From assembly GCA_029257865.1 (NCBI GenBank), contig JARIAN010000103.1:9776-73775 (forward strand): 64,000 bases of DNA, given 5' to 3'. Positions 1 to 64,000 of the stretch are shown here, one piece after another (position 1 is the first letter of the stretch; every line of letters begins with the position of its first letter). The DNA comes from Phocaeicola sp. (lineage in GTDB: Bacteria; Bacteroidota; Bacteroidia; Bacteroidales; Bacteroidaceae). The position numbers and the translations under genes are program-made. A model generated the notes under the pieces. It had not been told where the DNA came from. It worked only from the letters and a program-made list of their open reading frames with translations, and ran no database searches.

Positions 1-1227
1 TAATACAAAAGCGGGATGTGACATAGTACCTTCACAAAAGGTAACATCTCCATTTGGCATTATAAATGCTTGCCACAAATTTCCGGTACACAAAGATCTA
101 TTAGCAAAATATTTATCTTTTTGCGATGCAGTTCCTTCAATACTGTCTTTCGGAATTGCATAAGGCATGGAAAGTGTATAATTATAATTATCCTTTACTT
201 TTTCTATATATTCTGTTATACTATTTATAGCTTCTTCTGAAGGCATATATTCCAAAGACTTATACATTGAAATACCAGCAGGTATTACAGTCACAGAATC
301 TACACTGAATTCAGAAAAGAAATCTAATAATTTACTTAATTCGTCAATAGAACAATTATAATGCGTAAATACAGAATTTATTTTTACACGAATACCATAT
401 TCCTTCAATAATAAAAGCGTTCGTCTCATATTCAAGAGATATTTCTCCCCATCAACTTTCAACAAACGACTAAGTACTTTCGGATTTATACTGTCCAGAG
501 AGATTTGTATCTTCTTTACTCCAACCTTATTTAATCGTCTTATTATATCCTCTGAAATAGGGATCTTTGTAGAAATAACAGGAAACAGATTAAGTTGATG
601 TAAACGAGATAGAATCATTTCCCAATTTTCATCCAAAAGGAACTCTCCCCCCATAATTGTAAAATCGAGAATAGGAGATTCTTCTATTTCATCCAGAAGT
701 TCCATAACCTTCGTTATAGGAAGTTGTCTTTTTTTTCTCATTCTACAATCAGCATAACAATATATACAATCTGTGTAGCAGACTGTATTTATCATATATG
801 TTATATAAATAGGAAAATTTAGCTTGGATGTTTTAAAATCTAGATTTTTGAAGGAAAAATCTGTAGAATTTATATTTTTATCTATTATACAATCATCACT
901 TTTACGCAGCAAAAGATTTTTAGGAAATAAAAACTGTGTATCTCCCCATTCTACTTTGTAAGATTTTTCATTCTCTGTAATTTTATTGATAAATTCAATA
1001 ATTTTCCTGCCGAATTTATTTCCCAAATAACTTCTAGATATTACTTCTTCTATTGTGTTTCCACCATTAAATAAGGCCAATAACTCTGCATAGTAAGGAT
1101 GGATAAAAGAAAAAAAACCTTTAGAATAGTTTCCTTCATTCTCATGACGTGCACACAACAAACTTCTTGTTTCATCATGCCGAATTAAATAATTCGGATT
1201 TAAATATAAAATTTCAGCTTCTGTCAT
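1..1227 (-). CDS. radical SAM peptide maturase with SPASM-like C-terminal extension (partial, C-terminus off the left edge)
   Basis: Absent from the ORF track because it runs off the window. Minus-strand ATG at 1227 (MTEAEILYLNPNYLIRHDE...) stays open for 409 codons to position 1. Contains CYTDCIYC (CX3CX2C, about 751-790) and a MGGEFLL (GGE-type) SAM motif. The N-terminal ~100 aa (FIHPYYAELLALFNGGNTIEEVISRSY...) resemble a PqqD-like RRE. The last residues CTGNLWQAFIMPNGDVTFCEG look like the start of a SPASM/twitch domain. Confidence 0.85.
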   Translation of the reverse strand, partial: MTEAEILYLNPNYLIRHDETRSLLCARHENEGNYSKGFFSFIHPYYAELLALFNGGNTIEEVISRSYLGNKFGRKIIEFINKITENEKSYKVEWGDTQFLFPKNLLLRKSDDCIIDKNINSTDFSFKNLDFKTSKLNFPIYITYMINTVCYTDCIYCYADCRMRKKRQLPITKVMELLDEIEESPILDFTIMGGEFLLDENWEMILSRLHQLNLFPVISTKIPISEDIIRRLNKVGVKKIQISLDSINPKVLSRLLKVDGEKYLLNMRRTLLLLKEYGIRVKINSVFTHYNCSIDELSKLLDFFSEFSVDSVTVIPAGISMYKSLEYMPSEEAINSITEYIEKVKDNYNYTLSMPYAIPKDSIEGTASQKDKYFANRSLCTGNLWQAFIMPNGDVTFCEGTMSHPAFVL

Positions 1228-1264
1228 AATTATCAAATTTATCAAGATCAATACCGTAGGAAAT

Positions 1265-1300
1265 AAAGCTGATCTGAGTTTTGTCACTCAGAACAGCTTT
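1265..1300 (-). terminator. hairpin between precursor gene and maturase gene (possible partial terminator or attenuator)
   Basis: Minus strand reads AAAGCTGTTCTGAGT-GACAAA-ACTCAGATCAGCTTT, with 14 of 15 stem pairs, followed by ATTTCC. It lies 34 nt after the precursor stop and 38 nt before the rSAM ATG. Confidence 0.5.
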
Positions 1301-1333
1301 AATTAATTTCTTCTAGAGTTTATTCTCTAAGAA

Positions 1334-1534
1334 TTAAGGTTGTAGCTTTTCATTCTCCTCTATACTAACAGCTTTTAGACCTCCCCAAAAACATGCTGCT
1401 ACACACCCAAGCCCGCAAACACCCCCATCAACTTCTTCCATTTCATTGAGTTTTAAAAGATCCTCATCTTTTACCTGTTCAGCTACTTTTTCAATTATTT
1501 GCTGCTTCAGTTCATTTCCGTTGTTCTCTTTCAT
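1334..1534 (-). CDS. RiPP precursor peptide with double-glycine leader and Cys-rich core
   Basis: 66 aa: MKENNGNELKQQIIEKVAEQVKDEDLLKLNEMEEVDGG / VCGLGCVAACFWGGLKAVSIEENEKLQP. The acidic leader has hydrophobic residues at -4 (V), -7 (M) and -12 (L) relative to the GG. The core has 3 Cys and a second GG. It sits directly upstream of the rSAM gene and downstream of a C39 ABC exporter. Confidence 0.8.
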   Translation of the reverse strand: MKENNGNELKQQIIEKVAEQVKDEDLLKLNEMEEVDGGVCGLGCVAACFWGGLKAVSIEENEKLQP

Positions 1535-1939
1535 AACACTTCTTGATTAAAAATTAAACAAATATTGACAATTAACTCACAAATATCAAAATAACATTTT
1601 ATACAATCCAGTAAAAATAAACCTATGACTTATATTGTTACCATCATAAAGTAAAGGTGGTACAAGCTATTACTAAACATTTTATGTTTGGACACACCCA
1701 TCATATACAATCACTATAAAACGAATCAGTTTTAAAGGATATATAGCATATTATCTATTTCTCTATAACAAATGTAAGCACAGCCAATCCGCTAAAAGGA
1801 GTTTCGAAATATTTTTTTTCGAAAATCTATCATTTTTACAAGCAAGTTCAAAAAACGAATCGAACAACGTGTCCTTATTCTCATATACGTCTTTAATTCG
1901 TAAACATTCTTCAGTTTTATGAACTTTCAGGAATCATTA

Positions 1940-3078
1940 TTATAAAAGTCTAAATATCGGTCCGAATATTCTACTCAATATACTACGGCTAGAGGTGATT
2001 ATTTCCGCCTGGCCTACTAATCCGACTTCATAGTCAACTTCGTATTTCGAAGTTGTATGCATGCCTTTAGGCAACTCCACCTCCACAGCATAGTTTTTGC
2101 TCGATGGTACATATGTTACTGAGCTTATTTCTCCTACCAGATAACCATACGTATGCGATGGATACTTCGATAACTCAATGTTTACCTTATCGCCTACTGC
2201 AATGTCTGCAATCTGATGCTGCGTCAGTTTATATGTCCCTTGGGATGACCTTTATATTCCGACACCACCGAACAGATTGTATCACCTACCGATACACGAT
2301 TGTTTATACTCCAGCCCGTCCCCAATAGGACTATTCCATCGTTGGCACTCTTTATCAGATACCTGTTTTCCCACGATTTCAGACTGTTTACCATCCTTTC
2401 GTATGCAAGTTCAAGCAATCTCTTATTTTGGGCTGTCTCCAGTTTATGCTCCAGAGCCATTTCAAACAGGTTCCTTTTTACATTCAGGACTGCAAGCTCA
2501 TTCTTCACCGAGTCCTTCAATAGTATTTTTATTTCTTGTTCCAGATAGTTTCTTCTCTGATTATATGCATTATACTCGCTGGCAAATACATTGGCGCGTA
2601 CAGCTTCTGTGAATTGCTCGTATGAGGAAGACATCTCTCCCATTATCAAGTCAAATGGATAGTTATCCAGATACGAAGGATCATCCGTCCTGTAGAACCA
2701 TTCTACCCGCGTCAATACTTTACAGAATTTTTTCACATCCTCAAGCGATGCTGTATTACGTATTATGCCAAGAGTGTCATTCCTCTTTACCCTTGCTCCA
2801 TCGGGCACAAAGAATTCACCTATTATCCCATCCTCGTTGGCTGTTATCCATTCAGTCTTCGAATAGTCGTCTATGGTTATGCCTGTCTCTACGACATCAG
2901 GATACTTGAATATATAACTGCCAGCCAGCAGCACTGCTATCAGGCTATACACTATATAGCTGCCTGTATGTATCAGCCAGTTTGGCATATCACCGAGCAT
3001 ATCACTCGAACTCTCTCTCGAATATAGCTCTATGTTCTCACCCGCAGGTTGCTTCTTTTCATCAGTTTCTTCTTTCAT
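1940..3078 (-). pseudogene. HlyD-family secretion adaptor, interrupted by a single-base frameshift
   Basis: The 284-aa ORF (3078..2224) ends ...SVVSEYKGHPKGHIN*. The shifted frame continues KLTQHQIADIAVGDKVNIELSKYPSHTYGYLVGEISSV...GLVGQAEIITSSRSILSRIFGPIFRLL* down to 1940, which is the expected HlyD C-terminal part. The minus strand reads CAT ATA AAC TGA; one extra A (ATA AAA CTG ACG) would restore a ~380-aa protein. Confidence 0.85.
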
Positions 3079-3084
3079 ATTGAT

Positions 3085-5283
3085 TTACGCATTAAGTTCC
3101 AACTGATTCTTTACCAGCCTATAGTAGTCTCCTTGTCTTGAAATCAGTGATTCATTATTTCCTCTCTCGGTTATTACCCCGTCTTTCAGTACTACTATCT
3201 GGTCAGCATTTCTCACCGTACTAAGGCGGTGCGCTACTACGACCACTGTCTTGTCCTCAAAGAACTGGTTCAGATTCTCCTGTATTGCTTTTTCATTATC
3301 AGTGTCCAAGGCATTTGTAGCTTCATCAAAGAACAGGTAATCCGGATCTCTGTATATTGCCCTGGCAATCAGAATACGTTGCTTCTGGCCTTGGCTTAAG
3401 CCTTGCCCTGTACTTCCGATTCTGGTGTTATATCTCAAAGGGAGCGATTCTATGAAATCTTTTATATTTGCCATCTTTACCGCATACAATAGTCTTTCCC
3501 GGTCAATAACATCTGCATCCGGTGCTATATTATTGGCAATGGTATCGCTGAATATGAATCCTTCCTGCATTACCACTCCACAGTGTTTGCGCCATTCTTT
3601 GAAACTGATTCTTTGTAGCGGCATCTCACCGACCATTACACTTCCCTCCGTAGGTGGATAGAATCCCAACATCAGTTTTATCAGAGTCGTCTTTCCACTA
3701 CCGCTCAGTCCTACTATTGCCGTTGTTTTTCCTGCTGGGATATCCAGATTAATACCCTTTATTATGCGCTTCGACTTCTCCGATCCATAGGTGAACTGCA
3801 GTCCTCTCAATGAGATGGAATCTTTTCCTGAGACTTGATTCACTGTTTCCATCGAGTCAGACTCTTCATTCTCCTTCCCGTGTATCTCTCCAAGCCTTTC
3901 AAGGCTCAGCGTTGCATCCTGCGACTGTTGCATGAAATATACAAACTGTTCTACAGGTCCCTGCATCTGACCGATAATGTATTGTATGGAGAGCATAATA
4001 CCAAGTGTTATATCTCCATTCAATACAGCTGTAGCAGACATTACGGTTATCAGTATATTCTTTACTTCGTTAATCAGTACAGCACCGACCTGCTGCCATT
4101 GCCCGAGATTCAGCGAACGAAGGTTTATTCTAAACAACGAAGCCTGTATATTCTCCCATTCCCATCGTTTCTGCCGTTCACACCCAAGCAGTTTTATATC
4201 CTGCATTCCATACACAAGTTGCATCAGATTATCCTGATTCAGAGCCATTTGCTCAAAGTTTTTTCTGTTAAGGTCTGCACGTTTCTTCATGAACAGTTTT
4301 ACCCATCCTATATAGAATACGCTGAATGCCAGGAATACAAGGAATATTTTCCAGCTGTATATGGCCAGCACAATACCGAAAATGGTTATAGTCAGAACAG
4401 AGAACAAGATATTCAATACCGATTGTGTCAGAAAAGCTTCTATGGTTCTATGATCTTCTATACGCCTTATCAGGTCACCGGCAAGCTTACTGTCGAAGAA
4501 ACGCATCGGAAGTTTCATCAGTTTTACGAGAAAATCCGATATCAGAGCCACATTGACTCTTGTACTTATATGTAGCAGTATGCATCGCCTTATTACCTCT
4601 ATCAGTGTCCTGCTGAATACAAGTATCAGCTGTGCTACCAATATTAACTGTATGAAGTTCATATTCCTGTGCCCGATACCCTGATCGACTATAGTCTGTG
4701 TCAGAAATGGGAATATAAGCTGCAGGATACTGCCTCCAAGTATACCAAGGAACAGTTGCACTATCATTTTCTTGTATGGCCGCACATAGCGTAGCAGATA
4801 CCATAGCGACATCTTTTCATACCTTATCGGCTCTGTTTCATAGAACTGCGGAGTAGTTTCAACCAGCATTGCAATGCCTTTTTCTACACCTCCTTGGCGT
4901 GTGCTTATCCAGCATTTTTTCAGTTCTTCTTCCTCATACTTCAGCAGACCATAGGCCGGATCGGCTATGTGGAAATATGTTTTCCCTTTCGACTTCTCTA
5001 CCCTGTATAGTACTACAAAGTGCATTTGGTTCCAATGCAGAATACATGGCAGCTTAGACTGCTGCTTCAGTTTATCTATAGTTGTGCGTATACCGGTTGT
5101 ACGCAATCCTATGCTCTCTGCTGCTTCACTTATTCCCAGCAGATTTACTCCAGTACGCTGTATATAGGAATTCTCGCGAAGCTGTTGCACGGAAAATTTC
5201 TTTCCGTAATATCTCGCTATCATGCGTAGACAGGTAGGACCACAGTCCATACCGTCAAGCTGTCTGTAGAATGGAAATTTCAT
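3085..5283 (-). CDS. bacteriocin/peptide-cleaving ABC exporter with N-terminal C39 peptidase domain
   Basis: MKFPFYRQLDGMDCGPTCLRMIARYYGK is a C39 catalytic Cys context. It is followed by six-TM ABC membrane domains, Walker A GLSGSGKTT, signature LSQGQKQR and Walker B LFFDEATNALD. The start was moved from the track ATG (5367) to the ATG at 5283, which gives the canonical C39 N-terminus. Confidence 0.93.
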   Translation of the reverse strand: MKFPFYRQLDGMDCGPTCLRMIARYYGKKFSVQQLRENSYIQRTGVNLLGISEAAESIGLRTTGIRTTIDKLKQQSKLPCILHWNQMHFVVLYRVEKSKGKTYFHIADPAYGLLKYEEEELKKCWISTRQGGVEKGIAMLVETTPQFYETEPIRYEKMSLWYLLRYVRPYKKMIVQLFLGILGGSILQLIFPFLTQTIVDQGIGHRNMNFIQLILVAQLILVFSRTLIEVIRRCILLHISTRVNVALISDFLVKLMKLPMRFFDSKLAGDLIRRIEDHRTIEAFLTQSVLNILFSVLTITIFGIVLAIYSWKIFLVFLAFSVFYIGWVKLFMKKRADLNRKNFEQMALNQDNLMQLVYGMQDIKLLGCERQKRWEWENIQASLFRINLRSLNLGQWQQVGAVLINEVKNILITVMSATAVLNGDITLGIMLSIQYIIGQMQGPVEQFVYFMQQSQDATLSLERLGEIHGKENEESDSMETVNQVSGKDSISLRGLQFTYGSEKSKRIIKGINLDIPAGKTTAIVGLSGSGKTTLIKLMLGFYPPTEGSVMVGEMPLQRISFKEWRKHCGVVMQEGFIFSDTIANNIAPDADVIDRERLLYAVKMANIKDFIESLPLRYNTRIGSTGQGLSQGQKQRILIARAIYRDPDYLFFDEATNALDTDNEKAIQENLNQFFEDKTVVVVAHRLSTVRNADQIVVLKDGVITERGNNESLISRQGDYYRLVKNQLELNA

Positions 5284-5394
5284 ATCTCTTATTATTTTAT
5301 ACAAATATCCATTCTTCCAATCCGCTCGCAGGATTTTCTGCACAAAAAAAGCATGATAATTATTCAATTATCACGCTTTTCTAGTCCTCGTACA

Positions 5395-5649
5395 CTATTT
5401 CTTATGAAATAATGTAGTTTCCAACACTGAGAATAAGTCTTCTCCGTCATAATAATAAGTTTGCCTGTATTTATCATACGAGATATCCACTTTCAGGTCA
5501 CATCTGAAATAGTTAAGATATTTGCCCAACTGCGATTTGGACAATCCTACCTTTTCAGCAAACTCTTCTGGTGTGCCGGTGCCCTGTCTGTATATCTGAT
5601 TATGAATGGCACAGAGCTTTTCAAATGATATCACTCTCATGACATTCAT
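5395..5649 (-). CDS. small HTH (HTH_11/DeoR-N-like) regulator
   Basis: 84 aa. GTGTPEEFAEKVGLSKSQLGKYLNYFR matches the helix-turn-helix pattern of HTH_11-type domains. Its ATG overlaps the stop of the upstream gene (ATGA at 5646-5649). Confidence 0.6.
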   Translation of the reverse strand: MNVMRVISFEKLCAIHNQIYRQGTGTPEEFAEKVGLSKSQLGKYLNYFRCDLKVDISYDKYRQTYYYDGEDLFSVLETTLFHKK

Positions 5650-6020
5650 TTTTTAAATTGACTCCATACCCTATCATTAGGATTGGGACTGGTTAATATT
5701 ATAGTATAGATCCCATTATCAGGCAAATCTGAAACTGAAATTGTAATCTGTGCAGAATTCTCTTTAGAAACTACACCACTTTTAAGAATATTATAAAATT
5801 TATCTACAACTTTATAATAAATTAATTTATCAGGATTCCTATTATAAATAATTATTTCGTTTCCTATATATTCGGAGTAAAATGGAATTTCATTAGTAAC
5901 ACTGAAAGATACAGTTCCATCTTTCCAATTACCATTCCAAAAAAAATCTGATAAACACTCAGTAGCAAATACATCTATAGATGTAAAACCAAAAAATAAA
6001 GCTAATATAAAATTTCTCAT
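5646..6020 (-). CDS. small secreted protein of unknown function
   Basis: 124 aa with an N-terminal signal peptide (MRNFILALFFGFTSIDVFA). The mature part looks beta-rich. It is the first gene after a TAACTTTG box and is translationally coupled to the HTH gene. Confidence 0.6.
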   Translation of the reverse strand: MRNFILALFFGFTSIDVFATECLSDFFWNGNWKDGTVSFSVTNEIPFYSEYIGNEIIIYNRNPDKLIYYKVVDKFYNILKSGVVSKENSAQITISVSDLPDNGIYTIILTSPNPNDRVWSQFKK

Positions 6021-6043
6021 AATGGTTATAATTTATTCTGTCG

Positions 6044-6051
6044 CAAAGTTA
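6044..6051 (-). promoter_or_regulatory. Bacteroides-type -7 box (TAACTTTG) for the secreted-protein/HTH/exporter operon
   Basis: Minus strand reads TAACTTTG, an exact match to the TAnnTTTG consensus, 23 nt upstream of the ATG at 6020. Confidence 0.45.
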
Positions 6052-6090
6052 TTAACAATCATTAAAAAAGAACATATATACAATCGGATA

Positions 6091-6178
6091 CTATATAGAC
6101 AATGAAATTACGCCTATCACCCACACACCAATGATTATCAATGTTTTACAATTAATTTTCTTTTAGCTATATAGACAA
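6091..6178. repeat. two identical 12-mers CTATATAGACAA, each containing the palindrome CTATATAG, upstream of the operon promoter
   Basis: Exact copies at 6091-6102 and 6167-6178, with starts 76 nt apart. They lie between the TPR/LuxR gene end (6188) and the -7 box at 6044-6051. Confidence 0.6.
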
Positions 6179-6187
6179 ATTAAAACA

Positions 6188-8008
6188 TCAGTATTCCCAG
6201 ATCCAAACATCAAAACTTTTATCAACTAGGTTTTGCCCCAATTCACCACAAATTTTATTTTTTATTCGGAGTTTACTCCTAGATACAGAAGTTGAAGCTA
6301 TATTAAAAAAGGTAGATATTTCAATTATGGAAAATCGCAATTTAATTAAACAGCAAAGCAAGATTTCATGTTCACTTAAAGTTGGTATCTCATGTAATAA
6401 TCGAAAACTAAAATTCTGAAATACATTATCTGCTACTTCACGAATTTCTTTTAATTGTGATTCATTTAAATATACAGGCTTTGAATGAAGGTTACGCAAT
6501 ACAGGAGTTTGTTTTAATATTTGTAAGCACAATTCTTTTTCCCTTTTTTCCAATAAACTAATTTTATCTGACAACATTTTAACATTTGTTACTTCTATAG
6601 AAGAAATTGAATATGAAGTCATCTTTTCATATAAAAGTTTCTTTTCTACACATAATTGCTCATTTTCTTTTTTTAGATTAAATAACAATTCCTCTTTTTC
6701 TTTAAGAATGCCTTGAGTATTATTCTCTATTTCTATTTGTGATTGTAGTTCTAAAATATATGATTCATTTTTATCAACCTCCAGCTCTTTTTCATGTAAT
6801 TGCAATGCCAACTTAGTCAAATTCTCTTCTTTTTCGTGTATTACAATTCTTTTATGTAAAAGTGTATAAATAAAAACAAACACGAACAATAATAAAAAAA
6901 TAATTGTCAATAACCACCAACAGGTTACATTTGATTTTTCCAATTCCAGCTTTTGTTTCTCCGTAATTAATTTCTCATTATTATATTTTTCTTTATAGGC
7001 TATAATCTCTTTCCCTTTATCAAGGGAAAGAATAGTATCATTATAAAATAATAATGAATCACTATATACCCTCATGTATTTTTGATACTTCGGGGAATTA
7101 GTAAGTTGATACATTGTTTTATAAACAGAACGTTTTGTATATATATTATCTGTCATTAATGCTTTATTAAGATAATTGAAAGCTGTATCAAACTTATTTA
7201 AAGACAAATAAATTTGTCCCTTCAATAAATTAATTTGTGAGGAAGGTTGGAAATTCTTTACTATTTCAAGAGATTTATGATATCTTTTATCTGCAATATA
7301 CACCAATGCTAATTCTTGCCGTACAATATCATAAAAATTATTATTCTTTAACTTTAAAGCTAATTCTGAACTCTGTTCATACAATTGTTCTGCTCGGTTT
7401 AGATTATTCAGCAAACAATAACACCTAGCCAAATATTGTAATGAAATCATTTGATAACGCACATTCCTATCTTTAATAGCATAATCATAAGCTTGTTGAC
7501 AAGCATCTAATGAATATGCTGCAAGATCTCGATATAAATAAATTCTTCCCAATCCAGACATAATCAAATAACCAAGCTTGTAATCATTTGTTTTCTCCAT
7601 CTCGGTCTTGGCCTCCAAATAATATTTGATAGACTCTTCAACATTTCCAAGGTTATAATTAACCCCACCCATATATAAAGCCGACATGGCTTTACATCGA
7701 GCGTTATCAGTTGACATGTAATAATGGTAAGCAAGATGTATTAACGAATCTGATTTAAATTTTACCATTTGCTTATATTTCGCCTGCGTCACCAACAGAC
7801 ACCACAGCGCATGGTTCTCCTTATCAGTTCTTGACGAAGGCTTCTCCATACTTTCCAATATATGCAATGCACTGTCTGGATGGTCGAACATCACCTTTTC
7901 AGCTTTTACAAGTTCTGGTATTTGCTTGTCTACTTGACCACTTCTGCTACATCCTGAAATAATCAAAAAGAAACTAATTGTTATATATATACATATAGAT
8001 TGTTTCAT
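6188..8008 (-). CDS. membrane-anchored TPR-repeat protein with C-terminal LuxR/GerE-type HTH
   Basis: The start was placed at MKQSICIYITISFFLIISGCS (lipobox ISGC). About 350 aa of TPR-like repeats follow, then a TM helix (WWLLTIIFLLLFVFVFIYTLL) and a coiled-coil stretch. The C-terminal LSEHEILLCCLIKLRFSIIEISTFFNIASTSVSRSKLRIKNKI matches the GerE/LuxR HTH pattern. Confidence 0.8.
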   Translation of the reverse strand: MKQSICIYITISFFLIISGCSRSGQVDKQIPELVKAEKVMFDHPDSALHILESMEKPSSRTDKENHALWCLLVTQAKYKQMVKFKSDSLIHLAYHYYMSTDNARCKAMSALYMGGVNYNLGNVEESIKYYLEAKTEMEKTNDYKLGYLIMSGLGRIYLYRDLAAYSLDACQQAYDYAIKDRNVRYQMISLQYLARCYCLLNNLNRAEQLYEQSSELALKLKNNNFYDIVRQELALVYIADKRYHKSLEIVKNFQPSSQINLLKGQIYLSLNKFDTAFNYLNKALMTDNIYTKRSVYKTMYQLTNSPKYQKYMRVYSDSLLFYNDTILSLDKGKEIIAYKEKYNNEKLITEKQKLELEKSNVTCWWLLTIIFLLLFVFVFIYTLLHKRIVIHEKEENLTKLALQLHEKELEVDKNESYILELQSQIEIENNTQGILKEKEELLFNLKKENEQLCVEKKLLYEKMTSYSISSIEVTNVKMLSDKISLLEKREKELCLQILKQTPVLRNLHSKPVYLNESQLKEIREVADNVFQNFSFRLLHEIPTLSEHEILLCCLIKLRFSIIEISTFFNIASTSVSRSKLRIKNKICGELGQNLVDKSFDVWIWEY

Positions 8009-8370
8009 AATATCGTTTATTTTTTGCAAAATTATAAAAAGAAACAATATTTCCTATACTTACAATACAATTATTACTGCATTACTTCCGAATAAATACA
8101 CTTAGTTATCCAGTTGAATTTAGGGCTTTCCCCAAAGATCCTATCAGATGTTAAAAAATGAAAACAGACCATCTGATACTCGCTCGTTTATGTACAGGTA
8201 TCCGAGCGTTGCCAAAGAAAGGATTCTCACGGCTCCATTTTTCGCTATCATCCTATATATCAAACCAATAAACCATATTTTATATTCTTTCATTTTCATC
8301 CAAAGAGCGCATAATCCGGGCAAAAAACACCCCTTCTCCTCCCGTATTTTGAAACCTTCGGAGCATACCG

Positions 8371-8480
8371 TTCAGATCGTCGGCATATTTTTACCCGATC
8401 TTGTAATTATTTCAGCGAAAATAATTACATATTTTCCCTAAAATGATTACAAGATTCCCTAAAAATGTCAGCATGATTTC
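8371..8480 (-). repeat. conserved intergenic element, copy A (22-bp-phased AAAATATG boxes)
   Basis: Minus strand reads ...AAATCATGCTGACATTTTTAGGGAATCTTGTAATCATTTTAGGGAAAATATGTAATTATTTTCGCTGAAATAATTACAAGATCGGGTAAAAATATGCCGACGATC. It shares an 18-mer and about 75% identity with copy B, and two 17-mers at identical 27-nt spacing with copy C. Confidence 0.75.
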
Positions 8481-8747
8481 ACTCCCTCCCTATAAAACAA
8501 GTAGAAATTCCCCCTTCTTTCTCTCTAATTAATGCAATCTTATCGGGCCGAAATGTTATAAAATGTATATAAAGATAACTTTTTGCTAATATCCTACACG
8601 GTTTCGGTTATGCAAACCATGCTGCCATTTAAAGGATATATGCCAGTGATTTCACAAAAAGACAAAAGGCCGCCTCAAAACTCCGGTAAAAACCGGTGTC
8701 GAAGCAGCCTCTATTATCAAATGGAAAAATGAATTTCTAGTCCAGAC

Positions 8748-9797
8748 TCAACGTATAGTCACCATAGTAGCCCCAAATCCGTATTCACGGAAAGAAGCAT
8801 CCTGACTAGGATAGTTCTTGTACTTGCGTTTCAACTCGTCTAAAATGGCACGGCGCAGCACTCCGTCTCCCTTTCCGTGAATAAACACAATACGTTGGCC
8901 TTTCTTGCTCTTGTATTCTTCTAACGTGTTGCGGAACACATCCAACTGATAGTTCAACATCTCCGCATTTCCCATGCCAGTAGTATCGTCAAGCAGTTCG
9001 TGGATATGAAGGTCTATTTCCACGATGTCGTTTTTCACCTTTTTCTGCTGACGTTGCACCTTGGCCGGAACTTCCTGTGATGATTTCTGAAGAATGGCTT
9101 CACGAAGGTCATCTGCCGACAAGAACACCTCTTGGGCTACTTCATCGTCACGCACGATATCGTAGACCAATGCCGGCTCTTCAAAGAAGTCTGACTCCTG
9201 GAAGGTATGCAGCTTATAAAATTTTACCGTATCGATACGCAACTCCTTATTGACAGCACCCTTCAAGAGGAAAGAGCGGTCGTCCTTATAAGCTAGCAGC
9301 TGCACTGCCATCTTTTCCATTCCTCCCAAGGCACTCTTTTCAAACTCCTCAAGGTGCATCTTCATATTCGGCTTGATGGTGCCCCTGCTGCGTAAGGTCC
9401 AGCTGTTTCCTTCGGCCGAAAGGTACAGATAGTCTACAAAATAGTTGCTGTCGTTCACCAGATAGGCGTCAAATGCAGTAGAAGAGATGGCTTTCACATC
9501 CTGTGGCACGTATGCCAGGAACACGTTCAGCACATCGTTCCCTCTCACTTCCGGCGCACGGTAAGTAATCGGTTTCTCCACCTCTTCTTCTTCCTCCTCC
9601 TGCTGCGGCGCCGGCTTGGCAACCGATTTCAATGGAATATTATAGTCGTCGGTCTGAATCACCACACATTCTTTTATCAGCATCGGGATTTCAAAACCGT
9701 CTTCATCTTCTACCAGAGCCACGTCTTTACCCTGAAAGCCGCGTACTACTCCTCCTCCCACTTCACTCAGGAAGCGTACTTTATCTCCTATTTTCAT
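8748..9797 (-). CDS. Smr/MutS2-C domain protein
   Basis: The C-terminal IDLHIHEL...[26 protein letters not shown] is a typical Smr domain. The N-terminal KIGDKVRFL region is KOW-like. A poly-Glu linker joins them. Confidence 0.85.
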
Positions 9798-9939
9798 AGA
9801 TACATATTTTTAAATGAATCGTTTACTACTTGCAAAAATAATAACTTTTCATCTGATAAGAAACAAATGTAGCTTGCAACTTATCCGAAATAAAAACTGT
9901 ATCTTTGCCTGATTTTGATTTTAAATACACATTATATAT

Positions 9940-11157
9940 ATGGAAGAAACCAAACATATTAAAATAAGCGATTACAACTATCCGCTGCCGGACGAAAGAA
10001 TCGCAAAATTCCCTCTCCCGGTAAGAGACCAGTCGAAACTGCTGATATATCGCCACGGAGAAATCAGCGAAAACAAATTCACCTCCCTGCCTGAATACCT
10101 GGAAAAAGGAACGCTGATGGTATTCAACAACACGAAAGTGATTCAGGCCCGACTGCATTTCAGAAAAGAGACCGGAGCCCTGATTGAAATATTCTGCCTG
10201 GAGCCAATACAGCCTAACGATTATGTGCTCAATTTCCAGCAGACCCAACATGCTGCATGGCTCTGCATGATTGGCAATCTGAAAAAATGGAAAGAAGGTG
10301 CGCTCCATAAAGAGATGGAAGTGAAGGGAAAAACCATCACACTGACCGCCACAAGGGGCGAATGCAAAGGCACCAGCCACTGGGTAGACTTCACATGGGA
10401 CAACGACAGCATTACTTTCGCCGATATTCTGGAAGTGTTTGGCGAACTGCCCATCCCTCCTTACTTGAACCGTGAAACACAGGAAAGTGACAAAGAGACT
10501 TATCAAACGGTCTACTCCAAAATCAAAGGTTCGGTGGCTGCTCCTACAGCAGGACTTCACTTTACCGAAAGAGTACTGAACAGCCTCAACGAAAAAGGAG
10601 TAGAACTGGAAGAGGTGACCCTGCACGTGGGGGCAGGAACTTTCAGACCGGTAAAGAGTGAAGAGATTGAAGGGCATGATATGCACACGGAATATATCTC
10701 TGTAAACCGCTCTACCATCGACAAACTCATTGCCCACGAAGGGAAAGCCACAGCCGTAGGCACCACATCAGTGCGTACCCTTGAAAGCCTGTACCATATC
10801 GGAGTAACTATCAGCCGGTATCCGGAAGCTACGCAAGAAGAACTGCACGTAAAACAATGGCAACCTTATGAAACAGAAACTGCCCTGACGGCGGTTGAAT
10901 CGCTACAGGAGATTGCAGCCTATATGGACCGCAACCATTTGGATGCCCTCCATACCAGCACTCAGATCATCATTGCACCGGGATATCAGTACCGCATAGT
11001 CAACCAGATGGTCACTAATTTCCATCAGCCTCAAAGCACGCTGCTGTTGCTTGTCTCTGCATTCACCAAAGGAAACTGGCAAGCTATCTACCGCTACGCA
11101 CTGAGCCACGACTTCCGCTTCCTCAGCTACGGCGACTCTTCTTTACTCATCCCATAG
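9940..11157 (+). CDS. queA: S-adenosylmethionine:tRNA ribosyltransferase-isomerase
   Basis: Begins ISDYNYPLPDERIAKFPL..RDQSKLL. Contains GSVAAPTAGLHFT and ends with the NFHQPQSTLLLLVSAF motif. A TATCTTTG box lies at 9900-9907. Confidence 0.95.
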   Translation: MEETKHIKISDYNYPLPDERIAKFPLPVRDQSKLLIYRHGEISENKFTSLPEYLEKGTLMVFNNTKVIQARLHFRKETGALIEIFCLEPIQPNDYVLNFQQTQHAAWLCMIGNLKKWKEGALHKEMEVKGKTITLTATRGECKGTSHWVDFTWDNDSITFADILEVFGELPIPPYLNRETQESDKETYQTVYSKIKGSVAAPTAGLHFTERVLNSLNEKGVELEEVTLHVGAGTFRPVKSEEIEGHDMHTEYISVNRSTIDKLIAHEGKATAVGTTSVRTLESLYHIGVTISRYPEATQEELHVKQWQPYETETALTAVESLQEIAAYMDRNHLDALHTSTQIIIAPGYQYRIVNQMVTNFHQPQSTLLLLVSAFTKGNWQAIYRYALSHDFRFLSYGDSSLLIP

Positions 11158-11200
11158 GCTGTTAAAATTTTATTACAATATATTTCATATTGCTTTATAA

Positions 11201-11236
11201 GTGGGGTTTTCTTGACGCATATCAAGAAAACCCCAC
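11201..11236 (+). terminator. intrinsic terminator after queA
   Basis: GTGGGGTTTTCTTGA-CGCATA-TCAAGAAAACCCCAC forms a perfect 15-bp stem, followed by TTCTTTC. Confidence 0.8.
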
Positions 11237-11285
11237 TTCTTTCTATTTTTATGCTATATAACATACTATTTTCTCCAGAAAACAC

Positions 11286-11293
11286 TACCTTTG
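11286..11293 (+). promoter_or_regulatory. -7 box TACCTTTG of an orphan small transcription unit
   Basis: Exact TAnnTTTG match, about 100 nt upstream of the small ORF at 11395. Confidence 0.5.
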
Positions 11294-11394
11294 CATCAGA
11301 AAACGAAACAAGAGAGAAAATCTATAGATAATACACAAATTAAACGTCTCCGTGAGGAAACAATAACTAAACGAAATAAAGAAAGGATAACATT

Positions 11395-11478
11395 ATGAAA
11401 AAGGTAAAAAGTTTTCTCAACACAGTAAAAGAAAATATGCAGTGGAGTGCTTTGGCTATCTATGGTCATACTAGATAA
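11395..11478 (+). CDS. candidate 27-aa small protein (or the transcript is a non-coding RNA)
   Basis: MKKVKSFLNTVKENMQWSALAIYGHTR*, preceded by purine-rich AAAGAAAGGATAACATT. It sits between its own -7 box and its own terminator. No homology could be assessed. Confidence 0.35.
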   Translation: MKKVKSFLNTVKENMQWSALAIYGHTR

Positions 11479-11514
11479 TCAAGCCTCAACACAGCAAGAC
11501 TTTTACTAAAATGC

Positions 11515-11560
11515 AAGAGAGTTAGCAATTCAATTAGGCTAGACTCTCTTTTCGTTTTTT
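11515..11560 (+). terminator. intrinsic terminator of the small transcription unit
   Basis: AAGAGAGTTAGC...GCTAGACTCTCTT forms a 12-bp stem with one bulge, followed by TTCGTTTTTT. Confidence 0.7.
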
Positions 11561-11726
11561 ATACCCCACCTAAACAACTTCCCTATTTTCACCATTGAAA
11601 TGGCAAACATAAAAAAACCGCAGATTCTCTGTTATCCTATCTTTTCATGATAGCAACCACAGACAACCCACGGCTTTATCTGTCAGGCCAAGCCCGAGCA
11701 GTTCATTCTTTCAGTCTTAACTAAGA

Positions 11727-12632
11727 TTAGAACAGTTTAGAAGGATATTCACCAGCATCCACCAATGCCTGAATCTTATCTACCACACCCTGACGGTCTG
11801 CAGCGTAAGTCACACCGAACCACTTAGAAGTAGTGTCCAGCACTTTCACAGTAGCAGTACCTTCGTTGACCAATTTGTTAACCATCAAAGGAATAAAGTA
11901 TTCAGCCTTCAAGTTTTCGCTGTTAGCCTTCAAGAAGTCAACGAAATAGTCTTCAGAGTATTTGAAATAGTCTGGAGTGAATCCCCACATATTCATAGAT
12001 ACAGGAGTATTGTCGTCTACAGCTACCCATTCTCCCTTTTCATCCTTATAAGATACAGCACCGTCTACACGCATGATTTCAGTGCGTTCAACAACAGTAG
12101 TCAAGTTACCTGCTTCGTTAGCAGAGCAGATACCACGAGCTACAGTACCGCTTTCAGACAAAGTGTTACCAATGCGGAATCCTACCATTGAATAATCGTT
12201 TGTAGCACCTTCTGGAAGTTCTGACAAATACTTGCCCAATACAGCAAAACTGTCACGGCCATAGAAGTCGTCGGCATTGATTACAGCAAATGGCTCTTTG
12301 ATGGCATCCTTACCCATCAAAACAGCGTGGTTAGTACCCCATGGTTTTACACGTCCTTCAGGACAAGTGAAACCTTCTGGCAGATTGTCGATATCCTGGA
12401 ATACTACTTCTACTGGAATATGGTTTTCGTATTTGCTTACAATTTTCTCACGGAAATCTTTTTCAAAATCACGACGGATTACGAAAACGAGTTTTCCAAA
12501 TCCACCTCTGATTGCGTCAAAGATTGAATAGTCCATGATTGTTTCTCCGCTTGGACCCAGTCCATCAAGCTGCTTAAGACCACCGTAACGGCTTCCCATT
12601 CCAGCAGCCAATACAAATAAAGTTGGTTTCAT
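11727..12632 (-). CDS. sugar-phosphate nucleotidyltransferase family protein
   Basis: The N-terminal LAAGMGSRYGGLKQL motif is a G-rich NTP-transferase loop. A TACCTTTG box lies at 12660-12667 on the minus strand. Confidence 0.85.
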   Translation of the reverse strand: MKPTLFVLAAGMGSRYGGLKQLDGLGPSGETIMDYSIFDAIRGGFGKLVFVIRRDFEKDFREKIVSKYENHIPVEVVFQDIDNLPEGFTCPEGRVKPWGTNHAVLMGKDAIKEPFAVINADDFYGRDSFAVLGKYLSELPEGATNDYSMVGFRIGNTLSESGTVARGICSANEAGNLTTVVERTEIMRVDGAVSYKDEKGEWVAVDDNTPVSMNMWGFTPDYFKYSEDYFVDFLKANSENLKAEYFIPLMVNKLVNEGTATVKVLDTTSKWFGVTYAADRQGVVDKIQALVDAGEYPSKLF

Positions 12633-12768
12633 AAATATTGTGTTTTGTTAGTAACTGCACAAAGGTAGAAAATAAATATGAGAAGAAAGCACTTGTTCTT
12701 CTACAAAATCAATACTATTTCCAGTTATTTTGTGTATATTCGCAGTTGTATAACGATAAAAACAACAC

Positions 12769-15700
12769 ATGAAAAAATTTCTAAGACGAGCTGGAATTAT
12801 TATTTCCATCCCTTTTATTATATTTACGATACTCTGTATTTTGGTATATCTCCCTCCTATCCAAAATTTTGCGGTAAGGACTGCTACCAAATATGCCTCG
12901 GAAGCGACCGGAATGAACATCAATATAGAAAGAATTTCCCTCTCGTTCCCTCTAGACATTGTTGTACACAACACCTTAATTATAGACCAACAGGATACCA
13001 TATTGAATGCGCATAGGCTAAAAGCCGAAATACAACTGTGGCCTTTGCTGAAAAAACAGATTGAACTGGACGGACTTGAATTGAAGCAAGCATCGGTAAA
13101 TACCGCCAACCTGATAGAAGGCATGAAACTGCAAGGCGAGCTCGGCAAACTGTTCATCGCCTCGCATGGAGTCAACTTGACTCCAGAAACAGCCGTTGTC
13201 AACACCGTGTCACTGGAAGATACCCATCTGGCCATCTGCCTCACCGACACCACTGCCGCCGACACTGCCTCCACCGACCCGCTCTACTGGAAGATACACC
13301 TGAAAGACGTGGACTTCAAGAATGTATCTCTTGCCATGCAAATGCCGCTCGACAGTATGGATTTCTCCATTGCTTTAAGCAAAGCTGCACTGCGCAATGG
13401 CTGGGTAGACTTGCATAAATCGGCTTATGCTGCCGAGAAGTTCATGCTGACAGAAGGAAAAATCAATCTGCGCAGCGGAAATGTAATGGAAGACATCAAA
13501 GGCTTCGACCCTTCAAACATCAGCATCACACAACTGAACCTTGCTGTAGACTCCATCTATTTCGCCGACCAAGATATCCAAGCACAAATCAAGAAGTTCG
13601 TGCTGAAAGAACGTTCCGGCATCGAAGTGACTTCCACCAAAGGAAGTCTGCTCTCAGATGCTAAAGGACTTCATATACCTACCCTTAAACTAAAAACTTC
13701 CGATTCTTATCTGGAAATGAAGGCCTCCATGGACTGGGCTGCTGCCGACTTGTCGCACAACGGAAGTATCTATGCGCGATTAATGGCAGACATCGGAAAG
13801 AATGATTTAGGACGCCTGGCAGGTACCGACTCGGAGGAACTGATTAAAGCCTTACCGAACCATCCTCTGCAAATACGTGCCGGTGTAGACGGAAGCATCA
13901 ATCACTTGCGACTGTCTTCTTTATCGGCCGGCATACCGCAGGCTTTCCAATTTTCAGCGAATGGTGAACTATTATATGCCATCGACTCGCTACGACGCAA
14001 CGGATCTCTTAATCTGGAACTGACTACTGAAAATATGAACTTTATTAAAGTTCTGGCTCCGGGATTCCACATTCCAGCCGACTTAAAGTTATCGGGACAA
14101 GCCGCTGTAGAAAAAGACTCAATAGGTACTGTTTTGACTTTACTCACCGGTGGAAATCAAGGAAAAGTACAAATTAAAGGTCAGTATAATCTGCATCATG
14201 ACTTTTATAATGCCAATCTGCAGATTGACTCACTCAATCTGCACCAGTTCATGCCTAAAGACACCTTGTATCGCCTGTCAGCATCCTTGCTTGCCGAGGG
14301 TCAAGGATTTGATATCTTTTCACCAAAAACAAAAGCCTTAGTGGAAGGGGAATTGCATTCTTTACAATTTGGGCATCAAGTTCTTGCAGGTATTGACTTC
14401 AATGCTTCACTCAAAGAAAGCAAAGCCAATGCTATCCTAAATATCAAGAATAAATGGACTGATACCAAAGCAGAACTGCAAGGAGACATTACAGCCGAAC
14501 AGATTACTGCTACGCTGAGCACCAAAGTAAAATACTTGGATTTAAAGGCAATGGATATCACAAGTAATCCATTGACTCCATCATTTAACCTATCAGCCAA
14601 AGTTAAAACTGATATGAATATGGTTCATCTGCTGCGTACAGACATGACCAATATTAAGCTTAGCAGCAAAGTGGGTGTATTCAATATGAAAGATATCCAT
14701 GCTACTGCCAACTTCCGCCAAGATTCATTACTAAGCTATATTCATGCCGGAGACTTAGTGTTTTGGTTTCAGTCACCAAACAACATGGACCACCTAATGG
14801 CTTCCATCAATCGTTTTTCTACTGAATTGGACGCACAATGGAAAAGAAAATCATTCAACCAAGAGGTATTGAAAAAAATGATGCCTGATGCCCATTTCGG
14901 TATCTATGCAGGACACGACAATCCATTGTCGAACCTACTGGCTACCAATAAAATCAAATTCAACAAGTTAAACTTCAGGTTTGAGACATCACCACAAGAA
15001 GGAATACATACGTATGCCAACTTGTATGGTTTCCGCACAGACAGCTTAAAACTGGATACCATCTTCTTTAATGCTTATCAAGATTCCAGTTTCCACTTTG
15101 CGGGTGGGGTAAAGGCACTTCCTTATAAGAAACAGGAAGCCTTCAACATCGACCTTACCGCCGGGTTCAAGTCGGAAAACGGAGATATCAACCTGGTCTA
15201 TCGTAACGAAAAAGGACAAGAGGGAGTCAATTTGGGCACATCCATCTTCTTGCGCGACAAGGGAATGAGTATCCACCTCTCTCCTGCCAACCCTACATTG
15301 GTATACCGTACCTTCCAAGCCAATCCGGACAACTATATCTATATGAACGATGAAGGAAGAATTGATGCCGACCTGGATTTGTTTGACAAGAAACAGTCGG
15401 GACTGTCTCTTCACTCTACCCCCGACTCATTGGCTTTACAAAACCTGACATTGGGTATACACAACATCGACATCGAAGAATTTCAACGTGTCATACCTTA
15501 TATGCCAGACATAGCCGGTTTTATCAATGCAGAAACACATATCATTCAAACGAAAGAAAATATGCAGATTTCCGCAGAAACAGGAATCAGCAAACTAGCA
15601 TATAACAAACATTACCTAGGTGACTTAACCATGAGTTTGGCATATCTCCCCCATTCAAAAGATACCCACTATGCCGATGGATTCATTGCATTAGACGGGA

Positions 15701-17406
15701 AAGAAATAGCCAGCCTAAGCGGAACATATTCAACGGAAGAATCAGATGAAAACAACAATCAATTTGACTCTGAAATCCAATTGACACACTTTCCTCTCAA
15801 CATGGCCAATGCCTTCATTCCAAATCAAATGGCCATCATAGATGGAAAACTAGATGGAAAACTATCCTTAACTGGAAGTACTGCACAACCCATATTCAAC
15901 GGACAACTTACTTTAGACCAAGTAACCGTTGATGTGCCACAAGCTTCACTCAAACTAGCCATGGATAACAAGCCCATAATAATAAAAGAAAGTAAACTTA
16001 CATTTAGCCAGTTTCATATACTGACGGAAGGACAATCACCTTTCCTTATCAACGGAACAGTTGGTCTTGACGATATGAATTTTAATTTAAAAATGAATGC
16101 TAAAAACTTTGAGCTTTTCAATGCAAAAAAAAACAAAGAATCGCTTGTATATGGCAAACTTTATGTGGATATGAATTCAACAATTAAAGGGAATGCTGAT
16201 AACCTGAAAATTAGAGGAAACATGAATATCCTAGGTAGCAGTGACTTTACTTATATTCTTAAAGACTCCCCGTTGACAGTAGAAGACCGGCTTAATGAAA
16301 CCGTAACGTTTGTAAACTTCAACGACACACTTGCCAACATGTCCAATATGCCTACGCTCTCTCTTGGAGGAATTGACATGAGAATGACAATGCACATTGA
16401 TGAAGCAGTCCAAGCTAAGATAGACTTGAATACCGACGGCAGTAACTATATGAAACTGGAAGGTGGAGGAGACTTATCTTTCCAATACCAGCCTGACGGC
16501 ACAATGGTTATGAACGGAAGGTATATTCTTTTAAATGGCGAAATGAAATATCAGTTGCCCATCATGCCTACTCAACTTTTCCACATCAAAGAAGGCAGCT
16601 ATATTGAATGGACAGGAAATATTATGAACCCCAAAATGAATATCAAAGCCACAGAAAGAGTGAAAGCGTCCGTATCAAGTGACAATGGAACTTCACGAAA
16701 TGTAAACTTTGATGTAGGTATCAGTTTAACTAACCGACTGGATAATTTGGGATTTACCTTTACACTTGAAGCACCTGATGATGGAGCCATGCAAAACGAA
16801 TTGGCTGCGAAGTCACCTGCCGACAAGAATAAACTGGCTGTAACGATGCTGGTAACAGGACTTTACTTGGGAGATAATGAAAATGCGTCAGGAAAAGCTA
16901 ACACGAATAATACCCTAAACTCTTATCTACAAGGACAAATCAACAAGATGGCAGGGAAACTGGCTGGAAGTGCTTTGAAAACAGTCGATATCAACCTAGG
17001 CATTGAAAACAACCAGAATGAATCGGGAGGGTCTAGTACTGACTATAGTTTCCAGTTTGCAAAACGATTCTGGAACAACCGTTTCCAAATCATTATCGGC
17101 GGAAAGATTTCAACAGGAAATAATGTACAACAAGACGATTCTTTCATTGATAATGTATCTATTGAATACCGACTCGATAAGAGTGGAACTCGATACATCA
17201 AGATTTTCCACGACAAAAACTATGAAAGTATTCTTGATGGAGAGGTAATAGAAACCGGAGCCGGTGTGGTACTCAGAAAAAAGGTTAGCCGCTTGGGTGA
17301 ACTTTTCATCTTTCAAAATGACCGCAAAAAGAAAAAGTCGGACAAAAAGAATAAGGACAAAAAGAATAATGAAGCTAAAGAAGAAAAAGAGGATGAAAAA
17401 GAATAG
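12769..17406 (+). CDS. tamB: translocation and assembly module protein TamB (DUF490-type)
   Basis: 1545 aa with an N-terminal membrane anchor and a long beta-rich repetitive body. The C-terminal region has the DUF490-like ending IEYRLDKSGTRYIKIFHDKNYESILDG. It is followed by an overlapping BamA-family gene. Confidence 0.9.
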   Translation: MKKFLRRAGIIISIPFIIFTILCILVYLPPIQNFAVRTATKYASEATGMNINIERISLSFPLDIVVHNTLIIDQQDTILNAHRLKAEIQLWPLLKKQIELDGLELKQASVNTANLIEGMKLQGELGKLFIASHGVNLTPETAVVNTVSLEDTHLAICLTDTTAADTASTDPLYWKIHLKDVDFKNVSLAMQMPLDSMDFSIALSKAALRNGWVDLHKSAYAAEKFMLTEGKINLRSGNVMEDIKGFDPSNISITQLNLAVDSIYFADQDIQAQIKKFVLKERSGIEVTSTKGSLLSDAKGLHIPTLKLKTSDSYLEMKASMDWAAADLSHNGSIYARLMADIGKNDLGRLAGTDSEELIKALPNHPLQIRAGVDGSINHLRLSSLSAGIPQAFQFSANGELLYAIDSLRRNGSLNLELTTENMNFIKVLAPGFHIPADLKLSGQAAVEKDSIGTVLTLLTGGNQGKVQIKGQYNLHHDFYNANLQIDSLNLHQFMPKDTLYRLSASLLAEGQGFDIFSPKTKALVEGELHSLQFGHQVLAGIDFNASLKESKANAILNIKNKWTDTKAELQGDITAEQITATLSTKVKYLDLKAMDITSNPLTPSFNLSAKVKTDMNMVHLLRTDMTNIKLSSKVGVFNMKDIHATANFRQDSLLSYIHAGDLVFWFQSPNNMDHLMASINRFSTELDAQWKRKSFNQEVLKKMMPDAHFGIYAGHDNPLSNLLATNKIKFNKLNFRFETSPQEGIHTYANLYGFRTDSLKLDTIFFNAYQDSSFHFAGGVKALPYKKQEAFNIDLTAGFKSENGDINLVYRNEKGQEGVNLGTSIFLRDKGMSIHLSPANPTLVYRTFQANPDNYIYMNDEGRIDADLDLFDKKQSGLSLHSTPDSLALQNLTLGIHNIDIEEFQRVIPYMPDIAGFINAETHIIQTKENMQISAETGISKLAYNKHYLGDLTMSLAYLPHSKDTHYADGFIALDGKEIASLSGTYSTEESDENNNQFDSEIQLTHFPLNMANAFIPNQMAIIDGKLDGKLSLTGSTAQPIFNGQLTLDQVTVDVPQASLKLAMDNKPIIIKESKLTFSQFHILTEGQSPFLINGTVGLDDMNFNLKMNAKNFELFNAKKNKESLVYGKLYVDMNSTIKGNADNLKIRGNMNILGSSDFTYILKDSPLTVEDRLNETVTFVNFNDTLANMSNMPTLSLGGIDMRMTMHIDEAVQAKIDLNTDGSNYMKLEGGGDLSFQYQPDGTMVMNGRYILLNGEMKYQLPIMPTQLFHIKEGSYIEWTGNIMNPKMNIKATERVKASVSSDNGTSRNVNFDVGISLTNRLDNLGFTFTLEAPDDGAMQNELAAKSPADKNKLAVTMLVTGLYLGDNENASGKANTNNTLNSYLQGQINKMAGKLAGSALKTVDINLGIENNQNESGGSSTDYSFQFAKRFWNNRFQIIIGGKISTGNNVQQDDSFIDNVSIEYRLDKSGTRYIKIFHDKNYESILDGEVIETGAGVVLRKKVSRLGELFIFQNDRKKKKSDKKNKDKKNNEAKEEKEDEKE

Positions 17407-19690
17407 TCTACTTATTATATGTACCGTTATCGCACTTTCCATCTTGCCCGGATGCTCCACAACCAAACATCTTCCTGAAGGAGAAGTATTGTATAAAGGG
17501 GTAAAGAAATTTAATGTGGAGAATCAAGACTATGGGCTCAACGGTACAGAAGCCTATGAGGAAGTCGTAGGGGCTCTAAGCATGCCAACCAATAGTTGGT
17601 TCCCCTTTGGTTTGTGGGTATACAACCGCTTTGAACGATATGAGAAGGGATTTGGCAAATGGATTTTCAAAAAGTTTGCAGCAGACCCTGTACTTCTTTC
17701 TTCTGTCAACCCAGACACTCGTGTAAAGGTTGCAAGCAACTTACTACATGATTATGGCTACTTCAATGGAACAGTCAGTTATCAAGTGGATACATTAAAA
17801 AATCCTCGTAAAGCTAAACTGAATTATTTTATTGATATGGGAAAACCATATCTGATAGATACCCTAACCTATGAAGGTTTCTCTCCTAAAGTTGATAGCC
17901 TTATTCATAAATGGGAATATAAAAAGCTGATACATAGCGGTGATAATTTCAACGTGATACGTCTGAATGAAGAACGGCAGCGATTGATTGACCTGTTACG
18001 CGACCATGGATATTACTATGCTAGAAATGAATTTCTTACATTTCTGGCAGATACTATCATGCGCCCAGGTTATGTCTGTCTGAAAATTATCCCCAAAAGC
18101 AATATCCCTAAAGAAGCATTACGCACTTATTACCTAGGAAATACCTCCGTCCACCTTACTGGATATAAAGGAGAAGAACCGGTAGATTCTGTTACACATC
18201 AAGACTTCACCATCCATTATGCCGGAAAAAAACCGGGCATAAGATATAATGTATTAAGAAAACGCTTTATCTATATGAAGGGGGAAACTTATTCTCAGAC
18301 CCGACAAAACTATACACAAGAAGCCTTGGCACGACTGGGAGCTTTCAAGTACAGCGAGTTTCAATACACCCCACGCAGTAAAGATTCTGACACTCTGGAT
18401 ATCAGAGTAAACACCATGTTCGACCTTCCTTACAACAGCGAACTGGAACTGAACGTTACAACTAAAAGCACCAAGCAGACAGGACCGGGAGCTATCTTCA
18501 ACTTGTCAAGACGAAACTTCAGAGGCATGGGAGCTACCTTGAACCTTGAACTAAAAGGGTCGTATGAATGGCAAACCAGCTCAACTGTGGATGGAGAAAG
18601 TTCAGTAATGAACTCTTATGAAATGGGAGCCGCACTGTCACTGGAATTTCCTCGCTTGGTCATTCCGTGGGTGAAAGACCGTGTTGACCCATTCCGATAC
18701 CCCTCACAAACAAATTTCAAAATATATGTGGAACAAGTAAACCGTGCTAAATATTTCAAGATGCTTTCTTTCGGCGGAAATATATCCTACAGTTTTCAGC
18801 CTTCCAGAAGCATGAAACATACGGTAACTCCATTGCATTTGTCATTCGACCATTTACAGCATCACACTGCTGCATTCGACTCAATATCAACTGCCAATCC
18901 GATGCTATTCCGAAGTCTGAACGACCAGTTCATCCCTTCCATGACCTATACGCTTACTTATGACAATACATGGAAAAAAAAGACGACTAGGGTTTGGTGG
19001 GAAAACTCCATCACTTCGGCTGGAAATATTACATCGCTAATCTATTTGGCTTGCGGAAAAGGGCTGAAAGACAGGGATAAAAAGTTTATTGGAACTCCTT
19101 TTGCCCAGTTCTTGAAAGTCAATTCCGAAATACGTCCTCTTTTCTATTTAAGCGACAAGCAGCAAATCGCTCTCCGCTTTACAGGAGGAGTTATCTGGGC
19201 ATACGGCAACAGAACCATCGCTCCATATAGTGAACAGTTTTATGTAGGCGGTGCCAACAGTATCCGTGCATTTACTATCCGTTCTATCGGGCCGGGCCGT
19301 TTCCATCCGGCAAAGAATGTTTCTTATTCTTACATTGACGAAACAGGTGACATCAAACTAGAAGCGAATGCAGAGTATCGCTTCCGTATTCTTTCCAACT
19401 TCTTGGGAGGGAACCTGAATGGAGCGGTATTTATGGATGCAGGCAACGTATGGCTGATGAGAAAAGATGAAGCCCGTCCTGGAGCTGAATTTACATTCAA
19501 ACGGTTCTTTGACAGTGTAGCACTAGGTACCGGTATCGGTATCCGATATGACCTTTCGTTTTTGATTCTTCGTCTTGACTGGGGTATTGCATTGCATGTG
19601 CCTTATGATACCGGTAAAAGCGGATATTATAATATTCCAAGATTCAAGGATGGCTCAGGCCTGCACTTCGCTATCGGATACCCTTTCTAA
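17393..19690 (+). CDS. BamA/TamA-family outer membrane protein
   Basis: The start was placed at MKKNSLLIICTVIALSILPGCS (lipobox), 14 nt inside the tamB end. The C-terminal beta-barrel has YVGGANSIRAF and ends ...HFAIGYPF. Confidence 0.9.
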   Translation: MKKNSLLIICTVIALSILPGCSTTKHLPEGEVLYKGVKKFNVENQDYGLNGTEAYEEVVGALSMPTNSWFPFGLWVYNRFERYEKGFGKWIFKKFAADPVLLSSVNPDTRVKVASNLLHDYGYFNGTVSYQVDTLKNPRKAKLNYFIDMGKPYLIDTLTYEGFSPKVDSLIHKWEYKKLIHSGDNFNVIRLNEERQRLIDLLRDHGYYYARNEFLTFLADTIMRPGYVCLKIIPKSNIPKEALRTYYLGNTSVHLTGYKGEEPVDSVTHQDFTIHYAGKKPGIRYNVLRKRFIYMKGETYSQTRQNYTQEALARLGAFKYSEFQYTPRSKDSDTLDIRVNTMFDLPYNSELELNVTTKSTKQTGPGAIFNLSRRNFRGMGATLNLELKGSYEWQTSSTVDGESSVMNSYEMGAALSLEFPRLVIPWVKDRVDPFRYPSQTNFKIYVEQVNRAKYFKMLSFGGNISYSFQPSRSMKHTVTPLHLSFDHLQHHTAAFDSISTANPMLFRSLNDQFIPSMTYTLTYDNTWKKKTTRVWWENSITSAGNITSLIYLACGKGLKDRDKKFIGTPFAQFLKVNSEIRPLFYLSDKQQIALRFTGGVIWAYGNRTIAPYSEQFYVGGANSIRAFTIRSIGPGRFHPAKNVSYSYIDETGDIKLEANAEYRFRILSNFLGGNLNGAVFMDAGNVWLMRKDEARPGAEFTFKRFFDSVALGTGIGIRYDLSFLILRLDWGIALHVPYDTGKSGYYNIPRFKDGSGLHFAIGYPF

Positions 19691-19730
19691 ATATAGGAAT
19701 TTTCATTTTTAATATAAAATATACTGACTT

Positions 19731-22514
19731 ATGTCTGAAAACCAATATATATCCATCAAAGGAGCAAAAGTCAATAATCTGAAAAACATTGATGTAAACA
19801 TACCTAGAAACAAACTGGTAGTCATCACCGGACTTTCTGGCTCGGGCAAGTCTTCCCTGGCTTTCGATACACTTTATGCCGAAGGGCAAAGAAGATATGT
19901 AGAGAGTCTGTCCTCGTATGCCCGACAGTTTTTGGGACGTATGAGCAAACCGGAGTGTGATTTCATCAAAGGTATCCCTCCTGCCATTGCCATAGAACAA
20001 AAGGTAACCAGTAGAAACCCACGCTCTACAGTAGGAACTTCTACTGAAATCTATGAATATCTCCGACTACTATTCGCACGCATCGGCAAGACATATTCTC
20101 CCATAAGTGGCAATCTTGTGAAAAAGAATAACCTGGAAGACATCATCAACTGTATGCTTTCTTATCCTAAAGGCACTCGTTTTACCGTAATGGCTCCCTT
20201 ATTACCTCGATATGAACGAAGCAAAGAGGAACAAATTGAAATGGACCTGAAACAGGGGTTTACCCGACTGGAAGTCAATGGGGAAATCATCCGTATAGAA
20301 GATTATCAATACAATGAGAAAGATACCATCTATCTGTTGATAGACCGTATGACTTGTGATGATAGCAAATCAACTATCAGCCGCTTGAGCGACTCTGCAG
20401 AAACAGCTATGTATGAAGCAGATGGTGCTTGTATCTTGCGCTTTTATCCAGCCGAAGGAGAAAGCCTATTACATCAGTTCAGCACAAAGTTTGAAGCAGA
20501 CGGAATCTTGTTTGAGGAACCTACAGACCAAATGTTTGCATTCAACTCTCCAGCCGGTGCTTGTCCTACTTGCGAAGGTTTTGGGAAAATAATGGGAATA
20601 GATGAGCATCTGGTAGTGCCTAACCGCTCTTTAAGTGTATATGATGGAGCTGTAGTTTGCTGGCGAGGAGAGAAAATGGGAGAATGGCTTAAAGAGTTCC
20701 TGAAAGAAGCTCCAAGCCACGACTTCCCAATCTTTACTCCATATTATGAGTTGACCGACAAGCAGAAAGATTATCTTTGGCACGGCCCAAGAGAAAAGAC
20801 TTGTATCGACTCATTCTTCCGTATGCTTGAAGAGAACCAATACAAGATACAATATCGTGTAATGCTGTCGCGATACCGTGGGAAGACTATTTGCCCAGAT
20901 TGTAAGGGAAACCGCCTTAAAAAAGAAGCTCTCTATGTTAAAGTGGGTGGAAAACACATTGCAGAACTTATCAGCATGCCTGTAAGCCAGCTGCAAGACT
21001 TCTTCCATAATTTAAAACTCAGTGAACACGATGCTACCATTGCACATAACTTATTGCATGAAATCAACAGCCGACTGAAATTTCTAAGTGATGTAGGATT
21101 AGGATACCTTACTATGAACCGTGCCAGCAACACACTTTCAGGAGGAGAAAGCCAGCGAGTCAATTTGGCCACCTCATTAGGAAGTAATTTGGTCGGCTCA
21201 CTCTATATTCTGGATGAACCAAGTATCGGACTGCACAGCCGCGACACCGCCAATCTGATTAATGTTCTCAGACAGCTGCAACAGTTAGGAAATACGGTAG
21301 TGGTAGTAGAACATGATGAAGAAATCATCCGTGCAGCCGACTATATCATTGATATTGGTCCTGAAGCAGGCCGACATGGAGGTGAAATCGTTTATCAAGG
21401 AGCAATGGACAACCTTGCTCAGAACAGCAAAAGCCATACAGTAAAATACTTGTTGGGAGAAGAAACGATTCCTATTCCTCAATGGCGTAGACAATGGAAC
21501 AATTACATTGAGATTAAAGGGGCAAGAGAAAACAACTTAAAAGGTATCAACGTAAGAATCCCTCTGAATATCATGACTGTAATAACAGGAGTCAGCGGCT
21601 CTGGAAAAAGCACACTGATTCACGATATTTTCTATAAAGCCCTAAAACGGGAGTATAGTGAATCGCCAGACAGACCGGGAGAATATATTTCGCTAGGAGG
21701 GGATGTCAATGCAGTCAAGGATATCGAATTTATTGACCAAGGGACACCTGGGAAGTCAAGCAGAAGCAATCCGGTGACTTATCTCAAAGCTTACGATGAA
21801 ATCAGAAAGCTATTTGCCGAACAACCTCTAGCTAAACAGATGGGATACAACTCGGGCACATTCTCTTTCAATACCAGTGATGGTGGACGTTGTCCGGAAT
21901 GTAAGGGAGAGGGTACGGTAACTGTAGAAATGCAATTTATGGCCGACTTGGTGCTGGAGTGTGAAGAATGTCATGGTAAACGATTCACTGAAGAAACCTT
22001 GGAAGTGGAGTATGAGGGCAAGAACATTTATGATATTCTGGAAATGACTATCAATCAAGCTATCGACTTTTTTAAAGAGCACAACCTGCCTAAAATTGTA
22101 AAACGTTTATTGCCTTTGCAAGATGTTGGATTGGGCTACCTAAAATTGGGTCAATCATCTTCTACTCTTTCGGGAGGAGAAAACCAGCGTCTGAAACTGG
22201 CATACTATCTTGCTTCAGAGAAAAACGACCCCACTATCTTCGTTTTCGATGAACCTACTACAGGACTGCATTTCCACGATATAAAGGTGTTGCTCAAAGC
22301 ATTCAACTCTTTGCTTACCCGCGGACATACCTTGGTTATTATCGAACATAACATAGATGTAATCAAGGAAGCCGACTATATCATCGACCTCGGACCAGAA
22401 GGAGGAGAAAAAGGAGGAAATCTGGTAGCTTGTGGAACTCCGGAGGAAATAGCTTTATGCAAAGAATCCTACACCGGACAGTTCTTAGCAGAAAAACTAG
22501 CACAACATAAATAA
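19731..22514 (+). CDS. uvrA: excinuclease ABC subunit A (full-length, canonical)
   Basis: 927 aa. Contains [28 protein letters not shown], two ABC modules, Zn-finger CxxC pairs, and the ~150-aa UvrB-binding insert after LLFARIGK. Confidence 0.97.
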
Positions 22515-22519
22515 AAAAC

Positions 22520-22556
22520 ATCGGAATTGAGTGTTGAAAAAACACTCAATTCCGAT
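22520..22556. terminator. bidirectional terminator between convergent uvrA and the His-rich gene
   Basis: ATCGGAATTGAGTGTT-GAAAA-AACACTCAATTCCGAT forms a perfect 16-bp stem. Confidence 0.8.
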
Positions 22557-22599
22557 AATGAATAGACACACATAGAAAAATAAAATAAACTAATTCCTA

Positions 22600-23466
22600 T
22601 TACAACTCATTGGATATCCTGTTTCTGGTATATTTAATCAAGTCATTACGTCGACTGGAACTTTCAGTGGAACGACGAGTAGAAGAACGGTCAGACCGCG
22701 ACGGGCGAATCTTTGAACGCATCAACTCTCTTCTGTCATACGAACGGGAATACTCTTTATTAGAACGACGCACCCTTGGTTCCGGACGAACAGATGGATA
22801 AGAAGGATGATGATGATGCCCGCCATGATGATGGTCTATATGATGATGTCCCGCATGATGAGATTCCGAATAATGCGGATGCTTATGACCATGATGATGA
22901 TGATGGTGGTGTGAAGGACGGCAATAATAATCACCATGATACACTGCATGATGATACCGCTTGCCATAATAATGCTTATGATAATAGCTCACTCCACCAC
23001 AATGCGGACGACTATGCGCCCCACAATAAGTATAATAATGTACCGGACGGCCATAATGGAAGTGACCGTGGTTCGAATAGACCTTATATATCCGCAAATA
23101 ACAAACATCATTTACAGCATATACCGGATGGTAGAAATGCTCTATAGTCATGAAACGAGCATATATCGGACTAGACATAATCCACCTCAAATCATCATTG
23201 CGTTCGTTCAGATAATAATAATAAGCATCTATTGCAGCCGGGTCACGACGTGCCAGCCCAGGTATATAACGATTGATTCCATTCAGAAAATCATAATTTA
23301 TTTCAAACAAGTCATCATACTGATTCCTATTCAGATTCAATTCCAATGCCATACGGTCGGTAAGAAAACGTGCATTGACTCTTACATCCCCTAATCCAGA
23401 AGCTTGGGCAGTGATTGCTCCCCAAAAACTTACCAGCCCTATCAACAAATATTTGATTCCTTTCAT
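22600..23466 (-). CDS. secreted His/Tyr-rich protein with Arg/Ser-rich C-terminal tail
   Basis: The start was placed at MKGIKYLLIGLVSFWGAITAQA (signal peptide). The middle region reads HHHHHHHGHKHPHYSESHHAGHHHIDHHHGGHHHH and also has many Y and C residues. The tail reads RRSNKEYSRSYDRRELMRSKIRPSRSDRSSTRRSTESSSRR. Confidence 0.7.
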   Translation of the reverse strand: MKGIKYLLIGLVSFWGAITAQASGLGDVRVNARFLTDRMALELNLNRNQYDDLFEINYDFLNGINRYIPGLARRDPAAIDAYYYYLNERNDDLRWIMSSPIYARFMTIEHFYHPVYAVNDVCYLRIYKVYSNHGHFHYGRPVHYYTYCGAHSRPHCGGVSYYHKHYYGKRYHHAVYHGDYYCRPSHHHHHHHGHKHPHYSESHHAGHHHIDHHHGGHHHHPSYPSVRPEPRVRRSNKEYSRSYDRRELMRSKIRPSRSDRSSTRRSTESSSRRNDLIKYTRNRISNEL

Positions 23467-23499
23467 AATCGTAGCTCTTTTATTGTTACGATACAAAAA

Positions 23500-23556
23500 T
23501 AGGAGGATAAAAATCCTCCTACAACAGAATCTCCCCATAATAGAATAGGGAGATTC
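23500..23556 (-). terminator. two consecutive hairpins downstream of the S1-domain gene
   Basis: The first hairpin is GAATCTCCCT...GGGGAGATTC (23527-23556). The second is TAGGAGGAT-TTTT-ATCCTCCTA (23500-23521), followed by TTTTTG. Confidence 0.6.
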
Positions 23557-23575
23557 CTATTTCAGATAGGGAAAA

Positions 23576-24421
23576 CTACTTTTCCTCAGTCAAGCGGATA
23601 TCTTGAGGGGTAAGTTGTATCAGATGTTTCTTATACAAATCCCCGACCGCCTTTTTGAATGTTTTCTTACTTACATGGAATGTATCGTAAATCAATTCAG
23701 CATCAGATTTATCTGTAAAAGGGATACAACCTTCGTGGTCCTTAATGTATTGCAGCAATATGCCCGAAAAGTCATCTACTTTTCCCAATCCACGCCGCTG
23801 AAGTTCCAAATCAATTTTTCCATCTTCACGCACATGTTTCACATAAGCCCTGTAATGCATACCTAGCTCTATCTGCGCAAAGATTTCATTGTGGAATATC
23901 ATTCCGTTAAAACGATTGTCAACAATTACTTTATATCCCAAGTCGGTACGCTGCCAAACCAATGCATCCACTTCATCTCCACAACGATAAACCGGCTTTT
24001 CTTTAGAAAGATAACGTTCCACTTTTGCAGATGCTACAATACGGTAGCTCTCATCATCCAAATGTACGTGTACCATATATCTACCCCCTTGCTGCATTTT
24101 AGCCTTCTGCTCACGGAAAGGAACGAAGAGATCTTTCATCAAACCCCAGTTGAGGAATGCTCCATACTCATTAACCCACGCCACTTCCAAGCAGGCAAAC
24201 TCTCCTACTTGAACATAAGGCTGAAGTGTTGTGGCCACCAGTCTTTCATCCATATCCAAATAGATAAATACATTTAGCATATCGCCCGGCTTGCAATCTT
24301 CAGGTACATAACGCTTGGGCAACAAGATTTCACCATCTTCATCTCCGTCTAGATAGAGTCCGAAGTCAACTTCTTTCACGACTTCCAATCTATTATACTT
24401 TCCTAATTTAATATGACTCAT
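23576..24421 (-). CDS. S1 RNA-binding domain protein (CvfB/YitL family)
   Basis: Begins LGKYNRLEVVKEVDFGLYLDG. It has repeated S1-like modules and a C-terminal winged-helix-like end. Confidence 0.85.
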   Translation of the reverse strand: MSHIKLGKYNRLEVVKEVDFGLYLDGDEDGEILLPKRYVPEDCKPGDMLNVFIYLDMDERLVATTLQPYVQVGEFACLEVAWVNEYGAFLNWGLMKDLFVPFREQKAKMQQGGRYMVHVHLDDESYRIVASAKVERYLSKEKPVYRCGDEVDALVWQRTDLGYKVIVDNRFNGMIFHNEIFAQIELGMHYRAYVKHVREDGKIDLELQRRGLGKVDDFSGILLQYIKDHEGCIPFTDKSDAELIYDTFHVSKKTFKKAVGDLYKKHLIQLTPQDIRLTEEK

Positions 24422-24564
24422 AATTATATTAACTTTGCAGTAAAGATAAGAAGTTTTTTTTATTTTTTACCTTACCTTATCAGTAAATCGTTGCTTTAGG
24501 CTAGATTACCGATAAGATAGACTTTATAATCATAATTTATATCATTTAATCAAAAACAATCATC

Positions 24565-25428
24565 ATGAAAAAACAATTATCAATGTTAGCAGCCGGAATG
24601 ATGGCTTTAGCTGCTACTTCTTGCGTATCAGAACCTCAGACCGCCAACATTACCTGGGGCACATTCAACATCCGATACGACAACCCTGCTGACAGTCTCA
24701 ACAATTGGAAATACCGCAAAGACTCTGTGTCACACTTCATCTTATCGCAAGATATAGACATTATTGGACTGCAGGAGGTTTTGCATAACCAACTGAAAGA
24801 CCTAAAAGACCGCCTACCAGAATATGCTGAAGTAGGAGTAGGACGTGAAGACGGAAAGACCCAAGGAGAATATGCTCCACTCTTCTATAAAAAGGACCGA
24901 TTTGAAGTGATGGACAGCAACACATTTTGGTTATCACAATACCCAGACAGTGTAGGGTTCATTGGATGGGACGGTGCCTGTACACGAATCGCTACTTGGG
25001 CCAAGCTAAAAGACAAACAAAGCGGAAAAATCTTTATGGCTATCAATACTCACTTTGACCATGTAGGTACCGAAGCACGTAAGAAAGGAGCTCTACTCAT
25101 CATTGAAAAGATTAAAGAAATTGTAGGAAATAATCCGGCAGTACTCACTGGCGACTTCAACGTAAGTGAAATGTCAGAGGCCTATCAAACCATTACAACC
25201 AATGATTTTATGCTGAAAGATGCCCATAAGGAAGCCGAAAACCGCTCCGGCTCCAACTATACCTTCCACGATTTTGGTAGAATCTCACCTGAACTTTGTG
25301 AAAAGATTGACTTCGTGTTTGTCACTCCACAGATAAAGGTAAAGAGTAGCTTCATACCTAAAGAAGGTCCACGTGAAGGCAAGCAGATGTCCGACCATAA
25401 TCCAGAAGTTGTAAAGCTATCTTTCTGA
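24565..25428 (+). CDS. endonuclease/exonuclease/phosphatase family lipoprotein
   Basis: Lipobox AATSC, followed by WGTFNIRY, GLQEV and a terminal SDHNP motif, all typical of the EEP fold. Confidence 0.85.
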   Translation: MKKQLSMLAAGMMALAATSCVSEPQTANITWGTFNIRYDNPADSLNNWKYRKDSVSHFILSQDIDIIGLQEVLHNQLKDLKDRLPEYAEVGVGREDGKTQGEYAPLFYKKDRFEVMDSNTFWLSQYPDSVGFIGWDGACTRIATWAKLKDKQSGKIFMAINTHFDHVGTEARKKGALLIIEKIKEIVGNNPAVLTGDFNVSEMSEAYQTITTNDFMLKDAHKEAENRSGSNYTFHDFGRISPELCEKIDFVFVTPQIKVKSSFIPKEGPREGKQMSDHNPEVVKLSF

Positions 25429-25556
25429 ATTGAATAAATAAAACGATGAGTTCCCCTCATCACACAGCCTGTTTACCAGCTATGAAATCAGGGGAACCCA
25501 TCGTTCACTTTATATTATGTAGCCTGATATACCAAGTGATTACAGACAAGAATCCG

Positions 25557-26237
25557 CTAAATTTGAACTACAGGCTCGGCTGTATCTATATGGATACAAC
25601 CATCTAGCATATGAATCGTGCGGTCTGTCTGCAAAGCCAATCCCTCATCGTGTGTGACAATCACAAATGTCTGCCCCAACCTATCCCTCAAATCGAAAAA
25701 CAACTTATGCAGCTCAGCCTTGTTCATCGTATCCAAGCTACCCGAAGGCTCATCCGCTAGAATGACCGAAGGATGATTAATCAATGCCCTCGCCACTGCC
25801 ACACGCTGCTTCTCTCCGCCTGATAGTTGAGCAGGCTTATGCAAAGCCCGTGCCGACAATCCCATAAAATCAAGCATTTCGAGTGCATTCTTCTTGGCTC
25901 TTCCCGACGGCTCATGATGGATAAGAGCCGGAATCATCACATTTTCCAAAGCAGTAAACTCTGGAAGTAACTGATGAAACTGGAAGACAAAGCCGATTTC
26001 ACGGTTACGGAACATCGCCAAGTCTTTTTCTCCAAGTCCGCCCACCTCCGTATCATTGATAAAGATTTTGCCGGCATCAGGCTTATCCAATGTACCCATT
26101 ATCTGAAGCAAGGTCGTTTTCCCTGCACCACTAGGTCCTACAATACTGACAATCTCTCCTTTTCCAATTTCCAGGTCAATACCCTTCAGCACCTGAAGCT
26201 GTCCAAAACTCTTGGTTATACCTTCTAATCGTATCAT
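25557..26237 (-). CDS. ABC transporter ATP-binding protein (LolD/MacB-type)
   Basis: Walker [10 protein letters not shown], signature [15 protein letters not shown] and Walker [12 protein letters not shown]. Confidence 0.85.
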
Positions 26238-26241
26238 AGCA

Positions 26242-26958
26242 TTACAACTTACGAATTACATACTCAGCCAGATAGCAGCCAAACACCGCAGGCATATAAC
26301 TGACCGTCCCTGCCGTTGACTTCTTATTCTGTTCATCGTCTACCAAGATTACCGCATTCGGATTAGCTTGTTCGGTACTGAACACTACCGGCAGTTTCCG
26401 TTTCATTCCCATTTTCTGCAGCCGCTTACGTACCGCTTTACTCAATCCACAATGGTAAGTGTCCCACAAATCGGAAAATTTGATTTGCGTAATATCACTC
26501 TTAGCACCAGCCCCCATACTGCTCACAATCTTCAGATGACGTTGCAGAGCATGATAAATAAGATAACATTTAGGAGCCACTGTATCAATTGCATCTACCA
26601 CAAAGTCGAACTGAGCACTATCCAGCAATTCCGGGATAGCCTCATCTTTCAGATAAACAGGAAGCACAGTCAATTGAAGTTCCGGATTGATGTCCCGGAA
26701 ACGCTCGGCCAACACTTCCGCCTTGGGCTTGCCGATTACAGAATGAGTGGCAGGAAGCTGACGGTTGATATTACTTGGCTGTACCGTATCGGCATCCACA
26801 ATTGTCATCCGCCCCACTCCGGCTCTGCAAATCATTTCTGCGGCATAAGCACCTACACCGCCCAATCCAACTACCAAGACATGCGCCTTACGTAACCTTT
26901 CCATCTTATCTGTTCCCAACAGCAGTTCTGTACGCTGCTGCCATGAATTGTCTCTCAT
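26242..26958 (-). CDS. tcdA: tRNA threonylcarbamoyladenosine dehydratase (ThiF/E1-like)
   Basis: Contains [41 protein letters not shown]. Confidence 0.9.
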
Positions 26959-26960
26959 TT

Positions 26961-29105
26961 TTATGAATTTTTCTTAAACCACTTATAGAACCAGTTACCC
27001 ACCTTATCATAATACTGAGTCTCCGCCCATCCACGCGGGTCAGAAAATGAAAGCATATCATTAGGGTCTCCCTTCTGTCCAGGATAAAGCAACATGATAC
27101 TATTGTTATTAAAATATTTCGATACCTGCATCGGCAAGCGCTCAAACGAAGAATCGTAAGAGATAGAACCTCTACGTGCGCTGACAATCACCAACAGATG
27201 ATCATAATTCACTTGTCCGGTAAGAATCAGCAAGTCATCCCAATCTTCCAGTTCCGAATAAGCTGTACGAGTATCTTTATGTTTTTTGGCAATATATCCC
27301 CTAATATATCCCAATGTTTGAGGATGCGCATAAAAATGAACCCTACATCCCAGCTGACTGCTCATTCTGCATAAATGTGTAATCCATTTAGTAAATCCAT
27401 GTTCAAACTCCGCCTTTGGAGGAACTGCCACAATAATTCTACGCAATGTATTTACCGGAATGAGGAAACGAGCCACCATAACTTGCAAATGAGTATTCTT
27501 CAGCAAATTCTCTGTCAAGTTTCCAAAAAATGAATCCACAATACTCATCTTATAATGTAAACCGATAATGATATTAGTAGCATCATATTCCTTTGCTGTA
27601 TGCAAAATACCAGTCGTGATATTCAAGTCGAAGCGTGTAACAGTCTTAAGTCCTACATTAGTAGCCGCTGTAATTTGCGCCGCACGTTCCAAGTTTCTCT
27701 TGCCGCGCATCTCCAGCCGATCTGAGTCTGCACTATCATTAATGACACTCAGAGCCACTAGATTATCCGACAGTTTCTCATCACGTACCACCAAAGCCAG
27801 GTTCATCAAATTATCCAATGTTTCCGGGTTGGCAACAGGAATCAAGAATTTCTCCTTTTCCTGCGACTTTTCATCCTCTACCGGAGTATCATCCATAGCT
27901 ATTCGCTTGGCTGCATGCTCCGTGATAAAAGAGCTGACCACGCAAGTCACCAATATCAACAAGATGGTTCCGTTTAGCACATCCTCATTCAGAAGACGTT
28001 CTCCATCGGGCAAAATGATATTATATCCTACCAGCACCGCAGCTAGAGTAGCGGCAGCCTGTGCGTTACTCAACCCAAACATCAGTTCACGCTCTACTGC
28101 ACGCATCTTGTAGAGTTTCTGTGTTGCCCATGAAGCAATCCATTTTCCTAAAAGAGCAACAACAATCATAACAGAAGCCACCTTCAAAGAATTGACATGC
28201 CCCAGCAATACATTGACATTAATCAACATACCTACTCCAATCAGGAAATAAGGAATAAACAAAGCATTACCCACAAACTCCAGATGACTCATCAAAGGGG
28301 ACACATGAGGGATAAGGCGGTTTAATACCAATCCTGCCAAGAAGGCTCCCAAAATGCCCTCCATCCCTACAAACTCCATCAGCCCGGCTCCCAGGAAAAC
28401 CATTGCCATCACAAAAATATATTGCACTACGTGGTCACTATAACGACGGAAGAACCAGCGGCCTATCCGAGGGAAGAAGAACACAATCAACAAGCTCAAC
28501 ACAAGCACCTTCAGCACCAGCCAAATCCAAAACATCTCGGAGGTCTCGCCCTTATACATACCACCGATAACCGCCAACACCAACAAAGTCAAGGTATCGG
28601 TTACAGCCGTACCACCCACAGCTATACTTACCGCACGCTGCCGGTTGATGCCGTAACGTATCACAATAGGATATGCTATCAATGTATGCGAAGCGTACAT
28701 ACTGGCCAACAGCACCGAAGTAATCAAACCATAGCCCAGCAAGTTGATGTTTGTCCATACACCAATACCCAGCGGAAAGATGAAAGCCAAGAGTCCCAGC
28801 ACCGTAGCTTTTCCTCGAATACTCTTGAAATCCTCCATATTCATCTCCAAACCAGCCAAAAACATAATATAATACAACCCTACCTTTCCGAAAAGTTCGA
28901 AACTGCTGTCGCGTGCCAAAATATTAAATCCATGCTCGCCCACAATCACGCCGGCCAAAATCATCCCGATGATGTGCGGAATGCGCAACCGCTCCAGCAA
29001 AATAGGAGCAAACAGAATGATAACCAGCACCAAAAAGAAAATCCACGTAGGATCCGTTATCGGAAAATGAATATCAAAGTTGAATAAAGAAAGCAGCTCT
29101 TCCAT
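26961..29105 (-). CDS. cation:proton antiporter (CPA2) with C-terminal cytoplasmic domain
   Basis: An N-terminal multi-TM Na/H-exchanger-type domain (RIPHIIGMILAGVIVG) is followed by a ~300-aa soluble tail. Confidence 0.9.
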   Translation of the reverse strand: MEELLSLFNFDIHFPITDPTWIFFLVLVIILFAPILLERLRIPHIIGMILAGVIVGEHGFNILARDSSFELFGKVGLYYIMFLAGLEMNMEDFKSIRGKATVLGLLAFIFPLGIGVWTNINLLGYGLITSVLLASMYASHTLIAYPIVIRYGINRQRAVSIAVGGTAVTDTLTLLVLAVIGGMYKGETSEMFWIWLVLKVLVLSLLIVFFFPRIGRWFFRRYSDHVVQYIFVMAMVFLGAGLMEFVGMEGILGAFLAGLVLNRLIPHVSPLMSHLEFVGNALFIPYFLIGVGMLINVNVLLGHVNSLKVASVMIVVALLGKWIASWATQKLYKMRAVERELMFGLSNAQAAATLAAVLVGYNIILPDGERLLNEDVLNGTILLILVTCVVSSFITEHAAKRIAMDDTPVEDEKSQEKEKFLIPVANPETLDNLMNLALVVRDEKLSDNLVALSVINDSADSDRLEMRGKRNLERAAQITAATNVGLKTVTRFDLNITTGILHTAKEYDATNIIIGLHYKMSIVDSFFGNLTENLLKNTHLQVMVARFLIPVNTLRRIIVAVPPKAEFEHGFTKWITHLCRMSSQLGCRVHFYAHPQTLGYIRGYIAKKHKDTRTAYSELEDWDDLLILTGQVNYDHLLVIVSARRGSISYDSSFERLPMQVSKYFNNNSIMLLYPGQKGDPNDMLSFSDPRGWAETQYYDKVGNWFYKWFKKNS

Positions 29106-29287
29106 AAGAATGTTTTACTTTTTTAGAATTTATGAACAAAAATACAAAAAACCATCCTATTTTCATCATTCATTCAGCAAAATGTTTTAATTTTGCAACT
29201 AATGGTATATTATTACAATACTTAAAGAAATATATCAGACCGAAATTAGATACATTTAGTTATTCACATTAAACAAGAACGCAAAAA

Positions 29288-30298
29288 ATGAAAGTAGCAA
29301 TTGTTGGTGCAAGCGGAGCCGTAGGACAAGAGTTCCTAAGAGTGCTCGACGAAAGAAATTTTCCAATGGATGAATTGGTATTGTTCGGATCTTCACGCAG
29401 TGCAGGCCGAAAGTACACTTTCCGCGGAAAAGAACTGGAAGTAAAACTTCTTCAGCACAACGATGATTTCAAAGACATAGACATTGCCTTTACTTCTGCA
29501 GGTGCTGGAACTTCTAAAGAATTTGCAGAAACAATCACTAAATATGGTGCCGTGATGATTGACAATTCAAGCGCTTTCCGTATGGATGCAGATATTCCTT
29601 TGGTCGTTCCTGAAGTAAACCCAGAAGATGCGTTAACTCGTCCGCGGGGCATCATTGCCAACCCTAACTGCACTACTATCCAGATGGTGGTGGCTTTGAA
29701 AGCTATTGAAGACCTAACACACATCAAACGTGTACACGTTTCTACTTATCAGGCTGCCAGCGGTGCAGGTGCTGCAGCGATGGACGAACTGTACGAACAG
29801 TATCGTCAGGTATTGGCCAACGAACCTGTCACTGTAGATAAGTTCGCATACCAGTTGGCTTTCAACTTGATTCCTCAGATTGACGTATTTACCGACAACG
29901 GATATACAAAAGAAGAAATGAAGATGTATAATGAAACACGTAAGATTATGCACTCCGATATTCAGGTAAGCGCTACATGTGTACGTGTTCCTGCTCTCCG
30001 TTCTCACTCAGAAAGCATTTGGGTTGAAACAGAGCGTCCTATCTCTGTAGAAGAAGCCCGTGAAGCTTTTGCTGCCGGCGACGGCCTGGTGCTGATGGAC
30101 AATCCTGAAAAGAAAGAATATCCTATGCCTCTGTTCCTCTCTGGAAAAGACCCTGTATTCGTAGGTCGTATCCGTAAAGACCTGGCCAACGAAAACGGCT
30201 TGACTTTCTGGATTGTGGGTGACCAGATCAAGAAGGGTGCTGCATTGAATGCTGTACAGATTGCTGAATATCTCATCAAAGTAAAGAATGTAGGATAA
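29288..30298 (+). CDS. asd: aspartate-semialdehyde dehydrogenase
   Basis: Begins [16 protein letters not shown]. Contains the IANPNCTTI active-site Cys context and QAASGAG. Confidence 0.96.
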
Positions 30299-30321
30299 CC
30301 CTATCACTTCAAACATAAAAG

Positions 30322-30380
30322 AGAATCCTCTTCCAATGGAATAACCTAATGCCGATTCCAAGGAAGAGGATTCTTTTTTT
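30322..30380 (+). terminator. intrinsic terminator after asd
   Basis: AGAATCCTCTTCC...GGAAGAGGATTCT forms a 13-bp stem, followed by TTTTTT. Confidence 0.75.
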
Positions 30381-30411
30381 ATCTTGCCGCAAGCCTAAAG
30401 GGGGCCACCGC

Positions 30412-31512
30412 TTATTTATGTACTTCGATAATATGAGTAGGAGCTTTTTCCAAATTACGCTTTTCTGTCTGCTCCACCACATTCTTGGCCAATTCGATAA
30501 AAGCCTGACCAGTCACCGAATTTTCATCCAATGCCACAGGAGTACCTTTGTCGCCATTCTCACAAATGCCTTGCACCAAAGGAATCTGTCCCAACAAAGG
30601 CACATCCAATTCCTCCGCCAAGCGCTTGGTACCTTCTTTTCCAAAGATATAGTACTTGTTTTCCGGAAGTTCGGCAGGAGTAAACCAAGCCATATTTTCC
30701 ACCAGCCCCAAGATAGGCACATTCACCTTATCATTCATATACATATTGATACCTTTGCGTGCATCAGCCAAGGCAACCTGCTGCGGAGTGCTAACAATCA
30801 CAGCTCCGGTAATAGCCAAAGTCTGCATCAAAGTAAGATGAATATCGCTTGTTCCGGGAGGAGTATCTAGGATGAAATAATCCAGTTCTCCCCATTTGGC
30901 ATCACCCACCAACTGTTTCAAGGCATTGCTCGCCATTCCTCCACGCCATAAAGTAGCCTGGTCCGGATTGACAAAGAAGCCGATAGACAACAGTTCTATG
31001 CCATATTTCTCGACAGGTACAATCAAATCACGTCCTTCTACAGTTTCTGCATACGGACGAGCATCTTCCACCTGAAACATCTTAGGCATAGACGGACCGA
31101 AAATATCGGCATCCAACAAGCCCACCTTATAGCCCAATTTAGATAAAGCCACAGCCAAGTTTGCTGCTACGGTAGATTTACCCACCCCACCTTTACCAGA
31201 TGATACAGCAATTACATTTTTCACCTGAGGAAGCATCTTTCCCGGTTCAGGGCGAGCAGCCTGCTTACTTTCGGTAGCAATAGTCACTTCCACCTCTTTG
31301 GATACATAAGTATGGATTGCTGTTTCGGCAGCTTTCAATACCGATTTCATAAAAGGGTCAGTCGACTTTTCAAAAATAATAGAAAAGCTGACCTTCATGC
31401 CGTCAATGCGCAGGTTATCTGCCACCATTTCGGCTTCCACAATATTCTTTCCGTTTCCCGGATAGCGCACTGTAGCCAATGCGTCAAGAATCAATTTTGG
31501 ATAAAGTGTCAT
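30412..31512 (-). CDS. mrp: Mrp/NBP35 (ApbC) iron-sulfur cluster carrier ATPase
   Basis: Has an N-terminal DUF59-like region, the deviant Walker A SGKGGVGKST, and DTPPGTSD. Confidence 0.93.
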   Translation of the reverse strand: MTLYPKLILDALATVRYPGNGKNIVEAEMVADNLRIDGMKVSFSIIFEKSTDPFMKSVLKAAETAIHTYVSKEVEVTIATESKQAARPEPGKMLPQVKNVIAVSSGKGGVGKSTVAANLAVALSKLGYKVGLLDADIFGPSMPKMFQVEDARPYAETVEGRDLIVPVEKYGIELLSIGFFVNPDQATLWRGGMASNALKQLVGDAKWGELDYFILDTPPGTSDIHLTLMQTLAITGAVIVSTPQQVALADARKGINMYMNDKVNVPILGLVENMAWFTPAELPENKYYIFGKEGTKRLAEELDVPLLGQIPLVQGICENGDKGTPVALDENSVTGQAFIELAKNVVEQTEKRNLEKAPTHIIEVHK

Positions 31513-31544
31513 AATTGTTTATGTTATATCTTTATAGTCCTATA

Positions 31545-32303
31545 TCATTTACTGGTCTGCAAGCCACTTCTCTTGCTGCGGTTATAGCTTCTGTAATCAT
31601 CCAATTCTATTTCCACATCTGGCTCTGCCAACACCCCTTCTTGTGGAAGATGGAACTTGATATACTTGATATTCAACCCGCGGTCCAGCCACTGCTGTTC
31701 ATAATAAGTACGGATACTCAGAATATCATCATCCATACCCGAATGATACAAGTCGTCAGTCATGAAATCAACCGGCAGCTGATTTGCCTCTATCATATAC
31801 TTGGTATAAGTGAACATGAAGTTACTGTCTGTCTTGAGATGCACCACCCCATCTGGAACCAAGAATTTACGATAACGCTCCATAAAATAAGTGGAAGTAA
31901 GACGCTTGGTAACCTTCTTCATCTGAGGGTCAGAGAAAGTCAGCCAGATTTCACTCACCTCGCCCAGTGCAAAGAAACGGTCGATGATTTCAATGTTTGT
32001 ACGCAGGAAAGCTGCATTCTTCAGTCCTTCATTCAGCGCATCAGTAGCTCCGGTCCACATACGTGCCCCCTTGATGTCCACCCCGATAAAGTTCTTGTCG
32101 CTGTATCGGCGTGCCAGTCCTACCGTATATTCACCGCGTCCGCATCCCAATTCGAGAACAATCGGGTTGTCATTCTTAAAAAACTCCTTGTTCCACTTTC
32201 CTCTCATTTCAAAAGGAACGTCATCTACTACCGAATATGGATATTCGAACACGTGCGGATATTCCGCCATATCTGCAAACTTTGCCAGTTTTCCTTTTCC
32301 CAT
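31545..32303 (-). CDS. trmB: tRNA (guanine-N7)-methyltransferase
   Basis: Contains [16 protein letters not shown] and FSDPQ. Confidence 0.93.
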
Positions 32304-32448
32304 TGCTTTTACTTATATGCTTGATTTAGGTTACAAAGTTACGTCTTTTGCTCGGAAAGAACAAGTATGCAGCTACAAATCAAAATCTCCCGGCACCAAC
32401 TATAATCATTGGTGCCGGGAGATTCATCTACTGACTGGTAGTCTATTT

Positions 32449-33081
32449 TTATTCGGCTGATGCTGCAGAAGCTGACTCGGTCCAGTTATGTCCGCCTCTT
32501 AATTCCGCCTTCAAGTCTTCATAGAAAGCAGCATGTGCGGTCTGCATATAAGGTATCAAGAGCAAAAAACCAAGCCCCAATGTCAAACAGCTCAACAAGC
32601 CCCATCCAATGAAACCCAAGTCAAGCAAGAACAGTTTCATCTTATATCCATCCATCATCTGCATACTTTTTTCGATAGCAGCATTATATTTCAATTCTGG
32701 CTCATCCTTTAAAATATAATAGGTCAATGCATAAGAATAGGATTTAATAATTCCAGGTACAATGAGCAACAGGGACCATAAAATCACATAGATTTGCATT
32801 AAGATTCCAGTACCGAATATTCTTCCGAAATCTTGAAAACCATCAAAGAGTCGTCCTACTTCCAAGGCTCTCTTGTCACGGAGCAACTCATAAAACAAGA
32901 TAGTCAAACCAAAGACCAATAAAGGAGAGATAATTAAAGAGACAAGACTACCTATCGCCGGAATTAAAGACGCCCCTCCGCAAATAACCATATACACAAA
33001 AGTCACCACAGCAGCTGTAACCCAGTTGCCTTCTAAAGCGGCAATCGCTTCATTCTTCAAATTTGAATTTAGTTTTAACAT
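32449..33081 (-). CDS. DUF975-family membrane protein
   Basis: The start was placed at MLKLNSNLKNEAIAALEGNW. It is multi-TM and Gly/Leu-rich, which is typical of DUF975. Confidence 0.8.
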   Translation of the reverse strand: MLKLNSNLKNEAIAALEGNWVTAAVVTFVYMVICGGASLIPAIGSLVSLIISPLLVFGLTILFYELLRDKRALEVGRLFDGFQDFGRIFGTGILMQIYVILWSLLLIVPGIIKSYSYALTYYILKDEPELKYNAAIEKSMQMMDGYKMKLFLLDLGFIGWGLLSCLTLGLGFLLLIPYMQTAHAAFYEDLKAELRGGHNWTESASAASAE

Positions 33082-33173
33082 AAGAATTAGATTAGAGATT
33101 AATAATATAAAATGGAAAGCCAATTATATCCAATCGGCTTTCCAGCATTTCAGCTAATGTCAAGAATGTGTAT

Positions 33174-34193
33174 TTATTCCACTACCATCACCCAGTTATG
33201 AGTATCTGCTTCATCACCATACTGAATAGCACGCAACTTGGTGTAAAGCTTTTCAGAAATAGGTCCTGGCTTTCCATCCTTTGAAATGACATACGACTTG
33301 TTGTTTTCCAAATCGTCGATACGTTCAATCGGACTGATGACAGCCGCAGTACCACAAGCACCGGCTTCTTCGAATGTTTCCAGTTCTTCTTCCGGAATAG
33401 GACGACGCTCCACCTTCATCCCCATATCTTCGGCCAACTGCATCAAGCTACGGTTTGTGATAGAAGGAAGAATAGAAGTAGACAATGGAGTAATGTATGT
33501 ATTGTCCTTGATACCAAAGAAATTGGCAGCACCACATTCGTCAATATACTTTTTTTCCTTGGCATCTAGATAAAATTCACTGGCATATCCAGCATCGTGC
33601 GCCATCTTATTGGCTTTCAGGCTGGCAGCATAGTTACCACCCACCTTATAAGTTCCTGTACCCAAAGGAGCAGCACGGTCAAACTGACGGATAATCACAT
33701 ACGGATTGGTTGCAAATCCACCTTTGAAATAAGGGCCTACCGGAGTTACAAACATCACAAACAAATATTCATTTGCCGGACGCACCCCTACCTGAGCTCC
33801 CGTACCCAACAGCAACGGACGGATATAAAGTGAAGCACCGCTTTCATAAGGAGGAATAAAGCGCTCGTTGGCCTTTACCACTTTACGGACAGCCTCGCAG
33901 AACAAATCGGTAGGCAGTTCCGGCATCAAGATGCCGCGGCAAGTAGACTGCAGGCGTTCTGCATTTGCCTGAGGACGGAACACACGAACCTTACCGTCTT
34001 TTCCACGGAAAGCTTTCAAACCTTCGAATGCTTCCTGACCATAGTGCAGACAAGTAGCAGCCATGTGGATGTTTAAGGTTTCTTCTGAGCAGAGTTCCAA
34101 TTCTCCCCATTTACCGTCGCGATAATAGCAACGCACGTTATAATCTGTCTTCATATAACCAAAAGACAAATTAGACCAATCAATTTCTTTCAT
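33174..34193 (-). CDS. ilvE: branched-chain amino acid aminotransferase
   Basis: The start was placed at MKEIDWSNLSFGY. Contains LHYGQEAFEGLKAF and the GTGTYKVGGNYAASL motif. Confidence 0.93.
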   Translation of the reverse strand: MKEIDWSNLSFGYMKTDYNVRCYYRDGKWGELELCSEETLNIHMAATCLHYGQEAFEGLKAFRGKDGKVRVFRPQANAERLQSTCRGILMPELPTDLFCEAVRKVVKANERFIPPYESGASLYIRPLLLGTGAQVGVRPANEYLFVMFVTPVGPYFKGGFATNPYVIIRQFDRAAPLGTGTYKVGGNYAASLKANKMAHDAGYASEFYLDAKEKKYIDECGAANFFGIKDNTYITPLSTSILPSITNRSLMQLAEDMGMKVERRPIPEEELETFEEAGACGTAAVISPIERIDDLENNKSYVISKDGKPGPISEKLYTKLRAIQYGDEADTHNWVMVVE

Positions 34194-34274
34194 TTTTATA
34201 GTATTGTTAATAATGTTCTTGATTATTGTTATCAGCAAAAATAAGATTTATATCTGCAACCTCCAAGTCAAGAT

Positions 34275-34487
34275 TCAGTTATTTTCATCCCCTTCTTCGG
34301 TTTCCAGCATCTTTTTGATTTCCGCATCAGCCTTATAAAGTTTGTCACGACAATACTTGATGAGTTTCTGCGCCTCTTTCAGCTGGCTGCCCAGCTCATC
34401 AATATCCAGTTCGTTGCTCTCTATTCCAGCCACAATACTCTCCAAGCGCTTCATGGCTTCACTATATGTTTCTTTCTTTACTGCCAT
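34275..34487 (-). CDS. xseB: exodeoxyribonuclease VII small subunit
   Basis: A 70-aa helical protein (YSEAMKRLESIV...ELDIDEL) directly downstream of xseA. Confidence 0.9.
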   Translation of the reverse strand: MAVKKETYSEAMKRLESIVAGIESNELDIDELGSQLKEAQKLIKYCRDKLYKADAEIKKMLETEEGDENN

Positions 34488-34511
34488 AATGATTTTTCTA
34501 TCTATATAAGG

Positions 34512-35810
34512 TTATAATACTTTACTTTTAAACTGCCCGTCGGATACTCTGGTCACTACTTCATCGCCCGGTTTAAGTGAGAGCACACTGGTTACTACTT
34601 TCCCGTTTTTGAGGGTAAGGCTATATCCTTTTTTCAGCAGCAAATCGGGAGAAGAGGCCTTTACCCGTTCTTCCAGCATCTCCAACCGGTGAATTTGACT
34701 TTCTAAACGATAAGCCACCCGCTCCATGATACGGGGCATCACCTCCAAACGATATGTTTCTTTCATCCTTCGGGCCTGCCATGCCGATGCTAGCTGACCA
34801 GCCAAACGCTCCTGACGAAAATGCTCTTTCTGAATACGCATCTGCACCTTGGCAGGGATTCGATGCACGCATGCATCCAACTGCTGCTGCATCTTTTCGA
34901 TACGCAACGGCAACTGATGATAAAGGAAATCGGCACAAGCTTCCAGACGCTCTGCCGACTCACGCATGCGATTGACCAAGAACTCGGCTGCAGCTGTTGG
35001 GGTCTTGACACGTGTATGGGATATCATATCCAGCACCGTGTCATCACGCTCATGCCCGATACCCGTAATGATGGGCAGAGGGAACTGCGCACAATGGGTG
35101 GCCAGCTCGTAGGTGTCGAAACCCGACAAGTCGGAAGTGGCTCCTCCACCACGGATAATGACTACCACATCCCACCGATCCAACTGACTGTAAATCTTTT
35201 CCAAGGCAGAGATGACAGACTGCTCCACCCGGTCGCCCTGCATAATGGCAGGAAAGAGTTTGGTATAAAATACAAAGCCGAAAGCGTTATGCTGCAACTG
35301 ATTGCAAAAATCACCGTAACCGGCTGCTGTAGCCGAAGAGATGACTGCAACACGCTGGGCTGGCTCCGGCAGCGGCAGTTCTTTGTTCAACCCAAGCACT
35401 CCCTCTTCTTCCAACCTACGAAGAATCTCCTTGCGCCTGCGGGCCATATCCCCCAATGTATAGGTAGGGTCTATGTCTACCACCGTAAGCGAATAGCCGT
35501 ATAGTTCGTGAAAATCTACCGTAACCCGTACCAGCACCTTTATACCCGATACAAAAGCCTGTCCGGTTTCCCTCTCAAAGAAGGGGCGAAGGCGTGCAAA
35601 TACGCTGCTCCATATAATACCTCTTGCTTTGGCCACCAAGGCGTTGCTTACCGGGTCTTTCTGTATAAACTCCAGATAACAATGCCCCGAATAGTTTGTG
35701 CGCACTTCACTCAGCTCCGCCTGAATCCAATATTCATCGGGCAGACACGCCTGAATGCTCCTGCGCACCAAATTGTTCAGTTCAACCAAAGACATCGAAC
35801 GATTTTCCAT
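34512..35810 (-). CDS. xseA: exodeoxyribonuclease VII large subunit
   Basis: Has an N-terminal OB fold (WIQAELSEVRTNYSGHCYLEF) and IIRGGGATSDL. The true start may be the ATG 15 nt downstream (MSLVEL). Confidence 0.93.
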   Translation of the reverse strand: MENRSMSLVELNNLVRRSIQACLPDEYWIQAELSEVRTNYSGHCYLEFIQKDPVSNALVAKARGIIWSSVFARLRPFFERETGQAFVSGIKVLVRVTVDFHELYGYSLTVVDIDPTYTLGDMARRRKEILRRLEEEGVLGLNKELPLPEPAQRVAVISSATAAGYGDFCNQLQHNAFGFVFYTKLFPAIMQGDRVEQSVISALEKIYSQLDRWDVVVIIRGGGATSDLSGFDTYELATHCAQFPLPIITGIGHERDDTVLDMISHTRVKTPTAAAEFLVNRMRESAERLEACADFLYHQLPLRIEKMQQQLDACVHRIPAKVQMRIQKEHFRQERLAGQLASAWQARRMKETYRLEVMPRIMERVAYRLESQIHRLEMLEERVKASSPDLLLKKGYSLTLKNGKVVTSVLSLKPGDEVVTRVSDGQFKSKVL

Positions 35811-35919
35811 ATTCTTCTTTTCCTAAAAAACCATTTATCCATTGTCCAAAGCATCATCCAAAGAAGCCTGGACAGATGCAAAGATAATGAAACTTTTTTC
35901 CTCTATGCAGATTTTTAAG

Positions 35920-35927
35920 TACCTTTG
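35920..35927 (+). promoter_or_regulatory. -7 box TACCTTTG upstream of the MATE gene
   Basis: Exact TAnnTTTG match. It overlaps the track ATG at 35925, which argues for the ATG at 35958 as the real start. Confidence 0.55.
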
Positions 35928-35957
35928 CCCCACATTTTTTCGGTAAAAAGAAATATC

Positions 35958-37316
35958 ATGTCACAAAAACAAGCAGCAACTCAACTAGGCACAGAACCCA
36001 TAGGCAAACTGTTAAAGCAATATGCCATTCCTGCCATCATCGCCATGACAGCCTCATCGCTCTACAATATGGTAGACAGTATCTTTATCGGCCACGGAGT
36101 GGGCACACTGGCTATCTCCGGACTCGCTATCACCTTTCCGCTGATGAACCTGGCTGCAGCCTTCGGCTCTCTTGTTGGAGTAGGAGCTTCTTCGCTAATC
36201 TCGGTCAAACTCGGACAAAAAGACTACCGCAGCGCACAACTCATCTTAGGAAATGTGGTTTCGCTTAACCTGGTCATCGGACTGCTCTTCACTGCCGTCA
36301 CCCTCATTTTCCTGAACCCTATCCTCCATTTCTTCGGTGCCAGTGACGCCACCCTGCCCTATGCCAGAGACTATATGGTCATTATCCTGCTAGGAAACAT
36401 CATTACCCATATCTATCTGGGATTGAACGCTGTGCTCCGTTCTACCGGGCATCCCCAAAAAGCAATGATAGCCACCATACTGACCGTTGTCATCAATACC
36501 ATACTCGACCCCTTGTTTATCTACGGCTTCAACTTAGGGATACAGGGTGCAGCCTTTGCCACCATCCTTTCGCAAATGATTTCGCTCTGCTGGCTCGCCA
36601 AGCTCCTCAGCAACAAGAATGAAGTGGTACATTTCTGCAAAGGTATCTATCATCTTCACTGGCCCTTAGTAAGAAACATCATCGGCATCGGGCTAGCTCC
36701 TTTCTTCATGAACATGGCGTCGTGCGTCATTGTCATCCTCATCAATAAAGGTTTGAAGCAATACGACGGAGATATGGCCATCGGAGCCTTTGGCATCATC
36801 AACCGCATCGCCTTCCTTTTCGTCATGGTTGTGATGGGACTCAACCAGGGAATGCAACCTATTGCAGGATATAATTTTGGAGCCGGAAACTTACATCGCG
36901 TAGACCGTGTGCTAAAGCTGACAGTCGTAACCGCCACCCTCATCACTACGGGGGGATTCCTCATAGGTGAACTGTTCCCGGAACTGATGATAGCCACCTT
37001 CACTTCCGACGAACAACTAATACAAACGGCTTGCCACGGACTGCGAATCGTCATCATGACTTTCCCCATCATCGGCTTTCAAATGGTTACTTCCAACTTC
37101 TTCCAAAGCATCGGCATGGCACGGAAAGCCATTTTCCTGTCACTCAACCGGCAAATCCTTATCCTCACCCCTTGTCTGATATTCTTGCCCATGATATGGG
37201 GTGTAAATGGAATATGGTTCAGCATGCCTATCTCGGATGTACTGGCCAGCATAGTGGCTGGAATTGCTCTTTACAGGCAGTTCCAACATTTCAAGCACCA
37301 TAAACGAACCATCTAA
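35958..37316 (+). CDS. MATE-family efflux transporter
   Basis: Twelve-TM profile. The N-terminus PIGKLLKQYAIPAIIAMTASSLYNMVDSIFIG is typical of the MATE/NorM family. Confidence 0.9.
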   Translation: MSQKQAATQLGTEPIGKLLKQYAIPAIIAMTASSLYNMVDSIFIGHGVGTLAISGLAITFPLMNLAAAFGSLVGVGASSLISVKLGQKDYRSAQLILGNVVSLNLVIGLLFTAVTLIFLNPILHFFGASDATLPYARDYMVIILLGNIITHIYLGLNAVLRSTGHPQKAMIATILTVVINTILDPLFIYGFNLGIQGAAFATILSQMISLCWLAKLLSNKNEVVHFCKGIYHLHWPLVRNIIGIGLAPFFMNMASCVIVILINKGLKQYDGDMAIGAFGIINRIAFLFVMVVMGLNQGMQPIAGYNFGAGNLHRVDRVLKLTVVTATLITTGGFLIGELFPELMIATFTSDEQLIQTACHGLRIVIMTFPIIGFQMVTSNFFQSIGMARKAIFLSLNRQILILTPCLIFLPMIWGVNGIWFSMPISDVLASIVAGIALYRQFQHFKHHKRTI

Positions 37317-37561
37317 CCGGCTTCTCCTCCAGATTCTTTTCTGCAAGAAAAAAGCAATGTGTCAAATTGTATTTTAAAATGACTGAGAATCGAAAAAAAT
37401 CACAGACGCCTCATGATGATTCTTTTTTTCTGATTCCTGAATATCCAAATTAAATATATCTGTTTATATATCAGCAAAATAGATACAATATTACTCTTCA
37501 CGTAATAGACTATTCTAGAGTGTCTGAAGACAAGTTTGTCCCAATTTCCTGCTACAAGGAT

Positions 37562-37670
37562 AAAATCATGCTGACATTTTAGAAGAATCTTATAAGCATT
37601 TCAAGAAAAATATATAATTATTTTGAAGAAAATGATTAAAAGATTGAGAAAAAATGACGGTAAGATTCCA
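37562..37670 (+). repeat. conserved intergenic element, copy B
   Basis: AAAATCATGCTGACATTTTAGAAGAATCTTATAAGCATTTCAAGAAAAATATATAATTATTTTGAAGAAAATGATTAAAAGATTGAGAAAAAATGACGGTAAGATT. It aligns with the reverse complement of 8371-8480 and includes the exact 18-mer AAATCATGCTGACATTTT. Confidence 0.75.
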
Positions 37671-38188
37671 GCATACCGCTGCATAAACGACTTATTACTG
37701 TATAAATAAGGCATAAAGATTTATTTCTAGCTGCTAGAATGACCATTATTGAAATTCTCGGATTTACAGGAAACGTAATTTTACAATCAATTTATAACCC
37801 AAACACCCTTTCAAGATAACATTTGGCAAATAGGGCATAAAGATAATCCCAGTGCCTCCATACACTAAAGAAGGTGACCGCATAAATTACACATCTGTAT
37901 TCATACCCCTGACATGAGCTATACCCTCCTCACACTTGTAACAGAAAAACAGAGAAAATTACTAAGATGAAAAGATAGACATTTTTTAAGATGAAGCCTT
38001 ATGCCAACCAAATTATTATCACAATCATGATGAAAACATATCTTTAATAATCTAAAGTAGCACACAGTTCAACGTATTTTATGATTTTATTGTTTACGAC
38101 TATTTTGATATAGAAAATAGCTGATATAAGTTCTATTTTCTTATATTTGAAACCTATTTGATGTTATACTTATATAAAAGCAAAACTT

Positions 38189-39052
38189 ATGATAATTAAT
38201 GAACAGCATTTAGATACATATACCCAAGGTACACCTTGTGTCAATTTCTATCTTGAAGAAGTTGATAGACTGAAAAATCAGAATAGACTACATCGTCATA
38301 ATTTCTTCCAGCTTATATTGCTAGAAGAAGGTAATATCGACCTGACTGTTGATTTTGAGCAGAATAAGATGGGACCGCAGTCCGCTTCTCTGTTATTCCC
38401 CCACCAGCTACATATTGCCAATATATCTTCAGATACCAAAGCATACGTGATTCTGTTTGATGAAACGGTTTTTTGCTCTGAAATATTACATAATGACCTG
38501 AAAGACTACAACATTGATTTACAAAAGCGCGTGAATTATGTTTCCTTTGAAAACAAGAAAGACATCTTTAGCGAGATAATCCATATATGGCATTCTATTT
38601 GTGACTTATATAAAGACTTTAATCTGGTGAATAAGATGCAGATTAAATTGTTTATCAAGATTATAATTATGAAGTTAATTAATGCATGTCCAGAAAAGGC
38701 TTTGGTCGCAACAGACAATGAAGACACCTCTTTATATATAGCTTTTAGAGAGATGGTAGACCGCGAATTTAAAGAGAACAGGATTGCAAGTTCTTATGCA
38801 AAAGACTTAAATGTCTCGGTTAAGCGCCTTACAGAAGTCTGCAGACATTTTTGCGGATTGACCCCCTTGGAAATCATCCATGAGAAACTTAACTTGGAAC
38901 TGAAGAAGACTTTAGCCATCGGTCACTTGAGCATAAAGGAGATTTCAATCGATTTCGGCTTTTCTTCTCAGGCAGCACTGAATAAATACGTAGAACAGAA
39001 ATTTGCAATGACACCAGTCCAATTAAAGAATAAACTACGAAATCAGCCATAA
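38189..39052 (+). CDS. AraC-family transcriptional regulator
   Basis: Has an N-terminal cupin-like sensor domain and C-terminal dual HTH motifs (SSYAKDLNVSVKRLTEVCRHFCGLTP...ISIDFGFSSQAALNKYVEQKF). Confidence 0.88.
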   Translation: MIINEQHLDTYTQGTPCVNFYLEEVDRLKNQNRLHRHNFFQLILLEEGNIDLTVDFEQNKMGPQSASLLFPHQLHIANISSDTKAYVILFDETVFCSEILHNDLKDYNIDLQKRVNYVSFENKKDIFSEIIHIWHSICDLYKDFNLVNKMQIKLFIKIIIMKLINACPEKALVATDNEDTSLYIAFREMVDREFKENRIASSYAKDLNVSVKRLTEVCRHFCGLTPLEIIHEKLNLELKKTLAIGHLSIKEISIDFGFSSQAALNKYVEQKFAMTPVQLKNKLRNQP

Positions 39053-39167
39053 AAGCAAATGTATAAATTATGGTAGATTTTGGATAACTTCAGTCCCGAT
39101 GGAATGCAGTACTTTTGCATTGTGATTAAGAAACAAACAATTAAACACTTTAAAACAACAAGTTATT

Positions 39168-40319
39168 ATGGCAAAATTGTATGGTTCTGGGACATTGTTC
39201 CATGGAAACGGTTCTCTAGAAGAATTAAAGACAATCAACAGCAAGAAAGCGGTTATCGTAACGGGGAAAGGTTCTACCACACGCAATGGCAGCCTCCAAC
39301 GCGCCGAAACTATGTTAGCTGAAATGGGTGTTGAATACAAGGTGTTCGAAGGAGTAGAGGCAGACCCTTCACTCGAAACCGTAAAGAAAGGTGCTGCTTT
39401 CATCTCTGAATTCGGGCCTGACTGGATTATCGGCTTAGGAGGTACTTCATCAATTGATGCAGCGAAGGCCATGTGGGTACTTTACGAACATCCTGATTTA
39501 ACTTTCGAACAACTAATTACTCCATTCGGCATTCCTGAGTTGAGAAAAAAGGCACGTTTCGCAGCTATCCCTTCAACAAGCGGTACTGGTACTGAAACCA
39601 CTTCTTTGGCAGTAATCACCGACCGTGAAAAGGGAGTGAAATATCCGTTGGCTTCTCACGAACTCCAACCGGACTTAGCAATCGTAGACGGTGACCTCTG
39701 TAAATCAATGCCGGCAGATATCACTGCAAATACAGGTATGGATGCCTTGACACATGCCATCGAAGCTTACACTTCGAATGTGGATGACAACTATGCAGAT
39801 GCATTTGCAAAAGGCAGCATACAATTGATTTTCGACAATTTGAAGAAGGCGACTGAAAACCTTGAAGACGGTGTTGTTCGTCAGAATATGCACGATGCCT
39901 CTGCACTTGCAGGATATGCATTTACAAATGCATGGTTGGGCATTGTACACTCTATGGCTCACCAGATGGGTGGTGTATTCGGCATTCCTCATGGCCGTGC
40001 CAATGCTTTGGCTCTTCCAAACGTAATGCGCTATAATGCTAAAGTAACTAATCGTTTCGAAGATTTGGCTAAACTGATTGGTCTGAATACGACAGGCGAA
40101 TTTATCACCGCCGTTGAAAATCTGAAGAAAGAAATCAACGTTCCTGCCTCTATCCGTGAATACGGTATCGAAAAAGATGCATGGATGAAAGAGGTGCACC
40201 GTATGGCAGAAAATGCATTCAAGGACGTATGTACTTCATTCAATCCTCGTAACACTTCGGTAGAGGACATTGAAAAACTTTACATCGCTTTGTACGAAGG
40301 TGAAAATATTGACTTCTAA
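39168..40319 (+). CDS. iron-containing (group III) alcohol dehydrogenase
   Basis: Contains GLGGTSSIDAAKAM and the His cluster DALTHAIEAY...HSMAHQMGGVFGIPHGRANA. Confidence 0.92.
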   Translation: MAKLYGSGTLFHGNGSLEELKTINSKKAVIVTGKGSTTRNGSLQRAETMLAEMGVEYKVFEGVEADPSLETVKKGAAFISEFGPDWIIGLGGTSSIDAAKAMWVLYEHPDLTFEQLITPFGIPELRKKARFAAIPSTSGTGTETTSLAVITDREKGVKYPLASHELQPDLAIVDGDLCKSMPADITANTGMDALTHAIEAYTSNVDDNYADAFAKGSIQLIFDNLKKATENLEDGVVRQNMHDASALAGYAFTNAWLGIVHSMAHQMGGVFGIPHGRANALALPNVMRYNAKVTNRFEDLAKLIGLNTTGEFITAVENLKKEINVPASIREYGIEKDAWMKEVHRMAENAFKDVCTSFNPRNTSVEDIEKLYIALYEGENIDF

Positions 40320-40416
40320 TCAGCCTTAATTACAAGGAATCAAAAAGTCAATTATCATGGTGATTGGATTTACTGTAATCCAGTCACCATATCACATTTA
40401 TATAACTGATTATAAT

Positions 40417-51800: not shown

Positions 51801-52720
51801 ATTCTGAGTATGGCAAGAAGGCTGTACCTTTTGAACTGATTATTGATTTGAAGACCTTCAACCAGCTCGACAAGTTCCACTACTTAGGACGTCTGGATAG
51901 TGGAAACGGTCTGTTCTTGAAGGGTAAAGTGGCTTATAGCATCGACAAGCAGGAATGGACTGAAGCCGGAGACTTCAACTGGGAGCGCAACTCGGATGTG
52001 AAGGTATTTGAGTTTAAGGAACATCCTACTGCACGTTACATCAAACTTTCTGTTTCGGAAGCTGTGGGCAACTATGGTTCTGCACGTGAAATCTATGTAT
52101 TCAAAGTGCCTGGTACCGAAAGTTATATCCCGGGAGACATCAACAATGACAACAAGATTGATATGAACGACTTCACTTCCTACACCAACTATACCGGATT
52201 GAGAAAAGGTGACGGTGACTTTGACGGATACATCAGTGTGGGCGACATTAACAGAAACAACCTGATTGACTCTTACGACATTTCTGTGGTGGCTACTCAG
52301 CTGGAAGAAGGAGTGAATACCGACAACCAGAAAGACGATTTGGCAGGAAAACTGGAGGTTACTCCTTCGAAGAAGCATTTCAAGGCAGGAGAAATCGTGA
52401 CGGTTGCCGTCAAGGGAATTGACTTGAAATCGGTCAATGCATTCAGTTTTGCCTTGCCTTACGACCAGAACCTGTTTGAGTTTGTCGGCATCGAACCGCT
52501 TAACATCAAACAGATGGAAAACCTTACTTACGACCGCCTGCATACTAATGGTACCAAGTCATTGTATCCTACTTTCGTAAATACAGGTGAGAAAGAGATG
52601 CTGGAAGGCTCTACCGACTTGATTGTCATCAAACTGAAAGCCAAGAAGAATGGAACATTCAACCTGCAACCAACTGATGGTATGATTGTAGACAAGAAAC
52701 TGAACTTCCATACATTCTAA
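48863..52720 (+). CDS. multidomain GH31 glycoside hydrolase with FN3, F5/8-type-C, dockerin-like and cohesin-like modules
   Basis: Has a signal peptide and a GH31 core (VLKTDVAWVG, GIWSGDQTGGEWEYIRFHIPTYIGSGLSGQPNITSDMDGIFGG). An FN3 module follows (FYEIKLNG...YQFAIRAVNKDGYSEW), then a discoidin-like module (IWHSEY...ARYIKLSV). Next come two dockerin-type Ca-binding repeats (GDINNDNKIDMNDF and GDINRNNLIDSYDI, about 52133-52305). A cohesin-like C-terminus closes the protein (about 52340-52717). Confidence 0.9.
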   Translation: MKNNQSRILKSMVLALSIPLTVAGVPSYNITTNSLDGTETSPQQRIVSINQLNPTSFEVILQNNQRMTFDFYGNNIFRIFQDNNGGIIRNPQAQPEAQILLDNPRKTVQSLTAEDKGGEIIISTERILITLDKNTALMSIKDLKTNKVVMESLAPVAFDKDKVTITLKEHDKEYFYGGGVQNGRFSHKGKAIAIVNQNSWTDGGVASPTPFYWSTNGYGILFHTFKKGNYDFGAKQKGVVKLSHESDYLDMFCMVGDGAVENLNNFYQLTGNPVLLPKFGFFQGHLNAYNRDYWQEDEKGILFEDGKKYKESQKDNGGVKESLNGEKGNYQFSARAVIDRYKAHDMPLGWLLPNDGYGAGYGQTGTLDGNIQNLKELGDYARKNGVEIGLWTQSDLHPKKEVEPLLQRDIIKEVRDAGVRVLKTDVAWVGAGYSFGLNGVADVGQIMPYYGNDARPFIISLDGWAGTQRYAGIWSGDQTGGEWEYIRFHIPTYIGSGLSGQPNITSDMDGIFGGKNVPVNVRDFQWKTWTPMELNMDGWGANPKYPHILGEPAASINRMYLKLKSQLLPYSYSIAKEAVDGLPMIRAMFLEYPNEYTLGKSTQYQYLFGRDFLVAPIYQNTQADEKGNDIRNGIYLPEGEWVDYFTGDVYQGGRIINNYEAPLWKLPVFVRRGAIIAMNNAGNNVSEIDKSLRIYEVYPFRHNETTEYDDDGITESYKRKQCATTVIESELNDKQEATVTIHATKGDFNGFVREKATELRINLTAKPKAVVAKVGGKKVKLAEVASLDELNRSENCIYYEEAPDMNQYATPGSEFASVKIIKNPVLHVKLAKTDITLTPVTVTVKGYEYDTTEQLLQSQGSLQAPNATFQEGDIQAYTLKPTWSKVANADFYEIKLNGMIYSTIKDNSLLFEGLEAEKEYQFAIRAVNKDGYSEWKEFSATTKPNPLEFAIHGLSGECSAPSQFGTECMFDFHETGDIWHSEYGKKAVPFELIIDLKTFNQLDKFHYLGRLDSGNGLFLKGKVAYSIDKQEWTEAGDFNWERNSDVKVFEFKEHPTARYIKLSVSEAVGNYGSAREIYVFKVPGTESYIPGDINNDNKIDMNDFTSYTNYTGLRKGDGDFDGYISVGDINRNNLIDSYDISVVATQLEEGVNTDNQKDDLAGKLEVTPSKKHFKAGEIVTVAVKGIDLKSVNAFSFALPYDQNLFEFVGIEPLNIKQMENLTYDRLHTNGTKSLYPTFVNTGEKEMLEGSTDLIVIKLKAKKNGTFNLQPTDGMIVDKKLNFHTF

Positions 52721-52761
52721 ACAAAGTGATATTACTACAATGTAATACCCCTTTGAACAAC

Positions 52762-52801
52762 AAGAAGGCCGGATTCCTCGCTATTGGAATCCAGCCTTCT
52801 T
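52762..52801. terminator. bidirectional terminator between the GH31 gene and thrA
   Basis: AAGAAGGCCGGATTCC-TCGCTATT-GGAATCCAGCCTTCTT, with 15 of 16 stem pairs. Confidence 0.8.
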
Positions 52802-52874
52802 TTGTCTTATCACCGAACCACAACGGTTTACCATTCCTTGACAGTTCTTGTTTCAGAAAACTTCGGCAGCCTGC

Positions 52875-55307
52875 TTAAATATTGGCTATGCTCATAATAT
52901 CGGCAAATACACCGGCAGCAGTCACACTGGCTCCGGCTCCATATCCCTGAATCTGCATCGGATATTCTCTATAACGTTCGGTGGTAAGCAGAATGATATT
53001 GTTGCTACCTTCCAGATTATAGAATGGATGCTTACTGTCCACTTCCTCTAGAGCCACTACTCCTTTGCCGTCTTCCCAGCGTGCCACAAAGCGCCAGCGC
53101 ATCTTCTTTTCTTCCAGCAGTCTGCGCTTCTCCTCAAACTCCTTGTCCAGAGATGGCAGTTTCTTCCAGAAGTCTTCTTGCGCCCCTTCAAAAAGCTCAT
53201 CCGGAATAAAGAGATGCTTCTCTATATCTTCCTGCTCAGGACAATAACCAGCTTCACGTGCCAAAATCACCAATTTACGAATCACATCCTTCCCGCTCAG
53301 GTCCAAACGAGGGTCCGGCTCTGAATAGCCTTCCTCCTTGGCTCTTCTGATGGTCTCACTCAAAGGTACTTCCGCACTCAGTTCATTAAAGATATAGTTG
53401 AGAGTACCACTTACCACTGCTTCTATTTTCAGAATACGGTCTCCGCTGTTTATCAAGTCATTGATAGTATTGATTACCGGAAGTCCTGCCCCTACGTTGG
53501 TTTCAAACAAGAACTTCACTCCACGTTGTCGGGCAATGTGTTTCAGTTCGGCATAGCGCACATATTCAGCCGAAGCCGCAATTTTATTGGCAGCCACCAC
53601 CGAAATGTTATGGCTGAGGAAACCTTTATAAAGAGAGGCAATACCTTCATTGGCTGTACAGTCAACAAATACCGAGTTAAAAATATTCATTCCGATAATC
53701 TCATCGTGCAGCACCTGAGGCGAAGAAGTGATACCTTTCTCCTCCAGTTCCTGACGATAGTTGTCCAGATTGATTCCTCCCCGGTCAAACAAGGCCTTGT
53801 GTCCATTGGCGATACCCACCACACGGAGTTTCAATCCACGTTCTTGCTTCAAGCGCTCCTGTTGTCCGTTTATCTGCTCTATCAAACTGTTTCCTACTGT
53901 TCCAATACCGCAAATAAACAAGTTCAGCACCTGATATTCTGAAAGGAAGAAAGAATCGTGAATCACGTTTAAAGTCTTTCTCAAGGAATTGCGGTTCACT
54001 ACAAATGAGATATTGGTTTCGGCAGCACCCTGTGCGCAAGCAATCACATTGATACCGTTTCTTCCCAAAGTGCCAAACAGTTTTCCGGCTATACCCGGAG
54101 TATGTCGCATATTCTCTCCCACGATAGCTACTGTGGCCAAGTCCGATTCGGCTTTCATCGGTGAAATTTCTCCGGTTTCTATCTCTTTGGCAAACTCCTC
54201 GTTCAGCACATCACATGCCAAGTCTGCATCCTCGTTTCTTACACCTATAGAAGTGGAGTTCTCTGAAGAGGCTTGAGACACCAAGAACACACTGATACCG
54301 TTTTCTGCCAATGCCTTGAAAATACGGTGGTTTACACCAATCACTCCCACCATACCAAGTCCGGTCATTGTAATCAGACTGGTGTCATTGATAGAAGAAA
54401 TACCTTTGATGGCTTTCGATGAACGGTCGATGTCTTGACGAATAATAGTGCCCGGAGCATCCGGATTGAACGTATTTTTAATAAGGATAGGAATATTCTT
54501 ATGGCATACCGGATAGATAGTAGGCGGATATACCACTTTCGCACCAAAGTTGCACAGTTCCATAGCCTCAATATAACTCAGTTCGGCAATAGGATAAGCA
54601 TTGCTGATGACACGAGGGTCGGCAGTCATAAAGCCGTCTACATCGGTCCATATTTCCAATGACTCAGCCTCCAAAGAGGCAGCCAAGATAGAAGCTGTAT
54701 AGTCTGAACCTCCTCTACCCAGGTTAGTCACTTCACCCGTATTCTTGTCCGACGAGATAAACCCCGGTACCAACGCTACGCGCGGCAGTTTTTCAAAAGT
54801 CTGATGCACCAGTTTGTTGGTCAGTTCTGCGTCAAGCACATGCTTATTATGCTTTTTCTCGGTCTTGATGAAAGAACGTGAATCATACCATACAGCCCCG
54901 TCAATCAAAGCAGCCGCTATGATGGATGAGAGCCGTTCGCCGTAACTCACAATGGTGGCCGAAGTCTTTGGCGACAAGTCGCGGATAAGAAAAATCCCTT
55001 GAAAAATATCCTTCAGCTCATTCAGGAGTTCCGTTACACAGTCTAGTAGTAATTCTCTTTTCTGCCCGGCCGGAATCACCGTATATACCATTTCGATGTG
55101 GCGGTTGGTTATCTCCTTCATTTCTTTCTCATAACCCGACTCGCCGGCAGCCGCCATTTGCGATGTTTTAATCAACTTATCGGTAATGCCTCCCAAAGCA
55201 GATACCACTACTATCACATTGTCGTCTACAGATTCGATAATCTTCTTGACATTCAACATGCTGTTGACCGACCCAACTGATGATCCTCCAAATTTTAATA
55301 CTTTCAT
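52875..55307 (-). CDS. thrA: bifunctional aspartokinase / homoserine dehydrogenase
   Basis: The start was placed at MKVLKFGGSSVG. It has an aspartokinase domain, ACT repeats, and a C-terminal homoserine dehydrogenase (ICGIGTVG...). Confidence 0.95.
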   Translation of the reverse strand: MKVLKFGGSSVGSVNSMLNVKKIIESVDDNVIVVVSALGGITDKLIKTSQMAAAGESGYEKEMKEITNRHIEMVYTVIPAGQKRELLLDCVTELLNELKDIFQGIFLIRDLSPKTSATIVSYGERLSSIIAAALIDGAVWYDSRSFIKTEKKHNKHVLDAELTNKLVHQTFEKLPRVALVPGFISSDKNTGEVTNLGRGGSDYTASILAASLEAESLEIWTDVDGFMTADPRVISNAYPIAELSYIEAMELCNFGAKVVYPPTIYPVCHKNIPILIKNTFNPDAPGTIIRQDIDRSSKAIKGISSINDTSLITMTGLGMVGVIGVNHRIFKALAENGISVFLVSQASSENSTSIGVRNEDADLACDVLNEEFAKEIETGEISPMKAESDLATVAIVGENMRHTPGIAGKLFGTLGRNGINVIACAQGAAETNISFVVNRNSLRKTLNVIHDSFFLSEYQVLNLFICGIGTVGNSLIEQINGQQERLKQERGLKLRVVGIANGHKALFDRGGINLDNYRQELEEKGITSSPQVLHDEIIGMNIFNSVFVDCTANEGIASLYKGFLSHNISVVAANKIAASAEYVRYAELKHIARQRGVKFLFETNVGAGLPVINTINDLINSGDRILKIEAVVSGTLNYIFNELSAEVPLSETIRRAKEEGYSEPDPRLDLSGKDVIRKLVILAREAGYCPEQEDIEKHLFIPDELFEGAQEDFWKKLPSLDKEFEEKRRLLEEKKMRWRFVARWEDGKGVVALEEVDSKHPFYNLEGSNNIILLTTERYREYPMQIQGYGAGASVTAAGVFADIMSIANI

Positions 55308-55393
55308 GCAACGTAAATATAAGGCATTCACTCCTTCATTTCCTTGTTGGAAATAAAAGACTGAATGATGAATAGATAAAATGTGTTTATTCT

Positions 55394-55428
55394 CGAAAAA
55401 ACAGAAAAAGATGCCTGCCTACACAGGC
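55394..55428 (-). terminator. candidate leader terminator/attenuator upstream of thrA
   Basis: Minus strand reads GCCTG-TGTAGG-CAGGC followed by ATCTTTTTCTGTTTTTTCG, about 90 nt before the thrA ATG. The stem is only 5 bp. Confidence 0.4.
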
Positions 55429-55464
55429 GTGTATCACATAGAAACACCGATATATACATTATGC

Positions 55465-55551
55465 TCACCCCAGAGGGGCCATCCCTTTGGGCATGTGCAG
55501 ACACATTCGTCCGCCCGCAGTCATAATGATATAATTTTTCATTCGGTTCAT
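55465..55551 (-). CDS. candidate 28-codon leader ORF of thrA
   Basis: MNRMKNYIIMTAGGRMCLHMPKGMAPLG* starts about 20 nt after a TATATTTG box (55572-55579, minus strand) and ends before GC-rich hairpins and the U-tract. Confidence 0.3.
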   Translation of the reverse strand: MNRMKNYIIMTAGGRMCLHMPKGMAPLG

Positions 55552-55834
55552 GATAATTGTCTTAGTGAGGACAAATATAACAACATTTTTCCACAAACAA
55601 GCGGTTTGGAAATCTTTTTTTGAAATCAAAAAACAGCCAATATCAAAAATCAAGTAAAAAAACAGCTTTCCATTGCTTTTTGTAAGCAAAATGGAGATAT
55701 TCCGTTTTTTAACCTTCACTCAAAAAAGAGATTCTAGAAGAAAAAATTCTATTTTTATGATGATTTTTCCCTCACTTGCTATGGTTTTGTAGGTTTTATA
55801 CTATTTTTATACAGAGATCTTCGACATATTTTTC

Positions 55835-55897
55835 AGAAAATATGTAATTATTCTCCAAAAAATATGTCGAAAAATGAGGAAAAATATGCCGACGATT
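55835..55897 (+). repeat. conserved intergenic element, copy C
   Basis: GAAAATATGTAATTATT-N27-AAAAATATGCCGACGAT. Both 17-mers and the 27-nt spacing are identical to copy A. AAAATATG boxes start at 55837, 55859 and 55881, an exact 22-nt phasing. TTCGACATATTTTT (55820-55833) pairs with AAAAATATGTCGAA (55858-55871). Confidence 0.7.
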
Positions 55898-56241
55898 GGC
55901 ACATTTTTAGTATTCTACCCCACAAAAACCACCTAATCCATTGTATTTTCTAATTATTTGCCCCTATTAAAAAGATCCTTGTTTTAACCATAACACACTG
56001 TAAAATAATAATATACATCAAATTCAGTCACTCCACAATCGCAAATTTTCCAACAACTTTACGATGACACGCAAAATCAAGATTCTCACACTTCCGATTT
56101 TACATTTTGACAAACTGTCACCCTCCAAGGCAAGCAGAATTATGGATCTCGTATTCCCCTCAAATAAAAAAAATAACAGCCAAGCAGACCCATCCGTTTA
56201 CAAATCCATTCCAATCTATTGCAGATGAATAAAAAATAACG

Positions 56242-56249
56242 TACTTTTG
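56242..56249 (+). promoter_or_regulatory. -7 box TACTTTTG upstream of frr
   Basis: Exact TAnnTTTG match, 53 nt upstream of the frr ATG. Confidence 0.5.
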
Positions 56250-56301
56250 TTCACATAAATACTTATCATTTAATAGATAAACTTAAAAAAGAAAAGAATA
56301 T

Positions 56302-56862
56302 ATGGCAGATTCAAAAACTATTCTCAGCGAAGCTGAAGAAAAAATGGATATGGCAACAATGTATCTTGACGATGCTCTGGCACACATCCGTGCAGGAAAA
56401 GCTGATGTACGCTTGCTTGACAATATCCGCGTAGACTCTTACGGAAGCATGGTTCCAATCAACAACGTAGCAGCTGTAAGCACTCCTGATGCCAGAAGTA
56501 TCGCTATCAAGCCTTGGGACAAAAGCATGTTTAGAGTAATTGAAAAAGCTATCATTGACTCGGAACTGGGTATCATGCCAGAAAACAACGGTGAAATCAT
56601 CCGTCTGGGTATCCCTCCATTGACCGAAGAACGCCGTAAGCAGCTGGCTAAACAGTGCAAGGGTGAAGGTGAGACTGCCAAGGTGAGCGTAAGAAATGCA
56701 CGCCGCGACGCTATCGATGCACTGAAAAAAGCAGTGAAAGATGGTATGGCTGAAGACGAACAGAAAAATTCTGAAGCTAAACTGCAAAAGGTTCACGACA
56801 AGTACATCAAACAGATTGATGACATGCTCGCTGCCAAAGACAAAGAAATCATGACTGTATAA
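56302..56862 (+). CDS. frr: ribosome recycling factor
   Basis: 186 aa. Contains [28 protein letters not shown]...[16 protein letters not shown]. Confidence 0.96.
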
Positions 56863-56889
56863 GCAGATTGCTTACGCAAAAAAATCAAT

Positions 56890-56939
56890 GAATGAGGAGG
56901 TGGCTAAACATTCTCTAGCTACACTCCTCATTCTTTTTA
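56890..56939 (+). terminator. intrinsic terminator after frr
   Basis: GAATGAGGAG...CTCCTCATTC forms a 10-bp stem (plus inner GCTA/TAGC pairs), followed by TTTTTA. Confidence 0.75.
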
Positions 56940-57026
56940 TACCTCCCTCCCCTTCTTATTTATACACTCATTTATATGCACCCCCTGTGCATAACCTCAC
57001 AACCAACTAACCAGATTGATTGAACC

Positions 57027-57515
57027 ATGACTCTTAAAAGCCTTTTCTTGACAGGTTGCCTCTGTATGACCAGCCTGTACACCAATGCACAGATACCCGT
57101 TGTCAAACTGAAAGATATAGACGGAAAAACCATAGATGCAAGCAGCCTCAACCAAAGCGGAACTCCTACCATTGTCAGTTTCTTTGCCACATGGTGCAAA
57201 CCTTGCCTCCGCGAACTGAATACCATCAGCGAACTGTATGACGACTGGCAAGAAGAAACCGGAGTACAGCTCATTGCTGTCTCTATCGATGAGGGAGCCA
57301 ACTCCTTCAAGGTGAAACCATTGGCACGTGTACAAGACTGGAATTTCTCGGTATGGCTGGACAGCAACAAGGACCTGATGCGCGCACTGAACGTAAATAT
57401 GATTCCTAGTGTTTTCGTGATTGACCAAGAAGGAAATATCGTTTACCGGCATACCGGATATGCGGAAGGTGACGAAAATGAATTGTTCAAACAAGTTAAA
57501 GCATTGGTGAAATGA
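57027..57515 (+). CDS. TlpA/ResA-like periplasmic thiol-disulfide oxidoreductase
   Basis: Has a signal peptide and the thioredoxin motif FATWCKPC. Its stop overlaps the next ATG (ATGA at 57512-57515). Confidence 0.88.
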   Translation: MTLKSLFLTGCLCMTSLYTNAQIPVVKLKDIDGKTIDASSLNQSGTPTIVSFFATWCKPCLRELNTISELYDDWQEETGVQLIAVSIDEGANSFKVKPLARVQDWNFSVWLDSNKDLMRALNVNMIPSVFVIDQEGNIVYRHTGYAEGDENELFKQVKALVK

Positions 57516-59203
57516 AGAAAATCATAACTCTGCTCGGGGGATGTATGTGTATGGCATACTCTGCCAATGCGCAAACTGACTTTGCACCGGAGAAAAATAA
57601 TTCCTGGAAGCTGAGAAGCAGTTTCAGCCTGCAGTCGGACATCCATTATGCTACACGGCGCAACGACTTAGATAAAAACTGGGCCGGAAACTCTTATCTT
57701 ACCGGAAATATCCAAAATGATTTTCTGGAACTCGGCATGAGAGTGGAAGAAATGAACCATCCGCTACCCGGATATGAAACCAACAAGGGGTGGGGAATCC
57801 CTAATGTATACCTCAAAGGAAGATACCGCTTTTTTGAAGTGACAGTGGGCGATTTTTATGAACAGTTCGGCAGCGGTGTCTTGCTCCGAACTTACGAGGA
57901 CCGCAGCCTGGGTATTGATAACTCCATCCGGGGAGGACGGATTGTGCTGACTCCGGTGCAATGGGCTACCATCAAACTGCTGGGCGGACAACAACGAAAC
58001 CACTTCGACCGGGACTGGAAGGTGATTAATCATGACCGCGGATATGTGTATGGAGGAGATTTGGAACTGAACCTGGCACAGTGGTTCAAACCGATACGAG
58101 ACACCTGGAACATCAGCCTGGGAAATGCCTGGGTTACCAAGCATGAAGCCCCTGACCCTATCACGCAGGTAGTAAACGGCAAACTTCAACTTCTGAACCA
58201 ACCTGTAAACGTATCAGCCTTTGCCTCCCGACTCAGACTGCAACATGGCGACTGGGATGTTTATACGGAATATGCCCATAAAATCAACGACCCCAATGCA
58301 ACCAACAACTATATTTACAAGCCGGGGTCTGTAGCCATGATTACCGCTACCTATGCCCACCGCGGAATAAGTGTGCTGCTGGGGGCCAGAAGAAGTGAGA
58401 ACTTTGATTTCCGCTCGGCCAGAACTGCCACTCAGACCGACTTATATCTCAACCACTTGCAGCCGTTTACGCAACAGCAAAGTTATACGCTGGCTGCCTT
58501 GTACCCGTATGCCACTCAGCCCAACGGCGAATGGGCCCTGCAGTCGGAAATCCGTTACCGTTTCAGGAAAGGCTCTGCACTGGGAGGTAAATATGGCATG
58601 ATGGTCAAACTCTCTGCCTCACAAATCAAGGGACTGAAGCGCAAGGGAGAAGCACAGCAAGAAGAGACTACCCTCTCTCCTATGGGACAGGATGGAGAGA
58701 AGACTTATTTTTGGAGGATGAGCGAGAAATATTTCCACGATATTGACCTGGAAATAAGCAAGAAGGTTTCCAGAAACTATAGTTTTACCGCCACCTACAT
58801 GAACCAGGCATACAACCAGCAAGTAATAGAAGGACACGCTGAAAATGGACGTGTCATCCACAGCCACATTTTTATCTACGACGGAAAGCATAAAATATCC
58901 CCACGGCTGGCACTGAGGACAGAACTGCAGTACCTGCACACCAGACAGGCTGAAAGAGACTGGCTGTTCGGCATGCTGGAATGCTCGGCTTTCACACATT
59001 ATATATTCTCTGTCAGCGACCAGTGGAATACCGGAACTACCGGAAAACATTACTACCTGGTTTCGGCTGCCGGCAATTTCGGCAACCACCGCCTACAACT
59101 TTCATACGGCCGTACCCGCAAGGGAATAAACTGCTCGGGAGGAGTATGCCGGATGATGCCCGCTACAGAAGGGCTTTACCTTTCGTACAACTTGAATTTT
59201 TAA
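57512..59203 (+). CDS. predicted outer-membrane beta-barrel protein (recalled as DUF6029-like, unverified)
   Basis: Has a signal peptide ending ANAQ and an alternating beta-strand pattern. The C-terminus GLYLSYNLNF ends in an aromatic residue, as expected for an OMP beta-signal. A conserved GGVC lies near the end. Confidence 0.75.
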   Translation: MKKIITLLGGCMCMAYSANAQTDFAPEKNNSWKLRSSFSLQSDIHYATRRNDLDKNWAGNSYLTGNIQNDFLELGMRVEEMNHPLPGYETNKGWGIPNVYLKGRYRFFEVTVGDFYEQFGSGVLLRTYEDRSLGIDNSIRGGRIVLTPVQWATIKLLGGQQRNHFDRDWKVINHDRGYVYGGDLELNLAQWFKPIRDTWNISLGNAWVTKHEAPDPITQVVNGKLQLLNQPVNVSAFASRLRLQHGDWDVYTEYAHKINDPNATNNYIYKPGSVAMITATYAHRGISVLLGARRSENFDFRSARTATQTDLYLNHLQPFTQQQSYTLAALYPYATQPNGEWALQSEIRYRFRKGSALGGKYGMMVKLSASQIKGLKRKGEAQQEETTLSPMGQDGEKTYFWRMSEKYFHDIDLEISKKVSRNYSFTATYMNQAYNQQVIEGHAENGRVIHSHIFIYDGKHKISPRLALRTELQYLHTRQAERDWLFGMLECSAFTHYIFSVSDQWNTGTTGKHYYLVSAAGNFGNHRLQLSYGRTRKGINCSGGVCRMMPATEGLYLSYNLNF

Positions 59204-59213
59204 CAGACTTAGC

Positions 59214-64000: not shown

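Follow-up and report, generated by a model that had tools for sequence, protein, structure and literature searches.

In thuricin CD, the donor residues Cys5, Cys9 and Cys13 are linked to acceptors at residues 21, 25 and 28 (PMC8172795). Genome mining by Fernandez-Cantos et al. (2023, PMC10352776) described Bacteroidales gene clusters that combine radical SAM (rSAM) enzymes with peptidase-containing ABC transporters (PCATs), with BGC2 of Phocaeicola vulgatus as a notable example. The locus analysed here is an uncharacterised member of the same known class, the rSAM-modified RiPPs exported by PCAT; the cluster type is already known from genome mining and its enzyme family is widespread, while its product is uncharacterised. 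The window, which is the whole 64,000-nucleotide stretch of DNA analysed, covers one end of a RiPP island with several precursors, with the genes for regulation and export and the first of those for biosynthesis, in a chicken-gut-type Bacteroides near B. caecigallinarum. The locus is a RiPP gene cluster in which small Cys-containing peptides would be made, cross-linked and exported. The preliminary description had listed a GG-leader, Cys-bearing precursor beside an RRE-rSAM-SPASM enzyme (RRE, RiPP recognition element), a C39 ABC exporter and a membrane-anchored regulator, and every listed feature was found again at its coordinates; all genes and elements given below with coordinates lie on the minus strand. 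The statement that no characterised product of such a locus was known also stood, as none was found in the searchable literature. An rSAM-modified, PCAT-exported peptide is the likely explanation of the locus as a whole, in which thioether bridging, export and regulation are steps that we infer.

The precursor gene A1 (1334..1534) encodes 66 aa. The first 38 are a double-glycine leader (...LLKLNEMEEVDGG) that follows the consensus at L-12, E-8, M-7, V-4, G-2 and G-1, and the remaining 28 form the core, VCGLGCVAACFWGGLKAVSIEENEKLQP, whose three Cys make up the motif CxxxCxxxC. The gap between A1 and the HlyD-like gene was exactly 405 nt (1535-1939), and the leader, core and gap reported earlier for this ORF were all confirmed. 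The exact A1 peptide was present on 9 metagenome contigs. In all eight close loci, the precursor adjoined an orthologous rSAM/SPASM gene and its core had CxxxCxxxC straight after GG, with the three Cys invariant. An upstream GG-leader Cys-rich small ORF accompanied 55 of 89 enzyme-family genes, compared with 5.6% of random control windows. As the pairing of peptide and enzyme is conserved in other genomes, the counter-evidence that the preliminary description had named for other genomes, a 66-aa ORF not conserved beside homologous rSAM genes, was not encountered.

The hairpin noticed ahead of the rSAM gene was recovered as a stem-loop between A1 and rSAM1 (1264..1301) with an MFE of -28.1 kcal/mol (z -4.3; 0/200 shuffles as stable). 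A strong hairpin of different sequence occupied the same position in 8/8 close loci, and the element is probably a partial terminator or attenuator setting the precursor:enzyme ratio. These features bear on whether the 66-aa ORF could be an unmodified class II (bacteroidetocin-like) bacteriocin with the rSAM gene as a mere neighbour. The leader did show weak matches to Bacteriocin_IIc (1e-3) and the lactobin/cerein 7B family, and a PCAT alone is enough for class II peptides. This reading is nevertheless very improbable, as the adjacency of peptide and rSAM genes is kept across a family diverged to 28-35% identity, the conserved hairpin ties A1 and rSAM1, and the core motif follows the rSAM clade (CxxxCxxxC with rSAM1-type and CGLGC[FY] with rSAM2-type enzymes).

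The rSAM1 maturase gene (1..1227) leaves the window, which holds the N-terminal 409 of 486 aa. The arrangement described earlier was confirmed, namely an RRE-like N-domain (approximately residues 1-110), CYTDCIYC (C150/C154/C157), GGE (193-195) and the beginning of a Cys-bearing SPASM region, the first two Cys of which (C380 and C398) lie within the window. The proposed profile search detected PF04055 in the window enzyme (6.3e-16) and the SPASM profile PF13186 in the full-length forms of L087, L002 and P0001. Seven SPASM Cys were conserved across 97 homologs, and the family comprised 833 clusters at E<=1e-30, mostly of Bacteroidota. None of the curated rSAM maturase models reached its cutoff with rSAM1 (in the best 25 of 37 matches of the window enzyme at E<=0.01) or with the full-length forms; the AlbA, SkfB and StsB models scored the rSAM1-type enzyme at 24-47 bits against cutoffs of 300-850.

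The product of the window locus is probably thioether-bridged. The best sequence match of rSAM1 was SkfB, a sactisynthase, followed by SuiB. When a full-length homolog sharing 97% identity was modelled by AF2 (pLDDT 94.6), the model matched SuiB (5v1s) best, over its whole length (Foldseek, E 2e-19), followed by SkfB, PqqE and CteB. SuiB forms a Lys-Trp C-C bond rather than a thioether, so that this best structural match counts against thioether bridging and raises the alternative of a C-C or C-O cross-link, as made by SuiB or the darobactin enzymes, or of another Cys-directed reaction, with the Cys otherwise used. The core in the window indeed contains W12 and K16, and that of L084 contains W12 and K15. 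However, Trp and Lys varied among the eight close cores while all three Cys were invariant, and the rSAM1 substrate is Cys-rich without conserved Lys/Trp, unlike that of SuiB. CteB-type SPASM domains have seven Cys and SuiB-type domains eight, and by these counts the seven-Cys SPASM of rSAM1 fits the CteB type. A non-thioether modification is thus considered unlikely.

For the thioether-bridged product, the RRE-like N-terminal domain of rSAM1 would bind the A1 leader, and hydrogen abstraction at a core residue by the [4Fe-4S]/SAM site would follow. Thioether bridges could then form between carbons and the thiolates of the three invariant Cys with the help of the SPASM clusters, and the seven conserved SPASM Cys would fit a CteB-like open iron site. 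The Cys2/6/10 spacing, the 25-28-residue core and the conserved A-[V/I] at 17-18 would suit a thuricin-CD-like nested hairpin, but short-range ranthionine rings are an equally possible geometry. Distant members of the enzyme family pair with long CxxxC-repeat peptides in which such a hairpin has no room, which counts against the nested arrangement.

The preliminary description had called the module complete-looking, which did not hold. Both in a contig of 99.97% identity and in B. caecigallinarum (95%), the locus runs at least 8.7 kb further left, and this extension supplied the rest of the rSAM gene sought there. It also encodes a TonB-receptor-like outer-membrane barrel of 773 aa, another barrel and two additional precursor-enzyme pairs, namely precursor 2 with rSAM2 and precursor 3 with rSAM3. 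The HlyD gene in the window, moreover, is broken. The loci L001, L002, L082 and L087 carry the same gene set as the window locus, and among 81 family loci a PCAT was found in 53 and an outer-membrane barrel in 41.

The PCAT gene (3085..5283), taken as the 732-aa call of L085/L087, encodes Peptidase_C39 (1.2e-31), ABC_membrane (8.7e-33) and ABC_tran (1.6e-30) domains. Its C39 domain has the Gln/Cys/His/Asp residues (YRQLDGMDCGPTCL ... MHFVVL ... IADP), and the alignment with PCAT1 (4ry2, E 2.8e-107) covered the whole protein, as did that with ComA (8hf7). The exporter pair described earlier was hence correct for the C39 ABC exporter, whereas its HlyD partner is present but frameshifted. The HlyD-type membrane-fusion gene (1940..3078) is split into an N-terminal fragment of 284 aa (2224..3078) and an out-of-frame C-terminal fragment of about 97 aa (1940..2233; TIGR01843 1.3e-11, profile 314-413) by a 1-base deletion in the A-run at 2228-2230, which reads AAA here and AAAA in intact alleles. 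In L087 and L002 both parts share one reading frame, giving 379 and 380 aa, respectively. PCAT would cut after GG and pump the peptide out, assisted by the HlyD adaptor and a partner in the outer membrane. The outer-membrane protein of the extended locus is TonB-receptor-like, not TolC-like, and its role in export is therefore an assumption.

As the adaptor gene of the window allele is frameshifted, export may be impaired, and this copy of the locus may be non-functional. It is possible, though doubtful, that the locus is decaying or silenced in the source genome, the broken adaptor abolishing secretion. The AAA allele occurred in two further independent assemblies (L088 and L089), and the gene is intact by contrast in the 99.97%-identical contig and B. 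caecigallinarum. On the other hand, the remaining genes are all intact and near-identical to those of the contig with the intact allele, a homopolymer slip could be reversible, and the adaptor is undetectable in some related clusters anyway (PMC10352776).

The regulator described earlier as a membrane-anchored TPR protein was confirmed as such. The ORF spans 6188..8047 with an ATG at 8008, giving a one-component membrane regulator of 606 aa (6188..8008; TPR_12 7.5e-10; NCBIfam BT3442_fam 1.7e-29, below cutoff). An AF2 model and hydropathy indicated an N-terminal lipobox (LIISGC), a single TM helix (362-385) with HKR after it and a coiled coil on the cytoplasmic side; a periplasmic TPR domain and a C-terminal three-helix HTH-like region are predicted. 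The label LuxR gained no Pfam support, with no GerE/LuxR match even at E<=5. The best meaningful PDB match of the C-terminal profile, the LuxR-type 3clo, was not significant (E 0.39), leaving a plausible helix-turn-helix pattern. Downstream lie the genes for a secreted DUF3244-like protein of 124 aa (5646..6020; signal peptide; PF11589 2.3e-4, below the gathering score), whose orthologues are annotated PF11589, and for a putative helix-turn-helix protein of 84/81 aa (5395..5649; HTH_3 3.6e-3, below cutoff). The ATGA overlap noted between the two is real, with gene callers starting the latter at the second ATG (81 aa). Orthologues of the small HTH protein (37-46% identity) occur beside regulator and DUF3244 genes in 8 related loci. 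The pairing of BT_3441 and BT_3442 has been described (PMC2954219).

A promoter-like element upstream of A1 (1765..1806; GAAACTCCTTTTAGCGGATTGG-N8-TACATTTGT) has the Bacteroides -7 box (TAnnTTTG) without TTTG at -33. A second copy precedes the start codon of the PCAT gene by approximately 18 nt (5301..5333; TCCTGCGAGCGGATTGG-N10-ATTTGT). The element is common to the upstream regions of A1, PCAT and precursor A3, and its pattern occurs twice in the window, where 0 matches were expected. The three units would probably be driven from this activator-type element, under the control of the lipoprotein-TPR/TM/HTH regulator, the DUF3244 protein and the small HTH protein. The shared element without a -33 box, together with the predicted periplasmic TPR domain and the receptor-type barrel, could also suit a cell-cell signal rather than a bacteriocin, which would be sensed by the TPR domain, autoinduce the common promoters and perhaps re-enter through the TonB-receptor-like barrel. 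A signalling role is rather improbable, since regulators of 57-63% identity head loci without such peptide genes (MACPF, TolB-like/NVEALA and barrel-only), and the regulator module is exchanged between loci otherwise 95% identical. As the family also heads such unrelated cargo, a specific link between regulator and peptide stays putative.

When compared with SuiB (streptide), SkfB, CteB and PqqE, peptide maturases of the RRE/SPASM or twitch rSAM kind with solved structures, rSAM1 has the same three-domain fold (5v1s, TM 0.60-0.68; 6efn, 6c8v, 5why) with CxxxCxxC, GGE and the SPASM Cys set, but shares 12-17% identity and has Cx6C instead of Cx3C as the last SPASM spacing. The window PCAT resembles PCAT1 and ComA in full-length alignment and intact C39 catalytic residues, and differs in that it is paired, for a diderm envelope, with an HlyD adaptor and a barrel not of the TolC type. 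The GG-Bacteroidales and CXXX-repeat systems (TIGR04114-04118), partly of the same phylum, likewise place GG-leader or CxxxC-rich peptides beside rSAM genes, but their models showed sub-threshold similarity, with all cutoffs missed widely. The suggested membership in the TIGRFAMs GG-Bacteroidales system (TIGR04148 maturase, TIGR04149 target, TIGR04150 pseudo-rSAM) was not borne out and is extremely unlikely. The general logic of GG leader, Bacteroidales and rSAM is in common, and the precursor of a distant relative scored 18.5 bits on TIGR04149 (cutoff 25). However, TIGR04148, present in the searched profile library, was absent among the best 25 of 37 matches of the window enzyme (E<=0.01) and for full-length homologs at E<=1e-8/1e-10; A1 gave no match to TIGR04149, and TIGR04150 matched none of the scanned rSAM enzymes of the extended locus at E<=1e-8, the locus having no pseudo-rSAM partner.

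The clusters of PMC10352776, including BGC2, are likened here by description. They share rSAM-only tailoring, GG-motif precursors, PCAT, a membrane-fusion protein, a TPR gene and a separately placed outer-membrane protein, with the product uncharacterised in both; the rSAM1 family, the CxxxCxxxC core, the common promoter element and the three-precursor layout were not defined in that work. The thuricin CD type (type I nested-hairpin; TrnA/B and TrnC/D) has donor Cys at i, i+4 and i+8 near the N-terminus of an approximately 25-30-residue core (PMC8172795), as does the window locus, and its clusters resemble the extended locus in having several precursors, several rSAM/SPASM enzymes of RRE and SPASM architecture, and ABC export. 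The window enzyme differs in reaching no sactisynthase model cutoff, the thioether chemistry being predicted here. The host is Gram-negative, the leader would be cut by a C39 PCAT at the GG site, and the locus has in addition an HlyD adaptor, a TPR membrane regulator and an outer-membrane barrel of TonB-receptor-like type.

The left end of the window carries a genuine and conserved RiPP island; its enzyme clade is uncharacterised, but its general kind has already been recognised. Part of the island lies outside the window, and this allele has a broken adaptor gene. The ORF listing and three-frame translation bore out the preliminary description of an array running in a single direction on the minus strand. 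From right to left, the array consists of a regulator gene (6188..8008, longest ORF to 8047), a gene for a 124-aa secreted protein with a weak match to DUF3244 (5646..6020), a gene for an 84-aa protein with a weak match to HTH_3 (5395..5649), the gene of a peptidase-containing ABC transporter (PCAT; 3085..5283), a HlyD-like gene (1940..3078), a gap of 405 nt, the 66-aa ORF for the precursor A1 (1334..1534), a hairpin (1264-1301; -28 kcal/mol, z -4.3) and the gene of the radical SAM enzyme rSAM1 (1227..1; Radical_SAM, PF04055, 6.3e-16), which runs out of the window. The ATGA overlap of the 84-aa gene with the 124-aa gene was confirmed, but the true start of the former may be its second ATG. The leader of A1 matches the double-glycine (GG) consensus at positions -12, -8, -7, -4, -2 and -1, and nothing convincing was found among the small ORFs of the 405-nt gap. 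To the right of the regulator are housekeeping genes (Smr/DUF2027, QueA and TamB). The GC content forms a mosaic, with 25-33% in the precursor, radical SAM and regulator genes (window 1-2000 and 5500-7500), 39-44% in the PCAT and HlyD-like genes (2000-5500) and 41-49% in the housekeeping flank beyond 8500.

The HlyD partner described for the exporter is present as a gene, but its reading frame is split in this allele; one frame ends at 'GHIN*' and another resumes at 'YKLTQHQ...', with TIGR01843 matching both fragments. A run of four A has lost one base and reads AAA at 2228-2230 (minus strand) versus AAAA in intact alleles. The gene is intact in the metagenome contig L087, 99.97% identical to the window, and in the locus L002 of Bacteroides caecigallinarum An428a, while the AAA allele was also found in two other independent assemblies (L088 and L089). 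The frameshift is a real polymorphism and not an obvious sequencing error, in a run that is possibly prone to slippage.

The same contig showed that the module, complete as it had looked, is not complete within the window. The exact A1 peptide was present on nine metagenome contigs, and L087, whose 99.97% identity spans window 1-6708, carries further genes leftwards. These are the remainder of rSAM1 (486 aa in full, with SPASM), a 773-aa outer-membrane barrel (L087 6962-9283; OMP_b-brl_3 and TonB_dep_Rec_b-barrel with an N-terminal CarboxypepD_reg), a 72-aa precursor A2 (...VQGG followed by ...ETCGLGCF...) overlapping rSAM2 (496 aa, SPASM), a precursor A3 (...VDGG followed by GVIDNKCVHNHVSQCGCQ...) paired with rSAM3 (442 aa), and a second barrel of 774 aa (12967-15291). 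The enzyme rSAM3 resembles the CteB/PapB/CefB-like clan at 103-129 bits, below the cutoffs. L002 has the same layout, with 95% nucleotide identity from rSAM1 through the 84-aa gene. The genomic contexts of the window locus and L002 differ, and a related cluster on the contig L082 is flanked by Toprim and HTH_17/HTH_3 genes (13927-16655) typical of mobilisable elements; these two observations hint that the island is mobile. A search of a plasmid collection gave no match. Three related contigs (L004, L033 and L078) are labelled as Lachnospiraceae MAGs yet carry typical Bacteroidales-type loci, and the precursors of L004 and L082 are identical; the three are probably mis-binned.

In 97 homologs of rSAM1, the CxxxCxxC motif (C150/C154/C157) and G193/G194 of the GGE motif were invariant, E195 was nearly so (at least 90%), and the seven SPASM Cys (380, 398, 439, 442, 448, 455 and 475) were conserved at 99% or more. 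The window itself holds just the first two SPASM Cys, and PF13186 was found in the full-length forms. The enzyme has two features expected of thioether-RiPP maturases, the CxxxCxxC/GGE core and a C-terminal SPASM region with about 7-8 Cys (two auxiliary clusters). The fold was assessed on an AF2 model of a 97%-identical full-length homolog (pLDDT 94.6), whose N-terminal domain, predicted as three beta strands followed by three helices (pLDDT >90), may be a RiPP recognition element (RRE), with SuiB aligned over the full length. SuiB came first in Foldseek (E 2e-19; about 500 columns aligned, N-terminal domain included), followed by SkfB, PqqE and CteB, and SkfB and SuiB also led when the family profile was compared with PDB sequences. 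In a seven-Cys SPASM set such as that of CteB, one iron site stays open for a substrate thiolate, and by this analogy the set in rSAM1 would favour thioether formation. The putative Cys-to-carbon thioethers of the mature peptide are suggested only by the invariant Cys triad of the core.

As an alternative, the preliminary description had named membership in a non-RiPP radical SAM family, such as the anaerobic sulfatase maturases. The enzyme did score with their model, only at a generic radical SAM level far under the cutoff, and the peptide context also speaks against this identity; the same holds for the cofactor maturases MoaA, NirJ, PqqE and MftC. The curated sactipeptide and ranthipeptide maturase models (AlbA, SkfB, StsB, SCIFF, PapB and CefB) gave at best 24-47 bits for rSAM1 versus cutoffs of 300-850, and no other maturase model curated in NCBIfam was close to its cutoff either.

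The reading of rSAM1 as a peptide maturase had also been made to depend on conservation of the 66-aa-type ORF beside homologous genes, and this pairing held. Upstream of 55 of the 89 genes of the rSAM1 family there was a small ORF in which two or more Cys follow a G[GAS] site, while random windows drawn from the same loci gave a rate of 5.6%. The enzyme had 151 homologs in the word index, and a profile search detected 833 clusters at 50% identity (E<=1e-30), with end-to-end alignment for most of the best 150 of them; the species-representative genomes scanned contained 242 relatives, overwhelmingly in Bacteroidota. The homolog search with A1 itself returned only four near-identical peptides, the word index being too insensitive in this case. 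In the eight closest loci (enzyme identity of 45-97%, plus one at 35%), the core starts with xCxxxCxxxC directly after GG in all cases and the remaining positions vary. The rSAM2-type paralogues are paired with ...CGLGC[FY] cores and the rSAM1 type with CxxxCxxxC, so that the motif of the core follows the clade of the enzyme. In all eight close loci, the precursor and enzyme genes are separated by a strong stem-loop, with unrelated sequences, which fits an attenuator holding precursor transcripts in excess. Of 81 loci searched by tblastn, many of them on short contigs, 53 had the PCAT and 41 the barrel, mostly adjoining the enzyme gene.

The possible membership in the GG-Bacteroidales system of TIGRFAMs (TIGR04148/04149/04150) was rejected after a comparison with each of the three models. 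TIGR04148 (cutoff 300 bits) was absent among the best 25 matches of the window rSAM1, and full-length homologs and the L087 enzyme gave no match to it at E<=1e-10 or 1e-8; the model was present in the library, as a 41.6-bit match to an unrelated radical SAM protein confirmed. TIGR04149 (cutoff 25 bits) gave no match to A1 at E<=0.01, and the precursors of distant relatives scored 11.5-18.5 bits. No match to the pseudo-radical SAM model TIGR04150 was found at E<=1e-8 among the scanned L087 proteins (A2, A3, the HlyD protein, the first barrel and the three radical SAM enzymes), and all three L087 enzymes have Radical_SAM domains. The CXXX-repeat system was rejected as well; its enzyme model TIGR04115 was not among the rSAM1 matches, and the precursors of distant relatives gave 9.8-18.2 bits with its target models (TIGR04114/04117/04118) versus cutoffs of 20-50.

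The exporter has the organization of a PCAT, with an N-terminal Peptidase_C39 (PF03412, 1.2e-31), ABC_membrane (PF00664) and ABC_tran (PF00005), the motifs DCGPTCL and MHFVVL, and an intact catalytic set of Gln/Cys/His/Asp. It aligned to PCAT1 (4ry2) over residues 2-726 and also to ComA over the full length, and its NCBIfam scores fell short of the equivalog cutoffs (435 bits versus 853 for TIGR03796, for instance). The conserved, presumed outer-membrane partner is not a TolC/OEP channel; it is a barrel of the TonB-dependent-receptor type whose N-domain is CarboxypepD_reg, and its gene adjoins the radical SAM gene in 41 of the 81 related loci. Six related loci (L001 6603-7508, L082 5598-6497, and also L003, L004, L005 and L067) have an additional gene flanked by the small HTH gene on one side and the PCAT gene on the other. 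It encodes a conserved protein of 299-301 aa with no Pfam or NCBIfam match, and is missing from the window and from L002.

The regulator is built as a lipoprotein-TPR domain, a single transmembrane segment, a coiled coil and a C-terminal three-helix region, and the prediction places the TPR domain on the periplasmic side. The LuxR label given to it found no support; the C-terminus (pLDDT about 50 in the AF2 model) had no GerE (PF00196) match at E<=5, an orthologue gave a faint 14 bits, and the C-terminal profile retrieved from PDB only 3clo at a non-significant E of 0.39. The protein matched TPR_12 of Pfam (7.5e-10) and, with 103 bits (E 1.7e-29) over residues 1-481, BT3442_fam of NCBIfam (NF053779), missing the cutoff of 940 bits; judged from these scores, it is a relative of the BT3442 family and not an equivalog. 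In B. thetaiotaomicron, BT_3442/BT_3441 stand at the head of the MACPF cluster BT_3442-BT_3433, and the link of the DUF3244 protein to 3d33 comes from the same report (PMC2954219); a sequence search of PDB with the DUF3244 protein found nothing. Regulator homologs (57-63% identity) also head other cargo, such as TolB_like/NVEALA gene arrays and tandem pairs of regulator and OMP_b-brl_3 genes (L091 10001-21827; L092 5492-14339). The family is not RiPP-specific but a reusable module for secreted-factor loci in Bacteroides. The 95% nucleotide identity between the window and L002 extends over 1-5824 and stops abruptly at 5824 inside the DUF3244 gene, beyond which the regulators share just 62% and the DUF3244 proteins 58% protein identity; because of this break, the regulatory head (5824 to 8047) appears from the alignment to have been exchanged through recombination.

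A promoter-like element of about 40 nt, GAAAcTCCTnnnAGCGGATTGG-N8-TAcATTTGT, lies upstream of A1 (1765-1806, minus strand), with further copies upstream of the PCAT gene (5301-5333, minus strand) and upstream of A3 (L087 about 11030-11075); the pattern had two matches in the window versus none expected. It has the Bacteroides -7 box without the -33 TTTG, suggesting that it needs an activator, and may serve as an operator for the regulators of this locus. Ordinary TAnnTTTG boxes precede the regulator and DUF3244 genes, at 26-31 nt from the start codons. The exact 10-mer was not conserved in loci at <=65% protein identity, and the conservation of the element therefore rests solely on its repetition within the locus. 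Scans for sigma-70 promoters and terminators were no better than shuffles; an E. coli-type consensus is also unsuited to Bacteroides.

Bacteroidales dominate gut communities, and we know of no modified (class I) bacteriocin of this order that has been characterised. We regard the locus less as a surprise than as a good target for experiments. It offers a compact test set of three precursor/radical SAM pairs, one exporter and a defined promoter element, and the natural intact and frameshifted adaptor alleles provide a ready-made comparison for export. As the rSAM1 family comprises at least several hundred sequence clusters unnamed by current curated models, one solved product would give annotation to many gut and environmental Bacteroidota clusters, and would also tell if hairpin sactipeptides occur in diderm bacteria.

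In the proposed mechanism, the RRE-like domain of rSAM1 would bind the A1 leader, radical H-abstraction would be followed by formation of Cys-S-C bonds at the three invariant Cys, and the PCAT would cut after Gly38 and export the peptide, aided by the HlyD adaptor and the outer-membrane partner. Bacteroidales radical SAM clusters of this general type, with GG-motif precursors, PCAT, adaptor, outer-membrane protein and TPR gene have been genome-mined, with the product not characterised (PMC10352776), and no characterised product for such loci was found in the literature searched. We consider it rather unlikely that in these Gram-negative bacteria the products of the family are nested-hairpin sactipeptides of the thuricin CD type (or carry a new Cys cross-link) and that the TonB-receptor-like barrel and the periplasmic TPR domain of the regulator together act in a loop of peptide re-uptake and sensing that autoinduces the shared promoters; if true, this would amount to a type of peptide-based quorum or antagonism circuit that is not known to have been described in Bacteroides. 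For the proposed mechanism itself, thuricin CD offers a parallel. Its Cys5/9/13 are bridged to residues 21/25/28, and two precursors occur with two radical SAM enzymes (PMC8172795); the donor spacing Cys2/6/10 here, in a core of 25-28 residues with a conserved A-[V/I] at 17-18, resembles this arrangement. The resemblance to thuricin CD is an analogy and not membership, and the long CxxxC repeats in distant members of the family suggest short-range rings instead.

What the first reader, a model, noticed from the sequence alone, without database searches (positions are those of the whole stretch)
1334..1534. Precursor with two GG motifs bracketing a 14-residue Cys-rich segment and an acidic follower
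Seen: the leader MKENNGNELKQQIIEKVAEQVKDEDLLKLNEMEEVDGG has V, M and L at -4, -7 and -12, the classic double-glycine leader spacing. The sequence VCGLGCVAACFWGG follows and ends in a second GG. After that comes LKAVSIEENEKLQP, which is charged and unlike a typical mature bacteriocin tail.

Inference: the mature product may be the 14-mer excised at both GG sites, or the C-terminal part may act as a follower or recognition sequence for the rSAM enzyme. The CxxxCxxxC spacing (C2, C6, C10 of the core) suggests three regularly spaced crosslink donors.
Basis: partly seen in the sequence, partly recalled or inferred. Interest (0 to 1): 0.75.

Follow-up and report, generated by a model that had tools for sequence, protein, structure and literature searches.

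The report
Bacteroides radical-SAM peptide precursor, single cleavage
The 66-residue ORF is a real precursor of a ribosomally made, radical-SAM-modified secreted peptide from an uncharacterised but widespread Bacteroidota family; its three evenly spaced cysteines are conserved, but the second Gly-Gly is peculiar to this allele and is not a second cleavage site.

Summary
The ORF (1334..1534, minus strand) reads exactly as described. It sits in a cluster: TPR regulator, DUF3244, HTH, C39-peptidase ABC exporter, HlyD adaptor, precursor, rSAM/SPASM maturase. The window resembles Bacteroides caecigallinarum.

About 35 homologous precursors all lie directly upstream of homologous maturases. Three things are conserved:
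- the leader LxLxE[LMI]Exx[ED]GG;
- a core of x-C-x3-C-x3-C followed by two hydrophobic residues;
- a hairpin plus U-tract between precursor and maturase (16 of 16 loci).

The second GG occurs only in this allele; elsewhere it is GN, SD, SQ, SG and others. The tail varies from 2 to 23 residues, is often acidic, is absent in one complete gene, and evolves faster (pN/pS 0.52 against 0.12–0.17).

So excision at both GGs and a follower-recognition role are not supported. The conserved Cys spacing is supported.

The maturase model shows an RRE-like N-terminal domain plus rSAM and SPASM domains. Its nearest structures are SuiB, CteB and SkfB. It fits no curated family.

Most likely the leader guides thioether cross-linking of the cysteines, followed by one cut after G38 during export. 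The chemistry is inferred, not shown. This is a new member of a known kind, of moderate interest.

The parts
1334..1534 (-). Precursor gene, 66 codons plus TAA stop
   Evidence: ORF list and translation. Homologues lie directly upstream of homologous rSAM genes. pN/pS is 0.15-0.21.
1421..1534 (-). Leader, residues 1-38, ending LKLNEMEEVDGG. This is the double-glycine signal and the presumed RRE-binding segment.
   Evidence: L27, E31, E33, G37 and G38 are invariant in a 17-sequence alignment. The -12..-1 segment is conserved in all 22 entries. Sub-threshold Pfam Bacteriocin_IIc and TIGR03949 hits cover residues 27-53. pN/pS is 0.12.
1379..1420 (-). Conserved core block VCGLGCVAACFWGG (residues 39-52): C-x3-C-x3-C plus two hydrophobic residues plus a small or turn-forming pair
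   Evidence: Cys spacing and the hydrophobic pair are conserved. The GG at its end is found only in this allele. pN/pS is 0.17.
1337..1378 (-). Variable hydrophilic C-terminal tail LKAVSIEENEKLQP (residues 53-66)
   Evidence: Tail length is 2-23 residues across the family, and the tail is absent in P0126. pN/pS is 0.52. LKA[VI][SD] is kept only in the nearest clade.
1264..1301 (-). Stem-loop followed by a U-rich tract between the precursor stop and the rSAM start; a likely leaky terminator or attenuator
   Evidence: MFE -28.1 kcal/mol, z -4.3, 0 of 200 shuffles fold as well. An analogous hairpin plus U-tract with unrelated sequence is present in 16 of 16 related loci.
1..1227 (-). rSAM/SPASM maturase, first 409 of about 486 residues; cut by the window edge, not a pseudogene
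   Evidence: The frame is intact from the ATG at 1227. CYTDCIYC motif is present. The full-length 97% homologue P0005 has PF04055 and PF13186. The AF2 model has pLDDT 90 with an RRE-like N-terminal domain. The nearest structures are SuiB, CteB and SkfB.
1940..3078 (-). HlyD-type membrane-fusion adaptor, split by a 1-nt deletion in an A-run near 2230 into a 284-aa ORF (2224..3078) and a tail ORF (1940..2086)
   Evidence: ORF list. Weak TIGR01843 hit. Alignment to the intact 379-aa gene of L001 shows one gap column.
3085..5367 (-). PCAT: C39 peptidase, ABC transmembrane and ATPase domains. Homologues are called from the ATG 28 codons downstream, giving 732 aa.
   Evidence: Pfam C39 1.2e-31, ABC_membrane 8.7e-33, ABC_tran 1.6e-30. 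TIGR03796 and TIGR01193 hits are below cut-off. The QxxxxDCGxxC and HFVV...ADP catalytic motifs are visible in the translation.
5395..5649 (-). 84-aa HTH protein
   Evidence: Weak HTH_3 hit. Conserved in 9 related loci.
5646..6020 (-). Secreted DUF3244 protein, 124 aa
   Evidence: Pfam DUF3244 E 2.3e-4. The same position is occupied in L001-L005, L088, L092 and L094.
6188..8047 (-). TPR protein (BT3442-like). It appears to have a lipoprotein signal, TPR repeats, one TM segment and a C-terminal LuxR-like HTH; a putative one-component regulator.
   Evidence: TPR_12 8.3e-10. NF053779 1.9e-29, below cut-off. The domain reading beyond TPR is my inspection of the translation.

Best explanation
The ORF encodes the structural precursor of a RiPP belonging to an uncharacterised family that is widespread in Bacteroidota.

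Proposed pathway:
1. The 38-residue leader, with its conserved LxLxE[LM]ExxxGG helix, is held by the RRE-like N-terminal domain of the rSAM/SPASM enzyme encoded 106 nt downstream.
2. The enzyme modifies the conserved x-C-x3-C-x3-C-hydrophobic-hydrophobic block. Most probably it converts the three cysteine thiols into thioether (sactionine- or ranthionine-type) cross-links.
3. The C39 domain of the PCAT then cuts once, after G38. The peptide is exported with the HlyD adaptor and, in intact clusters, an outer-membrane beta-barrel protein encoded just beyond the window.

The second GG is an allele-specific version of a small or turn-forming dipeptide that follows the cysteine block. It is not a processing site. 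The acidic tail is a fast-evolving, dispensable C-terminal extension, either kept in the product or trimmed by an unknown protease.

A stem-loop plus U-tract after the precursor gene probably lets precursor transcripts outnumber enzyme transcripts.

What is shown: gene identity, neighbourhood, conservation pattern, and maturase domain architecture. What is inferred: thioether chemistry, order of steps, fate of the tail, and bioactivity.
For: - The ORF and its neighbours are as described.
- The same gene order, PCAT-HlyD-precursor-rSAM-OMP, occurs in near-identical contigs.
- Across 90 related loci, a PCAT is present in 49 and the OMP in 38, usually right after the rSAM.
- Every harvested relative of the maturase has a GG-leader, Cys-rich small ORF directly upstream.
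- The closest subfamily conserves the leader and CxxxCxxxC but not the second GG or the tail.
- The exhaustive profile search found only small precursors of this type. These include a complete gene whose core is ACALGCTPGCFLFGTY, with no tail.
- Purifying selection is strongest on the leader and Cys block.
- The maturase has the CxxxCxxC motif plus seven invariant SPASM cysteines.
- The AF2 model (pLDDT 90) shows a three-strand, three-helix N-terminal domain. Full-length structural matches are SuiB (TM about 0.6), CteB, SkfB and PqqE, all leader-guided peptide-modifying rSAM enzymes.
- CX3CX3C is the donor pattern of thuricin CD Trn-alpha and Trn-beta (PMC3132745).
- Short 14-mer sactipeptides with local rings exist, for example streptosactin (PMC8172795).
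- The hairpin after the precursor gene is present in 16 of 16 loci.
Against: - No chemistry is shown. The best structural neighbour, SuiB, makes a C-C (Lys-Trp) bond, not a thioether.
- The maturase scores far below the cut-off of every curated sactisynthase or ranthisynthase model.
- No acceptor residue is conserved, so nested (thuricin-like) and local (streptosactin- or freyrasin-like) topologies cannot be told apart.
- LKA[VI][SD] after the turn is conserved in the nearest clade, so the tail may matter there.
- In this window the HlyD gene carries a frameshift. Export may be defective in this strain, or the frameshift may be a sequencing error.
Confidence: 0.6

Rival explanations
1. One reading: the C39 peptidase cuts at both GG motifs and releases the cross-linked 14-mer VCGLGCVAACFWGG. 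The acidic tail is discarded.
For: The block conserved across the family coincides almost exactly with this 14-mer. The tail is variable and dispensable. 14-mer sactipeptides are known (PMC8172795).
Against: The second GG is present only in the window allele and its 97% twin. The 76%-identical allele in B. caecigallinarum An428a, which has a 98%-identical maturase, has GN, and other relatives have SD, SQ, SG and others. The residues upstream of the second GG lack the -4/-7/-12 hydrophobic helix and the -8 Glu of the true leader. A cross-linked segment could not adopt the helix that C39 domains bind (established knowledge of PCAT substrates).
Confidence: 0.07
2. The acidic tail is a follower or recognition sequence that recruits the rSAM enzyme, or it supplies the cross-link acceptors in a thuricin-CD-like nested hairpin with GG as the turn.
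For: LKA[VI][SD] is conserved in the nearest clade. A turn-forming dipeptide always follows C-hydrophobic-hydrophobic. With i, i+4, i+8 donors, C10, C6 and C2 could reach about residues 17/18, 21/22 and 25/26, as C13, C9 and C5 reach 21, 25 and 28 in thuricin CD. Acidic acceptors are used by PapB- and QhpD-type enzymes.
Against: Tail length is 2-23 residues and its composition is unrelated between clades. P0126 has only six residues after the last Cys. The tail has the weakest constraint. The leader is conserved and the enzyme has an RRE-like domain. The acceptor version may still hold for this clade; the recognition version is unlikely.
Confidence: 0.2
3. The maturase performs a non-thioether reaction on the Cys block. 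Examples are a C-C or C-O cross-link, Cys oxidation as in anSME, epimerisation, or a new Cys-based linkage within each CxxxC unit.
For: The nearest structure is SuiB, which makes a C-C bond, and anSME is also among the matches. No curated thioether-synthase family is matched. The unit CxxxC behaves as a repeat module: 1, 2, 3 or more copies occur, and there is a CRIA duplication in P0144.
Against: Cysteine is the only residue type conserved in the cores across the whole enzyme family. Characterised rSAM/SPASM enzymes acting on Cys-rich RiPP cores make thioethers.
Confidence: 0.25
4. It is an unmodified class II bacteriocin or pheromone with a GG leader. The adjacent rSAM gene acts on something else.
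For: Weak Pfam Bacteriocin_IIc and TIGR03949 hits.
Against: Those hits are below threshold and cover mainly the leader. Precursor-rSAM adjacency holds in all loci with diverse sequences, with a conserved hairpin between the genes. Three cysteines cannot all pair as disulfides.
Confidence: 0.04

Closest known systems
Thuricin CD (Trn-alpha/Trn-beta with the rSAM enzymes TrnC/TrnD), a type I sactipeptide
   Same: It has an acidic, Cys-free leader ending in GG. Its cysteine donors are arranged CX3CX3C among small hydrophobic residues at the start of the core (PMC3132745). rSAM/SPASM genes are adjacent, and export is by an ABC transporter.
   Different: It comes from a Gram-positive host. Its 30-residue core is hydrophobic throughout, with acceptors at residues 21, 25 and 28. 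In the window family the sequence after the Cys block is hydrophilic, variable or absent. The maturase is only a remote relative: AlbA, SkfB and StsB models score 24-42 bits against cut-offs of 300-850. HlyD and OMP components are added.
SCIFF / ranthipeptides (CteA-CteB, Tte1186a-Tte1186, freyrasin PapA-PapB)
   Same: The cores are Cys-rich and lie next to an RRE-rSAM-SPASM enzyme. CteB is among the best sequence and structure matches. More distant members of the present enzyme family have CxxxC-repeat cores that resemble SCIFF (compared with my recollection of SCIFF sequences).
   Different: The PapB family model NF047865 appears only for the paralogous second maturase, at 38 bits against a cut-off of 340. 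No conserved Thr or Asp acceptor lies at a fixed offset. SCIFF clusters usually lack a PCAT.
Streptosactin (GggA/GggB), a type II sactipeptide
   Same: It is a small product of about 14 residues with local, unnested thioether rings (PMC8172795). This is a precedent for a compact product such as the tail-less ACALGCTPGCFLFGTY family member.
   Different: It is streptococcal and quorum-sensing regulated, has a different leader and protease, and shows no sequence relationship here.
Bacteroidales rSAM-only RiPP clusters with PCAT, MFP, OMP and TPR genes ('BGC2', Phocaeicola vulgatus; PMC10352776)
   Same: The published architecture class is the same: a GG-motif precursor, rSAM, PCAT, membrane-fusion protein, outer-membrane protein and TPR protein in Bacteroidales. 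That work is purely bioinformatic.
   Different: Sequences are given only in a figure, so homology could not be checked. B. caecigallinarum is not in their genome list.
Streptide maturase SuiB
   Same: It is the best sequence and structure match, full-length, with RRE, rSAM core and SPASM domains.
   Different: It makes a Lys-Trp C-C bond. The window family conserves no Lys/Trp pair, and identity is only 16-17%.

Membership tests
Double-glycine-leader peptides processed by PCAT (C39) exporters | GG at -2/-1 with hydrophobic residues at -4, -7 and -12 and Glu at -8 | tested here: met
   V-4, M-7, E-8 and L-12 are read. The same pattern occurs in all 22 relatives.
Double-glycine-leader peptides processed by PCAT (C39) exporters | A PCAT with a catalytically competent C39 domain is encoded nearby | tested here: met
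   Peptidase_C39 E 1.2e-31. The Q-x4-D-C and H-F-V-V...A-D-P motifs are visible in the translation. A PCAT is present in 49 of 90 related loci.
Double-glycine-leader peptides processed by PCAT (C39) exporters | Cleavage after the GG | not testable with these tools
   This needs an in vitro C39 assay or MS of the secreted peptide.
Class II unmodified bacteriocins (Pfam PF10439 Bacteriocin_IIc; TIGR03949 lactobin A/cerein 7B) | Score above the curated threshold of the family model | tested here: not met
   19.4 bits against 27.1, and 16.4 bits against 21.5. The matches cover residues 27-53, that is the leader end plus the Gly-rich start of the core.
Sactipeptides | An rSAM enzyme with SPASM/twitch auxiliary clusters and an RRE, encoded next to a Cys-containing precursor | tested here: met
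   PF04055 and PF13186. Seven invariant C-terminal Cys. RRE-like fold in the AF2 model. Structural matches to SkfB and CteB.
Sactipeptides | The maturase belongs to a characterised sactisynthase family (AlbA NF012164, SkfB TIGR04403, StsB NF045574) | tested here: not met
   Scores of 24-42 bits against cut-offs of 300-850.
Sactipeptides | Cys sulfur to alpha-carbon thioether bonds in the product | not testable with these tools
   This needs MS/MS and NMR of the modified peptide.
Sactipeptides, type I (nested hairpin, thuricin-CD-like) | N-terminal Cys donors and a C-terminal half long enough to supply one acceptor per donor | tested here: inconclusive
   The window core, with 18 residues after C10, could fit. 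The family member P0126 has only 6 residues after the last Cys.
Ranthipeptides / SCIFF | The maturase is in the PapB family (NF047865) or the CteB/SCIFF maturase family | tested here: not met
   Neither family is among the listed hits for the window enzyme or P0005. PapB scores 38 bits against 340, and only for the paralogous second maturase.
Ranthipeptides / SCIFF | A conserved acceptor (Thr, Asp or Glu) at a fixed offset from each Cys | tested here: not met
   No such column exists in the 17-sequence alignment or the 22-entry table.
Haft's Bacteroidetes/CXXX rSAM systems (GG-Bacteroidales TIGR04148-04150; CXXX-repeat TIGR04115; names from my own knowledge) | The precursor or maturase matches the family HMMs | tested here: not met
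   The precursor hits only TIGR03949, at E 0.006. For eight enzymes of the family, none of these models appears among the listed hits. Caveat: only the best 25 families per protein are displayed.

The most novel reading that the evidence does not exclude
The roughly 490-residue Bacteroidota rSAM/SPASM family, which no curated model claims, installs a previously undescribed cysteine-based modification within each minimal CxxxC-hydrophobic unit. The products would be very small, compact peptides of 14-16 residues. Their alleles are swapped between otherwise 95-99% identical strains, together with a hypervariable TPR sensor and DUF3244 protein. That would make it a strain-specific signalling or antagonism system of gut Bacteroides with its own outer-membrane channel.
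Probability: 0.2. Interest if true: 0.7.

Novelty: new member of a known kind. Interest (0 to 1): 0.42.

Why it matters
Modified peptides (class I bacteriocins, RiPPs) from gut Bacteroidales are predicted but essentially uncharacterised (PMC10352776).

This locus gives a clean, testable entry point into a family spread across Bacteroides, Segatella/Prevotella, Alistipes, Muribaculaceae, Marinilabiliaceae and others. It offers:
- a short precursor;
- a single maturase that models with high confidence;
- natural variants that already serve as mutagenesis data: two or three Cys, with or without a tail, GG or GN.

It also corrects a tempting misreading. A second GG in a Gly-rich core is not evidence of double processing.

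Tried and rejected
- I first read the rSAM gene as frameshifted near 1105-1180. Re-reading the frame from the ATG at 1227 showed it is intact.
- Scans of eight family enzymes against NCBIfam found no family above cut-off. Filing under AlbA, SkfB, PapB, CefB, WgkB, the CXXX-repeat system or GG-Bacteroidales was therefore rejected.
- Literature searches found no characterisation of this family. The terms were CXXX repeat, Bacteroidota rSAM RiPP, copri plus rSAM, and DUF3244. Haft & Basu 2011 is not held. The supplements of the Bacteroidales mining paper give no precursor sequences.
- The Bacteroides -7 promoter motif TAnnTTTG occurs at 1769..1776 (minus strand) upstream of the precursor. The motif is not enriched in the window (74 found against 61 expected), so I give it no weight. 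The sigma-70 and terminator scanner did not call the intergenic hairpin; folding did.
- I tested whether the TPR regulator co-varies with the precursor allele, as in a pherotype system. Co-variation is not strict: the window and L001 share the precursor allele but differ strongly in the regulator and DUF3244.
- I did not fold the precursor with AlphaFold. The allowed alignment is too shallow to be informative about cross-links.

Full report
**Observation.** Counting back from G38 gives V-4, M-7, E-8 and L-12, the classic double-glycine leader pattern. Pfam Bacteriocin_IIc (19.4 bits, cut-off 27.1) and TIGR03949 (16.4 bits, cut-off 21.5) give sub-threshold hits over residues 27-53.

**Surroundings.** All genes below are on the minus strand, listed from upstream to downstream.
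- 6188..8047: a TPR protein, BT3442-like.
- 5646..6020: a DUF3244 protein.
- 5395..5649: an 84-aa HTH protein.
- 3085..5367: a PCAT with Peptidase_C39 (1.2e-31), ABC_membrane and ABC_tran.
- 1940..3078: a HlyD-type adaptor.
- 1334..1534: the precursor.
- 1..1227: an rSAM gene with CYTDCIYC that runs off the window start.

The rSAM frame is intact; my first impression of a frameshift was a reading error. The HlyD gene does carry a one-base deletion in an A-run near 2230, relative to the intact 379-aa gene in near-identical contigs.

The organism resembles Bacteroides caecigallinarum. The maturase is 98% identical to that of strain An428a.

Near-identical metagenomic contigs show what lies beyond the window edge:
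- the rest of the 486-aa rSAM/SPASM gene;
- a 763-aa CarboxypepD_reg/OMP_b-brl_3 outer-membrane protein;
- a second small precursor, ...VQGG-VNSDDNHEHLEETCGLGCFNQGHVIIRKENGTK;
- a second rSAM/SPASM gene.

**Is it a gene?** Yes.
- Homologues of the 66-aa protein are rare. The word-index search found 4. An exhaustive profile search of 1.84 billion representatives found 10. A profile of 17 sequences found 23.
- Every one whose context could be read lies directly upstream of a homologue of the maturase.
- Between the window allele and the An428a allele, pN/pS is 0.21. By segment it is 0.12 for the leader, 0.17 for the Cys block and 0.52 for the tail.

**What is conserved.** In a 17-sequence alignment, L27, E31, E33, G37, G38 and C44 are invariant and C48 is nearly so. 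A table of 22 precursors shows the following.
- The leader segment is L-x-L-x-E-[LMI]-E-x-x-[ED]-G-G in all entries.
- CxxxCxxxC occurs in 17 entries, CxxxC in 4 and CxxCxxxC in 1.
- Two hydrophobic residues follow the last Cys (FW, LW, LL, LV, VL, FL or LN).
- A small or polar pair comes next: GG, GN, SD, CD, SQ, SE, SK, SG, TG, GK, FG and others.
- GG at that position occurs only in the window allele and its 97% twin.
- The tail beyond it is 2-23 residues long. It is acidic in many, Gly-rich in some (L010, P0132), Pro-rich in others, and essentially absent in P0126. That core is ACALGCTPGCFLFGTY, from a complete gene 83 bp upstream of a 503-aa rSAM/SPASM gene.
- Further relatives confirm the pattern and include a unit duplication, CRIACRIACEKGC.
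- Only the nearest clade keeps a short motif, LKA[VI][SD], after the turn.

The result is split: the Cys spacing is conserved and the second GG is not.
- A second C39 cut is also mechanistically unattractive. The residues preceding G51-G52 (F-4, A-7, G-12, no Glu at -8) do not resemble the leader. A cross-linked segment could not form the helix that C39 domains recognise (established knowledge of PCAT substrates).
- A second GG is not surprising in a core with 5 Gly in 28 residues. About 0.9 GG pairs are expected by chance.
- The follower-recognition idea fails because the tail is the least conserved part and can be missing, while the leader is conserved.

**The maturase.**
- Thirty family members share the CxxxCxxC motif and seven invariant C-terminal cysteines. 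They also share C-x12-G-x4-C and C-x2-C-x5-C-x6-C, a full SPASM complement.
- The AlphaFold model of the 97% homologue P0005 is confident (pLDDT 90.1, pTM 0.88). Residues about 6-83 form three strands followed by three helices, an RRE/PqqD-like arrangement, ahead of the rSAM barrel.
- Sequence and structure searches of the PDB rank SuiB first (E 4.7e-19; TM about 0.6 over the full length). SkfB, CteB, PqqE and anSME follow. The top four are leader-guided peptide modifiers.
- No NCBIfam model comes near its cut-off for eight enzymes spanning the family. The family is uncurated.
- Eighty GTDB loci carry relatives. Hosts include Bacteroides, Segatella copri, Prevotella, Alistipes, Muribaculaceae, Tannerellaceae, Marinilabiliaceae, Flavobacteriaceae and a few non-Bacteroidota MAGs.
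- Their upstream small ORFs almost always have a GG (or GA/GS) leader and a Cys-rich core, often CxxxC repeats.
- A PCAT is present in 49 of the 90 loci held and the OMP in 38, typically right after the rSAM.

**Mechanism proposed.** The leader binds the RRE. The rSAM/SPASM enzyme modifies the Cys block. The PCAT cuts once after G38 and exports the peptide with HlyD and an OMP.

Thioether formation is the most likely chemistry, for three reasons:
- cysteine is the only residue class conserved in the cores across the family;
- characterised rSAM/SPASM enzymes acting on Cys-rich cores make S-C bonds;
- CX3CX3C among small hydrophobic residues is exactly the donor pattern of thuricin CD (PMC3132745).

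The topology is open. A nested hairpin with the GG (or GN, SD) pair as the turn is possible for the window peptide. Local rings, as in streptosactin or freyrasin (PMC8172795), are required for tail-less members. My estimates:
- about 0.55-0.6 that the chemistry is thioether;
- about 0.85-0.9 that there is no C39 cut at the second GG;
- above 0.9 that this is a genuine RiPP precursor.

**Regulatory detail.** The 106-nt spacer between the precursor stop and the rSAM start folds into a strong stem-loop at 1264..1301, followed by UUUAUUU. The spacer's MFE is -28.1 kcal/mol with z -4.3, and 0 of 200 shuffles fold as well. In 16 of 16 related loci the equivalent spacer, unrelated in sequence, also contains a strong hairpin followed by a U-tract. 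This is the arrangement expected for a leaky terminator that raises the precursor-to-enzyme transcript ratio. It is independent evidence that precursor and rSAM form one unit.

**Comparison with known systems.** It works like a GG-leader, PCAT-exported, rSAM-cross-linked peptide of the sactipeptide or ranthipeptide kind.
- It is not a member of any characterised or curated maturase family tested.
- The architecture class has been described bioinformatically for Bacteroidales: rSAM-only clusters with PCAT, MFP, OMP and TPR genes (BGC2 of Phocaeicola vulgatus, PMC10352776). Homology to that cluster could not be checked.
- I found no experimental work on this family.

**Verdict.** This is a new, uncurated member of a known kind of system. 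Interest is moderate: it is a good experimental entry into Bacteroidota RiPP chemistry, but the feature that made the finding look unusual, two GG motifs bracketing a 14-mer, is an allele-specific coincidence.

Noticed in passing
window 2224..2235 (minus strand); L003 4674-5661: The HlyD adaptor gene is disrupted by a 1-nt deletion in an A-run (ATAAAAC to ATAAAC), relative to the intact 379-aa gene in L001, L002, L004 and L006. A different contig, L003, has a 282-aa version and lacks several hundred bp between HlyD and the precursor. This is either independent decay of the export adaptor or sequencing and assembly error.
   Followed up: partly
window 1229..1528 and 5722..7767, compared with L001 and L006: The cluster is a mosaic. 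PCAT, HlyD, HTH and rSAM are 94-99% identical at the nucleotide level between the window, L001 and B. caecigallinarum An428a (L006). The precursor gene plus its 3' spacer drops to 75-83% in L006. The TPR regulator and the N-terminal part of DUF3244 drop to 52-75% between all three. Regulator and precursor alleles do not co-vary strictly.
   Followed up: partly
L001 9630-13658 (beyond the window start); also L005, L088, L090, L091: Downstream of the first maturase lie a CarboxypepD_reg/OMP_b-brl_3 outer-membrane protein and a second precursor-maturase pair. The second precursors have an acidic spacer after the GG and then a single C-G-L-G-C-[YF] unit, for example VNSDDNHEHLEETCGLGCFNQGHVIIRKENGTK. 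The same CGLGC unit is the first CxxxC of the window peptide.
   Followed up: partly
L078 2695-2928, L083 6493-6711, L084 539-751 (Muribaculaceae MAGs): Distant members of the same maturase family sit next to precursors with three repeats of a different motif, C-x-C-x-S-G-A-G-Q (for example CLCESGAGQ...CTCTRGGAGQ...CVCPSGAQQ). This looks like a separate, also undescribed core class.
   Followed up: no
L012, L013, L015, L016, L019, L020, L023, L028, L042, L044, L053, L061: Many relatives, including Segatella copri and Alistipes, have Lys/Ser/Gly-rich CxxxC-repeat cores such as GGACGSGCKGGCPESCKQSSKNSKKKK. From memory these resemble SCIFF cores. None of their maturases reaches any NCBIfam cut-off.
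   Followed up: partly
L005 13693-14595; L088 4603-5508; L092 3598-4497: A conserved protein of about 300 aa with no Pfam or NCBIfam hit sits between the HTH gene and the PCAT in several related clusters. It is absent from the window cluster.
   Followed up: no
P0144, P0003, P0004, P0146 (short metagenomic contigs): P0144 has a duplicated unit (CRIACRIACEKGC), giving four evenly spaced Cys. P0003, P0004 and P0146 are truncated or frameshifted versions of known alleles on contigs under 1 kb, probably assembly artefacts.
   Followed up: no
window 6188..8047 (minus strand): By eye, the TPR protein has a lipoprotein-type signal (LIISGC), TPR repeats, one hydrophobic segment (WWLLTIIFLLLFVFVFIYTLL), a coiled-coil stretch and a C-terminal LuxR-like helix-turn-helix. 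That suggests a membrane-spanning one-component sensor-regulator that could sense a periplasmic peptide.
   Followed up: no
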